The notes below the pieces were generated by a model. That model did no database searches. It was not told where the DNA came from and saw only the letters and a list, made by a program, of their open reading frames with translations. A program made the translations under genes and the position numbers. A stretch of 64,000 nucleotides of DNA, from IMG/VR virus record IMGVR_UViG_3300005337_000441, positions 124,001-188,000 of that record. One strand, given 5' to 3'. Below, piece by piece: positions 1 to 64,000 of this stretch (position 1 is the stretch's first letter; every line of letters begins with the position of its first letter).

Positions 1-491
1 CTGCGCCGATGGTGCCGGTGATGCATGATCGTCGTGCGCCAGCTCCCGTGGCCGCTCCTGCTCCTGTGATGGCGCCTGAAGTCGTGAAGACCAACGGCGG
101 CCTGGACTTCAACTCGGTCCTGCGCAAGGCTCAAGCCACAGCCGTGGCCTCAGCCTATCCGGGCGGTGTTGTCGTGCCGCAAGGCATGATGATGGTTCCC
201 GTGGGCGGCTTGCCTCCGGGTCTGATGCCGGCTGGTGTGCCGATGGGTTATCCGCAGCAAGGCATGATGCCTCAGGGCATGATGCCTCAAGTGCGTGTTC
301 CGACCTGGGCTCAGCCCTCGCCGGACCAGGTGATGGTGCAGACGCCGCAAGGTCCCATGACGCAAGCCGTGGCCATGCAGTACGGTCTGCAAATCCTGGG
401 CATCATCGGTCCCGTGAATCAAGGCGCTCCGCAAATGACGCCGAGTGGTTACGGCATGCATCCCGTGCCGGGTTGGGCACAAGGCCGTTGA
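1..491 (+). CDS. 3' end of a gene starting before the window; Pro/Gln/Met/Gly low-complexity tail; by synteny possibly PicA/Imp1 (phiKZ gp69-like)
   Basis: Frame is open from the window edge to TGA at 489-491; GMMPQ/VPQG-type repeats; identity inferred only from position two genes upstream of nvRNAP beta. Confidence 0.55.
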   Translation, partial: APMVPVMHDRRAPAPVAAPAPVMAPEVVKTNGGLDFNSVLRKAQATAVASAYPGGVVVPQGMMMVPVGGLPPGLMPAGVPMGYPQQGMMPQGMMPQVRVPTWAQPSPDQVMVQTPQGPMTQAVAMQYGLQILGIIGPVNQGAPQMTPSGYGMHPVPGWAQGR

Positions 492-508
492 TGACGGCAT
501 AGACGGCA

Positions 509-538
509 TAGAGCCTGGGCCCCAAAGCCCAGGCTCTA
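509..538. terminator. Bidirectional hairpin terminator between convergent genes
   Basis: TAGAGCCTGGGC-CCCAAA-GCCCAGGCTCTA perfect 12-bp stem; T-run at about 546-553 on +. Confidence 0.85.
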
Positions 539-558
539 GCCATCTCTTTTTTGAGGTG

Positions 559-885
559 TCAGGGTTTGGTTTGGTAGATGTTTTTCAGCAGATCGATCTC
601 GTCGAGCTTGGGCACCACCACCTGGCTGATGTCGCCGGTGAAGTCCGCGGGACTGAAGAGGTCGTTGACACGCATCACGGCGTAGTGGTAGCGCTTGTCA
701 ATCTTCAGGTCCAAAAGCAAACCGAAGAAGTCGCCCTGGTATTTCACGCATTGCGTGTTGGTGAGTTGGTTCACGACCACGCCATCCAGCGTGCGCAGGT
801 AGGTCAAGTGGTCTTCGATGACCTGCATGAATCCCGCCGAGTAGTAGTCGTCCTCGACAGTGGGGGAAAGTGTATCGATGTCCAT
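559..885 (-). CDS. Small conserved-type protein, possible LysM/T4 gp53-like baseplate wedge fold (phiKZ gp70 position)
   Basis: Start MDIDTLSP with AGGAA upstream; YHYAVMRVNDLFSPADF resembles the gp53/LysM helix-N-x-x-x-x-P pattern. Confidence 0.5.
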   Translation of the reverse strand: MDIDTLSPTVEDDYYSAGFMQVIEDHLTYLRTLDGVVVNQLTNTQCVKYQGDFFGLLLDLKIDKRYHYAVMRVNDLFSPADFTGDISQVVVPKLDEIDLLKNIYQTKP

Positions 886-911
886 GGAACGGTTCCTAAA
901 TTGTTGCTGGC

Positions 912-922
912 CACATATACTT
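912..922 (+). promoter_or_regulatory. Putative phage promoter motif CACATATACTT upstream of nvRNAP beta
   Basis: Exact 11-mer also at 15840-15850 and 56393-56403, each upstream of a + strand gene run. Confidence 0.55.
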
Positions 923-1000
923 TCTATGTAGACCCTGATCATCCGATTAGCCGGATGGTTGTAAAAGCCAATCTGAATTGAAGTAAAGAGAGATCCTTCA

Positions 1001-3106
1001 ATGTCGCAAGTTAATGAACTTCGTCCGGAGTTTTGCGGTATTCATTCCGTGAACTTCTTCCCCGCAGGGGACTCCGGTAGCCGTGCCGTCATGTTCGGCG
1101 GCCATTTCTCTCAACGTCTGATCCTGGAGCACTCCACCCCGCAGCGCATTCAAACCGGTGTTGCCCAAGAGCTGGGCAAGTTCACGTTCGGCATCAAGAT
1201 GCCCGAGAACGGCCGCATCATCAAGATCCTGCAACGCTATCCGGCGGGCGTGTCCATCGATTCGCTGGACTACAACCCCGAAACCCTGGTCATCTACGAG
1301 ATCGACGAGACGCACGTCATCGACTGCTTCACGATCCCCAACTTCCAGAGCTTCCACCAGACTTTCGGCTACCGGCTCGTCTTCAAGGACGCGATGAGCC
1401 TGTTGCGACCCAATGCCTTCATCGGCAAGGGCACGGTCTTTGCTGACAGCCCTGGCGTCGGTGACAACCAGAACTACATGTTCGGTGTCGAGCTGGAAAC
1501 TGCCTTCATGTCGCTGCCTGCGACCGCTGAGGACGGCATCATCATCTCGGAAGACGCGCTGCCGAAGCTGAAGTTCCACACCTTCGAAACCCGCAAGGTC
1601 AACTTCGGGGCCAACCAGTTCCCGCTGAACCTGTACGGGACGCTGGAACACTACAAGCCCTTCCCCGATATCGGTGAGCAAATCCGTGAAGACGGCCTGC
1701 TCATGATGTTCCGCTCCTACGACAGCGACCTGGCTCCTGTCGAGATGAGCATCTACGACACGATGGAGCCGGACTTCTACTTCGACACCGCCCTGTACAC
1801 CAAGCCGGGCAAGGGTCGCATCGTGGACATCCAGGTCATCTCCAACAACAACCCCAACCGTCAGCTCCCCGAGCTCATGGCCACTCAGCTGCGCAAGTAC
1901 GAGCGGGCCAAGGTGCGGTTCCACCAGGAGATTGTCGACACCGAGAAGGCGCTGCGTGCCGCGCACAAGAAGAAGTTCGGCACCAACAAGCTCTCGATCA
2001 CGCCACGCTTTCACCGTCTGGTGGAAGAAAGCATGGCCATCGTCAACCATCCGCTTCCCGGAGACAAGCAACGCCACAGCCTACAACTGCTGGAGCGCAA
2101 AGAACCGCTGGACGAATTCCGCATCGAGTTCACGATCGAGTACGAGGTGATCCCAGGCATCGGCAACAAGATGACCGACACCCACGGCGGCAAGGGCGTG
2201 ATCTGCAAGATCGAGAAGGCTGAAAACATGCCTGTCGACGCTGCAGGCAACCGCGCCGAGATCGTCATGGACCCTATCGCCACGCTCAACCGCATGAACG
2301 AGGGCCGAAGCTACGAGCACTTCCACAGCGGTGCCGCACGCGACGTCTCCGTTGAGGTGCGCCGCCAGCTCGGCGTGGGCAAGGGTATCTCGATGGAGCG
2401 ACTGGAGCTCATGGATCCGGACTTGGTGATCAACGCACACCAGTTCCTCCTGCGCTACTACGATCTGATCTCGACCAAGCAGTACGAGTTCTTCCGGGAT
2501 CTTCCCAAGGAGAAGAAGTACGAGCATGTCCTGAACGTCGTCAACGAAGGCATCTTCCCGTTCATCCCGGTGGACAACGACAAGGATCCGATCGAGATGG
2601 TCAAGAACGTGAACCGGGTGTTCAATCCGGTCTACGGTCCCGTGTCCTATGTCGGTAACTCCGGCGTGAGGCACACGACTGTCGAGAGGAGTCGCATTGC
2701 GCCGATGTACTTCATGCTGCTGGACAAGACTGCCACGGAATGGTCTTCGACCGCGACGGGCAAGCTCCAGCACTTCGGTGTGCTCACGACGATGACCAAG
2801 TCGGAGAAGTTCTCGCTACCCTTCCGCAACAACCCGACGCGCACCATCGGCGAGTCGGAAGCACGGATCTACGATGCGGTGACGGAACCCTACGTCGTCG
2901 CTGAGCTGCTGGATCGTTCCAACAATCCTGCGGCTCAGAAAAACATCGTCTGGAACCTGCTCAACGCGTTGCAGCCGGGCAACATCGACAACATCGTCGA
3001 TCGCAACTTCATTCCGTACGGCAATTCGCGCTCCCTCCAGAACGTCAAACACATCTTCAACTGCGCGGGGTTCACCACTAGCTGGACCCCTGAGAAGCTC
3101 AAGTAA
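1001..3106 (+). CDS. rpoB: Non-virion RNA polymerase beta subunit, C-terminal part (phiKZ gp71-73-like)
   Basis: GNKMTDTHGGKGVI matches beta GDKxxGRHGNKGV; EDGIIISE, RAEIVMDP..RMN.G and TIGESE motifs of beta. Confidence 0.92.
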   Translation: MSQVNELRPEFCGIHSVNFFPAGDSGSRAVMFGGHFSQRLILEHSTPQRIQTGVAQELGKFTFGIKMPENGRIIKILQRYPAGVSIDSLDYNPETLVIYEIDETHVIDCFTIPNFQSFHQTFGYRLVFKDAMSLLRPNAFIGKGTVFADSPGVGDNQNYMFGVELETAFMSLPATAEDGIIISEDALPKLKFHTFETRKVNFGANQFPLNLYGTLEHYKPFPDIGEQIREDGLLMMFRSYDSDLAPVEMSIYDTMEPDFYFDTALYTKPGKGRIVDIQVISNNNPNRQLPELMATQLRKYERAKVRFHQEIVDTEKALRAAHKKKFGTNKLSITPRFHRLVEESMAIVNHPLPGDKQRHSLQLLERKEPLDEFRIEFTIEYEVIPGIGNKMTDTHGGKGVICKIEKAENMPVDAAGNRAEIVMDPIATLNRMNEGRSYEHFHSGAARDVSVEVRRQLGVGKGISMERLELMDPDLVINAHQFLLRYYDLISTKQYEFFRDLPKEKKYEHVLNVVNEGIFPFIPVDNDKDPIEMVKNVNRVFNPVYGPVSYVGNSGVRHTTVERSRIAPMYFMLLDKTATEWSSTATGKLQHFGVLTTMTKSEKFSLPFRNNPTRTIGESEARIYDAVTEPYVVAELLDRSNNPAAQKNIVWNLLNALQPGNIDNIVDRNFIPYGNSRSLQNVKHIFNCAGFTTSWTPEKLK

Positions 3107-3122
3107 AGCGGAAACCCAACCC

Positions 3123-5159
3123 ATGCTCAAACTCCATGTGCGGGACCTCGTCCCGCTGGATCCGCAAGAAGTGGCAACCCGGCTGCTTCACGAGGAGGAG
3201 ATCTACCTCACCTTTGATGACGGTGAGGAGATCAAAACCAACGGGCGTCGGACGTTCTACTCGTCGTATGCGTGGGAGTTTCATCGGCAGTACCCCGGGG
3301 TGCCGCTGACGAAGTCCCACCATGTCGACTTTGTGCTGGGTGGCAAGCCACTCAACGCGTCCACGCACATCCAGCTGCTGGAGAACATCAGCAAGGATGT
3401 GATCTTTGTGCACCAGCTGTTCTTGCCGGAGCAAAAGGAAAACGTTCTCTCGCTGATCTATTCGGCCACGAACCGCATCCACAACGAAGTCACGCAGTTC
3501 GCCGAAGGGCACGTGACAACGATCGACCTGTTGGACTTCATCGAAGTCGTGGATCATCCTGCCATCAAGGCGGCGATTGCAGAGCTGCCCAAGAACGTCC
3601 ATTCCAAGGACCCGGCCATCTCTCGCGTCTACGACAACGTCCTGAAGATCATCCAAACCCATGCGGACTTCGCCCAGAACAATCTGGCGCGGGCTGTGCG
3701 GGCCAAGATCGTCAACAACAACCAGGTCTTGCAGTGCGTGGCGTTCCGGGGTTTCCCCTCGGAAGTGGACGGCAAAGTGCTCAACGAGCCGATCCTGTCG
3801 AACTTCACGGTCGGCAACGTTCGGCTCTACGACTACGTGGCTGAGTCCCGTTCGGCGGCAAAGTCGCACTACTTTGCTGAAGCACCGCTGGAAAAGGCCG
3901 AGTACTTCTCACGCCGACTGCAGTTGCTCACGATGGTGATCGAGCGGATCCATTACAAGGATTGCGGTTCGCAGCGCTACGTGAACTGGATCATGCGTCC
4001 GCCCGAGCTCGACGACACGGGCAAGGTCTTGTACCCTGGTGACCTGAAGTTCATGGTCGGCAAGTACTACTTGGGTGAGGACGACACGACGCTCAAGGAG
4101 ATCAAGGGCGACGAGACGTACCTCTACAACAAGATGATCCGCATGCGCTCGGTGCTCATGTGCGAAGATCCGGACCCGCATGCAATCTGCTCCACGTGCT
4201 TTGGCGCTCTCTCGCAGAACGTCAGCAAGTATGTGAACATCGGTCACCTCTGCGCGGCCACGATGACCCAGCAGACCTCGCAGTCGGTGCTCTCGACCAA
4301 GCACTTGGACTCCTCCAGTCGCTCCACCGACATCGTCTTGAACGAGTTCACGAGCCGCTACTTCACAACCACGCCCTCCAAGAGTGCCTACCTGGTGCGC
4401 AAGGAGTTCCGCAACAAGGACGTCAAGTTCATCATCAACCGAGACCAAGCAGTCGGTCTCGCAGACGTGATGGCCCTGGAAAACCTGGACAGCCTCTCGC
4501 TCACCCGCATCAGCTCGATCGCCGAGATCGACTTCCAGTTCACGGAGAAGGACGGTGGAGAAATTCACACCATCCCCGTGCGTCTGGAGCAGGACAAGCG
4601 CAAGGCCGTCTTCACGATGGAGTTCCTGAAGCACCTCAAGCGCAACCGCTGGCAGACCGACAACCGCGGCAATTTCGTGTTCGACCTGAAGGACTGGAAC
4701 TTCAACGTTCCGCCCCTGATGCTCCCGGACATGGAGTACAGCTTCTCGGATCACTCCGAGGAGATCGCCTCGATGATCGAGTCCTCGGTGGAAAACATCA
4801 CCGAGCGCTCCAAGCCCAACTCTCCCGCAACGACCTTGCAGGAGCTTTTCGCCAAGGTCAACGGCAAGCTGAGCGTTAACGTCGCGTTGCTTGAAGTGAT
4901 TCTGGCCGCGGTGATGATCCCTGAGCAAGGTTCCTACGGAATCGGGCGCGGGAATCCCAACGCGGTGCTGGGCGTGGCAGGGCAACTCATTAAGAATCGG
5001 TCGCTGTCCAATGCGTACGCGTTCCAAGATCAGCTGGAAACCATTCTCGCTCCGAAGAACTTCTTCGTCGAGGGTCGTCCCGACTCGGTCTTTGACGTGT
5101 TCATCGCCCCGGACCTGGTCGTGGCTTACCAAGAGCAGCGCAAGCAGCTGAAAAGTTAA
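3123..5159 (+). CDS. rpoC: Non-virion RNA polymerase beta' subunit, C-terminal part (phiKZ gp74-like)
   Basis: Zn-site DCGS...RSVLMC...ICSTCFG and trigger-loop-like GHLCAATMTQQTSQSVLSTKH. Confidence 0.9.
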   Translation: MLKLHVRDLVPLDPQEVATRLLHEEEIYLTFDDGEEIKTNGRRTFYSSYAWEFHRQYPGVPLTKSHHVDFVLGGKPLNASTHIQLLENISKDVIFVHQLFLPEQKENVLSLIYSATNRIHNEVTQFAEGHVTTIDLLDFIEVVDHPAIKAAIAELPKNVHSKDPAISRVYDNVLKIIQTHADFAQNNLARAVRAKIVNNNQVLQCVAFRGFPSEVDGKVLNEPILSNFTVGNVRLYDYVAESRSAAKSHYFAEAPLEKAEYFSRRLQLLTMVIERIHYKDCGSQRYVNWIMRPPELDDTGKVLYPGDLKFMVGKYYLGEDDTTLKEIKGDETYLYNKMIRMRSVLMCEDPDPHAICSTCFGALSQNVSKYVNIGHLCAATMTQQTSQSVLSTKHLDSSSRSTDIVLNEFTSRYFTTTPSKSAYLVRKEFRNKDVKFIINRDQAVGLADVMALENLDSLSLTRISSIAEIDFQFTEKDGGEIHTIPVRLEQDKRKAVFTMEFLKHLKRNRWQTDNRGNFVFDLKDWNFNVPPLMLPDMEYSFSDHSEEIASMIESSVENITERSKPNSPATTLQELFAKVNGKLSVNVALLEVILAAVMIPEQGSYGIGRGNPNAVLGVAGQLIKNRSLSNAYAFQDQLETILAPKNFFVEGRPDSVFDVFIAPDLVVAYQEQRKQLKS

Positions 5160-5163
5160 GTAA

Positions 5164-5188
5164 GGAGGGGAGGGTTAACCTCCTCTCC
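5164..5188. terminator. Hairpin between beta' and helicase genes (terminator or processing site)
   Basis: GGAGGGGAGG-GTTAA-CCTCCTCTCC; no U-tract directly after. Confidence 0.45.
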
Positions 5189-5210
5189 TCCTGAATACCA
5201 CTTCTCTTTT

Positions 5211-6779
5211 ATGACGGCTGTCCATTTTGACCCCATGTGCCGGATAGACATCTATTCGCACTTCTTCACGATCACCAAATACACGCCCCGCATTGCGGGC
5301 ATCGTTTACAAGTTCTCCTGGAAGTACACCCAATCCGACTTCTCCCGTGGCAATGGTCGCGGTGGTCCGGTCGAGAAAGTACCCGGCAGAACTTACGGTG
5401 TTTACAACAAGTTCCTGATGGAGTTCCGGTTTCACATCGGACAACTCAAGGAAATGATGGAGCTCTTCTCTCGGGAGATGATCGAGCCCCATCTGTACGA
5501 ATGGCATGTGCACGAGCTCTATGAGCCCGCCACGATGGCAGTCTTGCCCAACGAAGCGTACAACCCGTACGACTACCAGTTGCGTGCGATCGACTTCATC
5601 TTGGCGCCCGATGAGGAAGGAGATCTTCGGACTCGCTTCATCGCCATGCCCACGGGAACAGGCAAATCCCTGACCGCTGTAAGGTCTACTACCGATGAGC
5701 GCTGCCGCACCCGCACGCTCATCTGCATGCAAGCCAAGTACCTGAAGAAGTGGCCCCGTGACGTCACGGAGTACACAACTGTCAGTGGTAAGCGCGTGGT
5801 GGTCCTGAAGGGTTCCAAGGAAATCCGCGCTGTCATCAGCATTGCGCGTGATGGTGACGTGCCTTACGACTACATCCTGGTCTCCATGACCACGATGCTC
5901 AACTACATCAAGGACTTCGAGGACAACCCGGAGTTGTGCCTGGAGATGTATGGACTGCATCCCCAGAAGTTCTGCGAACTCCTAGGAATCGGCCAAGTCA
6001 TCGTGGACGAAGCACATGAGAACCTGCACGGCGTGTACCGCCTGATGGTTTATACGCATGTGCCTAAATTCATTGGCCTGTCTGGCAGCCTCTTGCACTT
6101 GGATCCCTTCATCGAACGCATGCAACACATGATGTTCCCGAAGGAGATGCGGTTCAACGAGATCAAGATGAAGAAGTACATTCAGGCGTACGCAATCGCG
6201 TACTCCTTCAATGACTTCGAGGGATCGAAGATCCGTACCCAGGAGTATGGCTCCAGCACCTACTCACAAACCGCATTCGAGCAATCGATCCTGAAAAAGA
6301 AAGATCTCCTCCAGAAGTACATGGAGATGATCGACTACAACGTAGAGTTCGCTTACCTGAGGGACTATCAACCTGGGGACAAGCTGGTCATTTACGCGGG
6401 TCGCATCGAGATGTGCACGGCAATCGCCGCGTACTTCAAGAAACGCTATCCCAAGCTCGACGTGCGCCGCTACGCAGACGGTGACCCGTACGAGAACCTC
6501 CTGGATGCCGACATCCGGGTGACGACCATCCTCTCCGGCGGCACGGCTCACGACATCCCGAACCTTCGCGTGGTGATCATGACCAATGCCATCCAGTCGG
6601 CTCAGGCCAACATCCAGGTGCTCGGGCGCCTGCGTGAACTCAAAGACCGAGATGTCAAGTTCGTCTACCTCTACTGCGAACAGGTCAAACGCCACGTGGA
6701 CTACCACCACCAGCGCAAAGATCTGTTCAAAGAACGGGTGGCAGGCATCAAAGACTACCGTTGTCCAGTCCTTGTGTAA
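5211..6779 (+). CDS. Superfamily 2 DExH helicase (phiKZ gp75-like)
   Basis: Walker A PTGTGKS, motif II VDEAH, GLSGS motif III, QVLGRLR motif VI. Confidence 0.9.
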   Translation: MTAVHFDPMCRIDIYSHFFTITKYTPRIAGIVYKFSWKYTQSDFSRGNGRGGPVEKVPGRTYGVYNKFLMEFRFHIGQLKEMMELFSREMIEPHLYEWHVHELYEPATMAVLPNEAYNPYDYQLRAIDFILAPDEEGDLRTRFIAMPTGTGKSLTAVRSTTDERCRTRTLICMQAKYLKKWPRDVTEYTTVSGKRVVVLKGSKEIRAVISIARDGDVPYDYILVSMTTMLNYIKDFEDNPELCLEMYGLHPQKFCELLGIGQVIVDEAHENLHGVYRLMVYTHVPKFIGLSGSLLHLDPFIERMQHMMFPKEMRFNEIKMKKYIQAYAIAYSFNDFEGSKIRTQEYGSSTYSQTAFEQSILKKKDLLQKYMEMIDYNVEFAYLRDYQPGDKLVIYAGRIEMCTAIAAYFKKRYPKLDVRRYADGDPYENLLDADIRVTTILSGGTAHDIPNLRVVIMTNAIQSAQANIQVLGRLRELKDRDVKFVYLYCEQVKRHVDYHHQRKDLFKERVAGIKDYRCPVLV

Positions 6780-6788
6780 CTGCTAGGC

Positions 6789-6842
6789 CAGAGTGAGGAG
6801 GGGTGATCCCCTCCTCACTCTGTGCTGTGCTTGTCTTTTTTT
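6789..6842 (+). terminator. Intrinsic terminator after helicase
   Basis: CAGAGTGAGGAGGGG-TGAT-CCCCTCCTCACTCTG followed by TGCTGTG and a T-run. Confidence 0.85.
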
Positions 6843-6845
6843 GAC

Positions 6846-6860
6846 CATACATACATTACT
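6846..6860 (+). promoter_or_regulatory. Putative early-type promoter (TACATTAC)
   Basis: TACATTAC at 6852-6859 is one mismatch from the phiKZ early TATATTAC motif; AT-rich gap before an accessory gene run. Confidence 0.45.
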
Positions 6861-6942
6861 TGAGGCCGTGGATAACTCGAACAAAATACAGTACTTGCAG
6901 TGTTCTCCCTGAAATTCCGTGACTGCCATAGAGGAGCAAACC

Positions 6943-7281
6943 GTGGCAACAAGTCCGCAGCATGTGGGTTACGAGATTGATTACGACAAAGTCAATGAAC
7001 TTGAAAAGTGGGTAGATGGCTGCCTACAGAAAGCTTACCGGCCTAGAGACAAAATCATCGAGACTTACGTCTATGCGAAAACAGGGTGTTACTTAAACCA
7101 GCAAGAGCAAGAAGTGTTTCGAATCCGCTACATCAACAGAGGCTGGCATGTGGTGACAGTTTCCTGCGTGAAGTCCATGTGCGGACCTCCCAAAGACGAC
7201 TCAACGTACGAAGACGGCTACGACATATACGTGTCCTTGTCGTACGACCGAGATACATTCGTTCGACCCAATCGGTACTAA
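6943..7281 (+). CDS. Hypothetical protein
   Basis: GAGGAG RBS at 6931-6936 before in-frame GTG. Confidence 0.7.
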   Translation: MATSPQHVGYEIDYDKVNELEKWVDGCLQKAYRPRDKIIETYVYAKTGCYLNQQEQEVFRIRYINRGWHVVTVSCVKSMCGPPKDDSTYEDGYDIYVSLSYDRDTFVRPNRY

Positions 7282-7292
7282 AGGAGACCAAT

Positions 7293-7934
7293 GTGACCGA
7301 AAGTGATTCCGTTCAAGAAGATTTCAGCAACCCCAACAACGTCGTGCAGCAACATGGTTACGCCCTGCACGTCATGATGGGGATGACGCGACGCTACTTC
7401 AGTGCGCTTCTCCAACTCAATGAGTCCACGGACTTCAAGGATCCTGCCACCATCATGTTCATGGAGCGCATGGGTGGGATCGATCACATCTACTCGTTCA
7501 TCCGCATTGCCGAGCAGATCGATCTGGACAAGTTCTACCCTGATCTGATCGAGAAGGTGCGGGCTCTCATCAAGAAGCTCCAAGAGCAAGGCATCGTGCA
7601 GAACAAAGCAGCTCCGGCTGCGGACTTCTTCATGACGCCGGGCAAGACTCATATCGAAGACTGGGCACACGAATGTCACTACAACGACGCGGACAACGTC
7701 CGCTACGCGAAGTGGTGGTTTGTTCAGGTCGGCATGCCGGCCACGATGGCCCTGTACTTTGCCAAGGTGATGAAGCCGTTTCACCTGTATACGACTTACC
7801 AAGGCAAGCGTTTTCGCGTGACCGGATGCTCTCGCCTGGGAGATGTGTGGTTGCGGGCCGATCACAGCAAGGCCGAAGGCTACGACCATCGCATCTATGT
7901 CGACGACTGCTCAGATTGGAGTGACACCCCATGA
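7293..7934 (+). CDS. Hypothetical protein, two-domain; C-terminal RVTGCSRLGDVWL domain
   Basis: AAGGAG RBS then GTG; coding-like codon bias. Confidence 0.75.
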   Translation: MTESDSVQEDFSNPNNVVQQHGYALHVMMGMTRRYFSALLQLNESTDFKDPATIMFMERMGGIDHIYSFIRIAEQIDLDKFYPDLIEKVRALIKKLQEQGIVQNKAAPAADFFMTPGKTHIEDWAHECHYNDADNVRYAKWWFVQVGMPATMALYFAKVMKPFHLYTTYQGKRFRVTGCSRLGDVWLRADHSKAEGYDHRIYVDDCSDWSDTP

Positions 7935-8473
7935 TCCATTCCAGTATGTTGCTGCTGCTCATGAACGGTTGCCAGATCCGCTGTGAGCCCATTGTCGTGC
8001 ACGGCAGTGTTTTGCATCGCGGCATGACGCTGGAGTATCGGTTCACCAAGGAGACGTTTGATCACCTGATCGATCGTCCCAAGGAGATGAGTTTCTTCAT
8101 CGCGGAGAAGCTCTCGGACAAGATTCTGCCGATGCTTGAAGTCTGCCAGCAGTCCAGGATCGTTGATCGTCCCGAGCGTGTGGATCAATCCGTGGCTCAA
8201 TTGAGCACCGCGATGCTCTCCGTCATCTCTGGGATCATCATCGATTACCGCAAGGTCATCAATGAGCTTGAGAGTTGTGTGACGGCTAACCAGGCATATT
8301 TCGGAAAGTTCTTGGTCCGAATGCCGGACCCCAACGCCGTTCACATGAGTCTCACGTTCCAACTCATCGTCAACAGTCACGAACTTCACATCAAAGGTGA
8401 ACTCTCAGCGCACGACGAAGCCGAGTACATCAGCTTCAACGTGATCAACGAACGCGTAGCAATTCGTTACTGA
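7931..8473 (+). CDS. Hypothetical protein
   Basis: ATGA overlap with upstream stop; ends at terminator. Confidence 0.7.
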   Translation: MIHSSMLLLLMNGCQIRCEPIVVHGSVLHRGMTLEYRFTKETFDHLIDRPKEMSFFIAEKLSDKILPMLEVCQQSRIVDRPERVDQSVAQLSTAMLSVISGIIIDYRKVINELESCVTANQAYFGKFLVRMPDPNAVHMSLTFQLIVNSHELHIKGELSAHDEAEYISFNVINERVAIRY

Positions 8474-8491
8474 GCGAGGAGACAGCATAAA

Positions 8492-8526
8492 CCCCCAGGA
8501 GACTCCTTCACGGGAGCTCCTGGGGG
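8492..8526. terminator. Bidirectional hairpin terminator
   Basis: CCCCCAGGAG...CTCCTGGGGG stem between convergent genes. Confidence 0.8.
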
Positions 8527-8567
8527 AATGTGCCATTCTCTTCTCTTCAAGGGAACTTTTTTTGTCA

Positions 8568-9059
8568 TCAAGAAGGCTTACCTTGCGCCGCAGCACCCAG
8601 TGCTTTCTCAATGTCGCGGATGTCATTGCCCTTCTTGGTGATCCATCGCTCTGCTTTCTCGAACATCATTGCGACGATGTCAGTAGGCAGTTCCAGAAAT
8701 TCCACGAAGGTGAGTCCGAAGTACTCACGGACGTTGAGTTGATGGTAGCGGTCCATCAAGTCATCCAGCCTTGAGTCCTGGTTGATGTCCTCCGCATCGT
8801 GGAACGCCACAGATGCCAAAGGGCGGTAACCTTGGGGACTCAAATGGTTGTAGATGCCAAACCGGGTCTCAAAGAGATCCTGCATGGCAATTTTCATGTC
8901 GACAGACTCATCGACTTTCGGCAGTCTACCCAGCGACTCAGAAACGAAGTCATCCCCGTCGATGTAAGCAAGTCTATCTTGCTCCCATGCGAAGCGGATG
9001 TCTCCGATTCTTATCGTGTCGCGATTCTTTCGAGTCTCTGGGTAATCAATCCGAAAAAA
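8568..9059 (-). CDS. Tail/baseplate assembly chaperone-like C-terminal ORF (T4 gp51 / lambda gpT-like); reached by -1 frameshift or from ATG 8897
   Basis: LDDLMDRYHQLNVREYFGLTFVEFLELP resembles gp51/gpT-type helical chaperones; overlaps the upstream ORF across a slippery site. Confidence 0.6.
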   Translation of the reverse strand, partial: FFRIDYPETRKNRDTIRIGDIRFAWEQDRLAYIDGDDFVSESLGRLPKVDESVDMKIAMQDLFETRFGIYNHLSPQGYRPLASVAFHDAEDINQDSRLDDLMDRYHQLNVREYFGLTFVEFLELPTDIVAMMFEKAERWITKKGNDIRDIEKALGAAAQGKPS

Positions 9060-10561
9060 ACTTGTGCCACATCCAGAGGAATGATGTTCGTGTGATGCGG
9101 GAACTTGTCGTTGCCGGTGTGGTCGGTGCCGCACTGCGGACACTTGAACACCGGGATACCGATCACGCTCGTCGTGGAGGTGGAGATGTAGTTCACGACT
9201 TCCAGCAGGAAGCGGTCACGGATCTCGTCGTCGGCGGTGAGCAGAGCGAGCATCTCGTCGACCGACTCGCGGTCATCGGTGATGTTGCCCTGGAATTCGA
9301 TCGACTCGATCCAGTGTGCGTACTGGCGCAGCGCCGAAGCCTGGCCTTGCAGCGTGATGGTGTTGTTGCGTTCGTTGGTCGACGCATCGATGCCGAGTGC
9401 ACGGTCGACGTTCTCGACGATGCCATTGATCCACTGGTGACCAGAGGAGATGTACTCGGTGATCGAGGGCGAACGCAGCGTGAAGGACACTTCATTCTGC
9501 TTGCCTTCGTTGACCGTGATGCGCTTGTGCTGCAGGCGAGCGAGCTCTTCCTTGTAGCGCTTGATCTCGGCCAGCGTCTTGAGCTTGGGCTGGCGCGAAG
9601 ACATGTGCGTCTTCTGCCATTCCGTCAGCGTCTTCATGTTGGTCCACTGAAGCTTCATGACGTTCAGCGTTTCCTTGAGCACGAAGTTGCACTTCTCGGG
9701 ATTGCTGATGCAGGCACGCTCGTAGAGGAAGCCGCGCGGATACATCGTGCAGACGAAACCCCACAGCAGGCTCGGAATGTCCTGGCAGACCACATGGTCA
9801 CGCAGGTTTTCCTTGTTGACGTCTTCGGTCTTGGTCGTCAGGTTGTAGACGTGGTCCAGAGCGAAGTCGACCAGGCGGTCGATGGTGAACGCCGTCATGT
9901 TGGAGTACATGAGGCCGTAGGAGGAGCGACCGAACTTGATCTTGTCGGCCATCATCGAGCGGTTGAGCTCGACGATCTCGGCTTCTGTGGGCGGCTTGAA
10001 CGTCACCCAGATGCCCGAATGCCACAGAGGCGCCTGAAACACCGTGCCGTGACCCAGGTGAGAGACCAGACGCAGCAGGGCGCGCTCACCCTTGATGTTC
10101 TGACCTTGGACTTCCTGGAACTGCGGCACCGAGCCGATCAGCGGACGACCACTGACTTGGTTGTTCTGGCGGAATTCGGAATCGGGCTCGGACATGGCAG
10201 CCACCAGAACTTCGTTCATGGTGTTGTAGTCCATGCCTTCACCCAGCACAGCCGACCAGCGACGAGCGTCAGGACTGTCGGTGAGCTTGATGTTGGGCGT
10301 GTGATCGATCGCTCGCACGGCCTTGCTGTCCAGGTCGCTGGGCAGGGCAAGTTGTTCGCCGCTGTCGCGCATCTCGGGCATGTTGACCGAGAAGTCCTGG
10401 ATGGCGTTGGTCTCGGCCACGACGACGACAGGTTCAGCAGCAGCCGGAGGCGGCACTTCACCGGACGGCGCAGGAGCAGCGTCAGGCGTCTCGTCCAGGA
10501 TCAGCGGAGGAACTTCTTCACCGGGCGGAGCCTTGTTCAGGGAGGGGTCTTCAGTGCTCAT
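9011..10561 (-). CDS. Putative baseplate hub assembly / tail assembly chaperone (T4 gp26-like), Zn-finger motifs
   Basis: VTFKPPT, DIPSLLWGFVCTMYPRG..RAC....C, FKCPQCG; acidic Pro-rich N-terminus. Confidence 0.6.
   Translation of the reverse strand: MSTEDPSLNKAPPGEEVPPLILDETPDAAPAPSGEVPPPAAAEPVVVVAETNAIQDFSVNMPEMRDSGEQLALPSDLDSKAVRAIDHTPNIKLTDSPDARRWSAVLGEGMDYNTMNEVLVAAMSEPDSEFRQNNQVSGRPLIGSVPQFQEVQGQNIKGERALLRLVSHLGHGTVFQAPLWHSGIWVTFKPPTEAEIVELNRSMMADKIKFGRSSYGLMYSNMTAFTIDRLVDFALDHVYNLTTKTEDVNKENLRDHVVCQDIPSLLWGFVCTMYPRGFLYERACISNPEKCNFVLKETLNVMKLQWTNMKTLTEWQKTHMSSRQPKLKTLAEIKRYKEELARLQHKRITVNEGKQNEVSFTLRSPSITEYISSGHQWINGIVENVDRALGIDASTNERNNTITLQGQASALRQYAHWIESIEFQGNITDDRESVDEMLALLTADDEIRDRFLLEVVNYISTSTTSVIGIPVFKCPQCGTDHTGNDKFPHHTNIIPLDVAQVFFGLITQRLERIATR
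9053..9059 (-). promoter_or_regulatory. Candidate -1 ribosomal frameshift heptamer T TTT TTC
   Basis: Codons GTT TTT TTC in frame of 9011-10561; the -1 frame AGT TTT TTT CGG is the open 8568 frame. Confidence 0.65.
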
Positions 10562-11153
10562 TGGGCTTGTCTTCCTTCACTTCGACGTCGGTGATGACGT
10601 TCGGGTCTTGTTCGGGCGTGAGCTGTGCGGCTTCTTCGTCGGCCAGCAGCTTGTTGCGAGCACGCAGCGTGAAGTCGGTGATGGTTTCCATCGCCGGGAA
10701 GACCAGCGCACGGAACTGCTCGTAGAGCAGCGTGTATTCCTGACCGCAACCCAGGTAGATGGTGAGCAGGCTCGCGTCGTGAACCTTGCCGCTGTACTGC
10801 TTGTGGCGGTCCTTGATGGCCACCAACGTGTCGCTGAAACGCAGCAGGTCGTCGGAGAGCGTCTGGATCGCAAGCGACAGCTCGGTGGTGTTGGTGAGCC
10901 GAGCGACGCGAATCGCAGCGACCGATTGGTTGACCTCGGTGCCGACGTTGATGATGCCCTGGGCGATCTCGTTGTACAGACCGTCCAAGCGACCCCAGTC
11001 CTGCAGACTCTGGCCATCGGGTTCCGGAACGTCGATGCCTTGCAGGACGAGATTTGCATGACCGCGCGCCATGAGACGATCGAGCAAAGGCGCTTCGGTG
11101 CAGCTCCCCTGGCGCACCTCGACGGGAGGAGTCGGTGTCGACTTGTTGTTCAC
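10551..11153 (-). CDS. Hypothetical protein
   Basis: GTG start with GGAG upstream, overlaps next gene start; strong codon bias. Confidence 0.75.
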   Translation of the reverse strand: MNNKSTPTPPVEVRQGSCTEAPLLDRLMARGHANLVLQGIDVPEPDGQSLQDWGRLDGLYNEIAQGIINVGTEVNQSVAAIRVARLTNTTELSLAIQTLSDDLLRFSDTLVAIKDRHKQYSGKVHDASLLTIYLGCGQEYTLLYEQFRALVFPAMETITDFTLRARNKLLADEEAAQLTPEQDPNVITDVEVKEDKPNEH

Positions 11154-11246
11154 GTGGAAATCTCCAAAATGGATGGCGTTTTATGTGTCAAGCGTGCCAC
11201 GCACTCTTGCTATACAATCCGTGTGTGACAAGGGTTTTTTCACCTA

Positions 11247-11257
11247 ACATATATTAG
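11247..11257 (+). promoter_or_regulatory. Putative promoter ACATATATTAG
   Basis: TATATTAG one mismatch from phiKZ early motif; in the divergent gap before the 11316 operon. Confidence 0.45.
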
Positions 11258-11315
11258 GGAAAACGTCTCCAACTCTGCTGATCGTATAGATACTTGTCTT
11301 GAAGGACAACACCAA

Positions 11316-12191
11316 ATGGACGAACTTTTGCAGTCTTTCGTGAGCACGTACTTCACGGAAGAACTTCAGCAGGAGATTCGCAGGAGCTTCTCGCTCTTCG
11401 ATTTCTTCGAATACGACCAAGCCTACGCAGGATTCCTCGACATCATCATGAATGAGTCGAACCTGGGTGGTGACGCGATGCGCGATCTCTTCATCGAGGA
11501 GCTGCATCGCAAATGCAACTTCGTGCTGGATCAGCACGAGCTCGAACTCTCGGAGGAAACCACCATCCCCGAGAAGAACGAGTTCATGCAAGCGCTCGCA
11601 CAGCTGCAGCACCTGGAAGACTACACCGGGGTGATCCGCACGCTGGAGAACATGGAGCAAGACGAGATGCAGTTCGCACAGATTGTGTCCGAACTCTCGA
11701 CGCTCAATGAAACCCAGGTGCTTTCTCTGGTTGTGAACTTCAACCCGCGTGTCCTCAAGATCTTGAAGGAGTTCATCTACTCCAAGGAGAGCGAGACGCC
11801 GGCTGAACCCAACGCCAAGTTGATCGCCAACCTGCGCATGTTCGATGCGGTGTTCGGCCAGAACCACATCGGCTACCACCTCATGCGCGCCGAGGTGCGT
11901 TTGAACGAACGCTTCGAGTCCTACCTGAGCTACGTCAAAGACGAACTCGTGGTGGAAGACGACGAGCAGTGCGCCCTCAACATCCTCTCGCTCATCTACC
12001 TGTCCAACGACGGGTTCAATTCGCCTCTGACGGTGTACCGCAAGTACAGCCATCATCTGCTCCAGAATCTGGACCGCGTCTCTCGTGTCGAAGTGAAGCT
12101 GCTGAACCTGCTCGGCCGCATGAACGAGCGCAAGCAGGCGGAGGACGAGAAAGCTCGACTCACCAACACCAACGTTGAGGTGTCTACATGA
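11316..12191 (+). CDS. Conserved hypothetical protein (phiKZ gp79 position)
   Basis: Long acidic ORF coupled (ATGA-type overlap) to vRNAP subunit. Confidence 0.75.
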   Translation: MDELLQSFVSTYFTEELQQEIRRSFSLFDFFEYDQAYAGFLDIIMNESNLGGDAMRDLFIEELHRKCNFVLDQHELELSEETTIPEKNEFMQALAQLQHLEDYTGVIRTLENMEQDEMQFAQIVSELSTLNETQVLSLVVNFNPRVLKILKEFIYSKESETPAEPNAKLIANLRMFDAVFGQNHIGYHLMRAEVRLNERFESYLSYVKDELVVEDDEQCALNILSLIYLSNDGFNSPLTVYRKYSHHLLQNLDRVSRVEVKLLNLLGRMNERKQAEDEKARLTNTNVEVST

Positions 12192-13489
12192 AGAAGCTGG
12201 ATTACCTCAAGCTCTTTTTCCAGCACAGGCTCTTCACCAAGAAGGCCATGCTGATCACGATGTTCAGCGTGACACGGACAGACTCGGGCAATCAGTCACC
12301 GTACCTGTACAAACTCGTGCCGCAACCCTGGGGCTATTCGTACTACGACGAGAAGATGGAGCTGCAGAAAATCGACGACTCCGTCGCCAATCAACCGCTC
12401 TTCACTTTCAAGGACCGGATCAACATTGATCCTTCCTGGATCGAGAACCTCTCCGAGGCGATCGAGACGAGCGTGGGCAACCTGCTCTTCAATCACTTCT
12501 GCGTGGTGACTGGCTTCGGCTCGAAGTTCCCCTACGTGCAAGGTCGCACCTCGGTCTCCAAGCTCGAAGACAAGATCGCCGAGCGGCTGCGCGACACGCC
12601 TGCCACGGATGCTGAACGCTCCACCGAGTACTTCTACTGTGACGAGTACCTGCGTTTCGTCGATGCGCTGGAGGACTTCAAGTCCCTCTCGCAACTCGCC
12701 GCCTGGTCCGCCACTCGCAAAGCTGTCCTTCCTCCCAAGGGTCTGGACGCTTTCAAGAAAGAACTGCTTGCCAAGTACAAAGGCAAACTCGACGATCCGG
12801 TGGAGATCGCCAAGTTCGAAAAGGAGCTCCTCGCTTTCGATGCGGAGTACCTCAAGGACGATCCGGCGTTTGGCACCTTCCTCTCGGGCAAGATCACCAA
12901 CACTGCTCGCAAGAAGCTCTTCCTCACGATGGGCAATGAGCAAGGGTTTGGTGATCCGCTGCGTGCCAACCCCGTGACCAACTCACTGCATGAGGGTTGG
13001 CCCACGGACGCCAAGCAATTCACTGCGATGATGAACGGTCTGCGGGTGGGTTCTTTTGCTCGCGGCTCTGAAACCATCAAGGGTGGTGTGTCGGCGAAGT
13101 ACCTGCTGCGCGCTGCCAACAATTTCAAAATCGACGACACCGACTGCGGAACTCAGTTCGGCATTCCTCGCGTCTACAACCACGACAACGCCGAGCAATT
13201 GGCCAAGCGTTCGGTCATCGAAAACGGTCGAAGCGTGCTGGTGGAAAATGCCGAGCAAGCGGGGAATTATCTGGGAAAACAGCTGCGGGTTCGCAGTCCC
13301 ATGTATTGCAAATTGCCTGGTGACGTCATCTGTAAGGTGTGCGCCGGCAATCGTCTTGCACAGTACCCAACCGGTCTCACCATCCCGCTCACCGAGATTT
13401 CAGCGATGATTCTCGCAGCGTCGATGAAGAGCATGCACACGTCAGGCACAAGCACCGCCAAGCTTGACATTCAAAAGAGCATTTCTTGA
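12188..13489 (+). CDS. rpoC: Virion RNA polymerase beta' subunit, middle part (phiKZ gp80-like)
   Basis: Bridge-helix-like GSFARGSETIKGG, DDTDCGT, RSPMYC...ICKVCAG Zn site. Confidence 0.88.
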   Translation: MKKLDYLKLFFQHRLFTKKAMLITMFSVTRTDSGNQSPYLYKLVPQPWGYSYYDEKMELQKIDDSVANQPLFTFKDRINIDPSWIENLSEAIETSVGNLLFNHFCVVTGFGSKFPYVQGRTSVSKLEDKIAERLRDTPATDAERSTEYFYCDEYLRFVDALEDFKSLSQLAAWSATRKAVLPPKGLDAFKKELLAKYKGKLDDPVEIAKFEKELLAFDAEYLKDDPAFGTFLSGKITNTARKKLFLTMGNEQGFGDPLRANPVTNSLHEGWPTDAKQFTAMMNGLRVGSFARGSETIKGGVSAKYLLRAANNFKIDDTDCGTQFGIPRVYNHDNAEQLAKRSVIENGRSVLVENAEQAGNYLGKQLRVRSPMYCKLPGDVICKVCAGNRLAQYPTGLTIPLTEISAMILAASMKSMHTSGTSTAKLDIQKSIS

Positions 13490-13505
13490 GATAAAAGGTC
13501 TAGCC

Positions 13506-14411
13506 ATGAGCTACGAAGGCAATAATCAACAAGGCCCGTACAACGGGCAACAAGAAGGTCAGGGCAACTCTGACGGCTGGGGCGCTCGTGGTCACGATCA
13601 TGGCGGCTCCGGCAACGGCGGCTACCAACAAAACCGTGGCGGTGGTGGTTACGGCGGTGGCCAAGGTGGCGGTGGCTACCAACCACGTCAAGGCGGCTAC
13701 CAAGGTGGTGGCGGTGGTGGCGGTCAAGGTGGCTTCCAGCGCGGCAACTTCCAAAAGGGCGGCGGTGGCGGCTTCAACAAGGGCGGCTTCCAACGCAAGG
13801 AAGATCCGCCCTCTGACGAGCTGTACATGACTTACGTGGGCACGGGCAACGACAACCCGCCCCCGCACGTCATCGACCAGATCAACCAGATCGCCAAGGA
13901 CCTGGAGACGCGCGGCTACACGCTGCGCACTGGCGGCATGAAAGGCTGCGAGGACGTCTTCGAGAAGGCGGTGGCCGCACGCGTGGAAGTGCACCTGCCC
14001 TGGCGCAACTTCGACAACAAGGACAGCAAGTTCACCTGGACGCCGGAGAACGCCAAGCTCATCGCTGCGCGCTTCCAACCTGGCTACGAGGGCCTCAAGC
14101 CCGTCATCCAGACCTTCCTGGCCAAGAACGTTCGCATGATCATGGGCGACAAGCTCAAGAGCCCCGCGCTCTTCATGGTCACGTGGTCCGAAGACGGTGC
14201 CGAGACGGCCCGGGAGAAGACGATCAAAACTGGCAATGCCGGTCACGCCATCCTCGTGGCTGCTGAGCTGAAGATTCCGGTCTTCAACCTCGGCAAGCAA
14301 GGTGCGATGGAGCGACTGTTCGCCTACCTCGACCAGAACAAGCCCCGTGAGCAGGTCCAACAGCAGCAGTCGCATCAGCCGCCGCAGCAGGATCACTCCT
14401 CGGATTACTGA
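13506..14411 (+). CDS. Gly/Gln-rich low-complexity domain fused to a degenerate SLOG (DprA/Smf/YpsA-like) domain
   Basis: YVGTG..., GYTLRTGGMKGCE, HLPWRNF, FMVTWSEDG, GNAGHAI..A..LKIPVFNL follow the SLOG pattern. Confidence 0.7.
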   Translation: MSYEGNNQQGPYNGQQEGQGNSDGWGARGHDHGGSGNGGYQQNRGGGGYGGGQGGGGYQPRQGGYQGGGGGGGQGGFQRGNFQKGGGGGFNKGGFQRKEDPPSDELYMTYVGTGNDNPPPHVIDQINQIAKDLETRGYTLRTGGMKGCEDVFEKAVAARVEVHLPWRNFDNKDSKFTWTPENAKLIAARFQPGYEGLKPVIQTFLAKNVRMIMGDKLKSPALFMVTWSEDGAETAREKTIKTGNAGHAILVAAELKIPVFNLGKQGAMERLFAYLDQNKPREQVQQQQSHQPPQQDHSSDY

Positions 14412-14431
14412 TCCTCTCTTCGAGCCCTCTC

Positions 14432-15496
14432 ATGTCTTCCAAGAACAAGCGTCAATTTCAATCCAAGCCGGCTCAAGTCGGCCAGGGTGCACAAGCACAA
14501 GGAACCCCCATGGCAATCCAAGATGACCAAAAAGATCCGAACGCAGCTGCAGGCGCTGCTCAAGAAGGTTCGCAAGAATCTGCTGGCTCTCCCGTTCTGA
14601 GCGGCGCTGCTGAAGCCGTCGTCGAGACCACTCGCGAAAGCCTGCTGGACGGCGACGCTGAAGGCGCACCCGCTCCTGGCGATGCCGGCACCGACGAGCA
14701 GCAGCAAGGTGGCACCGGTGACACGGGCGACGTCAAGGAACCCAAGCCCGAAGACACTGCCACGTTCCAGAACGGCGCCGGCGAGACGGCCACGATCGTT
14801 TCGCTGAGCAACGCCTCGGTCACGCAGATCCCGCCGCCGCCCACGCAACCCAACTCCACGGCTCCTGGCGTCATCGACGCTGGCGTGCAGGACAAGACCG
14901 CGGCCAAGCCCTCGGAAATCCCGCCGCCCCCGATGACCTCCGCCGCCAAGACCGACCAGGTCCCGCCGCCGCCCACCGTGGCCAAGGCTCCGGTGGCTGC
15001 TGTCGCCAAGACCGAGGTGGCTGAAGAGCCCACCGAGTTCGCCAAGTTCATGGCCAAGATCGAGGCCACCGGCACGCCCGCACAAAAGGCGCTGGTCGGC
15101 AACCTCGCTCAATACCTGAACAACATGAAGAAGGGTCGTCCGATGACTCCGGTCACCGGCGCCGCTCAGAACCACTTTCTGTGGAACACCCTGTTCCAAG
15201 TGGTCGAGAAGGCCGTCGCCGAAGACTTCCGCACCCAGTGGAACATCGTGCTGGCCTGGTTCGAAGAGCACAAGAACGACGCCTTCGGCCCGCGCCACGT
15301 CTTCCGCTTCGCCGAAGCCTGGACGCGTGACCCGGATCACCTGGCCGCCATGCAGCGCCTGATCAACCTGATCCACCTGACCAGCAACCGCGCCGAGCGC
15401 GAAGACAACCTCAAGCGCGTCGACCTCGGCCGCACCCTGGCGCACCCCTTCAGCGAAGAAGGCCGTTCGCGCGTCATGGGCTTCTACAACAAGTAA
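14432..15496 (+). CDS. Hypothetical protein, disordered Ala/Pro/Thr N-terminus and helical C-terminal domain
   Basis: Very strong codon bias; followed by terminator. Confidence 0.85.
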   Translation: MSSKNKRQFQSKPAQVGQGAQAQGTPMAIQDDQKDPNAAAGAAQEGSQESAGSPVLSGAAEAVVETTRESLLDGDAEGAPAPGDAGTDEQQQGGTGDTGDVKEPKPEDTATFQNGAGETATIVSLSNASVTQIPPPPTQPNSTAPGVIDAGVQDKTAAKPSEIPPPPMTSAAKTDQVPPPPTVAKAPVAAVAKTEVAEEPTEFAKFMAKIEATGTPAQKALVGNLAQYLNNMKKGRPMTPVTGAAQNHFLWNTLFQVVEKAVAEDFRTQWNIVLAWFEEHKNDAFGPRHVFRFAEAWTRDPDHLAAMQRLINLIHLTSNRAEREDNLKRVDLGRTLAHPFSEEGRSRVMGFYNK

Positions 15497-15516
15497 GCCA
15501 CATCGGCCAACAGCAC

Positions 15517-15565
15517 AAAGGCTCCCGAGGACCATCTAGGTCTTCGGGGCCTTTTGTCACCGTCT
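15517..15565 (+). terminator. Hairpin terminator
   Basis: AAAGGCTCCCGAGGACC-ATCTA-GGTCTTCGGGGCCTTT then TGTCACCGTCT. Confidence 0.75.
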
Positions 15566-15576
15566 AGGAGGAATCA

Positions 15577-15819
15577 ATGCCGAATGCAAAAGTGAAGAAG
15601 TGGGCCAAGGATGCTGGTGTCTCCGTGGAGAAGGCGGAGCTCGCCTGGCAGCAGGCCGTCACTTCGGCCGACATCAAATTGAAGGCTAAACAGTTCACGT
15701 CCAAGGACGCGCACTACTGGGCCTACGTCGACGTCTCCACTCGCAAGAAGTTGGGTCTGGAAACCAAGACCCGCGAGAAAGAGATCAAAGACAAGAAGGC
15801 TGCAAAAAAGAAGAAGTAG
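15577..15819 (+). CDS. Small Lys-rich protein
   Basis: AGGAGG RBS; 80 aa basic ORF. Confidence 0.8.
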   Translation: MPNAKVKKWAKDAGVSVEKAELAWQQAVTSADIKLKAKQFTSKDAHYWAYVDVSTRKKLGLETKTREKEIKDKKAAKKKK

Positions 15820-15839
15820 CCAGCGTAAAAGATTTCAGT

Positions 15840-15850
15840 CACATATACTT
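15840..15850 (+). promoter_or_regulatory. Putative promoter motif CACATATACTT
   Basis: Exact repeat of 912-922 motif; AT-rich gap before accessory genes. Confidence 0.55.
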
Positions 15851-15962
15851 AGCTTGATGTTATCCCTAGCGGATGACTTTAAGAGTAGGTGTACAGAGAC
15901 ATTCATCTACTCTTCCAAGTAACCAATATGTCTCTCCCTGAAGCAACTCTAGGAGAAACACC

Positions 15963-16316
15963 ATGCTTCGCAATTTCATTGCTACCCTGATCCTGACCAT
16001 CACTTCGGTCTCGGCTTTCGCCAATGGCTACTGCAATGGCAAGCCGACGTACCAAGAGCGTCAAGCTTGCCTGCGTGCAGCCAGCACGGACATGTTCGAG
16101 CCGCTTGCCCGTCAAGCCATCGATCGCATGAACCAGAACATCGCCACCCTCAAGCGTGACCTCCCGGCCACGCCTGCTCGTGCGGCGTTCTTCAAGCAAC
16201 TCGACGCCAAGCGCCAGAACATCGATGCCCAGTGCAAAACCAACGAATGCGTGGCCCGCAGCGTTGGTGGCCTGAACAACGAGATGGTCGCTTTCTACAA
16301 CGCCAACAAGAAGTAA
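15963..16316 (+). CDS. Exported protein with signal peptide and two Cys pairs (LprI/DUF1311-like inhibitor candidate)
   Basis: MLRNFIATLILTITSVSAFA signal peptide; C..x..C and CKTNEC. Confidence 0.7.
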   Translation: MLRNFIATLILTITSVSAFANGYCNGKPTYQERQACLRAASTDMFEPLARQAIDRMNQNIATLKRDLPATPARAAFFKQLDAKRQNIDAQCKTNECVARSVGGLNNEMVAFYNANKK

Positions 16317-16319
16317 GCC

Positions 16320-16664
16320 ATGCGTGACCTCATCGTCCTGCTGGTGAACTACCTGCATTCTCCGGCCGATGAAAAGCCGGAAGTGCTGGCCAAAGCGCGC
16401 ACCCTGATCGCCACCCGCTATCCTGAACTCATCAAAGCGCCTGCCGAGGAATTGGAAGGCGACAAGAAGTTCACGTTCTGGTGGCGTGACGGGACACGCT
16501 CGGTTCTGCTTGGTCCTACTGCCGATGCAGCCTTCACCCGAGCCGGTTACGGTGCGGGAGCGAAAGCTGCGGTGGACTGGTACGACTACGGTGATGTGGA
16601 TACTCACAAGTGGGTGTCCGAGACGAAATCGTGGATCCGCAAGGAGCCCATCATCTCCGCCTGA
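16320..16664 (+). CDS. Hypothetical protein
   Basis: Coupled to upstream gene; ends at terminator. Confidence 0.75.
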   Translation: MRDLIVLLVNYLHSPADEKPEVLAKARTLIATRYPELIKAPAEELEGDKKFTFWWRDGTRSVLLGPTADAAFTRAGYGAGAKAAVDWYDYGDVDTHKWVSETKSWIRKEPIISA

Positions 16665-16694
16665 AAAGGGGACCTCCCAAGGTTCTCTTTTTTT
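16664..16694 (+). terminator. Intrinsic terminator
   Basis: AAAAGGGGACC-TCCCAA-GGTTCTCTTTT plus T-run. Confidence 0.7.
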
Positions 16695-16720
16695 GTGTTC
16701 CCCCCAAGAAGAAAGTCAAC

Positions 16721-17338
16721 ATGCAATTCCTGTTCAATCTCTTTTCCAAGCTCTTCGCTGCTCCGATCCAGCGTCTGATCGACTCTGCGCTGATGCAAGA
16801 CCAAACCAACCGCACGGAGCGCGCCGTGGCGGCGAATCTGTCGCGTCTGAGCGGTTTCATCAACGCACCGGTCATCTGCTTCGATATCGACATCGGCAAT
16901 CCCGTCGTGGGCATGGGTCTGCGCATTGGCTACGACGGCGCCAACAAGGTGCAGCGTTTGATCGTCAGGGACTACCTCACCGGTCGAGAGACGATGGTGC
17001 GCTGGAAGATCTATCCCTACAACCGTCCTCTGCTGGCCGCTGCGTTCGATCTCGACAAGAAGGCGCTCATGCCACTCATGTGGCAAGATCATGAAGCGAT
17101 CTACTATCGCGAATTCAACCCGTCCAAGGAGCCGCTGCTCACCTACGAAGCCGGCATGGAAGTGCTCATCGAGAACAAGTTCTTTGCTGCCGTGGACGCC
17201 CACTACCTCACGCTGCAAGCCATCAGCAATGTGAGCCAGCTCACCGATCCGCTGGCGTTGCAAGATGCGATGACCGACCCCACGGCTGCTGGCATCATCC
17301 AGGACGCCAAAGACGGCGTTTACGGCCGCAAATCCTGA
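16721..17338 (+). CDS. Hypothetical protein
   Basis: Start MQFLFNL after terminator; coding-like bias. Confidence 0.75.
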   Translation: MQFLFNLFSKLFAAPIQRLIDSALMQDQTNRTERAVAANLSRLSGFINAPVICFDIDIGNPVVGMGLRIGYDGANKVQRLIVRDYLTGRETMVRWKIYPYNRPLLAAAFDLDKKALMPLMWQDHEAIYYREFNPSKEPLLTYEAGMEVLIENKFFAAVDAHYLTLQAISNVSQLTDPLALQDAMTDPTAAGIIQDAKDGVYGRKS

Positions 17339-17432
17339 TATAAGGTGGGAGACCCCTAACCGGGTCTTCTTCTCCTCAGAGGACTGTTGAGAGATAGGCT
17401 GGTCGGTCTCCCTATCCTCACCCCCTGTTCAC

Positions 17433-17467
17433 GCCACCTCCCTCACCGGAGGTGGCTCTTTTTTTTT
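17433..17467 (+). terminator. Intrinsic terminator
   Basis: GCCACCTCC-CTCACC-GGAGGTGGC followed by TCTTTTTTTTT. Confidence 0.85.
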
Positions 17468-17472
17468 GCCTT

Positions 17473-17694
17473 GTGATTAGATTAGACGCCACCGCCTATC
17501 GTCTTCCAGTTGCATTGCAGGAATATATCAACTGGGCCAATACCCATAAACGAGTTGAGTTGATCACTCCAAAGACTGTCCCGATGTTGCCCATCGTGCT
17601 GGAGTCCGACTTCTTCATCTACACCTACCGACCTGGTCCTGTGGCCAGGGTAACCGTGACACCCAACATTGGGCGTCTTATCGCTGTCGCATAA
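17473..17694 (+). CDS. Possible small hypothetical protein
   Basis: Open frame, 3' half has coding-like codons, stop abuts next RBS; start uncertain. Confidence 0.35.
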   Translation: MIRLDATAYRLPVALQEYINWANTHKRVELITPKTVPMLPIVLESDFFIYTYRPGPVARVTVTPNIGRLIAVA

Positions 17695-17705
17695 CAGGAG
17701 GACTT

Positions 17706-17948
17706 ATGTCCGCTGCACAAGAAGGATCGTTCGTTTACCTCGTCGCGGTTTACCTCGTCTCGCTTGCCATCTGTTTGGTGCTCACCTGGCAGTATTGGCG
17801 CGATCCGAACATGAAGGCCTCTGAGCACAGCACCGCTGTGTTCTTTGCGGTGTTCGTCATGGTGCCAGTTTCGATCATCCCAGTCCTCAACACGCTATTC
17901 GCCATTTACTTGTTCAGCAAGTGGCATAGCAAGAACATGAAGTCCTGA
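17706..17948 (+). CDS. Small two-TM membrane protein
   Basis: AGGAGG RBS; two hydrophobic segments; IPVLN motif. Confidence 0.75.
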   Translation: MSAAQEGSFVYLVAVYLVSLAICLVLTWQYWRDPNMKASEHSTAVFFAVFVMVPVSIIPVLNTLFAIYLFSKWHSKNMKS

Positions 17949-17950
17949 CC

Positions 17951-18175
17951 ATGAACATCGCTATCGCACTCCATGTCTTGAGCGTGCCCTTGGCGCTGTG
18001 GGCGGTCTGGATGAACTACAAGAAGTGGCTGGTGGAGGATCGCAATGATCCGGACTTCTTGACCATTGACAGGTGGTTCAGCATCATCTTCTTGGTGCCC
18101 GCATCTTTCGTACCCGTGCTCAACCTCCTCATGGTTTTGTACTGCTACGAGAACAAACGCCTGGTCCGTTTGTAA
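17951..18175 (+). CDS. Small two-TM membrane protein, paralog of 17706
   Basis: Two hydrophobic segments; VPVLN motif. Confidence 0.75.
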   Translation: MNIAIALHVLSVPLALWAVWMNYKKWLVEDRNDPDFLTIDRWFSIIFLVPASFVPVLNLLMVLYCYENKRLVRL

Positions 18176-18241
18176 AGTCATTCAACCACTCATAATTTAG
18201 TTGGCGCCAAGCGCTTAGAGTTTGACAACTAACGAGGTGGT

Positions 18242-18733
18242 ATGAGCGACACATCCAAAAACTGGCTTCATGGCCATCTGGACGAAAGAATGCGCAACAA
18301 GGCTGACGAATACTTCAGAAGCCTTGTCAGTCTGGCGATGATTGGCTTCAACGCAGAGGCGGAACAACTCTTCCCGCGCGTCGTGGCTGCAAACAACGTC
18401 CTGCTGTCCACCAGGAGCAACGTCAAGTCGGCAACGATCGTCATCCCGTCAGCGCAATTCATGGGCGACCGTGCAGACCTGCCTGACAAGCTGCACGTCG
18501 CGGGCGACGAGTACTTCAGCAAGTACATGATCAGTTTCGAGGAAGGTAGAACCCGGCGGTGCTTCTACTATTTCTACGACACCGGCCTGAACGCGATGGC
18601 TCTCATGGTCCTTCCCAAGAAGAAGGAATACCATTTCGAGTTCACCATTTGCGGCACTCCTGAACGAGTGGACGAATACGTCAAGGGCTACGTGGAGATC
18701 TGTCAGCAACTTGGCGTGCGTTTGAACATGTGA
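18242..18733 (+). CDS. Hypothetical protein
   Basis: GAGG RBS; ends at terminator. Confidence 0.75.
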   Translation: MSDTSKNWLHGHLDERMRNKADEYFRSLVSLAMIGFNAEAEQLFPRVVAANNVLLSTRSNVKSATIVIPSAQFMGDRADLPDKLHVAGDEYFSKYMISFEEGRTRRCFYYFYDTGLNAMALMVLPKKKEYHFEFTICGTPERVDEYVKGYVEICQQLGVRLNM

Positions 18734-18740
18734 CGGCATA

Positions 18741-18790
18741 CATCCCAGGGAGCCCGAAAGCTCCCTGGGATGATGTGCTGTTTTTTTTTT
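18741..18790. terminator. Bidirectional terminator
   Basis: CATCCCAGGGAGC-CCGAAA-GCTCCCTGGGATG, T10 run on +. Confidence 0.9.
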
Positions 18791-18793
18791 GCC

Positions 18794-19096
18794 TCAGTGG
18801 CCGGCGTTCTTCTTCATGACGATGCCGAGTTCGAGCTCCGTCGAAGCCACACCGAGCGGCTTGAGTGAGATCTGTTCACGCTTCAGGAGCTTTCCGTCCA
18901 GAGTCTTGGCCGGATCACCCCCGAAGGACGTCATCAGCTCAGTCTTGATGAGCTCTTCAATCTGCTCTTCGGAGTCCGCGCAGATCACCAGGCCGAGGTT
19001 GGCGCCCCAGCACTGACGGCAGTCTACGTCGGTACGCTCCACCAAGTACAAGATCTTGATGGGTGGCAGAGGTTTTTGCGGGAAGGTTTTGTTCAC
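18794..19096 (-). CDS. Hypothetical protein
   Basis: GTGA overlap with upstream stop; AAGGAAG upstream. Confidence 0.6.
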   Translation of the reverse strand: MNKTFPQKPLPPIKILYLVERTDVDCRQCWGANLGLVICADSEEQIEELIKTELMTSFGGDPAKTLDGKLLKREQISLKPLGVASTELELGIVMKKNAGH

Positions 19097-19272
19097 TTTG
19101 CTGCTTCCTTTACAGCCGCCTTCTCCAGCTTGAGACGGGCGCGGCGGCGCTGTTGAGTTTGGCGGTTCTTCGCCTTGAGTTTTTCCCAAGGTGTCAAAAC
19201 ACCAGAGTTTTTGAACAAGTCCGGCGGACCTCCCACCCAGACCGTCTTGATTTCGGGTTTGTCAGATTCCAT
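19093..19272 (-). CDS. Small basic hypothetical protein (MESDKPEIK...)
   Basis: ATG overlaps the polymerase stop region; 59 aa. Confidence 0.5.
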   Translation of the reverse strand: MESDKPEIKTVWVGGPPDLFKNSGVLTPWEKLKAKNRQTQQRRRARLKLEKAAVKEAAK

Positions 19273-21061
19273 CGCGCATGAACTGTTCAAGAAGCTGATC
19301 AGGCTTCGGGAAGTTGAACATCGTCGTGGCGTATTCCAAGGCATTCATCGATCCCAGCAGCAGATTCATGTTCTGATACCGGAACGTCATCTCCTTGACA
19401 CCGATCACGTCGATGATCTCGCGTTTTGTAGAACCCTTGCTCACGTTGGCAACAGTGGTGGCCGTAGGGTAAGCCGACACCTCGTCGCTGTCGTAAACGA
19501 AAGTCCGGATGTTGGTCAGAAGCGAGGGGTCCTCCTTGATCAGAGGCAGACCCAGCACTGACATGTGTGCAGGCAGTGTGACAATCCAGCGCTTCAAGCT
19601 CAGTGTGGAGCGAGCACGCACCGGCGCATCAGCGTTTTCTTCGTCCTCGTTGGTCAGATCTTGCTCGGCCGAGGTGTTCTCTTCTTCTTCCTCGTCGTCC
19701 AGGTCAGCGTCCAAGTCCTCTTCCTTGTCGGAGACGGCTTCGACTTTCTCCTGATAGCCAACCGTGCCCATCACGCAACCCTCTTCGAGTGCGTAGTAGT
19801 GCAGGTTGTCCATGATGCGACGCGGCTGAGACTTGAAGTTGGGGAAGTCCGTCGTTCCAGCAAAGCCAGGCAGCGAGTAGATCAAGTCCTTGGTCTTGTC
19901 GTCAAGCTCCAGCATCGACAAGCAGTCAAAGATGTTGTACACCATGTACTCGATCTTGAACTTGGTCTGCATGAACTTGTGCCACTCCAGCCGCTCCAGG
20001 CCATCGGCCTCGGCGAACTTGAGCTTGCGAATGCCCAGGATCTTCTGCAAGATCCAGTCCAGGCTGTAGGAGGGTTCCTCCTGTTCACCCAGTCGCAAGT
20101 GCTTGTACACGCACATCGAGTCAATGACATAGTAGCTGGCCGTGCAGCGCAGCGTGTGCCATTGAGAGGCCGGATTGATCGGCTTGACCTTGCCGGAGGC
20201 CGTGACCTGCTTGGTCGGACCCGGCATCCACTTGCAGATGCGGTACTCCATCGGCAACGACGGATCGCACAGCACCTCACGGGGATCGATGCCGTACTTC
20301 TCCAACATGGAGATGATCTTCGGGATGTCGAAGGAGATGTTCCAAATGGCCAGCCAGTCAGGCTTCCATTCGTGCACCTTCTTGAAGACCGCCTTGAGCA
20401 TGTCGATGACGTTTTCTGCGATGTGCAGCGTGACCTTCATCTGGTGCTTGTCGACGTACTCCCCGATGTACTTGCTTACCGCGGCGTCCAGGCGAGCTTG
20501 CACATCGTGCAGGCCTTCCAGGAAGCGCTTCTCCACCGAGATGAAGATCTCTTTGCCGAAGATCACCGTGGTCATGAGGATGTCCTCAAACCCCGGATCA
20601 CTCTTGTCGCGGGTCACATCGGACTCCACGTCCAAAATGCAACGGGTGTAGCCTGAGACCATGGTCGGCCACTTGACCATGTACTGGCGTTTGATGAGCG
20701 AAGACGCTGTGATGTCCGCACCGTAGATGTACGGTGAGTTCAGCAGCTTCTTGAGCGGGTCCGGAGACCAGCCCTTGCCGATAGCCCTGGCGATGTCGTC
20801 ACGCAGCTTGGACTGGGTGACTTCCTTTTGCATCACATGGTCAAGGCTTTCCCACTCCTTCTTTTGCTGGTGGTCGCGCTTGCTCTGCTGTGTGATCCAG
20901 TACGGACGCTTGAAATCCTGCACCAAACGCAGGTTGGGTTTCATCGTGCCGTCTTCGTAATGGACCTGTTCCTTGACGACGTGGATATCAGGAGTATCGC
21001 TGTGTCGAGAAGGCACGTGAATCGCAAAGCGACACTCACGTCCTACGATTTTACTTTCCAT
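19262..21061 (-). CDS. Split family-B DNA polymerase, exonuclease plus motif-A subunit (phiKZ gp82-like)
   Basis: ExoI LDVESD, ExoII WNISFD, ExoIII YNIFD, polymerase motif A YDSDEVSAYP near the C-terminus; motifs B and C absent. Confidence 0.88.
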   Translation of the reverse strand: MESKIVGRECRFAIHVPSRHSDTPDIHVVKEQVHYEDGTMKPNLRLVQDFKRPYWITQQSKRDHQQKKEWESLDHVMQKEVTQSKLRDDIARAIGKGWSPDPLKKLLNSPYIYGADITASSLIKRQYMVKWPTMVSGYTRCILDVESDVTRDKSDPGFEDILMTTVIFGKEIFISVEKRFLEGLHDVQARLDAAVSKYIGEYVDKHQMKVTLHIAENVIDMLKAVFKKVHEWKPDWLAIWNISFDIPKIISMLEKYGIDPREVLCDPSLPMEYRICKWMPGPTKQVTASGKVKPINPASQWHTLRCTASYYVIDSMCVYKHLRLGEQEEPSYSLDWILQKILGIRKLKFAEADGLERLEWHKFMQTKFKIEYMVYNIFDCLSMLELDDKTKDLIYSLPGFAGTTDFPNFKSQPRRIMDNLHYYALEEGCVMGTVGYQEKVEAVSDKEEDLDADLDDEEEEENTSAEQDLTNEDEENADAPVRARSTLSLKRWIVTLPAHMSVLGLPLIKEDPSLLTNIRTFVYDSDEVSAYPTATTVANVSKGSTKREIIDVIGVKEMTFRYQNMNLLLGSMNALEYATTMFNFPKPDQLLEQFMRDGI

Positions 21062-21220
21062 GGAGCGATCCAGTAATCAATTGGACACCAGGAGCTCAGC
21101 GTGGGCTCCTGAAGTACGATCATATAGCTTTAAGGGAGAGAAGATGGTTGTCTTCCCTTCCCGATTCAGATGATCTTGCGTTGTGCGAGTTTTTCCAAAG
21201 ACAACCTTAAGGACAGGCAA

Positions 21221-22609
21221 ATGGCCACTTTGCTGCCGCGCATGACCCCCAGAATGCGCAATATCGCCATGGAGTTCCTGGCATTCCAGGAAGGCGACAA
21301 GATCGGCGTTCAGATGGAGGAGCAAGTCTCCAAGATCTTGAACCGGCTCAAGGACGAGCCCAAGATCAAAGACATCGACCTGCCCGACACTCCGGAAGGC
21401 AAGGCGCTCACCAAACTCATCTTTGACCGCTTCGGCATCAAAGTGGACTTCATCTGCGACGAGCATCTGGCGGCCATCATTCCGTTCTACTCGAACCGCA
21501 ATCACATCTTTCTGCACGAGATGCTGCGCGGTGACATCACCAAGCGCGACCAGCAGAAGATCCTGAACCAGTCGCAGACCCAGAAGGGCGTCGTCAACCG
21601 CGAGAAGGTCTACGTCAGCGGCATCTTCTCCGAGTACGAGCACGAGCTCTACATGAACTTCCGGCAACTCGCTGCGATCAATCTGACCGCACCCGAGATC
21701 GTCGCCGTGCTGCTGCACGAGCTGGGCCACGCCTTCAATGCCTGCGAGTACTCCGACCGCATGGAGACCAACAACCAGGTCCTGGCCGATGTGTTCCGTG
21801 AGATGACCCAGTCCAACGACAAGCGCGACATGGTCTACATCTACCGCGAACTCAAGAAGGTCAACAAGGACGTGACCGAAGCCGAAGTCGACACCATCGT
21901 CAACGGCAACCGCGTCATCGCCGGCTACACCTGGTTCAAGGTCATCATCGGCTCCGTGCAAGGTCAGCTGAGCAACCAGACCTACTCGAAGACCTCCTTC
22001 GAAGCGGGTTCGGACATGTTCGCCAACCGCTTCGGCTACGGTCGTCAGATCGTCTCGGCGCTGGACAAACTCAACAAGAGCAGCTTCTGGACGAGCGGCT
22101 CGCACACGCAGATCTGGTTGAGCTACTTCCTGCAGACCATGAGCTTCGTGCTGACCGCACTGATGATCCACAACCGTCTGGCGATGGGTGGCTTCTTCCT
22201 GGCCTTCGGTCTGACGGGATTCGGCGTCATCACGCTCACCCATGCGCTGTGGATGATCTTCATCCTGGTCATGGCCATTCGTGCCAGTGGTGAAGACGTG
22301 CGGGATTTCTCCTACGACGAAATCAAGGTTCGCTACGGTCGTATTCGCAACGACCTGATCGAATTCCTCAAGCGCGCCAAGCTGAGCACGGACCGCACGC
22401 GTGAAGTGGTCGACTCCATCAAGGACATCGACGCCGTCATTCACACGTCCGCCGAAGCGAAGAACCTCTACACCGTGTTGGCCAACGTGATCTTCCCTGG
22501 CGCTCGCGCCGGTGCGAACTCCGTTGCCGAGCAGCAACTGCTGGAGAAGTTGACTTCCAGCGATCTGTTCCTCCATTCGGCTGAACTCCGTTTGGCCGCC
22601 GCCGAGTGA
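21221..22609 (+). CDS. Virion-type membrane protein with M48-like zinc metalloprotease motifs (phiKZ gp83-86 family position)
   Basis: LLHELGH; FEAGSDMFANRFGYG..IVSALDKL; hydrophobic helices; N-terminal AME motif. Confidence 0.7.
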   Translation: MATLLPRMTPRMRNIAMEFLAFQEGDKIGVQMEEQVSKILNRLKDEPKIKDIDLPDTPEGKALTKLIFDRFGIKVDFICDEHLAAIIPFYSNRNHIFLHEMLRGDITKRDQQKILNQSQTQKGVVNREKVYVSGIFSEYEHELYMNFRQLAAINLTAPEIVAVLLHELGHAFNACEYSDRMETNNQVLADVFREMTQSNDKRDMVYIYRELKKVNKDVTEAEVDTIVNGNRVIAGYTWFKVIIGSVQGQLSNQTYSKTSFEAGSDMFANRFGYGRQIVSALDKLNKSSFWTSGSHTQIWLSYFLQTMSFVLTALMIHNRLAMGGFFLAFGLTGFGVITLTHALWMIFILVMAIRASGEDVRDFSYDEIKVRYGRIRNDLIEFLKRAKLSTDRTREVVDSIKDIDAVIHTSAEAKNLYTVLANVIFPGARAGANSVAEQQLLEKLTSSDLFLHSAELRLAAAE

Positions 22610-22632
22610 CCCTTTCTTCCTGACATTCCGAT

Positions 22633-23154
22633 ATGTACAACATCACGAAACTCTCCTCCGAAGCCCAGAGCTTCCTGACCCAGGTGTCGAGCTCGGGTCG
22701 CTCGCGTTCGCCCATGGCCGCCATGGCTCTGGCCCGCTTCATCGCTTCGCGCTTCGCGCTGCCTTCCGCTCCGGTGGAAGACCCCGAGCACTACTACCGC
22801 CTGCAGTGCGAGATCGACGCGCAAAAGTGCGTCAACCTCATCAACGAGCTCACGCCCGTCGACTGCACGCAGGCTCTGGACCTGGCGCGCCGCTTCTACC
22901 AGCTGCGCTACGCCATGCTGTTCCCGCAGCACTACGTGTTCTCTTTCCGTGAAAACCACTACGTCGAAGACTTCTTCGGCATCAACCGCGTCTTCTCGGA
23001 CGACACGATCGAGTTCATCAAGAGCAACGGTGGTGACCTCGCCTACTACTGCAACGGCTTCCGTCGCATGATCGATGACATCGAGTTCGCCGAGAAGCTG
23101 GTCGATCAAGGTCACATCAGCACCATGTCGACCGACGGCGGCGTCGCAGGCTGA
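22633..23154 (+). CDS. Hypothetical protein
   Basis: Strong codon bias within structural operon. Confidence 0.8.
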   Translation: MYNITKLSSEAQSFLTQVSSSGRSRSPMAAMALARFIASRFALPSAPVEDPEHYYRLQCEIDAQKCVNLINELTPVDCTQALDLARRFYQLRYAMLFPQHYVFSFRENHYVEDFFGINRVFSDDTIEFIKSNGGDLAYYCNGFRRMIDDIEFAEKLVDQGHISTMSTDGGVAG

Positions 23155-23170
23155 TCCGCAGGAGCACTTC

Positions 23171-24304
23171 ATGTCTCTCAACGATGGCCAACTCGACGAT
23201 CTGAGCGACAACACGCTTGTCGACAACGTTCAGACCCCGTCGATCATCACTCCCGATCCGGAGAATCCCCTCACGGTGATCCCGGAGAACGACCAGCTGC
23301 GTGGCCAGGCCACCAAGCTCGAAGAAGACTACGAGCAAAAGCTTCCGTCCATGGACGTGACGCTCAAGCTCGTGGAAGGCAACAACGCCAAGCTGATGGA
23401 CCTGGAAGACGTGGACGCCACGCTGCTGGGTGACGGCAAGGTCTCCCAGGACGGCGCCGACACCATCAACGTCGCTGCTGAAGGTCTCTTCGATGGCCCG
23501 ATCACTCGGGCACATTACACGCAGATGCCTTCGAGCCTGAACTTCGGACATGTGAAGAAGCACATGCAAAGCCGCATCGCTCTCGAAAGCGAGCAGCTTG
23601 TGAGCAACTTCAAGGCTCTGGTGACCCTGCCGATCGAGGACGCCAAGTGCGTTCTCGCCGACGTGCAGTCCAACCACATCCCGCATCTGCGCAGCACGAC
23701 CTCCGCGCTGAACCAAGATGCGGTGACGATGCCCGAGAAGCTGATCGGCTGCAACAACCTCTTCGCGCAGTTCGGCAAGGAGTTCATCGATCTGTCCAAG
23801 ATGGATCTGTGCGTGGACCTCACCTCGCTCATGAACGAGAACATCGGCGGCGCGCAGTTCGTGAACCAGCAGCCGCGCTTCGTGCACCTCACCCGTGCAC
23901 TGAAGAGGCTCATGAACGACAAGAAGTTCAAGGCCTTCGTGCTGGGCGTGGCTTCGGGCGTGGCGCCGGAGCGCTGTGAGAATCTGGACAGCTACCTGGA
24001 GTTCACGAACTCCCCGGTGACGATCCGTGATCTCATCAACTTCTACCGCTACACGGGTCTCGTGGACTTCATGGACGACCGCACGAACGTGGCGCAAGCC
24101 ATGATCGGCATCCTGGAGCGAATCCAGGAGAAGGCCAAGACGCTGCAAGACAACCCGCAAGCCATCCGTGAGTACCTCACGGAAGAAGGTGATTCCCTCG
24201 CGCTGGCCGCTCAAAACCACGTGAAGCTCGCCCGCTTCGTGCTGGACATGACCTACCTGAACTTCATCGCTCAGGAACTGTTCGACTTCTTCGAGAAGCA
24301 GTAA
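23171..24304 (+). CDS. Putative internal head protein with acidic propeptide
   Basis: GGAG RBS; acidic N-terminus ending at IALES, a prohead-protease type A-x-E site. Confidence 0.7.
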   Translation: MSLNDGQLDDLSDNTLVDNVQTPSIITPDPENPLTVIPENDQLRGQATKLEEDYEQKLPSMDVTLKLVEGNNAKLMDLEDVDATLLGDGKVSQDGADTINVAAEGLFDGPITRAHYTQMPSSLNFGHVKKHMQSRIALESEQLVSNFKALVTLPIEDAKCVLADVQSNHIPHLRSTTSALNQDAVTMPEKLIGCNNLFAQFGKEFIDLSKMDLCVDLTSLMNENIGGAQFVNQQPRFVHLTRALKRLMNDKKFKAFVLGVASGVAPERCENLDSYLEFTNSPVTIRDLINFYRYTGLVDFMDDRTNVAQAMIGILERIQEKAKTLQDNPQAIREYLTEEGDSLALAAQNHVKLARFVLDMTYLNFIAQELFDFFEKQ

Positions 24305-24312
24305 ACAGCAAA

Positions 24313-24354
24313 AGACCCCCGGGGACCGCGAGGCCTCCGGGGGTCTATGCCGTC
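24313..24354. terminator. Bidirectional terminator
   Basis: AGACCCCCGGGG...CTCCGGGGGTCT then ATGCCGTC. Confidence 0.8.
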
Positions 24355-24358
24355 TTGC

Positions 24359-27289
24359 TTACGGGATACGGTAGAAGTTCACCGTGACGTCTTCCTTGAT
24401 GATCAGGCTTCCGTCGGGTTGCAGGACCAAGATCTTCTTGAGACACAGACGATTTTGTTCGTCTGCGAGACTCAGGATCTTGTAGTTCTTCTCACCACCC
24501 AGGCCACTCATGGCCGTGCTTTCCACGCTATTGCCGTACATCTCGACAAGAGCCAGAGTGATTTCGGTGGTGTTCACGACCGCACCGCTGATGTACTGAT
24601 CCAGCAGTTTGACCGTGTTGTCGTAGAGTTGTTGACGCACCGCAGAGTCGTTGTAGACCTCGGACTTCACGTACAGGTCGATGTTGAGCGACTGCTCCGA
24701 AGGCAGGATGTCCTGACCTTGGTCTTGCGTGAAGACCTTGACCTGACCCAGCGTGGTCTTGGGGTAGAAGAAGATACGGGTCTGTTCCAGCAGCGTCTTC
24801 TGCACACCGGCCACGTCGTCCACGATCCAGGAGTCCAGCACGCCCACGAGCTCTTGGTTGTAAGCCAAGAACGCCGGATCGTCCACGAAGTACTGGCGAC
24901 CGTCCACGAAGAGCATGTCGACTTCCTTGTTGACCGTGAGGTCAGAGACGACGACAGGCTTACCGTTGGCGTCCAACACCACGTCACCCTTCTTGTGCTT
25001 GTAGATCTGGTTACCTTCATTGTCCAGCACCGGGTCACCCGCGCTGTGCAGTTTCAGATAGACGATCTGTTCGTTTTCGATCTTGAAGATCGAGCCAGTC
25101 ACGGGATCGATGTCGTAGACGTCGTCCTCGTAGTACATCGGCACGTCGAACTGGTAGCGTTGGTAATCCTGGCCTGCGGCGAAGGAGCGCGAACGCGTCC
25201 AGAGTGCCTTCAGTGCCAGACCCAGTTGCAGATCCAGCGTCTCATGCGTGTTGGCCACAGCGCCGTCGGGCAGCAAGAACTTGCCCAGCAGTGCGTCTGC
25301 ATCGTCGGGCACGAAGTCCGCATCGATGGAGGTGGTCGCATGGAAGATGTGGAACTGGTGCTCCAGGTTGATCCAGTTGTCGATCGGATCGGTACCGAAC
25401 ATGCTGGCGTTGGTGATCGTCAGGTTGTCGGCCGAGTTCAGGTCGTAGTTGGTCAGGATGTCAAACGTCCACATCCGTTCGTTGGTGGTGGCGTCCGTAC
25501 CAGCCAGCACGCCGTTGATGTAGGCCATGCGCGTCTCACCCACCGGGTAGTAGGCCAGTTGCGCAAAGACGGTGCCATCGTCGAGCTGCTTGTAGTAGTT
25601 GCCCGATGCCGTGATGATCGACAGGCGGTAGCCGCCCGGGATCTTGGCGATCGAGTACGAACCGGTATTGACCGGCAGTTTGAGCGTCTGGTTCTGAGAG
25701 ATAAAGCTCAGATCCGTGGCCAGCGGGTAGTCCAGGTCGTACGCACGCACCGCGAACTCGTTGTCGGAGTCGTCCAGCACGTAGTAGTACGGGCTGTACA
25801 GGTACTTCTTGGAGTTCACCTCCACGACCAGATCGCTCTTGGCCATGGATTTCAGCGCTGCGATTTGAGCCGACGTCAGGATCACAAGGATCCCGTTGTT
25901 GTTCAGGTACAGGTTGGACGACAGGATCGTGCAACGCTCGCCGTTAGAGGCCACCGTGTCCAGCGTTTGCAGGAACGCCATGTTCGTGACGAACGGTGAG
26001 ATGCCGATGTTGGCCGAAGTGGCCAGTTTCTCGTTCATCGGCTTCGGGAGCTTTTGCGTGGCCAAGAAGATACGGTTCGTGATCGTGTCGATGTTCTTCA
26101 CGAGCGTGAAACCGTTGGCTTCGATCTTGGCTTGAGCTTGGGTCGGTGTGATCGGGATGATCTGCGGACCCGTGCTGTGCATGATCACACGCTGGCGCAG
26201 CGTGGCGAAGTCGATGGCGTTGGCACCACCCGTCACCAGGTCTCGGCTGAAGGGGTAGTACGAGATGTCGGCCATGGCAGCCGTGAACTCGTTCAGGTCC
26301 CGTTCTTCGTCCACCGGTTGCAGCAGCAGCTGGAATTCCGACACCTTGTAGTTGGACAGGTTCACCGTGAGGGAACCCTTGGATGTGTAGATGTCGAAAC
26401 GAATCTCACCCGTGAGCACCCCGCTGTCCAGGTAGAGCATCGGGATCGTCACGTTCACGTAACCCGTGAAGACCTTGGCCACCGTGGTCGGCGTGTTCAG
26501 GTCATAGACCTGGTCAGTATGGGTGACGTTGATCTCCACCCACTTGTCGCCAGTGGCGGTGTTGCGGTAGTACGCCCGCATCAAGTAGAACTGATCCGTG
26601 TACTGGATGTCTTGGCTGAAGACCTGCGCGGCCTGCAACGGGTAGTTGGTGGAGGCGATTGCGAACTGGTAGACCGGCACGTCGAAGAAGAGCCAGCCCA
26701 CTTGGCTCGCGTCGTAGCGCACCAGCGGGGTAATGATGTTGCTTTGCAGGTCATCGATCGGAGAGGCGATCGAGGGGTCGTAGCTGATCTGGATCATGCC
26801 GCTTTCGTACTTGCGGATGTCGATCGGATACAGCAGCGTGAAGGTGTATTCACCCACCACGAACTTGGAGTCCCGTGGGAAAGTCGCCTTGTAGCAGCTC
26901 TCCGTGGGATCCCAGACCATCTTGTTTTGCACGTCGGGCAAGTTCATCGAGATCGTGAACACCGCCTTGGAAGGCGATGCAAAACGATTGATGTAGTCCT
27001 TGTCAGACATGTGTCGGTACAGATCCGACTCGGTTTGGGCCAGGTCGGGATACTGCTTAGGCAGGATCGAGAGTGCCTCGTTCACAGCGATGGCCGTGTT
27101 CACGGCGCTCGATTCCAACAGGAACACGAACGGGCTGGTGGGATCCACCACGTTGACAGCACCCTCGGTCACTTCGTCCAGGTAGTCGAGCACGACACGC
27201 TGCAAAGCCGAGGGGTTGTACTTGTAGAGGTCCAGGTTCCCCATGAGGGTCTGGATGGATACGGATTTGGAGGCGACGATATCAGCCAT
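24359..27289 (-). CDS. Large baseplate structural protein (phiKZ gp87-like, T4 gp6/baseplate J-like wedge)
   Basis: 976 aa beta-rich; N-terminal VVDPTSPFVFLLE and TGGANAIDFATLRQRVI resemble baseplate wedge proteins; inferred from recall and synteny. Confidence 0.7.
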   Translation of the reverse strand: MADIVASKSVSIQTLMGNLDLYKYNPSALQRVVLDYLDEVTEGAVNVVDPTSPFVFLLESSAVNTAIAVNEALSILPKQYPDLAQTESDLYRHMSDKDYINRFASPSKAVFTISMNLPDVQNKMVWDPTESCYKATFPRDSKFVVGEYTFTLLYPIDIRKYESGMIQISYDPSIASPIDDLQSNIITPLVRYDASQVGWLFFDVPVYQFAIASTNYPLQAAQVFSQDIQYTDQFYLMRAYYRNTATGDKWVEINVTHTDQVYDLNTPTTVAKVFTGYVNVTIPMLYLDSGVLTGEIRFDIYTSKGSLTVNLSNYKVSEFQLLLQPVDEERDLNEFTAAMADISYYPFSRDLVTGGANAIDFATLRQRVIMHSTGPQIIPITPTQAQAKIEANGFTLVKNIDTITNRIFLATQKLPKPMNEKLATSANIGISPFVTNMAFLQTLDTVASNGERCTILSSNLYLNNNGILVILTSAQIAALKSMAKSDLVVEVNSKKYLYSPYYYVLDDSDNEFAVRAYDLDYPLATDLSFISQNQTLKLPVNTGSYSIAKIPGGYRLSIITASGNYYKQLDDGTVFAQLAYYPVGETRMAYINGVLAGTDATTNERMWTFDILTNYDLNSADNLTITNASMFGTDPIDNWINLEHQFHIFHATTSIDADFVPDDADALLGKFLLPDGAVANTHETLDLQLGLALKALWTRSRSFAAGQDYQRYQFDVPMYYEDDVYDIDPVTGSIFKIENEQIVYLKLHSAGDPVLDNEGNQIYKHKKGDVVLDANGKPVVVSDLTVNKEVDMLFVDGRQYFVDDPAFLAYNQELVGVLDSWIVDDVAGVQKTLLEQTRIFFYPKTTLGQVKVFTQDQGQDILPSEQSLNIDLYVKSEVYNDSAVRQQLYDNTVKLLDQYISGAVVNTTEITLALVEMYGNSVESTAMSGLGGEKNYKILSLADEQNRLCLKKILVLQPDGSLIIKEDVTVNFYRIP

Positions 27290-27296
27290 TTGGGGT

Positions 27297-28400
27297 TCAA
27301 TCTCCGGTTTCTGTGTCGTTGATAGCCGCGGCCTGGGCGTCGTTGATGAGGTTTGCGCCCAAGAAAGCGCTGGTACGGGAATCGAAAAGATCCCTCGTCA
27401 CCCACCATTCGAGCTCGAAAGTGGCCGGATCGATCCGCGGCAGACCACGGTTCTTGAACATCGGCTGAAGTGCCGGCAGCAACTTGATCATGTTGCGGTC
27501 GCGGTACTGGTCTTTCATGTCCGGTGCAAAGATCTGCACCGTGTTGTTGAACTCTTTGATGAGAATATCATCGAAAGTCTCAAATCCATTGCACTGGAAC
27601 CGGATCGTGATGTCGCGGTTTTGATCCAGGTACGGGCGTTCGTTGTTGTAGTCAGCAAAAGCCGACGTGGGCACCGACACCGGCACAGCAATGGTGGAGA
27701 AGATCTTCGTGATCTTGTTACGCTGCCTGTCCAGCGTGATCCGGAAGATGCGCGTGTTGTAGTCGATCTCGTTTTCGGTGATCATGTCGAGATACGGCAC
27801 GAGCTTGCCCTCGAACACCAGCGCCATGTAGTGCAGCCAGATGTAGAAGAGGTACAGGATCGGGTCCCCCCGCGTGTTGCGGAAAGACGCATCAACGGAG
27901 AACGCTTCGAAGTTGCGCGCCAGACCGTCCACCATCGACTGCGTTTCGTTGAACAGACCCGGTGTCGACGTGTACACCGGCACCGTCACATCGGGCCATC
28001 CGGAGATGGAGTTGATGTTGTTGGTGAGCACCGTGATGAACGGCGACATGTCGTCCACCACCGGACAGTCACGCGGTGAGACTTTCGTGTTGTTGAACTT
28101 GTAGCCCGTTTGCTGCCGCGGATCGAGCATGCAGCGCACGTAGTTTTGAATCGACAGCGGCTCGTTGTTCAGGAGCGCTGCCATTTGTCGGATGTTTCGA
28201 ATGTTGTCCGTCTGCATGTTGAGTTGCGGACGAACGAAAAAAGTGAACCCTGCGAGGTCCTTGTTCGAAGGTACAGCCGACGGAACCTGACCATGGTTGA
28301 TGCCATAGAGGTTGTCGCCTATAGCCTTATCTAATGACCCGATCGGTGTCGACTGAAAATAGTCGTCCAACGAATGGGGAACAATCACATTGACCGCCAT
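27297..28400 (-). CDS. Virion structural protein, tail-tube/tube-initiator-like (phiKZ gp88-like)
   Basis: GFTFFVRPQLN, SISGWPD, FRNTRGDP, IDYNTRIFRITLD pattern; synteny. Confidence 0.7.
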   Translation of the reverse strand: MAVNVIVPHSLDDYFQSTPIGSLDKAIGDNLYGINHGQVPSAVPSNKDLAGFTFFVRPQLNMQTDNIRNIRQMAALLNNEPLSIQNYVRCMLDPRQQTGYKFNNTKVSPRDCPVVDDMSPFITVLTNNINSISGWPDVTVPVYTSTPGLFNETQSMVDGLARNFEAFSVDASFRNTRGDPILYLFYIWLHYMALVFEGKLVPYLDMITENEIDYNTRIFRITLDRQRNKITKIFSTIAVPVSVPTSAFADYNNERPYLDQNRDITIRFQCNGFETFDDILIKEFNNTVQIFAPDMKDQYRDRNMIKLLPALQPMFKNRGLPRIDPATFELEWWVTRDLFDSRTSAFLGANLINDAQAAAINDTETGD

Positions 28401-28434
28401 CTAGAACCCTCATTTGAAAAGCTCGGAGCCAAAT

Positions 28435-29514
28435 ATGGACTTGGGATTCATCCAAACGGCACTTCAGCATGTCGCGAATGTCGTGAACCGTGTCCGCACG
28501 GTGACGAACTACTACCAGGACAAATCGCTTGTCGAAGCGACCAAATTGACCCGCGTGGAGCCTTTGACCATAGTATCGAAGGACCTCCTGAATTTCGACA
28601 TCCTTCCCGATGTCAACAGCTCGCTGCTGAACATGTTCACGGCGTACTGGCTTCAGGCGGTCGCGGTGCTCACCAAGGTCAAGGACGTCGAAGTCATCAA
28701 GATCCTCGACAAGCTCAACCCCGATCGTGACTCCACCGGCTGGCTGCTCTCCGAGTCGCTGAGCCAGGAATCGATCGCGACGATGGTCGCCAGCAACTAC
28801 AAGCACTCGCTGCCCATCCGTGGCGTGGCGATGGAAGCCGACGACACCAAGAGCCTGCTGCAAGACGTCTCCAACCTGTCGGTGGGCAAGCTCATCAACG
28901 TGAAGATCTCCACCGACGGCGCCGACGGCAAGCCGGTGGACGTGTCCTTCCCGGTGAACATCCGTCTGATGGCCTCTGTCGTGCCCGTGGGCACCATCCG
29001 TGGCCTGCTGGCCAAGACGACTGCGGACCTGTCCATCGTCGAGCGTTACCACGCCTGGCGCGGTGGCCGCATCGAGTTCATCCGTGACCTCATCTTCTGC
29101 CAGGATCTGATCCAGGAACAGAAGAAGAACGCCATCGAAGACGAGACCGGCACCGCTGAAGAGATCCAGCGTCGCGTGGCCAACGCCAAGAAGTTCGGCC
29201 TGCTCACCCACAACCCCTCGCTCGTCTCGGCCTCCAACCTCTTCGTGCTGAGCGAAGAAGCGGCCCGTGAAGTCGAAGGCAAGCTCGGCGGCAAGCTGTC
29301 CAACCCGCGCATCCGTGACAAGGCGTTCGAGAACACCTACGCCATGATCATCTGCGTGGTCGACCGCGAATGGGAGCGTGTCTACTTCTACGCCCGTGGC
29401 GTCTCCGCTGCCATGGACCTCTCCTTCAAGGAGATCAAGAAGGCCGCTGCCGACAAGGGCATGAACATCGCCGACGTCCTGAAGGCTTTCCAGCTGGGCG
29501 CTCCGGCGTTCTAA
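28435..29514 (+). CDS. Virion head protein (phiKZ gp89-like)
   Basis: KSLVEATKLTRVEP; VAMEA cleavage-type motif; high codon bias. Confidence 0.75.
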   Translation: MDLGFIQTALQHVANVVNRVRTVTNYYQDKSLVEATKLTRVEPLTIVSKDLLNFDILPDVNSSLLNMFTAYWLQAVAVLTKVKDVEVIKILDKLNPDRDSTGWLLSESLSQESIATMVASNYKHSLPIRGVAMEADDTKSLLQDVSNLSVGKLINVKISTDGADGKPVDVSFPVNIRLMASVVPVGTIRGLLAKTTADLSIVERYHAWRGGRIEFIRDLIFCQDLIQEQKKNAIEDETGTAEEIQRRVANAKKFGLLTHNPSLVSASNLFVLSEEAAREVEGKLGGKLSNPRIRDKAFENTYAMIICVVDREWERVYFYARGVSAAMDLSFKEIKKAAADKGMNIADVLKAFQLGAPAF

Positions 29515-29548
29515 GCCACCGACGCAACAAGTTACCCAAGGAGTTCTG

Positions 29549-30466
29549 ATGAAAATCTTTTCGTACGTGGCGTCGCTGCTTCCCCGCCTGACCAAGGATC
29601 AGGTTCTGGAAGATCTGCGCCACACCGGCGAGGAGCTGGTGTCGGTCGCCCAGCCGACCTATCGCAACGGCGCGGATTTCTTCCGTACCAGCAAGTTCGA
29701 GTCCGACAAGGTCCGTGACCTGCAAGACTCGTTCAACGACAAGTTCGACCGCTCCGGCGGTCCGAAGCAATCCACGTTCCTCGGCGAGATCAACGCTCGT
29801 CTGCCGTTCCTGGTGGAAAACACCGAGTACGTCACCAAGCAGTGCGAACTGCTGTTCGAACGCGACATCGTCTCCGATGGCCTCACTGCCAAGAAGGCGC
29901 TGCTGATGCGTGCCGCCGAGCACCTGTCGTTCCTGTCGCGTCTGTCGCTGGACGTGCTGAACTACGTCTACACGTTCGAGGCTCTGGCCGCCGGCGTGGA
30001 AGTCAGCGATGACTCGGGCCTGTCGCCGGCTGAAGCTGGCCACGTCGAGCGCAACATCGGCGTGTTCGCCAGCCTGCTGGGCGACTACGGCGTGCCCAAC
30101 AAGGACTTCGAGAAGATCCTGCTGGCCATCCCCGAGGTGGTCGTGAGCAGCCGCTCCGAAGCCCAGCTGGCCTCGGTCTTCAAGGAACGTGATCTCGACC
30201 CCTTCAAGGGCCAGTACGTCCAAGGCTTCACGGGCAACCCGATCTACCACCTGCGCCTCCTGGTCGCACAGTGGCAGGCGTCGCGCTACAAGGCCAACAA
30301 GGACAAGAAGAAGATGCTGGAACTGCGTCTGCTTCATCTGGAACTCCTGAAGGAGAAGAAGAACGATCCGAAGATCGAACAGGAAATCGACTACGTGCGT
30401 GGCCGTGTGGCTTCGCTGGATCGCTACCTGCGTGAAGTCGAGGAATCGGTCGAGGCGGAGGTCTGA
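29549..30466 (+). CDS. Virion head protein (phiKZ gp90-like)
   Basis: AGGAG RBS; coiled-coil C-terminus; synteny. Confidence 0.7.
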   Translation: MKIFSYVASLLPRLTKDQVLEDLRHTGEELVSVAQPTYRNGADFFRTSKFESDKVRDLQDSFNDKFDRSGGPKQSTFLGEINARLPFLVENTEYVTKQCELLFERDIVSDGLTAKKALLMRAAEHLSFLSRLSLDVLNYVYTFEALAAGVEVSDDSGLSPAEAGHVERNIGVFASLLGDYGVPNKDFEKILLAIPEVVVSSRSEAQLASVFKERDLDPFKGQYVQGFTGNPIYHLRLLVAQWQASRYKANKDKKKMLELRLLHLELLKEKKNDPKIEQEIDYVRGRVASLDRYLREVEESVEAEV

Positions 30467-30471
30467 GCACC

Positions 30472-31086
30472 ATGTCGCAACCCTACCCCGTCATGCAGTC
30501 GGGGTTCGTTGCGGTCAGTGTGGAGGGCCTCACTCTCCCCGATCCCATCGAACCGACGATTCGCCAATCCGTCATCTTCAAGGAGTTCAAGCCGCCGCTC
30601 TTGAACTACTACTACGCGCCGACCGTGACCGAGCTGTTCAACAGCTGGAGCGCCAACCCGAAGGTCATGCGGGAGTTCGACTTCCGTGAACGTGTCCTCA
30701 AGGCTGCGTTCAAGTCCTTCGGCACCAAGGAGTTCCGCGCGTGGCTGAAACTTCAGCTCGACGCTGACGCCCTGTCGGCCATGCACAAGAAGTTCCTGCT
30801 GGAAACGTGCGACTTCATCCTCAACGGGACGGAGCGTCGTGTGCAGAGCGTGCAGTGGATCAACCTGCTCGAAGCAGGTCCCGTCACGGCCTCCATCCGT
30901 CTGTCGCCTTCTGAGTTCCTTGCGAACAAGGACGGCGTGCGCGAATACGTGAACGTACCGGAGAAGATGACCGCGCTCATCACGCAGTGGGTGACGCATC
31001 GTGAAGGCTTCGAGGACCTCCTCGTGAGTCTGTACGTCATCTTCGGTGCTCGTTCCCGTCAAAACGACGTCGTCGACGTGGCGTAA
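30472..31086 (+). CDS. Conserved hypothetical protein in head operon
   Basis: Tightly packed in operon; coding bias. Confidence 0.75.
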   Translation: MSQPYPVMQSGFVAVSVEGLTLPDPIEPTIRQSVIFKEFKPPLLNYYYAPTVTELFNSWSANPKVMREFDFRERVLKAAFKSFGTKEFRAWLKLQLDADALSAMHKKFLLETCDFILNGTERRVQSVQWINLLEAGPVTASIRLSPSEFLANKDGVREYVNVPEKMTALITQWVTHREGFEDLLVSLYVIFGARSRQNDVVDVA

Positions 31087-31091
31087 ACACC

Positions 31092-32411
31092 ATGCGCTTT
31101 CGTCGTCGTGCGATTGCCCAGGAGGAGCAGCTCGAAATCGAGAAGCTCCACGAGCAAGAGCTAGCAGCGAACAAGGACAGCGAGTTCGATGTTCTCTACG
31201 ATCAAACGCAGAAGAACATCGCCGCTGACCAACAAACCAACGAGAAGAACGACTCCACGGACGAGCCACCTGCCGGTGGTGACGATGAAGCCTTGGGTGA
31301 GGAGGAGGCCACGCCTCCTGAGGAAGCTCCCGCGCTGGAAGAGATTCGTAATCTCACCTATGCGTCGGAAGACTTCGCCACCTTCACGCACGACTTCAAA
31401 GAAACGTCCATGCTCCTGGGAACCCTGGGTATCACCTTCAGCCTCGCCGTCATCTCCAACCTCTTCAAGGGGGTGGTTTATGCGTTCTGCAAGATCGCAC
31501 GACTGGTGTACGTCTCGACGTGGGCTCTGAAGAAGTACCTGGAGCGTCGAGAAGGCTCGTTCGAAGGAATCAAGGCTTCTGTTGCAGATCTTCGCAAGAC
31601 CCTGGATGTCGTGAAGGAAAGCGGCGATGCCTCGGACTTGAGTGAACAGAAGTACACACAAACGAAGATCATCAACACGTTGAAGATCGGCAATAGTGTG
31701 GCATTCTCCGAGAACGTCGAAGTCCTTCGACGCTTCGTGGGAGATACTGTGCAACGTCTGTCCGCTCAAATTGAGCATGAGACGTCTGCCGTTCAACACA
31801 TCGTGAGTGCGAGCGCGCGAGATGCAACCACGTTGCCCGCCAAGCTCATGAACATCGACGCTCATGGCGTCGGACTCACCGCGGGTGTGGTCGAGGGGTA
31901 CGCGCCTGCCAGCGAGTACGTCCAGGCTTATCACAGCGCTCATGTGTTGCCTTCTGACGTTGTGCTCATCGCCGCATTTCCGCGTGATGATCTGGAAGAC
32001 TTCGATGCTGTCACGAAGGCCTATAACGATTCGTCGATGGTTCTCGGTTTCAATATGGCTTCATTCACCGAAGTCGAAACCGTGGATTATATGACAATCG
32101 ATGACCTCAGTGGTTTCCTCGATAAGCTAGATCAGCTCTGCGACGTTTGCATTGCGCACCAAGCAGTGTACACGAAGATCAAAAACAATCGACTCGTCCT
32201 GAAGAACTCCCTGAAGAACTTCTTCCACGGGCTCAGAAACAAAACTCACAAAGTCTCGTTGAAAAACAGTTTTGTGGAATACGTCTACCTCAAGACCATG
32301 TTCGTCGACAAGGTGTACTTGATGTCAATGATTGATCTGCATGACTATGCAACGAAGGTGCTCACCGCGGGCACTCGCATGGCCAAAGACACGATCAGTC
32401 GCATGACTTAA
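31092..32411 (+). CDS. Internal head protein with acidic propeptide
   Basis: MRFRRRAIAQEE N-terminus shared with 32538; PALEE, YASED motifs. Confidence 0.75.
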   Translation: MRFRRRAIAQEEQLEIEKLHEQELAANKDSEFDVLYDQTQKNIAADQQTNEKNDSTDEPPAGGDDEALGEEEATPPEEAPALEEIRNLTYASEDFATFTHDFKETSMLLGTLGITFSLAVISNLFKGVVYAFCKIARLVYVSTWALKKYLERREGSFEGIKASVADLRKTLDVVKESGDASDLSEQKYTQTKIINTLKIGNSVAFSENVEVLRRFVGDTVQRLSAQIEHETSAVQHIVSASARDATTLPAKLMNIDAHGVGLTAGVVEGYAPASEYVQAYHSAHVLPSDVVLIAAFPRDDLEDFDAVTKAYNDSSMVLGFNMASFTEVETVDYMTIDDLSGFLDKLDQLCDVCIAHQAVYTKIKNNRLVLKNSLKNFFHGLRNKTHKVSLKNSFVEYVYLKTMFVDKVYLMSMIDLHDYATKVLTAGTRMAKDTISRMT

Positions 32412-32417
32412 AGCTGC

Positions 32418-32537
32418 TGCTTGGACGACACGATTATCTTCATCGAGATTGAGTCGTCTGAGCAATAGGAGTGTTCTGGCACTCTCAAACTCAGAATCCA
32501 AACGTTTGGTTCAACTTTCCCCTTTTCTGGAGCACAT
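32418..32537 (+). promoter_or_regulatory. Structured 5' leader (long hairpin, possible pseudoknot, palindrome)
   Basis: 12-bp stem 32418-32429/32453-32464; GGAGTG/CACTCT stem whose loop TTCTGG complements TCAGAA; CCAAACGTTTGG palindrome. Confidence 0.45.
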
Positions 32538-33878
32538 ATGCGCTTTCGTCAAAAAGCAATCGCAGCCCTCGAAGAAGCCGAAGTCGCAGCGGGTCTGACC
32601 CCCGAAGCGGTCGAGCCGGCTGAAGTGGTGCCTGCCACGGCCCCCGAAGTCGAAGCCGACGCCGGTGAGCTGGTGGAGAACGTCGCCGAGGTCGAAGAAC
32701 TCGTCGCCGCCACCGAAGAAACCGAAAACGACGTGGAAACCCTGGGCGAGTACCAGGAGATCATGCAGGAGTCCGTGGACGCCGGCACCGGTCTGGAACC
32801 CGTCGCTGCCAACATCGCCGATGTCGCCATCGAGTCGATCAGCGCTCGCCTGGGCTTCACCTCGGCCCAGCGCACCATGCCCGCCATGGAATCCTTCGGC
32901 CAGACCGGCACCCGCCTGTCCAGCACCAAGGTGGCCCTGGAAGCCCTGAACGACAAGATCAAGCGCGGCCTGGACGCCGTCCTGAACTTCCTGAAGATGG
33001 TCTGGGACAAGATCAGCGGCTTCATCGCCGGCCTGCTCAAGAGTCGCGCCACGCTGCAGAAGCACATCGAGAGCCTGCTGGCTCGCGCCACCGAAGCCAA
33101 GGGCAAGGACGTCAAGCCCAAGGAAGCCAAGCTCAAGGGTGGCTACGCCGCCGCCGTGAGCGTGGACGGCAAGGCCGACAAGGGCACCGCCCTCGAAGTG
33201 CTGGCCGACTCGCGCAACCTGCTGGGCCTGATCGGCAAGATCAGCCCCGTGCTGAACGGCACGATGGGTTCGTCGAGCGACTCGCTGAACGCCTTCGTCA
33301 AGAAGGTCGCTGACGCCGCCCACAGCGGTGTCTCCAGCGCCTTCAGCGGCAGCAAGGTCGCCGTCGAGAAGGGCGCCGAAGGCGTCGACTACTACGGCCA
33401 CCTGGTCAACACCAAGGCCATCGGCGTGAAGACGGGCGAGAAGGACGGCGTGACCGAACTGGTCGTCGACGTCAACGCCACCGGCAAGACGGCTGCTGAA
33501 GCCGACGCACTCGACGCCGCCGGCGCCGAAGAAGTGCTGAAGAAGGCCCTGGACCTGGTGAAGAGCCTGGTGCAAGCCGACAAGGCCGAGAAGGACCTGA
33601 AGTCGGCCGCCAAGCACGCCATGGACAGCGTCGCTGGTCTGGCCAAGGCCATGGACAAGATGGCCACGGAAGACGGCAAGGTCGGTCCGGAAGTCTCGGC
33701 TTCCATCAAGGCCATGCGCGAAGTCAGCGGCACCATCTCCAAGCTGTCGCTGCAGCTGCCCACCCTGGTCTTCCAGGGCGCCAAGGCCGCTGCCGACTAC
33801 GCCAGCGCCTCGCTGGGCAACCTGAAGGGCGAGGAAGCTGCTGCTGCCCCGGCCGAAGGTGGCGCCGCCGCTGCCTGA
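32538..33878 (+). CDS. Abundant internal head (inner body/ejection) protein, phiKZ gp93-97 family
   Basis: AALEE, AIESISARLG, PAMESF, VALEAL motifs then amphipathic helix with VWDKISGF; extreme codon bias. Confidence 0.85.
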   Translation: MRFRQKAIAALEEAEVAAGLTPEAVEPAEVVPATAPEVEADAGELVENVAEVEELVAATEETENDVETLGEYQEIMQESVDAGTGLEPVAANIADVAIESISARLGFTSAQRTMPAMESFGQTGTRLSSTKVALEALNDKIKRGLDAVLNFLKMVWDKISGFIAGLLKSRATLQKHIESLLARATEAKGKDVKPKEAKLKGGYAAAVSVDGKADKGTALEVLADSRNLLGLIGKISPVLNGTMGSSSDSLNAFVKKVADAAHSGVSSAFSGSKVAVEKGAEGVDYYGHLVNTKAIGVKTGEKDGVTELVVDVNATGKTAAEADALDAAGAEEVLKKALDLVKSLVQADKAEKDLKSAAKHAMDSVAGLAKAMDKMATEDGKVGPEVSASIKAMREVSGTISKLSLQLPTLVFQGAKAAADYASASLGNLKGEEAAAAPAEGGAAAA

Positions 33879-33903
33879 TCGACTTCGGTCGTGAAGCACT
33901 GAG

Positions 33904-33943
33904 AGGGACGGGGCCTTCGGGCTCCGTCCCTTTTTGTCCGTCT
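33904..33943 (+). terminator. Intrinsic terminator
   Basis: AGGGACGGGGCC-TTCG-GGCTCCGTCCCT TTTTGTCCGTCT. Confidence 0.9.
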
Positions 33944-33977
33944 ACTGAAGTATCCTATGATGAACTGAAGGACGGCT

Positions 33978-35618
33978 ATGCCCCACATTTCTGTAACTCT
34001 CCCTGAATCGGAGCAGGCGATTGGTCGCCCGGTGATCTTCGGGATCATTGATCAAATTCAGGACGTGTGCAAGATCGACAAGAGTGCGAAGATCTACTTT
34101 CCCGGTCCGACGGGCAAGATGCAGACGTCCGGCAGTGACATTGACGGTCAAGAACAAGACCGCTTTGCCACATTCGAAAACCAACGCATTGTCTTCATCG
34201 ACGTGGATGAGGACTTCGACCGCAACACGCTGGGCTCGACGTCCGTGACCCGTGAAGAGTACGCGCCCGTCTTCGAGGATGCTGCTCTTGGCGTGCAGGT
34301 GTGTCCTGTCTACGCCACGAGTCAAGTGAGCATCCAGGTGCGCTACCGCACGCCTTCGGAGACCGAAGCCCAGCGCTGGCGTGACGACATGCGCATGCGC
34401 ATCAGTCAGATGCGTGACACCAACCTGCACAAAGTCAAGTACCACTACAGTCTGCCGCAAACGGTCTGTCAGGTGATCGAGCACGTCTACGACAAGCGTG
34501 AAGCCGTGGCCGGTTACGGTGAAGACCTGGGTGTGTACTTCAAGGGACATGCCACCGAGCGGCTCACGTTGATCACGGACCAGGTTGGCAAGAACGTGCA
34601 GTTTGTGGTTGGTGAGAACCAAGGTCGCATCATCGGGCAGTTTGAGCTCGATGCGATTCCCCAGAAACCCACGCGGGATGCCACACACGGTGTCTGGGAA
34701 GTCTCTTTCACCTACAAGTTCAACTACGAGCGCCCCGTGGGCGTGACCATGCACTACCCCGTGCAGGTCCACAACCAGCTGTTGGATCCAATGTTCGTGG
34801 CCTTCACGGACAAGCCGATCGATCCGTCGAGCTACCCCAAGAGCTTCTCCAAGTCGTTGTCTGCTCTGAATGCATTCGAGATGGACTCGATGATGAACGC
34901 AGCGGGCAATCCCGATCCGTTCATTCGGATGCCGCGCTACGATGACTTCAAGATCCCTCAGGTGCCTCAGGGCACGGGCACAGCCTGGCTGGCTCTGATC
35001 GAAGTGGGTGAGGACAAGAAGGAGCTCTTCAACCTGGCTGAGATGGGTGACATTGTCATGGACGCCGACGTGATGAAGTTCATCCGTGAAGTCGAATGGC
35101 AGTACATCACCAAGCAGTTCAAGAGCATTCTGCACTTGACGCTGTATCGCAACGGCAACCAGCTCTCCACTGGTCATCTGCAATGCGACGCTCAACTCAA
35201 CGTCACCTCACGTGACGAGTTGGACTTGCGCAATCAGCACCGGGTGCGCATGGGTATCTACGTGGACCTGACACTTCTGCCCAAGGAAGCGATGGAGCGG
35301 CTGTGTCAATACCCCAAGGCCTTTGTGAAAATCATGCGGGCTATGAACTATCTGCTGAGGATCCATCCGGACTTCGGCAGCCTGGGCGACAAGAACCGCA
35401 TCACGCCGCTGGAGTTCAGTGACGTCTACGCAGTCCTCACGGGCTACGGTTACAACAACGGTGTGCGGGGTCGCAATCCCGCCATGTTCAACGGCAGGCC
35501 TGATCAGTACCCGCTCTTCAAGAGCATCGATCCCCGGGTGCGGCAGGCTTATCAAGAGACGATGATCCGTCTGAAGACTTTGATGTCCGGCTACATCGTA
35601 GCCTATCAGGGCAATTGA
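33978..35618 (+). CDS. Virion structural protein (neck/tail-completion-like, inferred)
   Basis: 546 aa ORF in structural block; function from synteny only. Confidence 0.65.
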   Translation: MPHISVTLPESEQAIGRPVIFGIIDQIQDVCKIDKSAKIYFPGPTGKMQTSGSDIDGQEQDRFATFENQRIVFIDVDEDFDRNTLGSTSVTREEYAPVFEDAALGVQVCPVYATSQVSIQVRYRTPSETEAQRWRDDMRMRISQMRDTNLHKVKYHYSLPQTVCQVIEHVYDKREAVAGYGEDLGVYFKGHATERLTLITDQVGKNVQFVVGENQGRIIGQFELDAIPQKPTRDATHGVWEVSFTYKFNYERPVGVTMHYPVQVHNQLLDPMFVAFTDKPIDPSSYPKSFSKSLSALNAFEMDSMMNAAGNPDPFIRMPRYDDFKIPQVPQGTGTAWLALIEVGEDKKELFNLAEMGDIVMDADVMKFIREVEWQYITKQFKSILHLTLYRNGNQLSTGHLQCDAQLNVTSRDELDLRNQHRVRMGIYVDLTLLPKEAMERLCQYPKAFVKIMRAMNYLLRIHPDFGSLGDKNRITPLEFSDVYAVLTGYGYNNGVRGRNPAMFNGRPDQYPLFKSIDPRVRQAYQETMIRLKTLMSGYIVAYQGN

Positions 35619-35657
35619 AACCCGAAGTCGTGAAGAGCCTTTGTAGAAAATTTCCGC

Positions 35658-35668
35658 GACATATACTG
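35658..35668 (+). promoter_or_regulatory. Putative promoter variant GACATATACTG
   Basis: Shares ACATATACT core; preceded by AAAATTTCC; about 60 nt before gene 35726. Confidence 0.45.
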
Positions 35669-35725
35669 TACTTGGCAGCATTCCCAAGAATGACTGCAAG
35701 ACCAATACTAGCGAGGAACAAACAC

Positions 35726-36028
35726 ATGGCAATTCACGACGACGGTCAGACTTTCGACAACGCAGCGCAGTCTCAAATGCGCATCGGTATCGAAAGCATC
35801 ATGCCTCATCTCAACCAGCACCAGGAGACCCACTTGAGCGACGCCCCGATCTCGACCCCCACCACGGCCCAGTCCTCGCCTGCGCCGGCCAAGACCTACG
35901 CCGATCTCCTGGATCGTCCCGGGGTCCAAGCCAAGCTGTCCGACGACCTGATCGCCGCGCCCGGCCGCATCGCACACTGCGCGATCGCCGGCGGCAAGGA
36001 ACTCTGGAACCGCATCACCGCACGCTAA
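35726..36028 (+). CDS. Small protein with GIES motif, monocistronic
   Basis: GAGGAA RBS; own promoter-like motif and terminator. Confidence 0.7.
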   Translation: MAIHDDGQTFDNAAQSQMRIGIESIMPHLNQHQETHLSDAPISTPTTAQSSPAPAKTYADLLDRPGVQAKLSDDLIAAPGRIAHCAIAGGKELWNRITAR

Positions 36029-36041
36029 GCAGCGCACATGA

Positions 36042-36095
36042 CACATCACCTCTGCGGATCTAGACCGCAGGGGTGATGTGCTCTGTTTCTTTTTT
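36042..36095 (+). terminator. Intrinsic terminator
   Basis: CACATCACCTCTGCGG...CCGCAGGGGTGATGTG plus T-run. Confidence 0.85.
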
Positions 36096-36133
36096 GCTCA
36101 AGTATCTTATGACTACTGCAAACTGGGAAGAAT

Positions 36134-37468
36134 ATGCCTGCAAACATTGCAACAGAAGATGTGACTGCAGCACCGGCTCTCAACGAAGAACTTGAGACGG
36201 TGCGTGCAGACAGCATGACGGTGAAGAAATCGTTGCGCGACATCTCGCTGGATCTGGATTTCATGCTCGGTGCTCGCTCCCGCATGGGCGAGCTCGTGCG
36301 CGTCAACGGCATCCTCACGGACGCCGTGGGTTACGGCATGCCGCTCGATGAGACGGGTGCCCAGATCGCCCAAGTGGCGGTCGAGAACATCTGTCGACGT
36401 CTGGGGCTGAGCACTCAAAAGGCTCAGATCACTCCTGGTCTGGAACACTTCAAGGACAAGGCCACGGCCATGATGGCCACCAAGATCGCGCTGGAGAGCG
36501 TGACCGAGGTGATCAAGACGCTTGCCAAGAAGATCATCGAGTGGCTCCAGGGCATCTGGAACCGCATCAAGAAGTTCTTCAGTCGCATCGGCGTTCAGCT
36601 GCGTCTGACCAAGGAGAATCTTCAGTCCGCCATCGGCCTGGTGAACAAGCTCCCGTCTGACGCCAAGCCTGTCACCGAGTACATCGAAGACAACAAGGTG
36701 GCCAACGAGGATTCGGAATACGCTGACCACGACTACAGCTTCCTTGACAACCACATCCTCTTCGGCATCAAGGGCAAGTGCGATTCTTCCACTGCGATGG
36801 AGATCGTGAAGAACACCTCCACGTTGATCAACATCAACCGCGAGATCATTCTGCACATCGTCACGTGTCTGCAAAACCTCATGGATCGTCCTCCGAGCGA
36901 GGACAACCTGGAGGCCTACGCCGAGAAGCTCACGGGTGAGATCAAGGAGAAGATGAGTCGCTTCACCTTGCTCAACAAAAAGAGTGAAGGCAACAAGGTG
37001 GTCTACTCGTACGGGCACTTTCACGACAGCGAAGTCTTCCGGCTGCGTGAAGCTGTGGGTATGAGCGAGGACGACCAGCGGGTGCGCCTCTTCAACATCG
37101 ATCTGTCCACTGAGAAGATCAAGGACGAACCTTACCGCGTGAAGGTGCTCTCCAAGGGCGAGATGAGCCATCTGGCCGTGGAGACCATGCGCCTGGTGGA
37201 TCAGACCGAAGCCTTCAACAAGGTGATCCCGATCGTGGAGAAGGTGCTGCACCACGCTTCCGACACGCTGCAAGGCTTCTACAACAAGGTCACGACCGAC
37301 GAAAGCAAGACCACTATCACCCAGGCACTGAACATGATTCACGACATGTTCAACTACGTGGGGCGTCACCTGCCAGAGCTCTCAGCTTCTGCGGTGCGGG
37401 TGGCTTCGGACTCCTCGGTCTATGTGCGGGCCTCCGTGCAACGACACAAGAAAGCGCAAGCTGCGTGA
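36134..37468 (+). CDS. Internal head protein paralog (gp93-97 family)
   Basis: AVENICRRLG, PGLEHF, IALESV then IIEWLQGIWNRIKKFF helix. Confidence 0.8.
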   Translation: MPANIATEDVTAAPALNEELETVRADSMTVKKSLRDISLDLDFMLGARSRMGELVRVNGILTDAVGYGMPLDETGAQIAQVAVENICRRLGLSTQKAQITPGLEHFKDKATAMMATKIALESVTEVIKTLAKKIIEWLQGIWNRIKKFFSRIGVQLRLTKENLQSAIGLVNKLPSDAKPVTEYIEDNKVANEDSEYADHDYSFLDNHILFGIKGKCDSSTAMEIVKNTSTLININREIILHIVTCLQNLMDRPPSEDNLEAYAEKLTGEIKEKMSRFTLLNKKSEGNKVVYSYGHFHDSEVFRLREAVGMSEDDQRVRLFNIDLSTEKIKDEPYRVKVLSKGEMSHLAVETMRLVDQTEAFNKVIPIVEKVLHHASDTLQGFYNKVTTDESKTTITQALNMIHDMFNYVGRHLPELSASAVRVASDSSVYVRASVQRHKKAQAA

Positions 37469-37473
37469 GAATG

Positions 37474-37518
37474 CCCCGGGAGAGCTTCGGCTTTCCTGGG
37501 GTCTTATGCCGTCTTTTT
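37474..37518 (+). terminator. Intrinsic terminator
   Basis: CCCCGGGAGAGC-TTCG-GCTTTCCTGGGG then TCTTATGCCGTCTTTTTT. Confidence 0.85.
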
Positions 37519-37564
37519 TCTGTTCAGTCCTCAGATCCTATGATTACCATGACAGGAGGCTTGA

Positions 37565-38938
37565 ATGCCAATTGCTGGCCAAAAACCGACATCGGAACCG
37601 GAAGTCCGAGTTGAACTTCCCGCTGTCGAGCCAACAAACTACAAGTCGGTCATTTATGACGACAACAACGTTCCTCTGCAATCGCTTCTCGCGTTCGTAG
37701 AAGGCGCTCCCTGGCCCGTAGACTACTACGCCCAGGTCAAGGCACAACACAACGATCTGCGTGACGTGGATCCCGGCCAGCAAGCCGTCTACCAACAGTA
37801 CCAGAAGTTCGTGGGTCTGGAGATCCGCGTGGACCAGGCTCTGACCACGTCGTTCGATTCCAACTCCGCCAACTCCACGGTGACGGGCAGCGGCAACATG
37901 TATCCGTTCATGAAGGTGAACGTGGGGGATGTGTTCGTGACGGATGTGGCCGACAACAAGCGGGCCATGTTCCGTTTGACGGAAGTCAGCCGCCGCACCT
38001 TCAACCGTGACAGTGCCTGGACCATCGAGTACACGATGATCGGTTACGTGGACGGCAGTGCCGACAACCAAGCACAGTTCGCTGCGCTGGAGAACGGCAC
38101 CATCCGTACGTACTACTTCAGCAAGGATCGCTTGCTGGAGGGTCTGCAGCCGTTCATCAAGAGCGAAGAGTACGCCAACGTCACCAACCTGCGTTCGGTC
38201 TACGAGGATCTGATCCAGTACTACTTCCAGAACATCTTCAACCTGAAGTACTCCACGCTCGTGGTGCCAGGTCAAGACTACGCGATCTACGACATGCATC
38301 TGGTCGAGTTCCTGATGAAAATCGTGGACACGGAAGATGCGGATCAGATCAAGCACGTCAAGCGCCTGACTGCGGACAACGACATCTACCTGCAGCAACC
38401 CGACCTGTGGTCGATGCTGTACGAGCGTGACTACCCGCAGCGCTTGCGCTGCAACCAGGTCTTTGGCCTGGTGGGACGCAACTACTTCAACCGCAACACG
38501 TTCTTGACGGGGTTCCGTTACAGCAACGTGCAGTACCTGGTCTACCCCAACGATCCGGACACCTCGCTCAACATCGAGGGCACGTGCGGTGCCAAGCCGA
38601 TCGACCTGCAAGAGATCATCAACACCACGCCGTTCAAGGGCCAGGATTACTCGGACGTGGACAACACGTACGTGGACGATCTGAAGTCCTACGACATCAT
38701 CCACGAGGTGCTCTCGGACGACCGCTACGTTCTGTCTGCGGCGTTCTATGACGACACGGACGACAAGTCGCTGCTGGAGATCCTGGTGCGTGACTACATG
38801 AACAGAGCGGCGATCGATCTCCCCAAGCTCCTCGCCTGTTGCAACGTGTTCAAGAAGTGGAAACGCCTGGAGCAGTTCTACTACGGGCCGCTCCTGCTCA
38901 CGCTGCTGCGTGAAGCCTACAGGGCTCAGTACACCTGA
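37565..38938 (+). CDS. Virion structural protein (neck/head-tail connector-like, inferred)
   Basis: AGGAGG RBS; LLAFVEGAPWPVDYY..., VGDVFVTDV pattern; structural block. Confidence 0.7.
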   Translation: MPIAGQKPTSEPEVRVELPAVEPTNYKSVIYDDNNVPLQSLLAFVEGAPWPVDYYAQVKAQHNDLRDVDPGQQAVYQQYQKFVGLEIRVDQALTTSFDSNSANSTVTGSGNMYPFMKVNVGDVFVTDVADNKRAMFRLTEVSRRTFNRDSAWTIEYTMIGYVDGSADNQAQFAALENGTIRTYYFSKDRLLEGLQPFIKSEEYANVTNLRSVYEDLIQYYFQNIFNLKYSTLVVPGQDYAIYDMHLVEFLMKIVDTEDADQIKHVKRLTADNDIYLQQPDLWSMLYERDYPQRLRCNQVFGLVGRNYFNRNTFLTGFRYSNVQYLVYPNDPDTSLNIEGTCGAKPIDLQEIINTTPFKGQDYSDVDNTYVDDLKSYDIIHEVLSDDRYVLSAAFYDDTDDKSLLEILVRDYMNRAAIDLPKLLACCNVFKKWKRLEQFYYGPLLLTLLREAYRAQYT

Positions 38939-38957
38939 AGCTACAAGGAGCCTCACC

Positions 38958-39641
38958 ATGCGTCAACGACTCATGGCAGAAAAGCGCCGGCAAGAAGAAG
39001 CGCTCAAGAACGATACCACGCACGCGATCTGGGAATTGAAGTTCCATGTGAAAGTTCCTCAGCTCGCGGTGCGCGGCATCGAGATGATCCGCTTGCGCGG
39101 CACGCTCGTCTCCGGCGTCAAGGAAATTGACGATGACATCAAGAACCGGCTGATCTCCACGTACTGTTCGATCAACGAAATGATCGAGCTCTACCGCCAA
39201 GACATCCCGGTTCGCGTGACCAACGTTGCCGACACCAAGACGATCTACGAGCACATCACCACACACCTCGTGGCCTGGCGCGACCAGTTGAAACGTGGCG
39301 TGAACCTGGGTCGTGCTCCGATCGGTGACCTGATCCTCATGGATCGGTTTGCCACCACCGTCTACGCTTACGCCAAGTACCGTTTCCTGGAACAAGGCGA
39401 CGAGCTCGACAGCCTGCTGGCACGTCACATCACCGGCATCATGGGTGTGTCCATGAACAACTTCTTCGACACGAAGGCAATCGCCCGGATGAAGATGAAG
39501 GAAGTCGGCGAGAACGCCACCATCGACGAGCATGGCAACACGGTCATCAACGGCAACGATACGGTGATCCCGGCTCGTGAGTCCTACTCGGAGTTCTTCG
39601 AAGAACGCCTCATCAACGGTTCATGGAGAGGAAAGAGATAA
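38958..39641 (+). CDS. Conserved hypothetical protein
   Basis: AAGGAG RBS before ATG 38958. Confidence 0.75.
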   Translation: MRQRLMAEKRRQEEALKNDTTHAIWELKFHVKVPQLAVRGIEMIRLRGTLVSGVKEIDDDIKNRLISTYCSINEMIELYRQDIPVRVTNVADTKTIYEHITTHLVAWRDQLKRGVNLGRAPIGDLILMDRFATTVYAYAKYRFLEQGDELDSLLARHITGIMGVSMNNFFDTKAIARMKMKEVGENATIDEHGNTVINGNDTVIPARESYSEFFEERLINGSWRGKR

Positions 39642-39644
39642 GAC

Positions 39645-41072
39645 ATGGCCAACAGCTATGAACTTGAGAGTTCACCGATTTGGATGGACGTCAAGAAAAT
39701 CATTGGCTCCGGTAAGAAGCCAGTGAAATTCGAGTATCGGGGTCAACTGCACACCGAGAAGCAAGACATCACGGTTCTCAAGATCAAATCGCTGGACGTC
39801 GTTCGTGACTACTGGCGCAAGATCGGAGACCTCGTCGAGATCATGTTCCAGATGCCACTGGGCGACTACATGAACTTGCTCTATCCTTTTCGGACCAACC
39901 TGGAGTTCTCGATCAAGCGGATCGAGCTCACGGAAGGCTCCACTGAGAAGGAGCCCAACTCCAAAGTCTACGTCGAACGCTACAAGGCGGTTTTCCTCGT
40001 GGACAAGAATCCGGTGCCCGCCACAGCCGACCTGGAACAGTACGACAACGAATCGCTGAACAACGCGGACATCGTGGACGTGCGTTTGCAACTGGTAGAT
40101 CGCTCGCTCGAACCCCTGCGCATCAAGACCGCGTTCGGTGTGTTCCGTGACGTCACACAAAAGCAAGTCATCCGCACGGTGCTCGGTGGTGAATCCGCCA
40201 AGGTTCTCGTGGACGGCAAGCCTTCGATTGACGGCATCAACATCGTTGAGCCTGACAACCTGGAAGAAAAAGATCACATCATCTTCCGCAACGGTGTCTC
40301 TGTGCTCTCGGTGCCCACCTATCTCCAAGAAGAGATGGGCGGTGTGTACAGTACGGGGATCGGTACGTATCTGCAGCGCTACAAGGAAAAGCGCCTGTGG
40401 TTCGTCTACCCGGTCTACGACACCAAGCGCTTCGACAAGACGCCTGACGACAAACTCATCGTCTATGCCTTGCCCCAGGACAAGTACCCGGGGTTGGATC
40501 GCACCTACAACAAGGACGGAGCGGTCGTGATGGTGGTGGCTACCTCTGGCCGTCGCTATCAGGACAGTGCAGACGTGGACTTCATGAACAAGGGGGTGGG
40601 TTTCCGCATGGCGGAGGCTCGATCCTTCATGAAGAAACCCGTGGTCCTGAAGGAAGGCGAAGGTGCCAAGGGTGTGCGGGTGAAGCTCAACCATGAGTCA
40701 GGCACGGAAGACCGGGAAGACGGTCTGAATTATGCCCCGACCGTGGAGACGTCTGCCAATCCGTTCACGGAGTACAGCCGCGTGCTCGGGATGCAAGTCG
40801 CCCAGGTGGACTTCCTGTGGGAGAACTCCAACCCTGAGCTGCTGTACCCCGGCATGCCTGTGAAGTACGTGTTCCTGGACAACAACAAGCCCGTGGAACT
40901 CAAGGGGACGGTCGTGTTCGTTCACACCCTCACCGCTTTACAGGCTCAAGGCACCAACTCCAACGTCTACAAGAACATCTCGACAGTGACGCTGCTCGTC
41001 GAACAAGTCTCCGTGGAGGCAAAGTTCAAGAACCGCCCACTGCCTCCGGCCAAACCCTATGCAAAGTTCTAG
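39645..41072 (+). CDS. Baseplate hub/tail tip protein (phiKZ gp101-like, T4 gp27-like)
   Basis: Beta-rich, LLYPGMPVK near C-terminus typical of hub proteins; synteny. Confidence 0.65.
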   Translation: MANSYELESSPIWMDVKKIIGSGKKPVKFEYRGQLHTEKQDITVLKIKSLDVVRDYWRKIGDLVEIMFQMPLGDYMNLLYPFRTNLEFSIKRIELTEGSTEKEPNSKVYVERYKAVFLVDKNPVPATADLEQYDNESLNNADIVDVRLQLVDRSLEPLRIKTAFGVFRDVTQKQVIRTVLGGESAKVLVDGKPSIDGINIVEPDNLEEKDHIIFRNGVSVLSVPTYLQEEMGGVYSTGIGTYLQRYKEKRLWFVYPVYDTKRFDKTPDDKLIVYALPQDKYPGLDRTYNKDGAVVMVVATSGRRYQDSADVDFMNKGVGFRMAEARSFMKKPVVLKEGEGAKGVRVKLNHESGTEDREDGLNYAPTVETSANPFTEYSRVLGMQVAQVDFLWENSNPELLYPGMPVKYVFLDNNKPVELKGTVVFVHTLTALQAQGTNSNVYKNISTVTLLVEQVSVEAKFKNRPLPPAKPYAKF

Positions 41073-41388
41073 CAACCTCTACCAAGCTCTTCTGAAGTTC
41101 CTGTCACGTTTCACGGATAGGAAGATCCCCGGACCCAAGGGGGTGAGCACGGACGACAACCTCGTCCTCAGTAGCAACCCTACTGCGGAACAGATCGAAA
41201 AAGCTCAACGTCAGACCAAGGCCGTCTACCGTCTGCGAGACCCCGATGAAGTCGGGGGCTTTGAGATGGACGGCCAGGTCATCCGGGGTGACAAGTCCCT
41301 CATCAAGGTTCGCCACACACGCACGCAAGAGATCCTCCTCATGCCCAAGCGTACGTGGGAACTCCTCTTCGAAAAGGAAAAACCGTGA
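41059..41388 (+). CDS. Hypothetical protein
   Basis: Overlaps neighbours at both ends (GTGA with 41385). Confidence 0.55.
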   Translation: MQSSSNLYQALLKFLSRFTDRKIPGPKGVSTDDNLVLSSNPTAEQIEKAQRQTKAVYRLRDPDEVGGFEMDGQVIRGDKSLIKVRHTRTQEILLMPKRTWELLFEKEKP

Positions 41389-42698
41389 TCACGATCGACA
41401 TTGAAGAAGACGCGCTGAAAGTGGTCGGCTCCGACGAGCAAGGCGGCGTCTGGTCTCCGTCGGACACGTTCGACAAGGAAGACCATTCCATCGTTGGCGA
41501 GTACAAGCGCCAGCAATGGGAGATCAGCGACGGCCTCACGCAGATCGAACAGATCACCGCGCTGGAAGACATCTTCACCGAAGCCGGTGACGACATCTCC
41601 GAGCAAGCCGAGCAGATGCTGCAGGTGACGTTGGAGTCCATCGCCACCCGTCTCGGCCTGGAGCGTCCTGCCAAGCCGGCGCTGGAGTCTTTCAAGACCA
41701 AGCACGTGGCACTGGAAGGTCTGGGTGGCTACCTCAAGCAGATCTGGGAGCGCATCGTCGAGATGTTCAAGAAGATGTGCAAGGCCGTGCACGACTGGGT
41801 CGGCAAGATGGTCGGCAAGGAAAATGCCGCTCACGTCGACAAGGTCAAGCGTGAAGGCAAGGAGATTGCCAAGAGCGCTCCGGCAGCTCCGAAGCTCACG
41901 CAAGTGGGCAATGGCGCGGTCCAACACTTCAAACACCTGGGCAACAACTTCGACATCAAGGCACTCAACCGTGACCTCGCCGCACTGCATGCTTCCGTGA
42001 AGGCGGCTCACGGTTTTGACAAGGTGATCGGTGAAGTGCTCGGCCTTCTGAACAAGCTGGTCGAAGAACGCATCGAAGGGGAAACGGATCTGGACCCCAG
42101 CGCCATCGACGCGGTCTTTGCGCCGCTGAACGCCTACACGTCGGCACACTTCCCCACGCTCACCGACCGTGCCCACTACAGCGTCGGCATCGAGGCAGCC
42201 ATGCGCAACGCGTTCCCTCACGACTCGGTGCGGGTACAACACTGCCTGGCGCTCCGAGGTCTGGCTTCGGGCATTGCCTTCTTGGCACTGGAACACAACC
42301 ATCCGACGGTGCCGGTCAAGTACGTCTACGACCTGCAACATCCCAACTACAGCGACAAGCTCTCCGACACCTTCACCGCCATGGTGCCGGACGTCGGTTC
42401 GCTCCAGACCTACGCGGGCATGATCGAGAAGGTCGGCAACGACTTTGACCACGCCGCAGACAACGCGCAAGACACCATCGGCCAAGACAAGTACGTCAAG
42501 AACATGGAGCGCATCCGTGATCTGGTCGGCAAGAAGAAGAGCCCCTGGCTCAGCGCGGCGCCGGCCATGTACCGTCAGGTGCATGAACTGCAAAGCGCTG
42601 CACTGCGACTCCTTCAAGGACTGAGTTCCTCGATTCACTCCCACTGGGGCATGTACGAGATCTTCATCAAGCAGTACAGGGTCGAAAAGACCAGCTAA
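41385..42698 (+). CDS. Internal head protein paralog (gp93-97 family)
   Basis: TLESIATRLG, PALESF, VALEGL then QIWERIVEMFKK helix. Confidence 0.8.
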   Translation: MITIDIEEDALKVVGSDEQGGVWSPSDTFDKEDHSIVGEYKRQQWEISDGLTQIEQITALEDIFTEAGDDISEQAEQMLQVTLESIATRLGLERPAKPALESFKTKHVALEGLGGYLKQIWERIVEMFKKMCKAVHDWVGKMVGKENAAHVDKVKREGKEIAKSAPAAPKLTQVGNGAVQHFKHLGNNFDIKALNRDLAALHASVKAAHGFDKVIGEVLGLLNKLVEERIEGETDLDPSAIDAVFAPLNAYTSAHFPTLTDRAHYSVGIEAAMRNAFPHDSVRVQHCLALRGLASGIAFLALEHNHPTVPVKYVYDLQHPNYSDKLSDTFTAMVPDVGSLQTYAGMIEKVGNDFDHAADNAQDTIGQDKYVKNMERIRDLVGKKKSPWLSAAPAMYRQVHELQSAALRLLQGLSSSIHSHWGMYEIFIKQYRVEKTS

Positions 42699-42704
42699 GC
42701 GCAC

Positions 42705-42744
42705 ACAGGAGGGGGCCTTCGGGCTCCCTCCTGTTTATGCCGTC
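42705..42744 (+). terminator. Intrinsic terminator
   Basis: ACAGGAGGGGGCC-TTCG-GGCTCCCTCCTGT then TTATGCCGTC. Confidence 0.85.
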
Positions 42745-42795
42745 TACTTTTCTTTTCCAAAATCCTCTGGTGAAAGCTCTTCTGGAGTGTGTCCA

Positions 42796-43239
42796 ATGCC
42801 TAAGGCAAAAATGACCGAGCGCGAGTTCCTCATCAGTCTCGCTCTCAAGAATTACAACCAGCAGTTCGGAAAAGACTTCAGAGTCGAGGACTGCGATATC
42901 AAATCTCTCGACACCCGTGTGAACTACGATCTCAGTTATGAGGTCTGGACCAACCGGGTAGATGACTTCTTGCGCATGCGCATGCACTTGCTCCTCAGTC
43001 ATGGGGATGGCCTGGGCAAGTACCGACTGGAAACAGACGGCACGCAAGACGTTGGTGGTCTCACCGACGAAGTGTTCGTGGCCTTGGGGCGGGTGGACCG
43101 CTACTACAAGGATGCGGGCATCTACAAGTTCCACCCCATCCTTCCCGACAATGCGCTCCTTCCTTACATCCTTGGCGAGGATTATGACCCGATCCTCGAC
43201 GAGGCCGGGGAACCCCTCTTTACCGAAAACGGAACCTGA
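42796..43239 (+). CDS. Hypothetical protein (tail-region)
   Basis: GGAG RBS; ORF heads tail accessory operon. Confidence 0.7.
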   Translation: MPKAKMTEREFLISLALKNYNQQFGKDFRVEDCDIKSLDTRVNYDLSYEVWTNRVDDFLRMRMHLLLSHGDGLGKYRLETDGTQDVGGLTDEVFVALGRVDRYYKDAGIYKFHPILPDNALLPYILGEDYDPILDEAGEPLFTENGT

Positions 43240-43249
43240 GGCAGACGAC

Positions 43250-43774
43250 ATGCTGACGGACCAACTCAAACAGGACATCCGTCAGTTCGTCACCGAGCTG
43301 TTGGATCAACACAATCCCCCGGTCCGCAAAGAGGATCAGCAGTCCTATGTCGAATCCCTCCAGTTCTCGCTGGCCGGGAAATCTGAAAAAGGTCACCAGC
43401 ATGTCCACGCGGACATCAAGGACCGCTTCCCGTCTCTGGCCTTGATCGTCAGACGAGAAGGTGAAAACATCGTCATGGAAGTGACGGTCTCCAAAGTGCG
43501 AGGCTACTGCATGGGCGGAGCACTCATCGGGGTCATGGCTCAGTCCTTGAATCCGGAGAATGCTTCCAAGCCAATGCACACCGACTCGCGGCAGTTCATC
43601 AACGGTGAGTTGCTCTACAAGTTCACGCTACCCGACAACGTGAGAAACGCCATGCCAATCAAAGTGTTGGCTTTCATGCGGGATCTCAATGACCCCGAGG
43701 TGGACGTCCGTACGGACGTTCGAATTTTGAGTGTTGGGAAGTTACAGGGAAGCATCAATGAGCAAACTCTCTGA
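43250..43774 (+). CDS. Hypothetical protein
   Basis: GAGG RBS; overlaps next gene. Confidence 0.7.
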   Translation: MLTDQLKQDIRQFVTELLDQHNPPVRKEDQQSYVESLQFSLAGKSEKGHQHVHADIKDRFPSLALIVRREGENIVMEVTVSKVRGYCMGGALIGVMAQSLNPENASKPMHTDSRQFINGELLYKFTLPDNVRNAMPIKVLAFMRDLNDPEVDVRTDVRILSVGKLQGSINEQTL

Positions 43775-44246
43775 TTTGCGTACGGGTGACGTCTTGGCTT
43801 GGAAGCGCGACAAGCGCAGCAAGATGAGCAATCTGTTCATCCGAGTCATCCGTTACTTCACGGGCGGAGAATATGGCCATGTGGGCATCGTCATTCGACT
43901 GGCCGGTTGGGCTTTTGTACTGGAGGCATCGTTGCCTCTGGTGCGTCTGTCGCTGGTGCGCCCGATGGAAGAGATCTGGCACATCCCTCTGCCCCGACGT
44001 CCCGACGAGTCCGTGATCGCACAGTACATCAACCTGGTCGGACTGAACTATTCGATCATCGACGCCTTGCGAGCGGTGTTCGGTAAGGTCAGCAAGAAGG
44101 ATGACAAGTGGCAGTGTGCTGAGGTCATCATCGAGTACTGCAAGAGCATGGACTACCATCTGCCGGAGTGTGACTACACCCCCGATGCGGTGGTCAAGGC
44201 TCTTTGCAACCACTTCGTGGTGATTCCGGAACTGGTCGAGGAATAA
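43758..44246 (+). CDS. Permuted papain-like NlpC/P60 (YiiX/YebB-like) hydrolase
   Basis: GDVLAW, YGHVGIV (His), VLEA, GLNYS, WQCAEVI (Cys) in permuted order. Confidence 0.8.
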   Translation: MSKLSDLRTGDVLAWKRDKRSKMSNLFIRVIRYFTGGEYGHVGIVIRLAGWAFVLEASLPLVRLSLVRPMEEIWHIPLPRRPDESVIAQYINLVGLNYSIIDALRAVFGKVSKKDDKWQCAEVIIEYCKSMDYHLPECDYTPDAVVKALCNHFVVIPELVEE

Positions 44247-44315
44247 AACACCGAATCCTTTGGTGTAACCCATCCTCTTGTTTTCGGGTGCACATTCATC
44301 ACAACGAGGTAATTC

Positions 44316-44882
44316 ATGGCTCAGTTGCGCATCGAACGCGTAAATTCGTTGCCGGCGACCTTGGAACCGTCAACCCTGTACTACGTGAAGTCCTCAGACG
44401 CTGGTCTGGTGGATCTGTACGTGACAGGCAACGATGCCTCCGAAGTCCGACACCTCATCACGAAGGCTGAAATCCAGTCCTTGATCGCTTCGGCGGTCTC
44501 GGGTATGGCTGGTGCCATCGTGGTGGTGCAGGACATCGAGGAGCGCGACGCTCTGACCTTGACGGCCTCGACTATGGTCTTGGTCCTCGATGCCACGAGC
44601 GACGAGACGGTCCAAACAGGTTCGGCACTCTACGTCTGGGACGACTCCACGGGAACGTGGTACAAGGTCGCCGAGTACGAGTCTCTCGATCTCAGCCTCG
44701 ACTGGGGCTCCATCCAGGGTGGACCTGCGTCCAGCCCGTCTGCAATTGACGACGCCGTGGCGAAGTCGCATACACACAGCAACAAACCCATCCTCGACGG
44801 CCTCGGTGTCGACGAAGAAGGGTCCCTGACTTACAACAGCGCAGTGATCGCCAACGTGAAGGCAGCCCCTTCGGACTGGTGA
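44316..44882 (+). CDS. Short tail-fibre-associated protein
   Basis: N-terminus paralogous to 45009 and 46163; SHTHSNK motif; ends PSDW. Confidence 0.7.
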   Translation: MAQLRIERVNSLPATLEPSTLYYVKSSDAGLVDLYVTGNDASEVRHLITKAEIQSLIASAVSGMAGAIVVVQDIEERDALTLTASTMVLVLDATSDETVQTGSALYVWDDSTGTWYKVAEYESLDLSLDWGSIQGGPASSPSAIDDAVAKSHTHSNKPILDGLGVDEEGSLTYNSAVIANVKAAPSDW

Positions 44883-45008
44883 CCTCTGCTTCCGAATGAA
44901 GAATTTGGTGCGTTTCAACGTTGACGCATCTGTCTTCAGCCCTTCTACGGTGCACGCCGTGGAAGATCTCCCCTCGTGCCTCCTCTTCTCTTCACTGGAG
45001 CCTTTCTC

Positions 45009-46064
45009 ATGGCAACTTTGCTGATCAAACGCGTCCTGGCGCTGCCCTCGACCCTGGACGCTTCCACGATGTACATCGTGAAGTCCTCGGACGCGAACTT
45101 CGCCGAGCTGTACTTCACGAACGAAGACGGCTCCGCCGTCCGTCGCATCCCCACCACCGACGACACGACCGCGCTCATCAACTCGATGCTGCCGGAAACG
45201 ATCGACCGCCTGACCAGCGCCCGCCACATCACCATCGAAGGCGATGCGAGCTGGGACGTCATCTTCGACGGCTCTTCCGACGTCACCGCCAACCTCGTGC
45301 TGGCCGACACGGGCATCGTCGCCGGCGAATACGTCGTCACGACCGTCGACTCCAAGGGTCGCACCACCGGTGGCCGCAACCTGAATGCCTCCGACGTCCC
45401 GAACCTGCCCGGTTCGAAGATCGTCAGCGACATCACCGTCAACACCTCCGGCAATGCCGCCACGGCCGATGAAGCCGACAAGCTGTCCACCGCCCGCCTG
45501 ATCAACGGCGTCGCCTTCGACGGCACGTCCGACATCACCATCGACGCCGTCGACTCGACCCCCCGCATCGCGGTGAGCGAGAAGGGTGCTCCGCTGGGTG
45601 TCGCCACGCTGGACGCCGATGGCCTGGTTCCCGCCAGCCAACTGCCTTCCTACGTCGATGACGTCATCGAAGTCGCCAACTTCGCTGCCCTGCCGGCGAC
45701 CGGCGAAGCCAGCAAGATCTACATCACGCTGGACAACAACAAGACCTACCGCTGGGGTGGCTCGGTCTACGTCGAGATCCCGTCGGGCGTCGGCACCGCT
45801 GACAGCGCCCTGAAGCTGACGACCGCTCGCTCCATCACCGTCACCGGTGACGCCAGCTGGACGGTCTCCTTCGACGGCTCCGCCAACGTCTCGGCCGCTC
45901 TGACGCTGGCCAACAGCGGCGTGACCGCCGGCGAATACCCGGTCGTGACCGTGGACGCCAAGGGCCGCGTGACCGATGGCCGCGCTCTGGCTCTGGGTGA
46001 CCTGCCTTCCGGCATCCACGCTGCGACGGCCGACTCGCTGACGCTCGGCGCTTCCGAGTGGTAA
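45009..46064 (+). CDS. Tail fibre protein
   Basis: KLSTARLINGVAFDGTSDI fibre repeats; VTVDAKGRVT motifs; ends ASEW. Confidence 0.85.
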   Translation: MATLLIKRVLALPSTLDASTMYIVKSSDANFAELYFTNEDGSAVRRIPTTDDTTALINSMLPETIDRLTSARHITIEGDASWDVIFDGSSDVTANLVLADTGIVAGEYVVTTVDSKGRTTGGRNLNASDVPNLPGSKIVSDITVNTSGNAATADEADKLSTARLINGVAFDGTSDITIDAVDSTPRIAVSEKGAPLGVATLDADGLVPASQLPSYVDDVIEVANFAALPATGEASKIYITLDNNKTYRWGGSVYVEIPSGVGTADSALKLTTARSITVTGDASWTVSFDGSANVSAALTLANSGVTAGEYPVVTVDAKGRVTDGRALALGDLPSGIHAATADSLTLGASEW

Positions 46065-46091
46065 TCCGTTCAGTCCCTGGACGGTGAGATG

Positions 46092-46120
46092 AAAGGGCCC
46101 CGTGAAAGCGGGGTCCTTTT
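46092..46120 (+). terminator. Hairpin terminator
   Basis: AAAGGGCCCCG-TGAAAG-CGGGGTCCTTTT. Confidence 0.75.
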
Positions 46121-46162
46121 CTCCATTACCGCTTCTCGTGTACTGAATCAAGGATTCTCCAG

Positions 46163-48088
46163 ATGACCACGCTTCAAGTCAAAAGGGTCAACGCCGTACC
46201 CAACTCGCCCTACGATCCTTCGACGATCTATATCGTCAAGGCGGCGAACACACAGCTGGTGGAGTTGTATTTCACCAACGAAGGCGGCAGCACTCTGCGC
46301 CGTGTGTTGACCGAGGGTGATGTTGCTGCGCTCCTGTCGGCCGCCAGTGTGGCGTCTGCAGCCAAGCTCACCACGGCACGAACCATCAACGGTGTCTCTT
46401 TCGACGGCACCGCCAATATCACCATCAACGCGGTGGACTCTACGGCACGCATCGCCGTGAGTGAAAAGGGAATCCCCAACGGTGTTGCCACGCTTGACGG
46501 CAACAGCCAGGTGCCCCTCGCACAGATCAATACCCGTTTCGACAACATCGTCGAGGCGGCCAACCTCGCTTCTTTCCCGGTGTCGGGTTCGACCCTGAAG
46601 GTCTACGTCGCACTCAACACCAACCTGCTGTACCGCTGGGATGCTGGCACGACTGCCTACGTCGCCATCGGTGGCGGCACGCTGCCTGACATCATCACGG
46701 CTGGTGAATACCCGGTCGCCACGGTCAACTCCAAGGGTCTGGTGACCTCGGGTCGCAACCTGGTGGCGTCTGACATCCCGAACATCCCGGGCAGCAAGAT
46801 CAACAGCGCCATCAGCGTGGACACGAGCGGCAATGCTGCAACAGCCACCAATGCGACCAAACTCGCCACCGCACGCACCATCAACGGTGTGGCGTTCGAT
46901 GGCACGGCCAACATCACGATCAACGCCGTCGACTCGACTGCCCGCATCGCTTCGAGCGAGAAGGGTGTGGCCAACGGCGTCGCGACGCTGGACGCTACCG
47001 GCAAGGTCCCTGCAAGCCAACTGCCTTCCTACGTCGATGACGTGAAGGAGTACGCCAACTTCGCTGCACTGCCGGGCACGGGTGAGACGGACAAGATCTA
47101 CGTCACCCTCGACGACAACCGCACCTATCGCTGGGGTGGTTCGGCCTACGTTCGCGTCGGCGCCGATGCAGCAACTGCTGACACGGCTCTGAAGCTGACC
47201 AATGCCCGCACCATTGGTTTGTCGGGTGACGGCACCTGGAGCGTGAGCTTTGACGGCTCCGCCAACGCGAGTGCTGCTCTGGTCCTGGCCAACGTCAACG
47301 CGTCGCCTCAAGCGGACACCTTCCGTCGCTGGACGGTGAACGCCAAGGGTCTGGTCACGGCCAGCTCCGCAGTGGGTTCGGCTGACATCACCGGCGCACT
47401 GGGCTACTCGCCTGTGGATCGCGCTGGCGACACGATGACCGGTGACCTCACGGTCAACAAGGCCAGTGCCGCTGTCAAGCTCAACACCACGGCAGGCACG
47501 TTCGGTGCTGTCTCCTACTCCACCGCAGGCAATCTGCGCTGGGTCGTGGGCAAGGACGCCACAGCCGAAGGCGGCTCCAACGCTGGTTCGGACTACCGCA
47601 TCAACCGCTACAACGATGCTGGCGCGCTGCAGGACACTCCGGTGTTCATCAACCGCGCTTCGGGCTTCGTCGGCATCGGTCTGGGCTCGGCCACGGAACG
47701 TCTGACGGTGGGTGACCCCGCCAACGGTGTGGACGTGACGGTCGGCGTTCGTGCCAAGACAGCTGGCGGTGCCAGCACTCGTGCGCTCATCACGCAGGGT
47801 TCGGCCACCGGTTCGTTCAAGATCAAGGTCGACGCAGACGGCAACGGCAGCGAAGGTGCTTTCATCCTGGAAAACTCCACGGGTGAAATCCTGCGCACGC
47901 TGGCCACGCGTCAGGTCGTCATCGGCACCGCCGCTGCAACCGATGGCGCCAAGGTCACGGTCAACGGCACGGTCTCGGTCGCTACCGCAACGGCTTCCAC
48001 TCACGCGCCCAACCTGGCCCAAGTCCGGGCCATGATGGACGAAATCCTTCATCCTTTCCTGTTCATGGGGGTCACGAATGCCCAATAG
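46163..48088 (+). CDS. Tail fibre protein
   Basis: Two KL.TARTINGV.FDGTANI modules, LGYSPVDRAGDTMTGDL shaft motif. Confidence 0.88.
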   Translation: MTTLQVKRVNAVPNSPYDPSTIYIVKAANTQLVELYFTNEGGSTLRRVLTEGDVAALLSAASVASAAKLTTARTINGVSFDGTANITINAVDSTARIAVSEKGIPNGVATLDGNSQVPLAQINTRFDNIVEAANLASFPVSGSTLKVYVALNTNLLYRWDAGTTAYVAIGGGTLPDIITAGEYPVATVNSKGLVTSGRNLVASDIPNIPGSKINSAISVDTSGNAATATNATKLATARTINGVAFDGTANITINAVDSTARIASSEKGVANGVATLDATGKVPASQLPSYVDDVKEYANFAALPGTGETDKIYVTLDDNRTYRWGGSAYVRVGADAATADTALKLTNARTIGLSGDGTWSVSFDGSANASAALVLANVNASPQADTFRRWTVNAKGLVTASSAVGSADITGALGYSPVDRAGDTMTGDLTVNKASAAVKLNTTAGTFGAVSYSTAGNLRWVVGKDATAEGGSNAGSDYRINRYNDAGALQDTPVFINRASGFVGIGLGSATERLTVGDPANGVDVTVGVRAKTAGGASTRALITQGSATGSFKIKVDADGNGSEGAFILENSTGEILRTLATRQVVIGTAAATDGAKVTVNGTVSVATATASTHAPNLAQVRAMMDEILHPFLFMGVTNAQ

Positions 48089-48428
48089 TTACGTCATTGC
48101 TGGGCAGGCGGCCCCCGCAGCGAACACCGATGCAACGTTGTACACGGTGGGTGCCGGCAAGTCCTTCGCGGCTTCCTCACTCGCCGTGGTCAACCGCGAC
48201 AAGACGGTGGGTGCGGATGCCGCCGAGTTCCGCATCGCGATCGTCCCGAGTGGCGATACGCTCGCTGCGAAACACTACATCGAGTTCGACAAGTTCCTGG
48301 ACTTGCGAGAAAGCATCAAGCTCATCATGGGCATGACGCTTCCTGCGGGCTGCTCGGTCATCGTTCGCAGCTCGACAGCCAACCTGTCGTTCACGCTCTT
48401 CGGCGCTGAAATCACGCCGTCGTCTTGA
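48078..48428 (+). CDS. Small beta-rich virion protein
   Basis: Coupled to fibre gene; TLYTVGAG...SLAVVN pattern; resembles 49202. Confidence 0.7.
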   Translation: MPNSYVIAGQAAPAANTDATLYTVGAGKSFAASSLAVVNRDKTVGADAAEFRIAIVPSGDTLAAKHYIEFDKFLDLRESIKLIMGMTLPAGCSVIVRSSTANLSFTLFGAEITPSS

Positions 48429-48451
48429 TCCTTGTAGAAAGGAGATAGATC

Positions 48452-49072
48452 ATGGCAAAAATCAGTGCATATCCTCTTCGCCCCAATCTGACGGGGACGG
48501 AGGAAGTAGCTGTCGCCCTCAACGGGCAGAACTTCAAGTTCCAGCTCAGCCAACTCAAGACCCTGTTCACGAAAGCGGACGTGGGTCTGGGCAACGTCGA
48601 CAACACCGCCGACGCCGACAAGCCGGTCAGTGGCCCTCAAGCCCTGGCTCTTGCGGACAAGGCGGACAAGGTCCACGGGCACAAAATCGCAGACGTCGAG
48701 TTCTTGGGCGATGCCCTGAACAGCAAGTCCGATGTCGGTCACACGCACAGCAGTGCGGAGGTCGATGGTCTGGACCTGGCGCTCGCTGGCAAGTCCAATG
48801 TGGGTCACAACCACAACAGCGCTGACATCGCGGGCTTGGATCAAGCTCTTGCTGGCAAGGCTGATTCGGTCCATACGCACTCGCAAACCCAGATCGATGG
48901 TCTCACGGACACTCTGACGGGTCTGCAAACGCAGCTCACTCAGAAAGCCGGCGTGATTCACGTGCATAGCACCGGTGACATCAACGGTCTGCAAGCTTTC
49001 GTCGAACAAGTCGTGACTGACATGGGCGGCGCAGGTGGCGGTGACGTCGCAGTGGGCGCTCTGGACTGGTGA
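48452..49072 (+). CDS. Tail fibre protein with five HxH repeats
   Basis: AKISAYP N-terminus; VGLGNVDNTAD..KPVS; HGH/HTH/HNH/HTH/HVH repeats; ends ALDW. Confidence 0.85.
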   Translation: MAKISAYPLRPNLTGTEEVAVALNGQNFKFQLSQLKTLFTKADVGLGNVDNTADADKPVSGPQALALADKADKVHGHKIADVEFLGDALNSKSDVGHTHSSAEVDGLDLALAGKSNVGHNHNSADIAGLDQALAGKADSVHTHSQTQIDGLTDTLTGLQTQLTQKAGVIHVHSTGDINGLQAFVEQVVTDMGGAGGGDVAVGALDW

Positions 49073-49099
49073 GGTCTTCTCCTCGCGACACAGCAACAT

Positions 49100-49135
49100 G
49101 GCCAGACTGACCCCCGCAAGAGGGTCAGTCTGGCC
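49100..49135. terminator. Hairpin terminator
   Basis: GGCCAGACTGACCC-CCGCAAGA-GGGTCAGTCTGGCC. Confidence 0.75.
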
Positions 49136-49201
49136 TATTACCGACGGGTAGGCTTTCATCTAATCAAATGATGAAACATATTCTTTTCCAGGAGAAGACT
49201 G

Positions 49202-49534
49202 ATGGGAATCGTTAACGGCAGCTCTACGCTTGCCTCTACCAACACGACGTTGATCCAAACGGTCTCGCTCGCCTGCTATTGGGCGGAGATCGACGTCGAA
49301 GTGCTGAACCCCAATGGCACCGATGCCACGGTGGAAATCGCACTGTCCCCGAACAGCGCCTCGTCCCCCAATCCCGATGACTACATCGAGAAAGGTGGCG
49401 TCTGTGCGGCCAACGGTGGCAAGATCGAACACACCAACAAGAAGGTCATTCCGGGCACCAAGGTGTTCGTGAAGGGTCCTGTCGGCATGGTCGTTCAGAT
49501 CCGCGGCAAGACGGTCACGAAGCTGAACAGCTAA
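49202..49534 (+). CDS. Small beta-rich virion protein
   Basis: AGGAG RBS; similar size and pattern to 48078. Confidence 0.7.
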   Translation: MGIVNGSSTLASTNTTLIQTVSLACYWAEIDVEVLNPNGTDATVEIALSPNSASSPNPDDYIEKGGVCAANGGKIEHTNKKVIPGTKVFVKGPVGMVVQIRGKTVTKLNS

Positions 49535-49546
49535 AGGATCCACACG

Positions 49547-50533
49547 ATGCCCGCGCCGCTCATCCGCTATGCGCTGGATCCAACAGGTGTGAATCCCGAC
49601 AACGCGGTCTCTGGTGAGATCAAGACGTTGTCGATGGGCAACCAGGTGCGCGCCGCTGCGCCCACCTATGGTCCCTTCTTCGCGGAATCGATGGTGATCT
49701 ATGATCACGCGGTCAACCGACTCCTGGTGAAGGACGTCGATTACGCACTGTTGGATCTGGTCGAAGAGCCTTCGCGGCTCTACGCCAAAGAAATCATGCA
49801 GACCATTCTGGTGATCAACACGAATGTGTCGAACCAGATTCGCCTGAGCTATCAGGTCCTGGGTGGTCTGTACCAGAACAATTCCGAAGGTCTCATCGAG
49901 ATGTACGACACCATCATGAATGATGGTCGTCCTGTCGATTGGACCAACGTGATCAACACCCCGTCGGAGTACCCTCCGCAGCCTCACCTGCATGAAGTGC
50001 AGGACATCGCAGGCTGGGGTCCGGTCGTGGTGGCACTGGAGCGGATCCGTGCGGCAATCGTGCTGTCGAACATCCCGGCTTTCGAGTCGCTGATCGACTG
50101 GGTGAAGGCGTATGCCAGTCCTTCTGTCATCTTCGACCCCACGGTCGTGCAGATGAACGCGGGACAGTCGCAGACGTTCAACATCACGACGAGCAACCGT
50201 GACAATGGCACGGAGCTCTTCTGGACGATCCAGCATCACGGCACTTCGGACCTCAACTTCGAACAGGTGTCGGGCAGCTTCGTGCTGTTCCAAAACCGCA
50301 GCAGCTTCACGATCAACCTGTCGGATCTGCCTCCGAACACGAATCGGACGTTTGACGTCTTGATCCGTGCGGACAGCGTGACCGGTGGTGTGCTCACCAA
50401 GATCGAAGGCATCATCTACATCGGCAACACGTTCTCTCCGGCGAACATGTTCGACTTGCTGACGGCCTGCTGCCTGTACGAGGACGGCATGCCGCCCACG
50501 GTCGAGAGCATGTACGTCATTGGCAAAGGGTAA
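49547..50533 (+). CDS. Virion tail/baseplate protein with Ig/Calx-beta-like C-terminal domain
   Basis: RYALDPTGVNPDN, YGPFFAES, LSYQVLGG N-terminal pattern recalled from phiKZ-like tail proteins. Confidence 0.65.
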   Translation: MPAPLIRYALDPTGVNPDNAVSGEIKTLSMGNQVRAAAPTYGPFFAESMVIYDHAVNRLLVKDVDYALLDLVEEPSRLYAKEIMQTILVINTNVSNQIRLSYQVLGGLYQNNSEGLIEMYDTIMNDGRPVDWTNVINTPSEYPPQPHLHEVQDIAGWGPVVVALERIRAAIVLSNIPAFESLIDWVKAYASPSVIFDPTVVQMNAGQSQTFNITTSNRDNGTELFWTIQHHGTSDLNFEQVSGSFVLFQNRSSFTINLSDLPPNTNRTFDVLIRADSVTGGVLTKIEGIIYIGNTFSPANMFDLLTACCLYEDGMPPTVESMYVIGKG

Positions 50534-50536
50534 TCC

Positions 50537-52351
50537 ATGCGCATCAATTCCTCTCCAAGCGCTGGTTCGACCATCGTGGACAAGCTCAAGATCTACGAGG
50601 GTGGCACGGGCGCGGCAGATGCTGCGGCGGCTCGAACCGCGTTTGGCCTTGTGGCTTCGGCAGACTCCAACCAGGCCAACGGTCACGCCGGCCTGGACGG
50701 TAACGGTCTGCTGAGTGCCTCGGTGATCCCCGATGACGGGGCTGCGCCGATCAGCCTGCAAGGTCCCACGTCGGCGATCGTCAACCGGACGATCTCCTTC
50801 ACGATCACCAACTACGACATCTTCACGGCTTACAGCATCAGCGCCACGCTGGGCACGGTCGTGCAAGACAAGTCCACGCTGTACTACACCGCAGGCGCCA
50901 CGCCGGGTGCAGGCACGATCGTCATCAATGGTCGCACGGTGAACGTGACGGTGCAGGGTGTTCAGCCTGTGGCGCCCACGTTGTCTGGCAACGACAATGG
51001 TGGTACGTCCACCAACGTCGTGGTCAACGGCATGACGTCGGCGTTCGCGATGAATACGACGAGTGCCAACACGCACCTGAACAGTGACTGGCAACTCGCC
51101 TCGGACATCAACTTCACGACCATCGTTCAGCAATCGCTGGCCGATGCAACGAACAAGCTGGGCTGGACGGCTGGCAGTCTTGCGACTTCCACGACGTACT
51201 ACCTGCGTGCCCGTCACCGTGACAACACTGGCGCTGTCAGCGACTGGTCCAACACGGTGACCGTGACCACCAAGGCAACCTTCTACATCCAGACGGAAGA
51301 AGCACGTCTGGTTCCGGCCAATCCGAGCGGCAGCGTGACCCAATACGGTTTCACGGTGGCCATCGACGGTACGGGCCAACGTGTGGCTGTCAGTCACATG
51401 AACGGCGCTCAGACGAGCTGCGTGGTCTATGTCTTCGTTCGCAGCGGTTCGACCTGGACGCTGGAGCAAACGCTCACCGACGCACAGAACAACTTCGGTC
51501 AAAAGGGCATCTCGATGACCTCGGCCGGTGACAAGCTGTTGGCTGCCGGTACGTCGCAGTGCTACCTCTATACGCGTTCGGGTTCCACCTGGACGAAACA
51601 AGGGGCAATCTCCCAGTGGACGGGTTACTACTTCGACACCTGCTGCATCTCGCCGGATGGCACGCGCGCGGCGATCACCGCACACGTGGACGTGTCGCCG
51701 TTCGACGGCTCGACACGAACCTATACGGTGGGTGCGACGTCGCTGACCTTCGAAGCGACGCTGACCAATCCGCAAAACACGACCAACAGCTGGTACGGTA
51801 TCGAGCTCTCGATGAGCACGGACGCCACGTACCTGTTGAGCAAGGTGGGTAACAGCGCTTCCGGAGGCACGGTGGGCGCAAACGTCTTCCTGCGCACCGG
51901 CACGTCCTGGGCACATCAGCAGTACCTGGACTTCGGCCAGGCTAGTGACTCGGGTTCGGGCTCCGCAGCACTGAACGGCACGGGCGACCGTGCGGTGGTT
52001 GTGGTGAAGTCGGGTGCCAGCACTTACGCTGTCGTGGTGTGGAAACGCACCAACACCACCTGGGCGCAAGAACAAACGCTCATCAGCAACGCATCTGTCG
52101 GTACGTCGAAAGTGCGGATCAATTCCGCGGGCGATGAGATCGCACACGCCACTGCCAACGGTGCTGCCATCTACACCCGAGCCAACACGACTTGGACACT
52201 CAGGACCACGTTGACCTACAGCGTCACTGCTGACAAGGCGATCACGGCTCTGGCACTGTCCGCTGACGGTACCCGTCTGATCAACTCGAACTACACGGCC
52301 ACTGTCAACGCTGTCTCTTCGGCGGGTGTTGCCTACATCCACACTTCCTGA
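50537..52351 (+). CDS. Tail adhesin/spike: FN3-like domain plus beta-propeller
   Basis: TTYYLRARHRD..SDWSN FN3 motif; repeated YVFVRSGSTWT/FGxxVxIxxxG blades. Confidence 0.75.
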   Translation: MRINSSPSAGSTIVDKLKIYEGGTGAADAAAARTAFGLVASADSNQANGHAGLDGNGLLSASVIPDDGAAPISLQGPTSAIVNRTISFTITNYDIFTAYSISATLGTVVQDKSTLYYTAGATPGAGTIVINGRTVNVTVQGVQPVAPTLSGNDNGGTSTNVVVNGMTSAFAMNTTSANTHLNSDWQLASDINFTTIVQQSLADATNKLGWTAGSLATSTTYYLRARHRDNTGAVSDWSNTVTVTTKATFYIQTEEARLVPANPSGSVTQYGFTVAIDGTGQRVAVSHMNGAQTSCVVYVFVRSGSTWTLEQTLTDAQNNFGQKGISMTSAGDKLLAAGTSQCYLYTRSGSTWTKQGAISQWTGYYFDTCCISPDGTRAAITAHVDVSPFDGSTRTYTVGATSLTFEATLTNPQNTTNSWYGIELSMSTDATYLLSKVGNSASGGTVGANVFLRTGTSWAHQQYLDFGQASDSGSGSAALNGTGDRAVVVVKSGASTYAVVVWKRTNTTWAQEQTLISNASVGTSKVRINSAGDEIAHATANGAAIYTRANTTWTLRTTLTYSVTADKAITALALSADGTRLINSNYTATVNAVSSAGVAYIHTS

Positions 52352-52380
52352 TCACTTTTCCCCTCACAAGGAATTTTCCC

Positions 52381-52998
52381 ATGTCCGATGCAAACGACAA
52401 GATCTACGCCCGCGTTGTCGACGACGAAGTCGCCGAGTACCCGGTGCTGCCCCTGCACATCACCAACCGCGGCCATCCCCTGGACTGGTATGTCGAGGTG
52501 ACCTTCGACAAGAAGCCCGACGTGCCCGAGTTCCACTGGCTCCAGGAAACCCTGACGGTCTCTCGCAGCCTGTCCACCGGTCAACTGCGCGTGCGCGCCA
52601 GCTACACGGTCGTGCCCGAGACGCTGGCCGCTCTGCTCAACACCCTGCGCCTGCCGGGTGAGACGCCGGGCACGCTCAGCGACACGCCCATGTCCATCGC
52701 CGACGTGCCGCCGGCCAAGGTCCAGCGCATCGCGCATCTCGCCACGTACTACGCGGACGAGAAGCTCCACGCCTGGGTGCAGACCCGCAACTACGACAGC
52801 ATCACGTCGGCCGCCTCCTATCGCGGCTCGTCGGTGGGCAACTTCAACGCCGAAGGCACCCGTGCTTTCGAAGTGCGTGACCAGACCTGGCAAGCGCTGT
52901 ACGACTATCTGGGCAAGGTCATGACCGCGCAGCTGCCGGTGCCGATCCGCCTGGAAGACATCGACGCGATCCTGCCGCCGATGACCTGGGCGTCCTGA
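52381..52998 (+). CDS. Tail fibre assembly chaperone (DUF4376-like)
   Basis: RNYDSITSAASY...FNAEG...RDQTW...LPPMTW. Confidence 0.8.
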   Translation: MSDANDKIYARVVDDEVAEYPVLPLHITNRGHPLDWYVEVTFDKKPDVPEFHWLQETLTVSRSLSTGQLRVRASYTVVPETLAALLNTLRLPGETPGTLSDTPMSIADVPPAKVQRIAHLATYYADEKLHAWVQTRNYDSITSAASYRGSSVGNFNAEGTRAFEVRDQTWQALYDYLGKVMTAQLPVPIRLEDIDAILPPMTWAS

Positions 52999-53014
52999 CC
53001 CACACCTCAACGTG

Positions 53015-53050
53015 CCCAGGACTCTGAGAAGAGTCCTGGGTGCTTTGTCT
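53015..53050 (+). terminator. Hairpin terminator
   Basis: CCCAGGACTCT-GAGA-AGAGTCCTGGG then TGCTTTGTCT. Confidence 0.75.
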
Positions 53051-53076
53051 GATACCTCGTTTTCCGGAGTTCCTAC

Positions 53077-55059
53077 ATGCCACGTACGAACAGTTCTCCG
53101 AGCGCGGGCAGCACTGTGGTCGACAAGCTCAAGTCCTACGAAGGTGGGACGGGCCAGACGACCGCGAGCGCAGCTCTTGCCGCTCTTGGAGGTGTGCCTG
53201 CCTCCAGCATCAACCAAGCCAACGGTGTGGCCGGTCTCGATGCGAACCAAAAGCTCTCGGCAGCCGTGCTGCCCGCAGACAACATCAGTGTCGTGAGCGC
53301 ACAAGGCCCGACGACTCTGGTCAAGGGTTTCGTGGGTTATTACACCATCACGAACTACGACGCGTTCGCCAACTATTCGCTCACGGCCATCTCTGGCACC
53401 GTGTCGCGTGCAGGTGCGCTGATCACGTACACGGCGCCGAGCTCTCCTGGTGCGGGTGGCTTCACCCTTGCTGGTCGCGCTTTCAACGTCACGGTCACGG
53501 ACTTCGCGCCTGTGACGCCGACGCTGGCCGCCACGGACACCGGCAACGGTGCAGGTACGGCGATGATCCGTGCTCAGGGTAACGCCTTCTCGATGCAAGG
53601 CAACTCGGACACGCACCTGAACACCGACTGGCAAGTGGCCAGCGACGCCAACTTCAGCAGCATCGTGCTGCAATCGCTGGCGGATGCGTCCAACAAGACG
53701 GCCTGGAACGCTACGCCGGTGAACCTGTCGACGACGTACTACGTGCGTTGCCGTTATCGTTCGAGTGGCAACTTCGTCAGCCAGTGGTCCAACACCGTCA
53801 CGGTCACGACCAAGGCTGCGTACAACATCAACACCGAGATCTCGGCGTTCTCCAGCCCCAGTCCCGTGGCACAAGAGCAGTTCGGTGTCGGTTGTTCGCT
53901 GTCTGGCGACGGCAACCGTCTGGCGGTCGGTTCGATGGACGGCAACAATAACATCGGTGCGGTCTACGTCTACGTGCGCAATGGCTCGACCTGGTCACTG
54001 GAACAAAAGATCTCCAGTCCCTACAGCCCTGCAAGCAACTGGTTCGGTTTCTCCACGGCGCTGGATGACACCGGCACCCGCATGATGGTGGGTGTGCCGT
54101 ATGGCAAGGTCAATTCGGGCGGCTACAACACAGGCGGCAACGTTCTCGTGTACCTGCGTACCGGTAGCACCTGGGCGCTGGAAGCCACGCTGCAGGTGAC
54201 CAACTTTGGCGGTCTGGAGACTTTCAACCAGGCCCTGGGTTGGTGTGTGGCGTGCGATTCCGACGCCACGCGAATCATCGCTGGCTCTCCGCTCGCCTAT
54301 ATCGACAGTTCGAACTCTGTCGGAGGATTCTATATCTTCAAACGCACGGGTACCAGCTGGGCCGTGGAGAAGCAAAAGTTCTCCGACACCGCCCAGGCTA
54401 ATTCTCAATTCGGCAACGCAGTGACCATCAGTCCCGATGGTTCTCGGGTTGCGGTGGGATGTCCTCGCTACGGCACGGACCATGGTTCGGTGTGTATCTA
54501 CGTGCGCTCCGGAACCAGCTGGGCTCAGGAAGGCAGTACCATCATCGGGAGCACTGCCAACACCGCCATCGGTACGTCGGTGAGGATCGACTCCACGGGC
54601 ACGCGCCTGATCATCGGTGGTCCGTACTACCCCACCGGAAGCGCTGGCGGTGTGGCATACATCTACCTGCGCACCGGCAGCGCCTGGGCGCTGGAAGCCA
54701 CGCTGACTTACAACCCCTCTGGAACGGGTGCCCTGTTTGGCAAACGGGTGCACATCAACGCCGCTGGCAACAAAGCCTACATCGTCAGCGAGAACGTCGT
54801 GAACGCGCGAGTGAGCGGTACCATTTCGGTGTACACCCGCTCTGGCACCACGTGGAGTTTTAGCTACAAGTTCACGCCCGCCTCCCCGGCCGGCAACGAC
54901 ATCATCTCCAACTTTGGCGGTATTGCCAACTCCAACGGCACGGATGCTTTTTCCGTCAACAAAGATGAAAACACCCTCGCCATTGGCAGCTATGCTTCCA
55001 CTGCGGGCAACAACACCATCGCCAACTGCGGCAAGGTCAACGTCTTCGTGGCGACCTGA
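53077..55059 (+). CDS. Tail adhesin/spike paralog: FN3-like plus FG-GAP beta-propeller
   Basis: N-terminus nearly identical to 50537 (NSSPSAGST.VDKLK.YEGGTG); FG..x..DG.RLAVG..G.VYVY.R.G.TW repeats. Confidence 0.8.
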   Translation: MPRTNSSPSAGSTVVDKLKSYEGGTGQTTASAALAALGGVPASSINQANGVAGLDANQKLSAAVLPADNISVVSAQGPTTLVKGFVGYYTITNYDAFANYSLTAISGTVSRAGALITYTAPSSPGAGGFTLAGRAFNVTVTDFAPVTPTLAATDTGNGAGTAMIRAQGNAFSMQGNSDTHLNTDWQVASDANFSSIVLQSLADASNKTAWNATPVNLSTTYYVRCRYRSSGNFVSQWSNTVTVTTKAAYNINTEISAFSSPSPVAQEQFGVGCSLSGDGNRLAVGSMDGNNNIGAVYVYVRNGSTWSLEQKISSPYSPASNWFGFSTALDDTGTRMMVGVPYGKVNSGGYNTGGNVLVYLRTGSTWALEATLQVTNFGGLETFNQALGWCVACDSDATRIIAGSPLAYIDSSNSVGGFYIFKRTGTSWAVEKQKFSDTAQANSQFGNAVTISPDGSRVAVGCPRYGTDHGSVCIYVRSGTSWAQEGSTIIGSTANTAIGTSVRIDSTGTRLIIGGPYYPTGSAGGVAYIYLRTGSAWALEATLTYNPSGTGALFGKRVHINAAGNKAYIVSENVVNARVSGTISVYTRSGTTWSFSYKFTPASPAGNDIISNFGGIANSNGTDAFSVNKDENTLAIGSYASTAGNNTIANCGKVNVFVAT

Positions 55060-55091
55060 TCTGACACCATCCAGACAACAAGGAACTCAAC

Positions 55092-55493
55092 ATGGATGAA
55101 ACTCAAAATCAACCTTCGGGTCAACCTCCCGCCCACAAGAAGCGCCGCTGGCGTGAGAAGGGCAAGCTGAAGCCGCGCTTTCGCTTCACCTTCATCTGGA
55201 TCATCGGTCTCATCGTCCTGCTGGGTTCCCTGGCCACGGACCCTGACACCGGCCTGATCCGCTCGCTGCCGTTCGGCGCTGGCACGGTCGCGACCTTCGT
55301 GATCATGACCCGTGCCATCTGGTACATCTCGCTGCTGCACTTCGCCCGCAAGGGTCTCATGGACTACTTCGATCTCGAAGAAGCCTGGGAGATCTGCAAG
55401 AACGATCCGAAGGCTGCGGGCCTGTACAGCATCGGTGCGGGCCTGTACACGATCGGCATGGCGATTGCCATCTGGGCGGCGGTGACGCACTAG
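55092..55493 (+). CDS. Putative holin
   Basis: Basic N-terminus, three hydrophobic segments, directly upstream of endolysin. Confidence 0.65.
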   Translation: MDETQNQPSGQPPAHKKRRWREKGKLKPRFRFTFIWIIGLIVLLGSLATDPDTGLIRSLPFGAGTVATFVIMTRAIWYISLLHFARKGLMDYFDLEEAWEICKNDPKAAGLYSIGAGLYTIGMAIAIWAAVTH

Positions 55494-55536
55494 CGTGACG
55501 AGGAGGGGAGAGTGGTGGCTCTCCCCTTCATCCATC

Positions 55537-56274
55537 ATGAAGAAGTACCTCACCATCGTCTTGCTGTGCGTCCTGAGTCTCTTCGTGAGCCAGGTTCAAG
55601 CACAAAACCCCAAGACCTACATCCCGAAAAACGCTATCACCCTGTTGCCTACGCTCAAGGGTGAAGTGAACAACGCATTTCCGAATACCACCATTCCTCA
55701 ATACTTCGGTGCGCTGATCGAGCACGAGAGCTGCATTTCGCTGACCCACTCCAGGTGCTGGTCTTCGACCTCCGCTCTTGACACACCCAGAGAGTTGGGA
55801 ATCGGACTCGGTCAAATCACCAAGGCTTACAACACCGACGGGAGCATACGCTTTGACTCCCTGTCAGACTTACGACGAGCGCACATGGCGGAACTCCAGG
55901 AACTGTCCTGGGACAACGTTCGCCAGCGCCCCGATCTTCAGATGCGCGCCATCATTCTCATGACCGCTGACAACCGCAAGACCTTCTGGCAAGTCAAGCA
56001 GGAGATCGAGAATGCCAAGATGGCCGACGCTGCCTACAACGCAGGTCCTTCGCGTATCGCCAAGAAACGACTGCAATGTTCACTCAGCAAGGGGTGTGAT
56101 CCCCAGATCTGGGATGACAACGTCGAGAACATCAACGTCACCGGAACAAAGGTTCTCTACGGGAACCGCACGGCGCACGACATCATGACGCATCACGTCA
56201 GCGATGTTTGGATGCGCATGGACAAGTACAAGCCCTACCTGGGCAGTACTGTCCGACTTGGGCAAAACCCATAA
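55537..56274 (+). CDS. Endolysin, lytic transglycosylase (SLT-like) with N-terminal signal peptide
   Basis: MKKYLTIVLLCVLSLFVSQVQA signal; LIEHESC catalytic Glu; GLGQIT; AAYNAGP. Confidence 0.85.
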   Translation: MKKYLTIVLLCVLSLFVSQVQAQNPKTYIPKNAITLLPTLKGEVNNAFPNTTIPQYFGALIEHESCISLTHSRCWSSTSALDTPRELGIGLGQITKAYNTDGSIRFDSLSDLRRAHMAELQELSWDNVRQRPDLQMRAIILMTADNRKTFWQVKQEIENAKMADAAYNAGPSRIAKKRLQCSLSKGCDPQIWDDNVENINVTGTKVLYGNRTAHDIMTHHVSDVWMRMDKYKPYLGSTVRLGQNP

Positions 56275-56280
56275 GCAACG

Positions 56281-56320
56281 GCGGGAGCAGGGGAAACCCT
56301 AGCTCCCGCTTTTGCCGTCT
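56281..56320 (+). terminator. Intrinsic terminator
   Basis: GCGGGAGC-AGGG-GAAA-CCCT-A-GCTCCCGC then TTTTGCCGTCT. Confidence 0.85.
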
Positions 56321-56392
56321 GATGAAAAAATTTTCACTCTGAGCCATCGTTTGAATAGGGACGAGGGGAAGACTTTCAACCCTCCTCTCGGA

Positions 56393-56403
56393 CACATATA
56401 CTT
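56393..56403 (+). promoter_or_regulatory. Putative promoter motif CACATATACTT
   Basis: Third exact copy; heads the nucleotide-metabolism operon. Confidence 0.55.
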
Positions 56404-56418
56404 CTCTCGGAGACACCC

Positions 56419-56850
56419 ATGTACAGTCACAGACTGGGTCTTCCGCATGAGTATGGAAGTTATTATAGAGATGGCATAAGGTATGGCTTAGGGCCAAGTG
56501 TCATCTTTGTTTTTGGCTCCAATCTCCTGGGAATTCATGGCAACGGTGCTGCCAAGATCGCTCTGGACGAGTACGCTGCCATTCGGGGTCAGGGTGAAGG
56601 CCTGCAAGGCCGCTCCTACGGGATCCCAACGCGCGTGCGTCCGTATCAGAGCTTGCTGCTCGGGGAGATCCGCAAGCACGTGGATCGCTTCGCGATGGCG
56701 GTGCAGCAAAACCCTCACTTGTACTTCTTTGTGACAGCAATAGGCACTGGCCATGCTGGTTACAAGGACGAGGACATCGCACCGATGTTTCGCGGTATTC
56801 CCCGGTGCTGGTTCAACGAGAGATGGATTCCCTATCTCGAAGGTCGATAA
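56419..56850 (+). CDS. Macrodomain-like phage protein (IFVFGSN family)
   Basis: IFVFGSNLLGIHGNGAA, QGRSYGIPT, VTAIGTGHAGY resemble macrodomain NAAN..GGG and IGTG loops. Confidence 0.75.
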   Translation: MYSHRLGLPHEYGSYYRDGIRYGLGPSVIFVFGSNLLGIHGNGAAKIALDEYAAIRGQGEGLQGRSYGIPTRVRPYQSLLLGEIRKHVDRFAMAVQQNPHLYFFVTAIGTGHAGYKDEDIAPMFRGIPRCWFNERWIPYLEGR

Positions 56851-56874
56851 CTACAAATCTGGAGCAGATCAAGA

Positions 56875-57621
56875 ATGACGAGTGGTACCGAGGCCCAGCG
56901 GGGCAAATTCATTGTCCTGGAAGGTCCGGACTTCTGTGGGAAAACCACCCACACTGACCTTCTTGCCGCTGAGCTCACGCAGATGAACGTCGACTTCGTT
57001 CGTGTTCGGGAGCCGGGTGGCACCGACATGGGCGAGATCGTCCGAAACATCCTCAAGGGCGACAAGTCCTTGGTGGACAACGCTGAGCTGCTGCTCTTTG
57101 CAGCAGCTCGTGCTCAAATCGTGCAGACCGTGATCGAGCCAGCATTGGCTGCGGGCAAGTGGGTGATCGCTGATCGCTTCTTGCCCTCCACGATCGCTAT
57201 GCAGTACTACGCCCGCGGTCATGCCGAGCGCCTGTCTGTGGAAGGTGTGAAGACGCTGACGGACATGATGGTGCAACCTGCATCGTTTCGGCATCCGGTG
57301 ATTCCGGATCTGACGGTCTTCCTGATGCCCGACGAAGAGATCCTGGAAGCGCGTGCTGCCAAGCGCCGTGAAGGCCTGGATCGTCTCGAAGACGACTTCG
57401 ACTTCGTCACCCGTGTGCGCCAAGGCTACCGGTTGCTGACATGCAACCAGGCCCTCGTCAACGGGGAGAGCAACGGCTCGTGCCACTACTACGGCATCCA
57501 CTACAGCAAGCGCAAGGAAGTCATCTTGCAAACGGTTGAACAAGACCCTCAGGAAATCTTCAAGAGGATCTGCCTATCTGTTGCTCGCATGGTCCACGAC
57601 AGTGAAAGGGTGACCCAATGA
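56875..57621 (+). CDS. tmk: Thymidylate kinase
   Basis: EGPDFCGKTT, REPGGT, LLFAAARAQ, VIADRF, PDLTVFL. Confidence 0.95.
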   Translation: MTSGTEAQRGKFIVLEGPDFCGKTTHTDLLAAELTQMNVDFVRVREPGGTDMGEIVRNILKGDKSLVDNAELLLFAAARAQIVQTVIEPALAAGKWVIADRFLPSTIAMQYYARGHAERLSVEGVKTLTDMMVQPASFRHPVIPDLTVFLMPDEEILEARAAKRREGLDRLEDDFDFVTRVRQGYRLLTCNQALVNGESNGSCHYYGIHYSKRKEVILQTVEQDPQEIFKRICLSVARMVHDSERVTQ

Positions 57622-58082
57622 TCCGGATCCATCAGGTCTGGCCTTTCTTCCCGCTCAACGAAGAGATGGACAAAGGAGCTGGTAACGCGCTCCTGCTGCG
57701 TCGCGAAGAAGTCTACGCGATGTTCCAGAAGTTCAGTGAGACCATCGACGTCACTCGTGAAGACGGTGGTACCAAGCGTGAAGACGCGGAGAAGCTGCGC
57801 GCCTCGGCCAACTATGTCATGTACATGTTGGACCCGATGGCCATCTGCGCCAAGGCCCTGATCGACCTGACCTTGGATCTGGCCAATCGCCCCAAGCGAA
57901 CCGTCATCGTGCTCTGTCGGTTCTCTCTCAATGACTTCATGAACCCCGAAGTCAGCGATGCCATTCAGCATCTGCTGCGCATCTTCGGTGAAAACGAGAT
58001 CCAGTACTGCGACCGTTTCCACCAGCTTCTGGGTTTCCTGGAAGAGCGTCAACCTCAAAAAACTCAAGAAGCTCCAACATGA
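57618..58082 (+). CDS. Hypothetical protein, possible nucleoside 2-deoxyribosyltransferase-like fold
   Basis: ANYVMYMLDP...KALIDL....RPKRTVIVLC resembles the NDT-like AD.I.F...P....SL.EL....K..V pattern; weak. Confidence 0.45.
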   Translation: MIRIHQVWPFFPLNEEMDKGAGNALLLRREEVYAMFQKFSETIDVTREDGGTKREDAEKLRASANYVMYMLDPMAICAKALIDLTLDLANRPKRTVIVLCRFSLNDFMNPEVSDAIQHLLRIFGENEIQYCDRFHQLLGFLEERQPQKTQEAPT

Positions 58083-59218
58083 CACAAGTTGTCCACGCAC
58101 AATACGAACGCATGCTCGGCCGCGTCTTCCGTGAAGGCCACGATCATGTCGACCGCACCGGCAAGGGCCGCCGCACGGTCTTCGGCTTCCAAGAACGCTT
58201 TGATGTCTCCGACGGCACCGTGCCGATCCCGACGTCGCGCCGTGCGCCCTACAAGGGTGCCATCGAAGAGATGATCTGGATCATCTCCGGCTCCACCTCC
58301 GAGAAGGACCTGCGCGAACGCGGCTGCCAGTTCTGGAGCCAGTGGGGTGTCAAGGAAGCCGACATCGACAAGTTCATCGACAAGTACATGGCCGCCGTCA
58401 TCGAGGGTCAGGGTCACCCGGACGAGTCCCGCCGGATGATCAAGGGCGCCATGATGGAGAAGTACCTCGACTCCATCGGCCCCATGTACGGCTTCAACTG
58501 GCGCGATGCACCTCGCAAGATGGAAGACGGTGAGCTCTGCCCGAATCCGTTCTGGCCCAAGGTGCCGTTGGACGAGCTGCCCTCGGACAAGGTGGCCAAG
58601 TACAAGGCTGAATACGAGGAACTGGTCGCCGCCGAAGTGAAGGTGCCCGAGTTCGCCGAGTTCGCCAGCAACCGCTACTACCGCACCTGTGACCAGTTCA
58701 ACGAAGTGCTGCGCAATCTGCGGGCTCGTCCCTTCAGCGCACGCCATGTCGTGAATGCCTGGATTCCGCAATACGTGCCTTTCGAGGACCTGGACGTCGC
58801 TGAGAACGTCCTGCTGGGCCGCGGCAGCCTGTCGGTGTGCCATGCGATGTTCCAGTTCAACGTCACGCCGCCCAAGGAAGAAGGTGGCAAGAACCGCCTG
58901 TCGCTGCTGATGTACCAGCGCAGCGTCGACACGGCCATTGGTGCAGTGTCCAACATCACGCAGTACGCGGTGCTCCTGCACCTCGTGGCGCACTGTCTGG
59001 AGATGGATCCGATGGACTTCATCTACACCACCGGCGACACCCACATCTACCTCAACCATCTGGCGGGTGTGGAAGAGCAGCTGAAGCGGGAAACCCACCC
59101 CGCTCCCAAGATCTGGATCAATCCGAACAAGAAGGACATCTTCCAGATCACCAGCGCCGACATCGAGATCCAGGGTTACCAACACTCTGGTGAACTGAAA
59201 TACGAGGTGGCACGGTGA
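58079..59218 (+). CDS. thyA: Thymidylate synthase (ThyA type)
   Basis: DRTGKG, IGPMYGFNWR, SARHVVNAW, VCHAMFQF (catalytic Cys), YQRSVD, GDTHIYLNH. Confidence 0.95.
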   Translation: MTQVVHAQYERMLGRVFREGHDHVDRTGKGRRTVFGFQERFDVSDGTVPIPTSRRAPYKGAIEEMIWIISGSTSEKDLRERGCQFWSQWGVKEADIDKFIDKYMAAVIEGQGHPDESRRMIKGAMMEKYLDSIGPMYGFNWRDAPRKMEDGELCPNPFWPKVPLDELPSDKVAKYKAEYEELVAAEVKVPEFAEFASNRYYRTCDQFNEVLRNLRARPFSARHVVNAWIPQYVPFEDLDVAENVLLGRGSLSVCHAMFQFNVTPPKEEGGKNRLSLLMYQRSVDTAIGAVSNITQYAVLLHLVAHCLEMDPMDFIYTTGDTHIYLNHLAGVEEQLKRETHPAPKIWINPNKKDIFQITSADIEIQGYQHSGELKYEVAR

Positions 59219-59964
59219 CGGTCCGCCTCATCTTTGCTCAGTCCTCCAATGGCTACATTGGCAAGGACAACGAGCTCCTGTTCCAGTTGCCTGAAGACAT
59301 GGCCACCTTCAAGCTGAAGACCCAAGGATCCACCGTGATCATGGGTCGGAAAACCTGGATGAGCATCCCGAAGAAGTTCCGTCCATTGCCGGGTCGTCGC
59401 AACGTGGTTCTCACGACGTCGACCAACCTGGACGACTTCCAAGGTGCTGTCGTTTACCAAGAACTCAAACAGGCTATCGCTGACTTCTCTGGAAATGGTC
59501 CGATTTGGATCATTGGAGGTGAACGTCTTTACAACGAAGCTCTCGCTCTTGCAGACGAGATCCATGAAACCCTGGTGTATCAGGCCTTTGAAGGCGATGC
59601 ACGAGCACCGGTCATTGACCACAAGCTTTGGACGCGTGTTCGGTCCTCACCCGAAAAGGAACACAACGGACTGATGTACCAGTTCAACATCTATGTCAGG
59701 AAACATCATGACCAAACAACTGAGCAAAAAGCACCCCCCGGTGAAGAAGCCGGCCAAGTTCGCCAAGAAGCCCACAACGTCGGCATCCCCGTCTCCCTCC
59801 ACCGCGAACCCCTCAAAGGTGGTCGTTGCGAAGGCGCCGGCAACCGCGGCGACGGCAGCTGTCAAGAAAGCGGACCCGGTGAAGACCGTCCTCGCACCTG
59901 TGGTGCAGACGACCGCGCCCGCTGCGCAAAAGCCGCAGCTGAAGCCGGCCTCGAAGCCCGCTGA
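59215..59964 (+). CDS. folA: Dihydrofolate reductase with about 85-aa extension overlapping the next gene
   Basis: NGYIGKDNEL, PEDMATFK, VIMGRKTW, PLPGRRNVVLT, WIIGGERLY; DHFR domain ends near 59700. Confidence 0.9.
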   Translation: MTVRLIFAQSSNGYIGKDNELLFQLPEDMATFKLKTQGSTVIMGRKTWMSIPKKFRPLPGRRNVVLTTSTNLDDFQGAVVYQELKQAIADFSGNGPIWIIGGERLYNEALALADEIHETLVYQAFEGDARAPVIDHKLWTRVRSSPEKEHNGLMYQFNIYVRKHHDQTTEQKAPPGEEAGQVRQEAHNVGIPVSLHREPLKGGRCEGAGNRGDGSCQESGPGEDRPRTCGADDRARCAKAAAEAGLEAR

Positions 59965-60565
59965 AAAGCACGCAACCACGACGCCGACCATCGGCAAGAT
60001 CGTGGACGCCGGCGTCAAGCGGGTGGTGAAGGCGGTCAAGAAGGTCGTCGTGAAGAAGGCCGTGGCCAAAACCACCTCGCAGCTGCGCAAGGCCGCTGAA
60101 AAGGTCGAAGCCAAGGACGAGACCGCTTCTCGCACCCTGCGCCGCACGGCCGACAAGCTGGAACAGGCCGTCGGCCTGAAGCGTCACGTCACTCCCAAGA
60201 AGCCGGCCAAGGACGAAGCGTCTGCCGGTCTTGCGATCGCACACCGCATCATGGCGGTGTCCACCGAGACCAAGACTGCCAGCACCGAGCCGCCGCCGTG
60301 GGAAGAGACCTTCAAGCCCACCGCTTCGATCGCCGCTCCCGCGGCTGCCGTCGTCGTGGCCGCGCATCCCGTTGCACCGTCTGTCCCCAAGGCAGTCAAG
60401 CAACAGCGTGCCGACAACGAGGTCTCTGTGGCTCCGGGCATCTCCTTCGCGCAAGCGATGGACATGGGTCGTCGTGGCGTGATCACGCAGATCGTCAAGC
60501 CGGCACCGGTGAAGAAGAACGCTGATGGATCGATCAACTTCGGTCAAATCCTCGGCGCGCGCTAA
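59708..60565 (+). CDS. Lys/Ala/Pro-rich histone H1/AlgP-like protein
   Basis: AGGAAA RBS; KKPAK, VVKKAVAK repeats; strong codon bias. Confidence 0.8.
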   Translation: MTKQLSKKHPPVKKPAKFAKKPTTSASPSPSTANPSKVVVAKAPATAATAAVKKADPVKTVLAPVVQTTAPAAQKPQLKPASKPAEKHATTTPTIGKIVDAGVKRVVKAVKKVVVKKAVAKTTSQLRKAAEKVEAKDETASRTLRRTADKLEQAVGLKRHVTPKKPAKDEASAGLAIAHRIMAVSTETKTASTEPPPWEETFKPTASIAAPAAAVVVAAHPVAPSVPKAVKQQRADNEVSVAPGISFAQAMDMGRRGVITQIVKPAPVKKNADGSINFGQILGAR

Positions 60566-60575
60566 ACGCCAACTG

Positions 60576-60617
60576 GACCTGGAGCTGTCAAGGCTCTGGG
60601 TCCTTTTGGTCCGTCAA
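60576..60617 (+). terminator. Intrinsic terminator
   Basis: GGACCTGGAGC-TGTCAAG-GCTCTGGGTCC then TTTTGGTCCGTCAA. Confidence 0.8.
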
Positions 60618-60627
60618 CGAGAATGTC

Positions 60628-61374
60628 ATGCCTGAAACGTCATTGGTTGATGACTATGTGTCCAACCCGATCACCGTCTTTGATCGAGCCAGCGGCAAGT
60701 ACAACTCCTTGTTCTCCAGCCTGCCTGAAGAGATCACCCAGTTCAGTCTGCGAGTGCTCAGTTACCTGAACTTCTTTGTCCGCTATACCTACCGAGGTGT
60801 GAACCGCGGATTCGAAATCCAACATCGGGTGGCCTCTGGCGTGAATGTCAAGACCATTCCCGAGACCGCTGAGGTGACGCTGGTGGCGCGTCCCTTGAAA
60901 GACCGGTACTTCGAACAACCCATTGTGCACGGTCGCTGGCATCTGCTGGCGCCCCGCTTTGCCTCACAGTTGATCGAACTCACCTATGAGTACCCCGACA
61001 ACTACGTGGGACAGACGATCTACTGCACCTGGAACGTCCCAGACAACAAGGACCAACGCCGAGCAAAGGCATACCTGCACGCACTGGGTGGCAACTACGT
61101 GAGCGCTGTGGTGACGGAGCTGGAAGAACAGGTCAGGATCATCTTCAGCAACCGCTCAGGCAAGCTCGATGAACTGGTGTTCAACTGGCTCCCGGATACC
61201 AAAGAAGGCTTGGTCCTCTTGTGTACGCATCCCAACGGCCCCTATTACTTCAATCCAGGTAAGCGACAACTCCCTCACGTCGAGTACTTGAAATACGCCA
61301 ACATCGTGGTGGATTGCTACCACCAGGCGAACGAGGGAACCAACTGGGGTAACTTTCAACGCAAAAAGAAATAG
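60628..61374 (+). CDS. Hypothetical protein
   Basis: 248-aa ORF in co-directional run. Confidence 0.75.
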   Translation: MPETSLVDDYVSNPITVFDRASGKYNSLFSSLPEEITQFSLRVLSYLNFFVRYTYRGVNRGFEIQHRVASGVNVKTIPETAEVTLVARPLKDRYFEQPIVHGRWHLLAPRFASQLIELTYEYPDNYVGQTIYCTWNVPDNKDQRRAKAYLHALGGNYVSAVVTELEEQVRIIFSNRSGKLDELVFNWLPDTKEGLVLLCTHPNGPYYFNPGKRQLPHVEYLKYANIVVDCYHQANEGTNWGNFQRKKK

Positions 61375-61383
61375 GTGAGACCT

Positions 61384-61677
61384 ATGTCGTTGAGCAAGTT
61401 TGATGAGTTTCGGACTTACACCGTGATCGAGAACCCCTTTCTCTTTCATGGGTTTCCGAGGAAGATCAATCACATCACCATCGCACCGGTGAAGAACTGT
61501 GGTTGCCTGATGATTGAAATGGGCTCGCCTCAATCAGGCTTGCACCACTTTCTCGTGAAGGAGGAGTTCTTGCAAGGGAAACAAGAACCGATCCACAGTG
61601 CAATCACGCACATCCGTGACCAGATGTTCCACATCCTCTCGGCTGACCCTACAAAACACATCTATCCCGTCGAGTAA
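61384..61677 (+). CDS. Hypothetical protein
   Basis: AGGTG RBS; tightly packed. Confidence 0.65.
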   Translation: MSLSKFDEFRTYTVIENPFLFHGFPRKINHITIAPVKNCGCLMIEMGSPQSGLHHFLVKEEFLQGKQEPIHSAITHIRDQMFHILSADPTKHIYPVE

Positions 61678-61683
61678 ACAACA

Positions 61684-62562
61684 ATGGCAACTCCTGAATA
61701 CTTCAACATCCAGCCCGCAGATCCGCTGATGGATCGCGAGTCCTTCAGTCAGCTCATGGGACATCTGTTGCGCTGGGCTAAGGCCGAGAACTACGATCCG
61801 AGCGTGGCTGGCTTCATCGGGGCGATCGCTCCGATCTATGGCGCCGCGCAGAACAACATGAGCGTCATCACTCATGTGACCCGGATCCTGACGGTGGTCA
61901 TGACCGATCCGCGTTTCAAGGTGAAGATGACACCGGACACGCTCAGTGATCTGTTGTGCGCGCCGTTTCGGATCAAGCACATCTCCCAGAGACTGCACAC
62001 GTCCAGCAACGCCGACACCTCCAGCATCACGCTGACGGTGGAAGAGTACGTCGAAGGTCTGGTCTTTCACCTGGGTGACATGCTGCGCAACTCTCCTACG
62101 GGGCGTCTGACGGAAGAAGACTTCCGCTACCAGTTCGATCCAACGGTGCTGGCGCTCATGCGCTACGTCAAGAAAAACGGCACCAAGGACCTCACCATGC
62201 GCACGCTGGCTACGGAACTCTTCCCGGTCTACAAGTACATGATCGAGGATCTGGCGGACCTGACGCGCGTCGTCTACGATGCCTATCTCAAGGCAGTGCA
62301 AGAACCGGCCTTCGAGTTGCCTCAGATCTCGGTCAGTGAGCACCTGCTCAATGTGCTTGTGGCGCCCGTCAGCACGGGTCCGCATGGCCTGCTCGGGTTC
62401 AGCAAGCGCTACACGGACTTGCGTCCGGTGCAGGACTTCTACCTCTCCATGATCAAGACCATGCTCGGCCAGTTCTCAGTGGCCAAGGTGGATTGGTGTA
62501 TGGACAACTTCAAGGACCTTCATGGGGACACCCAATCCAAGGACAAGCGCCAAGTTCAATGA
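61684..62562 (+). CDS. Hypothetical protein
   Basis: 292-aa ORF with coding bias. Confidence 0.75.
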   Translation: MATPEYFNIQPADPLMDRESFSQLMGHLLRWAKAENYDPSVAGFIGAIAPIYGAAQNNMSVITHVTRILTVVMTDPRFKVKMTPDTLSDLLCAPFRIKHISQRLHTSSNADTSSITLTVEEYVEGLVFHLGDMLRNSPTGRLTEEDFRYQFDPTVLALMRYVKKNGTKDLTMRTLATELFPVYKYMIEDLADLTRVVYDAYLKAVQEPAFELPQISVSEHLLNVLVAPVSTGPHGLLGFSKRYTDLRPVQDFYLSMIKTMLGQFSVAKVDWCMDNFKDLHGDTQSKDKRQVQ

Positions 62563-62872
62563 CCGCGATGCGATTGGAGGTCTGGTGCAGGCCATCCGAG
62601 AGCACCACGGTGAGACACAAGCGCACGTCGAAAGCGCCATCGGCGTGGAACACTCCACGCTTTCGCGTACCGAGAATGGTCAGCGTTCACTGAAGTTCAC
62701 GGAAGCCTGCTACTTCTGTGACCTCTTTGGTCTGACCATTACCGAGTACACCGATCTGTTCGAAGAACTACGCACCACCAGGACCGAGAACGAGACCTGG
62801 CGGGACGTAGCAGGCTGTATCTACCAAGCGTTTTTGCTTCGTAAGGAGTATCCGGCCGGATGCACCGATTGA
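62522..62872 (+). CDS. XRE/Cro-type helix-turn-helix protein
   Basis: IREHHGETQAHVESAIGVEHSTLSRTENGQRSLKF matches the XRE HTH pattern. Confidence 0.8.
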   Translation: MGTPNPRTSAKFNDRDAIGGLVQAIREHHGETQAHVESAIGVEHSTLSRTENGQRSLKFTEACYFCDLFGLTITEYTDLFEELRTTRTENETWRDVAGCIYQAFLLRKEYPAGCTD

Positions 62873-62940
62873 TTCCACGGCGGTAAAAGTAGTGGCTGAT
62901 CATCTGGATCAGCCACTACTCACGCAACGTGGAGTCAGTT

Positions 62941-63348
62941 ATGGAAATGAAGTACGCAGCATTGCACCGGACGAGCGCGTCACCGGCGCAACGCATCTTC
63001 TGGAACGGTATACCGTCAGAAGTCCAAGATCTTTACATGATCTCGGTCTCAGGACAGTACGTACGGGTGGTCATCGAGTTGCCTGACAGCGACGAGATGT
63101 TCTTCTCCCTCGTGCTCACCTTGGGTCGAACGCTCATGACGTTCTTTCACAAGACGCTTCGCGAAGAGGTCGAAGTGGCCATCGATGGCCGCTCACTTGA
63201 AGACGCAGCGCTTGACGCTGTGGCTTCGAGCTTTCGAGCTCTCAACCCCCTGGACACCATTTCTCTCAGAGGAGACGGTGCGTTCCTGATGTTCATTCGT
63301 CAACAAAAGGGCGCTCCGGCAGACACATGTTTTACGGACCTGCTGTAG
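62941..63348 (+). CDS. Hypothetical protein
   Basis: GGAG RBS before ATG 62941. Confidence 0.65.
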   Translation: MEMKYAALHRTSASPAQRIFWNGIPSEVQDLYMISVSGQYVRVVIELPDSDEMFFSLVLTLGRTLMTFFHKTLREEVEVAIDGRSLEDAALDAVASSFRALNPLDTISLRGDGAFLMFIRQQKGAPADTCFTDLL

Positions 63349-63644
63349 CGGTATGTATTCTGTCGTTCATTGTCTACTGTCTACTCGCCTTCATGTTCGC
63401 ACAGTACGTGAGGTGTGAGATTTACAAGTACACGAACCATTCGCACTACCGCCGCCATTTCACCCCTTGGGTGAAGCGCCGCCTTCGGCTCATCTTGGTC
63501 TTGGGATTCATCCCAGGTGTCCAGTTCCTGGTGGGCTTTGGCTTCATGCTCTACGGGATCGGGTGTTTGCTCGTCAAACTCAAAGACTTCACGATCGATG
63601 TCAGCGACATGTTGAGGACACTCAAACCAAGGAAACCACTATGA
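63327..63644 (+). CDS. Small membrane protein
   Basis: Two hydrophobic segments; ATGA overlap with next gene. Confidence 0.6.
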   Translation: MFYGPAVAVCILSFIVYCLLAFMFAQYVRCEIYKYTNHSHYRRHFTPWVKRRLRLILVLGFIPGVQFLVGFGFMLYGIGCLLVKLKDFTIDVSDMLRTLKPRKPL

Positions 63645-64000
63645 ACGAGGAAGGCGTCCCTTTCAAGCGAGGCCTGTCCTTGCGAGACGTTGTCGCACCT
63701 GAGCGTCAACACGTCCTGGATGCTCTCGCAAAAGGAGACCAGGACAACCTGGCCACCTACAGCGACGAGAACGCCAACCTCATCCTCGGCCTGGAGTATC
63801 GCTACCAGCGCATGGTGCGTCTGTGGGGTGATACTCTGCAATACAACGGCACGCTTCATGTGGATATTCGCAGAAGCCTGAACGGAGCCACTGCACAGTA
63901 CACGATCTTCCGTACCAAGGGCAAGCACGACATGCTGCGTACCTACCTCGATGAATTTGAGGAAGCCATCCGCTGCACCTACCCTGGCATGGCCTCCAAG
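63641..64000 (+). CDS. Hypothetical protein, truncated by window end
   Basis: AAGGA RBS; MNEEGVPFKRG... frame open to the end. Confidence 0.6.
   Translation, partial: MNEEGVPFKRGLSLRDVVAPERQHVLDALAKGDQDNLATYSDENANLILGLEYRYQRMVRLWGDTLQYNGTLHVDIRRSLNGATAQYTIFRTKGKHDMLRTYLDEFEEAIRCTYPGMASK

What the first reader, a model, noticed from the sequence alone, without database searches (positions are those of the whole stretch)
493..538. Conserved sequence motif T(A/G/T)TGC(C/T)GT directly after terminator hairpins, often replacing the U-tract
Seen, reading in the direction of the terminating gene: TATGCCGTC twice in tandem (minus, 493-510), minus 18732-18740, plus 24346-24354, 37505-37513, 42736-42744; TTTGCCGTC 56311-56319; TTATGCTGTC minus 8481-8490; TGTGCTGT at 6821 and 18774; TTTTGCTGT minus 24305-24313; TGTCCGTC 33935, TGTCACCGTC 15555, GGTCCGTC 60608. 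Stems differ in sequence but the flank is conserved, and several copies point antisense into the next gene, so they are not simply TATG late promoters. Inference: a sequence-specific termination/pause or 3'-end processing signal for the phage RNA polymerases.
Basis: partly seen in the sequence, partly recalled or inferred. Interest (0 to 1): 0.6.

Follow-up and report, generated by a model that had tools for sequence, protein, structure and literature searches.

The report
Conserved flank of phage terminator hairpins
The short sequence TATGCCGTC that follows RNA hairpins at gene ends in this giant phage is real and far beyond chance. It is the GC-rich version of a terminator motif already mapped in phage phiKZ, and how the phage polymerases read it is still unknown.

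Summary
TATGCCGTC occurs 6 times in the window against 0.19 expected, and 18 times in the 215.8-kb genome. Seventeen of those 18 copies lie 0-3 nt after a GC-rich hairpin, 30-68 nt past a same-strand stop codon. Of 69 strong gene-end hairpins, 28 carry T[ATG]TGYYGT in the 3' flank (0.25 expected). Sixteen of the 20 best matches have no T-tract.

The genome is a phiKZ-like jumbo phage from a rhizosphere metagenome. The motif matches the published phiKZ terminator consensus (hairpin plus YTTATKYYGT, 61 mapped terminators) and motif A of 201phi2-1. It is therefore a new member of a known kind.

What is new here:
- The flank survives in 53-58% GC relatives (this phage, FLC9, RP12, Xoo-sp14) although U-richness is lost. 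It is weak in EL and absent from SPN3US hairpin flanks; AR9 shows no genome-wide excess.
- Its final GT lies 8-10 nt after the stem, where bacterial terminators release RNA.
- It is preferred at convergent gene junctions in five phages.

A promoter role is unlikely as the main function: half the copies point antisense, and a separate promoter motif exists. No RNA data exist for this phage, so the mechanism is inferred.

The parts
493..510 (-). Two tandem copies of TATGCCGTC, 3' of the hairpin on the minus strand, pointing into the end of the + gene that stops at 491
   Evidence: in the fold the first copy pairs partly with upstream bases and the second stays single-stranded
509..538 (.). 12-bp GC-rich hairpin between convergent genes (+ gene ends at 491, - gene ends at 559). 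On the + strand it is followed by a T6 run after 8 nt
   Evidence: as RNA with flanks -41 kcal/mol, z = -5.45
6789..6843 (+). 15-bp hairpin (6789-6822), then TGTGCTGT (6821-6828), then a T7 run. Terminator of the gene at 5211-6779
8481..8526 (-). Hairpin (about 8492-8526) followed by TTATGCTGTC (8481-8490) after the minus-strand ORF ending at 8568. Convergent with the + gene ending at 8473
15524..15564 (+). Hairpin (15524-15548) followed by the weak variant TGTCACCGTC (15555-15564). The minus-strand flank reads TTTGTGCTGT
18732..18790 (.). Two-way terminator between convergent genes. Hairpin 18741-18772; minus flank TATGCCGTC (18732-18740, overlapping the stop of the + gene); plus flank TGTGCTGT (18774-18781) followed by a T10 run
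24305..24354 (.). Two-way terminator between convergent genes. Hairpin 24316-24343; plus flank TATGCCGTC (24346-24354) facing the 976-aa virion gene; minus flank TTTTGCTGT (24305-24313). A near-identical 51-nt cassette lies elsewhere in the genome
33904..33942 (+). 12-bp hairpin with a UUCG loop (33904-33931), then TTT and TGTCCGTC (33935-33942)
37474..37519 (+). Hairpin with a UUCG loop (about 37474-37501), then TATGCCGTC (37505-37513), then a T6 run. The next + gene starts at 37565
42705..42744 (+). 13-bp hairpin with a UUCG loop (42705-42734), then TATGCCGTC (42736-42744)
56281..56319 (+). Hairpin (about 56281-56309), then TTTGCCGTC (56311-56319)
60575..60615 (+). Hairpin (60575-60603), then TTTT and GGTCCGTC (60608-60615). 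Weak variant: only the CCGTC half is kept

Best explanation
TATGCCGTC, more loosely T-A/T/G-T-G-Y-Y-G-T-(C), is the conserved 3' flank of the phiKZ-type transcription terminator. A stable GC-rich RNA hairpin at a gene end is followed directly by this 8-9-nt element. In this 57% GC phage the element stands where a bacterial terminator has its U-tract.

Shown here: position, orientation, selection of the hairpin at the RNA level, conservation of the flank across distant relatives while the stems change, and identity with the consensus of experimentally mapped phiKZ and 201phi2-1 terminators.

Inferred: the flank is transcribed into the RNA-DNA hybrid and bubble and acts as a pause and release signal for the phage's own multisubunit RNA polymerases. 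The proximal U(U)AU gives the weak first pairs. The invariant G-U lies 8-10 nt after the stem, in the place of the purine-U 'bubble-edge' dinucleotide at which bacterial polymerases release RNA. The full consensus is kept where complete termination matters most, between convergent genes, often on both sides of one hairpin.
For: - Enrichment next to gene-end hairpins: 28 of 69 against 0.25 expected.
- Seventeen of 18 exact copies follow a same-strand stop codon; 16 lie 30-68 nt past it.
- In co-directional settings the hairpins are more stable as sense RNA in 40 of 46 cases (p = 8e-8) and equally stable on both strands at convergent junctions. UUCG is the commonest loop.
- Published 3'-end mapping gives hairpin plus YTTATKYYGT for 61 phiKZ terminators (PMC10914365) and a like motif for 59 in 201phi2-1 (PMC11512511).
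- In my scan T[ATG]TGYYGT after hairpins numbers 24 against 1.0 expected here, 29/1.2 in phiKZ, 18/0.8 in FLC9, 28/1.3 in RP12 and 22/0.4 in Xoo-sp14. The logos agree.
- The orthologous terminator after the 976-aa virion gene has five different stems in five phages but keeps the flank.
- The final T of the motif lies 8-10 nt after the stem in 89 of 128 cases. This matches the GC(U)7RU geometry of bacterial terminators (bioRxiv 10.64898/2026.05.29.728758).
- Convergent against co-directional junctions: 17/21 against 11/48 here (degenerate motif). For TATG: phiKZ 29/36 against 19/75, FLC9 26/28 against 23/61, RP12 25/28 against 41/89, Xoo-sp14 26/35 against 23/50.
Against: - No transcript data exist for this phage: the only run holding it is a DNA metagenome. 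No 3' end has been seen here.
- The published maps cannot separate termination from processing, and no one has mutated the flank.
- The flank also appears on the antisense side of hairpins between co-directional genes, where no gene needs terminating (phiKZ 27 of 75). The terminator reading then needs antisense transcripts, or stem extension, as a reason.
- Its TATG core is identical to the phiKZ late-promoter element, so a second role is not excluded.
- The distance from the stem varies by a few nt, so the fit to a purine-U release site is suggestive only.
- EL and SPN3US manage without the motif, and AR9 shows no genome-wide excess of it.
Confidence: 0.72

Rival explanations
1. The element is a late promoter for the non-virion RNA polymerase (TATG with the start at G). 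It happens to sit after terminators, so each hairpin-plus-TATG is a stop-and-restart unit.
For: - The phiKZ late promoter is exactly TATG with +1 at the G, and downstream bases matter for its strength (PMC4666361).
- In co-directional cases a same-strand gene starts 24-93 nt downstream, for example at 37505, 42736 and genome 198087.
- TATG is under-represented inside genes on both strands.
Against: - Nine of 18 copies face an opposite-strand gene.
- The motif is most frequent at convergent junctions, where a promoter could only make antisense RNA.
- The phiKZ model late promoter P119L has no upstream hairpin.
- phiKZ late promoters show no conservation after TATG, whereas the terminator flank keeps YYGT.
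- Only 4 antisense RNAs with a defined start were found in phiKZ, although 29 of its 36 convergent terminators carry TATG.
- In G000 several motif copies are followed by a separate promoter-like motif 20-30 nt on.
- The TATG depletion is not specific in this genome: it ranks 29 of 256 four-letter words.
Confidence: 0.12
2. The hairpin plus flank is an RNA processing, stability or protein-binding site. An endonuclease or RNA-binding protein reads the flank, and the mapped 3' ends arise after transcription.
For: - 3'-end maps do not separate termination from processing.
- Where the reverse complement of the motif lies 5' of the hairpin, the two flanks can pair into a stem of about 20 bp. The 201phi2-1 study describes the same as motif B lengthening the stem.
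- The flank is too GC-rich for a classical weak hybrid.
Against: - Most exact copies have no complementary 5' flank, so a long duplex is not required.
- The constant spacing of the GT, 8-10 nt from the stem, equals the length of an RNA-DNA hybrid. That points to an event inside the polymerase.
- Eight 201phi2-1 terminators, chosen to cover the different motifs, stop transcription in uninfected Pseudomonas chlororaphis, so no phage factor is needed there.
Confidence: 0.12
3. The copies are a dispersed repeat, a small palindromic cassette spread by duplication or recombination. The flank is conserved by descent and has no function of its own.
For: A 51-nt cassette is near-identical at two loci whose flanking genes are unrelated. 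Several stems share the same apical sequence.
Against: - Most stems differ in length, sequence and loop while the flank stays.
- The same flank is kept after different stems at an orthologous site in five phages that share under 40% protein identity.
- It is found in phages from 37% to 58% GC.
Confidence: 0.04

Closest known systems
Conserved terminator motif of phage phiKZ (Putzeys et al. 2024, PMC10914365) and motif A of phage 201phi2-1 (PMC11512511)
   Same: A GC-rich stem-loop, often with a UUCG loop, followed directly by (Y)TTATKYYGT. It lies at gene ends, often works in both directions, and belongs to phages that transcribe with their own split multisubunit polymerases. TATGCCGT fits TATKYYGT exactly.
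   Different: Here the flank is GC-rich (G-C-C in the K-Y-Y positions), the leading Ts are often missing, a further C is conserved, and most copies have no U-rich stretch at all. No 3' ends have been mapped for this phage.
Bacterial intrinsic terminator in its recent 'hairpin, U-tract, bubble-edge' form, GC(U)7RU (bioRxiv 10.64898/2026.05.29.728758)
   Same: A hairpin followed by about 9 nt that end in purine-U. The motif's G-T falls 8-10 nt after the stem.
   Different: The seven bases between are U-A-U-G-Y-Y rather than U-rich. A classical weak rU:dA hybrid is therefore absent in the GC-rich phages.
[quoted passage not shown]
   Same: The same four bases.
   Different: Late promoters lie upstream of late genes, have no hairpin and no conserved bases after TATG. 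The terminator flank follows genes, needs a hairpin, keeps YYGT, and often faces antisense.
Pauses set by reading the non-template strand: NusG-dependent TTNTTT pauses in Bacillus (topic of PMC8060035) and sigma70-dependent promoter-proximal pauses (my own knowledge)
   Same: A short sequence in the open bubble holds the polymerase and helps weak terminators. This is the model for how a non-U flank could act.
   Different: Those pauses need NusG or sigma.
T7 RNA polymerase class II pause/termination signal ATCTGTT (my own knowledge)
   Same: A sequence-specific, hairpin-independent stop signal in a phage. The variants here that end in CTGT(T/C) share four bases with it.
   Different: That signal is for a single-subunit polymerase, needs no hairpin, and the main form here (GCCGTC) does not match it.

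Membership tests
phiKZ-type terminator (hairpin + YTTATKYYGT) | Stable GC-rich stem-loop at the site | tested here: met
   Seventeen of 18 exact copies are preceded by a hairpin. Gene-end hairpins reach -17 to -38 kcal/mol. The focal one has z = -5.45.
phiKZ-type terminator (hairpin + YTTATKYYGT) | 3' flank TTATKYYGT starting 0-3 nt after the stem | tested here: met
   TATGCCGT equals TATKYYGT. Offsets and logos are given. The leading T is present in only part of the copies.
phiKZ-type terminator (hairpin + YTTATKYYGT) | Lies downstream of a gene on the transcribed strand, commonly in both directions between convergent genes | tested here: met
phiKZ-type terminator (hairpin + YTTATKYYGT) | Coincides with mapped RNA 3' ends | not testable with these tools
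   The only public run holding this DNA is a rhizosphere DNA metagenome.
phiKZ-type terminator (hairpin + YTTATKYYGT) | Host genome is a phiKZ-like phage with its own split multisubunit RNA polymerases | tested here: met
   Window 1001-5159 matches RNA polymerase beta families and phiKZ 63.3-68.6 kb. The 976-aa virion protein has 290 phiKZ-like relatives.
Canonical bacterial intrinsic terminator | U-rich tract of 7-9 nt directly after the hairpin | tested here: not met
   Sixteen of the 20 best motif sites have no T-run and none has one directly after the stem. The sites are missed by the hairpin-plus-T scan.
Canonical bacterial intrinsic terminator | Purine-U at the release site about 9 nt after the stem | tested here: inconclusive
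   The G-T of the motif lies 8-10 nt after the stem in 89 of 128 cases, but the release site itself is unknown.
phiKZ late promoter | TATG upstream of, and on the same strand as, a late gene | tested here: not met
   Nine of 18 copies face an opposite-strand gene, and 17 of 18 follow a gene end.
phiKZ late promoter | Primary transcript start at the G of TATG | not testable with these tools
   There are no RNA data. The supplementary tables of the phiKZ and 201phi2-1 studies are not held.
Dispersed palindromic repeat (REP/MITE-like) | Many copies of one sequence, alike over the whole element | tested here: not met
   Stems differ in sequence, length and loop. Only one pair is near-identical.

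The most novel reading that the evidence does not exclude
The terminator flank and the late promoter may share TATG because the same reader acts at both. [quoted passage not shown] It then holds the polymerase for a few more steps, up to the G-U, while the hairpin forms. That would give a polymerase-specific termination signal that works without a U-tract.

This reading would explain three things: why the motif survives in GC-rich genomes, why it is favoured where read-through would collide with a convergent gene, and why units that start at the early-type (virion polymerase) promoter tend to end at T-tract terminators instead. The figures for TATG flanks on early-unit against other terminators are phiKZ 5/24 against 43/87, p = 0.02, and this phage 1/13 against 20/56, p = 0.09. 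RP12 shows no difference.
Probability: 0.18. Interest if true: 0.75.

Novelty: new member of a known kind. Interest (0 to 1): 0.4.

Why it matters
How the sigma-less, split RNA polymerases of nucleus-forming jumbo phages stop transcribing is unstudied. The reviews and structure papers I read treat only initiation.

The AT-rich model phages hide the signal inside what looks like an ordinary U-rich tail. This GC-rich relative strips the U-richness away and shows which bases are really kept: T-A-T-G, then G-T five to six bases on.

That gives a defined 9-nt element to mutate in a termination assay. It also gives a way to annotate transcription units in uncultured chimalliviruses, and compact terminators for synthetic biology. 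The preference for convergent junctions and the overlap with the late-promoter word are new, testable leads.

Tried and rejected
- **Close relatives for site-by-site covariation.** There were none in the phage collection by DNA or in viral contigs. The metagenome scan returned only the source contig. I compared distant relatives instead.
- **Supplementary tables** with exact 3'-end positions for phiKZ and 201phi2-1 are not held. Ceyssens 2014 is not held.
- **Rfam and tRNA scans** of the window found nothing.
- **Leaderless start codon.** ORFs begin at the ATG of the motif (150-509 minus, 24347-25999 plus). Both lie opposite the confidently called genes and were not selected by the codon model. 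The 550-aa one shows the composition of an antisense shadow, GC1 0.81 and GC3 0.57.
- **TATG avoidance inside genes** as evidence for an autonomous signal. It is real against codon-shuffled genes but not specific in this genome (rank 29 of 256).
- **DNA cruciform reading.** Sense-strand G-U pairing in 40 of 46 co-directional hairpins argues against it.
- **Early-unit against other terminators.** There is a trend only, and it loses significance within co-directional sites.
- **Not used.** The large protein searches, structure prediction and complex prediction were not needed.

Full report
**What the window is.** The window is bases 124,001-188,000 of a single 215,768-bp contig with 57% GC. The same contig is a JGI metagenome record. 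The only public run that holds it is a rhizosphere DNA metagenome.

The window encodes two adjacent RNA-polymerase beta-family proteins at 1001-5159, a DNA polymerase and many virion proteins. The polymerase genes align with phiKZ 63.3-68.6 kb. I take that region from memory to be the non-virion polymerase genes gp71-73 and gp74.

A 976-aa virion protein has 290 relatives among phiKZ-like phages, none above 40% identity. The nearest are Burkholderia phage FLC9, Xanthomonas phages RTH11 and Xoo-sp14, and Ralstonia phage RP12. This is therefore an uncultured, distant, GC-rich member of the phiKZ-like (chimallivirus) jumbo phages.

I called genes with a codon-usage model trained on the genome's own long ORFs. 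Real genes show GC3 of about 0.8, and antisense shadows show the reverse pattern.

- All listed sites are present.
- The exact 9-mer occurs 6 times in the window against 0.19 expected, and 18 times in the genome.
- Seventeen of the 18 copies lie directly after a GC-rich hairpin.
- TATGCCGT is the most over-represented intergenic 8-mer in the genome.
Beside hairpins it is. Of 69 strong hairpins within 50 nt of a stop codon, 28 carry T[ATG]TGYYGT (0.25 expected) and 31 carry C[CT]GTC (3.1 expected).
- Of the 20 best matches, 16 have no T-run and 4 have one only after the motif.
- A standard hairpin-plus-T scan misses these sites.

**Anatomy.** Sixteen of the 18 exact copies lie 30-68 nt after the stop codon of a same-strand gene. 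A seventeenth, the hairpin-less copy, lies 158 nt after one. Nine copies (eight sites) then face a gene on the other strand.

Between co-directional genes the hairpins fold better as sense RNA than as antisense RNA in 40 of 46 cases. Between convergent genes the two strands fold equally well. UUCG is the commonest loop. The hairpins are therefore selected as RNA, on the transcribed strand or strands.

At convergent junctions the motif or a variant usually flanks the hairpin on both sides. Examples are 18732-18790 and 24305-24354. Often one side adds a T-run.

The motif's first T starts 0-3 nt after the stem. This puts its last T 8-10 nt after the stem in 89 of 128 cases pooled over five phages.

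[quoted passage not shown] The same was found for 59 terminators of 201phi2-1, where a second, upstream motif lengthens the stem (PMC11512511). TATGCCGT is an exact instance of TATKYYGT.

I confirmed this in the sequences themselves. The terminator after the phiKZ major head gene is a UUCG hairpin followed by TTTATGTTGT.

The flank pattern is enriched after hairpins in several phages:

| Phage | Observed | Expected |
|---|---|---|
| This phage | 24 | 1.0 |
| phiKZ | 29 | 1.2 |
| FLC9 | 18 | 0.8 |
| RP12 | 28 | 1.3 |
| Xoo-sp14 | 22 | 0.4 |
| EL | 4 | 0.4 |
| SPN3US | 3 | 0.9 |

201phi2-1 shows a genome-wide excess (41 against 12 in the reversed-pattern control). AR9, EL and SPN3US show none. 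The logos agree: T-A-T-G, two pyrimidines, G, T.

The terminator after the orthologous 976-aa virion gene has five unrelated stems in five phages. It keeps TATG(C/T)T on the 3' side and GGCATAG on the 5' side.

**Promoter or terminator?** The phiKZ late promoter is TATG with the start at G (PMC4666361). It is read in the non-template strand by a pocket of the beta-like subunit (PMC12809450). Six points argue against a promoter as the main role:
- the gene-end position and the antisense orientation of half the copies;
- the strong preference for convergent junctions, seen independently in five phages;
- the absence of a hairpin at the model late promoter P119L;
- the absence of conserved bases after TATG in late promoters, against a kept YYGT here;
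- only four antisense RNAs with a defined start in phiKZ, although 29 of its 36 convergent terminators carry TATG;
- a different motif, CACATATACT with an upstream AAA, which lies 20-80 nt before same-strand genes in most of its copies, all of them on the + strand, sometimes just after a TATGCCGTC terminator.

A second, promoter-like role in co-directional settings cannot be excluded.

**How it probably works (inference).** A flank conserved for 8-9 nt directly after the stem, with a fixed distance equal to the length of an RNA-DNA hybrid, points to an event inside the polymerase. It does not point to trimming back to a hairpin.

In bacteria a recent large-scale study finds that strong terminators read GC(U)7RU. 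Release occurs at the U of a purine-U about 9 nt after the stem, which resembles the elemental pause. Laid on that frame, the phage motif supplies the proximal U(U)AU and the G-U at the release position. The middle is free to follow genome composition: K-Y-Y in phiKZ and G-C-C here.

I therefore read the element as the pause and release half of a hairpin-dependent terminator for the phage's own polymerases. Its full consensus is kept where read-through would run into a convergent gene.

One fact does not fit simply. The motif also appears on the antisense side of hairpins between co-directional genes. It may stop antisense transcripts, or it may lengthen the stem as in 201phi2-1.

**Leads beyond the literature.**
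- GC-rich relatives show which bases are constrained.
- The motif is clade-limited. It is present in the phiKZ, 201phi2-1, RP12, FLC9, Xoo-sp14 and RTH11 group. It is weak in EL and absent from SPN3US hairpin flanks. AR9 was tested only by a genome-wide count, which showed no excess.
- The motif is preferred at convergent junctions.
- Units that begin at the early-type promoter motif tend not to end at TATG-flank terminators: phiKZ 5/24 against 43/87, this phage 1/13 against 20/56, RP12 not significant. Together with the shared TATG, this allows the bolder reading that the non-virion polymerase reads the same word to start and to stop. The support is weak, and I give it about one chance in five.

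**Limits.**
- There is no RNA evidence for this phage and there are no close relatives.
- The exact published 3'-end positions were not available to me.
- My gene calls and hairpin thresholds are home-made.
- Statements about gp numbers of phiKZ, T7 class II signals and sigma-dependent pausing rest on my own knowledge.

Noticed in passing
window 913-920, 15841-15848, 35659-35666, 56394-56401 (core ACATATAC); 18 copies in the genome: A promoter-like motif: AAA, about 10 nt, (G)TCACATATACT(T), about 5 nt, TTG. All copies are on the + strand, and most lie 20-80 nt upstream of + genes, including the polymerase genes at 1001-5159. The core resembles the intergenic TATATTAC of phiKZ and CATATTAC of RP12, so it is probably the early (virion polymerase) promoter class.
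   Followed up: partly
window 24305-24355 and genome 25,305-25,355 (outside the window): Two terminator cassettes of 51 nt differ by one base, although the gene pairs around them show no protein similarity. The terminator unit seems to have been copied or exchanged as a block.
   Followed up: partly
whole genome and relatives (coding regions): TATG is about half as frequent inside genes, on both strands, as in codon-shuffled versions of the same genes (177 against 338 sense, 63 against 175 antisense). It ranks 2nd to 4th most depleted of 256 words in FLC9, Xoo-sp14 and SPN3US, but only 29th here, where other TA-words are as depleted.
   Followed up: partly
genome 71,471-71,479 (outside the window): The only exact TATGCCGTC without a strong hairpin lies about 60 nt after a promoter-like motif and follows only a weak fold (-8 kcal/mol). 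It could be a 5'-leader attenuator like the short-RNA terminators described in phiKZ.
   Followed up: partly
window 1001-3106: This polymerase gene is continuous here. Its phiKZ counterpart aligns in two pieces 1.2 kb apart (63,275-64,453 and 65,672-66,589), consistent with the insertion known in phiKZ.
   Followed up: no
window 33904-33931, 42705-42734; genome 7,810, 193,2xx and others: Several terminator stems share the same top, GGGCC-UUCG-GGCUCC with a G-U or a mismatch.
   Followed up: no
window 8568-9143 (minus): My codon model did not call this 191-aa minus-strand ORF. It ends 40 nt before the motif-bearing hairpin at 8492-8526 and overlaps the end of the called gene at 9011-10561. The gene boundaries here need checking.
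   Followed up: no

What the first reader, a model, noticed from the sequence alone, without database searches (positions are those of the whole stretch)
8568..10561. Candidate programmed -1 ribosomal frameshift joining two tail/baseplate chaperone-like ORFs
Seen: the 516-aa minus ORF reads GTT TTT TTC GGA at 9061-9050, a canonical X XXY YYZ heptamer (T TTT TTC, 9059-9053) in the correct phase 14 codons before its stop. The -1 frame (AGT TTT TTT CGG...) stays open to 8568. The downstream ORF has no well-supported own start near the junction (next ATG at 8897, weak RBS). The codons after the site abruptly become rare for this genome (GGA TTG AGA AGA CGA), as expected under dual coding, and TTT is otherwise uncommon here. 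Established: lambda G/GT-type tail chaperones use such frameshifts. Inference: a 516-aa and an about 664-aa product; I am not aware of this being described for phiKZ-like phages. No strong stimulatory structure was visible downstream.
Basis: partly seen in the sequence, partly recalled or inferred. Interest (0 to 1): 0.8.

Follow-up and report, generated by a model that had tools for sequence, protein, structure and literature searches.

The report
Conserved −1 frameshift in jumbo-phage hub gene
A run of T's near the end of a baseplate-hub-like gene lets a fraction of ribosomes slip back one base and add a 161-residue domain, and the same unannotated signal is present in every phiKZ-like jumbo phage examined, including phiKZ, Goslar and SPN3US.

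Summary
The 516-aa minus-strand ORF (10561..9011) carries GTT TTT TTC, an in-phase T TTT TTC at 9059-9053. The −1 frame runs open to the stop at 8570-8568, giving a 664-aa fusion.

On the window alone this is weak, but comparison settles it. In 91 of 92 homologous loci the downstream ORF is in the −1 frame, open for 150-192 codons. These loci span GC 26-59% and include phiKZ gp77/gp76.4, 201phi2-1, Goslar, SPN3US, RAY and PCH45. The exception is RTH11, whose run is one T short.

Among 51 clusters at ≤60% identity:
- The P-site Phe codon is TTT in 49/49 (20.5 expected).
- The preceding codon ends in T in 42/51 (15 expected), although its amino acid varies.
- 42/51 carry a canonical T TTT TTN.

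A conserved H[VI]x4FG motif lies beyond the 0-frame stop. About three quarters of loci have no possible start codon before it. Substitutions there fall on −1-frame third positions (253/167/622).

No stimulatory structure or SD-like element is conserved, as in lambda G/GT and P2 E/E+E'. By fold and C-terminal motif the upstream protein resembles T4 gp26.

I found no annotation or paper describing this. It is a new, family-wide case of a known mechanism. No trans-frame protein has been observed.

The parts
9011..10561 (-). Upstream ORF, 516 aa plus TAA. It belongs to phrog_4585, is the homolog of phiKZ gp77 and has a T4 gp26-like fold. This is the 0-frame product.
9053..9059 (-). Slippery heptamer T TTT TTC, read in the 0 frame as GT[T TTT TTC]. 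The T-run itself spans 9060-9054. It encodes F502-F503 in the last helix of the protein.
9011..9052 (-). Dual-coding overlap. The 0 frame encodes GLITQRLERIATR and the stop; the −1 frame encodes the start of the extension, (R)IDYPETRKNRDTI....
8568..9053 (-). −1-frame extension, 161 aa plus TGA, in phrog_12109. Residues 1-33 form a poorly ordered linker and residues 35-156 a helical domain. The fusion product is 503+161 = 664 aa.
8988..9011 (-). The window's version (RIGDIRFA) of the conserved linker motif H[VI]x4FG, read in the −1 frame. It starts at the 0-frame stop codon and lies upstream of any start codon.
8895..8897 (-). First canonical start codon (ATG) in the −1 frame after the slip site. 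It has no SD-like sequence. Gene callers start the 109-aa 'gene' here, but family homology begins upstream of it.
8492..8526 (-). GC-rich hairpin 42 nt after the extension's stop, probably the transcript's 3' end. The region folds at −42.9 kcal/mol (z = −4.3). It failed the strict terminator scan because only 3 U follow.
   Evidence: In a phiKZ-like phage, RNA contigs end just after the equivalent stop.

Best explanation
This is a programmed −1 ribosomal frameshift.

Most ribosomes translating the gp26-like gene read GTT TTT TTC GGA... to the TAA and make the 516-aa protein. A minority, with tRNA-Phe on UUU (P site) and UUC (A site), slip back one base onto U UUU UU. They then read CGG AUU GAU... 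in the −1 frame for 161 more codons and make a 664-aa protein. This product shares residues 1-503 but swaps the last 13 residues of the terminal helix for a flexible linker carrying the H[VI]x4FG motif, followed by a helical domain of about 125 aa.

The site is a bare heptamer with no stimulator. Efficiency is therefore probably a few per cent, giving a fixed low ratio of long to short form from one mRNA.

By analogy with lambda G/GT and P2 E/E+E', the shared body would do the hub-assembly job and the rare extension would tether a second partner.

What is shown here:
- The slippery site is conserved at the nucleotide level.
- The downstream ORF keeps the −1 frame relation.
- The linker is under protein-coding constraint despite having no start codon.
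- The transcript is continuous in a phiKZ-like phage.

What is inferred:
- That the ribosome, rather than the polymerase, slips.
- The efficiency.
- The assembly role.
For: (1) Frame relation. In 91 of 92 homologous loci (GenBank isolates and IMG/VR contigs, GC 26-59%, upstream proteins down to about 20% identity) the downstream ORF is in the −1 frame. That frame is open for 150-192 codons from the run, while the +1 frame is mostly open for fewer than 20.

(2) Nucleotide-level selection. In 51 clusters at ≤60% identity the P-site Phe codon is TTT in 49/49 (20.5 expected from each gene's own usage; joint p 5e-26). The preceding codon ends in T in 42/51 (15 expected; 0 of 200,000 simulations reached this), while it encodes V, L, I, T, A, S, N, H, Y or G. 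Two lineages changed F to L but kept T TTT TTG / T TTT TTA.

(3) Translated linker. The motif H[VI]x4FG (H 67/85, F 80/85, G 65/85) lies 14-37 residues after the slip, beyond the 0-frame stop in all but the Centimanus/KpLz245/PCH45 clade, where it falls inside the longer overlap. In about 62 of 85 loci no ATG/GTG/TTG exists in that frame between the preceding stop and the motif.

(4) Coding signature. In 45 related pairs, differences in the linker fall 253/167/622 on −1-frame codon positions 1/2/3. The rest of the domain shows the same pattern, 1243/798/2358.

(5) Truncated gene calls. Gene callers start the downstream protein anywhere from profile position 1 to 53, with homology reaching their first residues. 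None of the top 150 of 1,842 family clusters is an in-frame fusion.

(6) Transcript. RNA-seq contigs from four runs of a phiKZ-like infection run unbroken across gp77, the 218-nt 'gap' and gp76.4, with the genomic 7 U's.

(7) Codon bias. GC3 is lower in the extension in 17/17 high-GC clusters, as expected for a rarely translated segment.

(8) Precedent. T TTT TTG without a stimulatory structure is the proven P2 E/E+E' site (PMC3091744).
Against: - No direct evidence of the trans-frame protein exists. No peptide, reporter or ribosome-profiling data could be examined.
- No stimulatory hairpin or pseudoknot is conserved (mean z −0.28 against −0.42 for control segments). There is no upstream SD-like element either (3/51 against 3.0 expected). 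This is usual for phage tail frameshifts.
- Nine of 51 clusters have imperfect sites: G TTT TTT, G TTT TTC, A TTT TTC, or only GTT TTT Nxx. These need single-tRNA slippage.
- The conserved FF dipeptide forces part of the T-run, so amino-acid conservation accounts for part of the run (though not for the TTT codon choice or the T before it).
- The RNA evidence is from assembled contigs, which hide minor length variants.
Confidence: 0.78

Rival explanations
1. Transcriptional slippage. The RNA polymerase (in these phages the phage-encoded one) stutters on the T-run and adds one U to a fraction of the mRNAs. Normal translation of those mRNAs then yields the same 664-aa fusion.
For: - The signal is a homopolymer, and selection for T at the position before the FF codons lengthens the run as well as completing the heptamer.
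- The RTH11 record has 7 T where its relatives have 8. That puts even the conserved C-terminus out of frame, which would be tolerable only if run length is read heterogeneously.
- The slippage behaviour of phiKZ-type polymerases is unknown.
Against: - Runs are 5-8 T (5:4, 6:10, 7:28, 8:9 clusters) and never 9 or more, the length at which bacterial polymerases slip efficiently (established knowledge).
- Clades with only 5 T (GAG TTT TTC, GTT TTT ATC) keep the whole arrangement.
- Consensus RNA contigs in four runs show exactly 7 U and no variant contig (weak evidence).
- RTH11 is more simply a homopolymer sequencing error.
Confidence: 0.12
2. There is no recoding. These are two ordinary genes, and the downstream one is translated on its own from ATG 8897 or from a non-canonical start or reinitiation. 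The T-run is only how a conserved Phe-Phe happens to be encoded.
For: - Every GenBank record examined annotates two separate genes, or leaves the second unannotated.
- In some loci a start codon with an SD-like sequence lies near the start of the domain (for example L024 and L070).
- A free-standing form could coexist with the fusion.
Against: - It does not explain TTT in 49/49 P-site codons or T at the preceding wobble position in high-GC genomes.
- It does not explain the universal −1 frame relation across gaps of 17-218 nt.
- It does not explain a conserved, codon-phased peptide motif upstream of any start codon in most loci.
Confidence: 0.07
3. Assembly or sequencing artefact, or a recently broken gene. 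On this reading a single long gene was split by a homopolymer error in this metagenomic contig.
For: The window is a metagenome-assembled contig (IMGVR_UViG_3300005337_000441), and the break lies at a homopolymer.
Against: - The same split, with a conserved 0-frame C-terminal tail (FFxLLxQ[RK]...) ending in a stop, is present in 91 other loci, including many independently sequenced isolates.
- phrog_4585 matches the 516-aa protein to within 2 residues of its end.
- No fused homolog appears among the top 150 family representatives.
Confidence: 0.01

Closest known systems
Phage P2 E / E+E' tail-assembly frameshift (−1 at T TTT TTG)
   Same: - Nearly the same slippery sequence: T TTT TTN, and two lineages here use exactly T TTT TTG / T TTT TTA.
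- The −1 direction.
- The site lies a few codons before the stop of the first ORF.
- No stimulatory RNA structure (PMC3091744).
- A myovirus morphogenesis gene yielding a short and a C-terminally extended product.
   Different: - P2 E is 91 aa and E+E' 142 aa, and they sit between the tube and tape-measure genes.
- Here the 0-frame product is 516 aa with an unrelated, gp26-like fold.
- The locus lies between a helicase gene and virion-RNA-polymerase genes.
- There is no sequence or significant fold similarity to GpE or tail-chaperone families (one weak Atlas lead at 0.86).
Lambda G / GT tail assembly chaperone frameshift and its counterparts in long-tailed phages (Xu, Hendrix and Duda 2004)
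   Same: - Conserved −1 frameshift near the 3' end.
- Fixed low ratio of long to short form.
- No obligatory stimulator.
- The products are probably absent from virions: the phiKZ gp77 record carries no structural note, unlike its neighbours gp79-81.
- The mechanism is described in PMC5009743.
   Different: - The slippery sequence differs (lambda uses G GGA AAG; from memory).
- The gene family, size and genomic position differ.
- No tape-measure gene is adjacent.
- The partners of the extension are unknown.
T4 gp26 baseplate hub protein (Pfam PF12322)
   Same: - Fold similarity to 'T4-like baseplate hub assembly proteins' in BFVD: E 1e-5 to 6e-4, target-normalised TM 0.46-0.57.
- A shared C-terminal motif...(V/I)P.xCPxCG...FFxLL. 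T4 gp26 ends ...VPIKCPECGKTHAHVIRGLKEFFELL*.
   Different: - T4 gp26 is 208 aa.
- It encodes FF as TTC TTT, stops three codons later and has no −1 extension; gene 25 follows.
- None of 37 family members matches PF12322 by sequence.
- T4's known second product, gp26', comes from an internal in-frame start, not from recoding (annotation).
Transcriptional-slippage genes (long A/T runs, e.g. Thermus dnaX and some IS elements)
   Same: A homopolymer at the junction of two frames yields a C-terminally different protein.
   Different: The runs here are 5-8 nt, phase-locked to the codons, and never reach 9 or more. The consensus RNA equals the DNA.

Membership tests
Programmed −1 ribosomal frameshift (X XXY YYZ type) | Slippery heptamer in the correct phase of the upstream ORF | tested here: met
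   T TTT TTC at 9059-9053 is read as GT[T TTT TTC]. Canonical T TTT TTN occurs in 42 of 51 clusters.
Programmed −1 ribosomal frameshift (X XXY YYZ type) | An overlapping −1 ORF, open from the site, that lacks its own initiation signal | tested here: met
   The −1 frame is open for 161 codons. The first start codon is 52 codons downstream (residue 53 of the extension) and has no SD. About 62 of 85 relatives have no start codon before the conserved linker motif.
Programmed −1 ribosomal frameshift (X XXY YYZ type) | Conservation of the site and the frame relation among diverged homologs, with synonymous-site constraint | tested here: met
   91 of 92 loci are in the −1 frame. TTT in 49/49 P-site codons (20.5 expected) and X=T in 42/51 (15 expected).
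Programmed −1 ribosomal frameshift (X XXY YYZ type) | The trans-frame region evolves as protein-coding sequence | tested here: met
   Substitutions fall 253/167/622 on codon positions 1/2/3 of the −1 frame in the start-less linker. The H[VI]x4FG motif is conserved there.
Programmed −1 ribosomal frameshift (X XXY YYZ type) | A stimulatory element: a downstream structure or an upstream SD-like sequence (common, not obligatory) | tested here: not met
   Downstream folding z −0.28 against −0.42 for controls. SD-like motifs in 3/51 against 3.0 expected.
Programmed −1 ribosomal frameshift (X XXY YYZ type) | Detection of the trans-frame polypeptide, or measured frameshifting | not testable with these tools
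   Only RNA contigs were available. Proteomic supplements list phiKZ gp77 but not the extension.
Tail assembly chaperone pair (lambda G/GT, P2 E/E+E') | Located between the major tail/tube gene and the tape-measure gene | tested here: not met
   The neighbours are a helicase, small ORFs, and gp78-, gp79- and virion RNAP β-like genes. The synteny is the same as in phiKZ gp75-gp80.
Tail assembly chaperone pair (lambda G/GT, P2 E/E+E') | Sequence or fold membership of a known chaperone family | tested here: not met
   No Pfam, NCBIfam or PHROG chaperone hit. BFVD chaperone hits reach only E≈0.8. The Atlas GpE lead scores 0.86, below the useful range.
Tail assembly chaperone pair (lambda G/GT, P2 E/E+E') | A −1 frameshift near the 3' end giving a short and an extended product | tested here: met
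   See the rows above. The products are 516 and 664 aa.
T4 gp26 baseplate hub family (PF12322) | Match to the family profile | tested here: not met
   0 of 37 members match any Pfam family at E≤0.01, whereas T4 gp26 itself scores 215 bits.
T4 gp26 baseplate hub family (PF12322) | Shared fold and C-terminal CPxCG...FFxLL motif | tested here: inconclusive
   Foldseek E 1e-5 to 6e-4 to T4-like hub assembly proteins, covering only part of the 516-aa model (TMq about 0.3, TMt 0.46-0.57). hhalign to T4 gp26 gives probability 24% over 26 columns. The motif is visible by eye.
Transcriptional slippage site | A long homopolymer (typically 9 or more) and mRNA heterogeneous in run length | tested here: inconclusive
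   Run length is 5-8, never 9 or more. Consensus RNA contigs show 7 U, but contigs hide rare variants.

The most novel reading that the evidence does not exclude
The gp77/gp76.4-type pair may be the long-missing functional counterpart of the G/GT tail-assembly chaperone in phiKZ-like (Chimalliviridae and allied) jumbo phages. On this reading it is built on a T4 gp26-like hub-assembly protein rather than on a canonical chaperone fold. The rare frameshift extension would link the hub-assembly factor to a second component (tape measure, tube initiator or hub) in a ratio essential for baseplate and tail assembly. A still more unusual variant is that the phage's own RNA polymerase, not the ribosome, generates the shift.
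Probability: 0.3. Interest if true: 0.75.

Novelty: new member of a known kind. Interest (0 to 1): 0.62.

Why it matters
- **Annotation.** The signal is in every relative examined, including phiKZ, 201phi2-1, Goslar, SPN3US, RAY and PCH45. Yet every GenBank record inspected either truncates the downstream ORF (phiKZ gp76.4 is annotated as 80 aa of a roughly 165-aa extension) or leaves about 500 nt unannotated. One rule, a join at the T-run, would correct a gene in more than 200 deposited jumbo-phage genomes and in a protein family of at least 1,800 clusters at 50% identity.
- **Biology.** The mechanism predicts a previously unconsidered protein of about 75 kDa made at a fixed low ratio. This gives an experimental handle on hub and baseplate assembly in nucleus-forming phages, about which little is known.
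- **Evolution.** It extends the rule that phage tail genes use −1 frameshifting to set protein ratios to a gene family unrelated to the classical chaperones. It also links that family to T4 gp26, which has the same C-terminal motif but no recoding.

Tried and rejected
- Near-identity DNA search of phage genomes with the locus found no match. The window is known only as an IMG/VR contig.
- A first attempt at search for related loci with 14 sequences failed because no block was conserved enough. A 5-sequence alignment worked.
- Pfam and NCBIfam gave nothing for either protein or for the neighbours.
- A PDB sequence search and Foldseek against the PDB for both models gave nothing. Neither part is in a solved structure.
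- The extension showed no relation to T4 gp26, gp51 or gp28, or to the upstream protein. The eye-catching match of the extension to T4 gp26 residues 41-78 has probability 1.5%, and I do not rely on it.
- I looked for a downstream stimulatory structure and an upstream SD-like element across 51-85 loci. Neither is enriched.
- I looked for in-frame fused homologs. There are none in the top 150 of 1,842 clusters.
- RNA reads were available only as assembled contigs, so they cannot measure minor U-run variants.
- Literature searches (phiKZ+frameshift; jumbo phage+programmed+frameshift+baseplate; Chimalliviridae/SPN3US terms; gp77/gp76.4 identifiers; the 2016 recoding review) found no description.
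- 'gp77' in the Goslar structure preprint and in the other papers that mention a gp77 refers to unrelated genes.
- The strict terminator scan found nothing, although a strong hairpin follows the extension.
- The long T-runs at 17459 and 18781 (+) were checked as possible further recoding sites. They are terminator tails.
Full report
**What is in the window**

On the minus strand an ATG-initiated ORF runs from 10561 to 9011 and encodes 516 aa. Fourteen codons before its TAA it reads GCA CAA GTT TTT TTC GGA. The heptamer T TTT TTC (9059-9053) is therefore in X XXY YYZ phase.

The −1 frame is open from above 9143 down to TGA at 8570-8568.

After the site, the first ATG/GTG/TTG in the −1 frame is ATG 8897, 52 codons downstream (residue 53 of the extension), with no Shine-Dalgarno-like sequence. 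Gene callers start the 'gene' at that codon.

The gene uses TTT once and TTC 15 times outside the site. GC drops from about 0.60 to 0.51 at the site.

Taken alone the heptamer is not strong evidence. The ORF has two in-phase heptamers against 0.31 expected after codon shuffling.

**What the two parts are**

- The 516-aa protein belongs to phrog_4585 and matches it to within two residues of its end. The 0-frame stop is therefore the family's normal end.
- The −1 part belongs to phrog_12109, a profile of 147 positions. The match begins eight residues upstream of ATG 8897 and at profile position 34, so relatives extend further towards the slip site.
- tblastn finds the upstream protein in 229 phage records, all jumbo phages, and the downstream part in 45.
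- In phiKZ the pair is PHIKZ077 and PHIKZ076.4.
- The neighbourhood is the same as phiKZ gp75-gp80: helicase, small ORFs, the pair, and gp78-like, gp79-like and virion RNA polymerase β-like genes.
- The window itself is IMG/VR contig IMGVR_UViG_3300005337_000441, 215,768 bp.

**Comparative test of the frameshift**

I collected 19 annotated isolate loci and 75 IMG/VR loci. For each I located the junction with a profile of the upstream protein.

Every locus has a T-run of 5-8 at the conserved x-F-F-(T/I)-L motif, 10-46 codons before the stop. This holds across genomic GC from 26 to 59% and upstream-protein identities down to about 20%. From that run the −1 frame is open for 150-192 codons, while the +1 frame is usually open for fewer than 20.

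The annotated downstream gene is in the −1 frame in every case, although the 'intergenic' gap varies from 17 to 218 nt. The one exception is the RTH11 record, discussed below.

Sites in well-studied phages:

| Phage | Site |
|---|---|
| phiKZ/PA7 | ACT TTT TTT |
| 201phi2-1 | ACT TTT TTT |
| Goslar | CTT TTT TTT |
| SPN3US | GTT TTT TTC |
| RAY | GTT TTT TTT |
| PCH45 | run of 7 T, starting at the third position of the preceding codon |

**Nucleotide-level selection**

I reduced the set to 51 clusters at ≤60% identity.

- The Phe codon in the P-site position is TTT in 49 of 49. Each gene's own Phe usage predicts 20.5, and the joint probability is 5e-26 if the clusters are treated as independent.
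- The codon before it ends in T in 42 of 51. Third-position T frequencies predict 15, and none of 200,000 simulations reached 42.
- That preceding codon encodes ten different amino acids, so the T is selected as a nucleotide.
- Two lineages replaced the second Phe by Leu yet kept T TTT TTG (pEa_SNUABM_54) and T TTT TTA (AgentSmith).

Heptamers across the 51 clusters:

| Heptamer | Clusters |
|---|---|
| T TTT TTT | 26 |
| T TTT TTC | 14 |
| T TTT TTG | 1 |
| T TTT TTA | 1 |
| Imperfect (G TTT TTT, G TTT TTC, A TTT TTC, or GTT TTT Nxx / CTT TTT Nxx) | 9 |

Every imperfect site still has a Phe codon preceded by T. Run length is 5 (4 clusters), 6 (10), 7 (28) or 8 (9), and never 9 or more.

**Is the stretch after the 0-frame stop translated?**

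The aligned −1-frame extensions share the motif H[VI]x4FG (H 67/85, V/I 77/85, F 80/85, G 65/85). It lies 14-37 residues after the slip and, outside the Centimanus/KpLz245/PCH45 clade, beyond the 0-frame stop. In the window it reads RIGDIRFA (9011-8988).

- In about 62 of 85 loci there is no ATG, GTG or TTG in that frame between the preceding −1-frame stop and the motif.
- In 45 pairs of related loci, differences in the segment between the 0-frame stop and the first possible start fall 253/167/622 on −1-frame codon positions 1/2/3. The rest of the domain shows the same signature, 1243/798/2358.

This stretch is protein-coding in the −1 frame, and in most genomes ribosomes can reach it only from the upstream ORF.

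A profile of the extension finds 1,842 clusters (at 50% identity) among 1.84 billion proteins. The top 150 are all 104-186 aa. Their called N-termini begin anywhere from profile position 1 to 53, with homology reaching the first residues, which is the mark of truncated gene calls. None is an in-frame fusion.

**RNA**

I laid contigs from four RNA-seq runs of a phiKZ-like infection on the PA7 locus. They run without a break through gp77, the 218-nt gap and gp76.4. They end just after the extension's stop and show the genomic seven U's with no indel.

These are assembled contigs. They show continuity but cannot reveal minor variants.

In the window a strong hairpin (8526-8492; the region folds at −42.9 kcal/mol, z −4.3) follows the extension's stop.

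**Stimulators**

- The 60 nt after the site fold no better than shuffled or control segments: mean z −0.28 against −0.42.
- SD-like motifs upstream occur in 3 of 51 clusters against 3.0 expected.

The site is therefore a bare heptamer. The same is reported for P2 E/E+E', which shifts −1 at TTTTTTG without a structure (PMC3091744). Lambda G/GT has a 30:1 product ratio (PMC5009743). I infer an efficiency of a few per cent.

In 17 of 17 high-GC clusters the extension has lower GC3 than the upstream gene (0.63 against 0.74).

**Ribosome or polymerase?**

An extra U added by the polymerase would give the same protein. Four points argue against it:
- The runs never reach 9 or more.
- Clades with only five T's keep the whole arrangement.
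- The sites are classical heptamers in phase.
- The consensus RNA matches the DNA.

The RTH11 record leaves it open. It has 7 T where its relatives L007, L046 and L049 have 8. The conserved C-terminus is then in −1 and the extension in −2/+1 relative to the upstream body, and the annotated 0-frame tail is unconserved. A homopolymer sequencing error is the simpler reading.

I give ribosomal −1 frameshifting 0.78 and transcriptional slippage 0.12.

**Function**

- The upstream model is confident: pLDDT 84, pTM 0.84. F502-F503 sit in the last helix, 498-515.
- The extension model has a disordered linker (1-33) and a helical domain (35-156) with pLDDT 80-98 in its last third.
- Neither matches any PDB structure.
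- Against BFVD, after its jumbo-phage homologs, the upstream model hits 'baseplate hub assembly protein, T4-like' entries at E 1e-5 to 6e-4 (target TM 0.46-0.57). It also hits Aeromonas phage 25 gp26 at E 0.097. Tail-chaperone entries appear only at E≈0.8.
- T4 gp26 ends ...VPIKCPECGKTHAHVIRGLKEFFELL*. This is the same CPxCG...FFxLL motif, but encoded TTC TTT and followed at once by a stop and gene 25.
- No family member matches Pfam PF12322 by sequence.
- The phiKZ record marks gp79-81 as structural but not gp77 or gp78. gp77 and gp78 are detected in infected cells (PMC10449902 supplement).

I therefore read the upstream protein as a distant, enlarged gp26-like hub-assembly factor. It is not a lambda-type chaperone. 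The locus is not between the tube and tape-measure genes, and neither its size nor its family fits. The partner of the extension is unknown.

**Novelty**

None of the roughly 24 annotated records inspected joins the two ORFs. Several phiKZ-like records leave about 510 nt unannotated, and phiKZ gp76.4 covers only the last 80 of about 165 extension residues.

Searches of the held literature, including the 2016 recoding review, found no description. The held library lacks many subscription papers, so prior mention elsewhere cannot be excluded.

The mechanism is a known kind. The gene family and its universality in these phages appear new.

Noticed in passing
L005 (Xanthomonas phage RTH11, OQ790161) 2318-2324: The T-run has 7 T where the close relatives L007, L046 and L049 have 8. 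The annotated 627-aa ORF therefore continues in an unconserved frame. The conserved C-terminus FFTLLGQRT...* is in −1 and the downstream protein in −2/+1. This is either a homopolymer sequencing error or a genuine variant that depends on slippage.
   Followed up: partly
L088 (phiKZ NC_004629) 4560-5063; L089-L091: phiKZ gp76.4 is annotated as 80 aa, although the −1 frame is open for about 165 codons from the gp77 T-run. Three phiKZ-like records (124.01, Wadjak 2, kmuB) leave the whole stretch of about 510 nt after gp77 unannotated.
   Followed up: yes
window 8492-8526 (minus strand): A GC-rich hairpin lies between the convergent extension ORF (ends 8568) and a plus-strand ORF (7931-8473). The surrounding 101 nt fold at −42.9 kcal/mol (z −4.3). 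It is probably a bidirectional terminator, missed by the consensus scan because only three U follow.
   Followed up: partly
L100 (T4 NC_000866) 7803-7870, minus strand: T4 gp26 ends KCPECGKTHAHVIRGLKEFFELL*, the same C-terminal motif as the jumbo-phage proteins. It is encoded TTC TTT, with no T-run and no −1 extension. The recoding therefore looks like an addition in the jumbo-phage lineage, or a loss in T4.
   Followed up: partly
L010, L011, L084-L086 (Klebsiella/Serratia phages) and L099 (PCH45): In this clade the slip site (GGT TTT TTT) lies 38-46 codons before the 0-frame stop instead of 10-23. The conserved linker motif therefore falls inside a long dual-coding overlap.
   Followed up: no
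window 9011-10561 versus 8568-9010, and the 17 high-GC relatives: Third-position GC is lower in the extension than in the upstream gene in every high-GC cluster (mean 0.63 against 0.74), and no different in low-GC clusters. This is consistent with relaxed codon selection on a rarely translated segment.
   Followed up: yes
window 17459-17467 and 18781-18790 (plus strand): These runs of T9 and T10 are the longest homopolymers in the window. Both follow GC-rich hairpins in intergenic DNA, so they are ordinary intrinsic-terminator tails, not recoding sites.
   Followed up: yes
phiKZ gp77 homolog in phage Churi (gp256): The Churi paper (PMC11849849) lists the gp77 homolog among 15 'early-expressed' hypothetical proteins tested for toxicity. 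Early expression would be unexpected for a baseplate-assembly factor.
   Followed up: no
L030 2387-4054: The profile match to the upstream protein in this IMG/VR contig crosses one in-frame stop codon near its N-terminal end. This may be a shorter true N-terminus or a sequence error.
   Followed up: no
window 9761-9767 (minus strand; nt 801-807 of the ORF): A second in-phase heptamer, G GGT TTC, lies in the middle of the 516-aa ORF. I did not check whether it is conserved or whether the −1 frame is open there.
   Followed up: no
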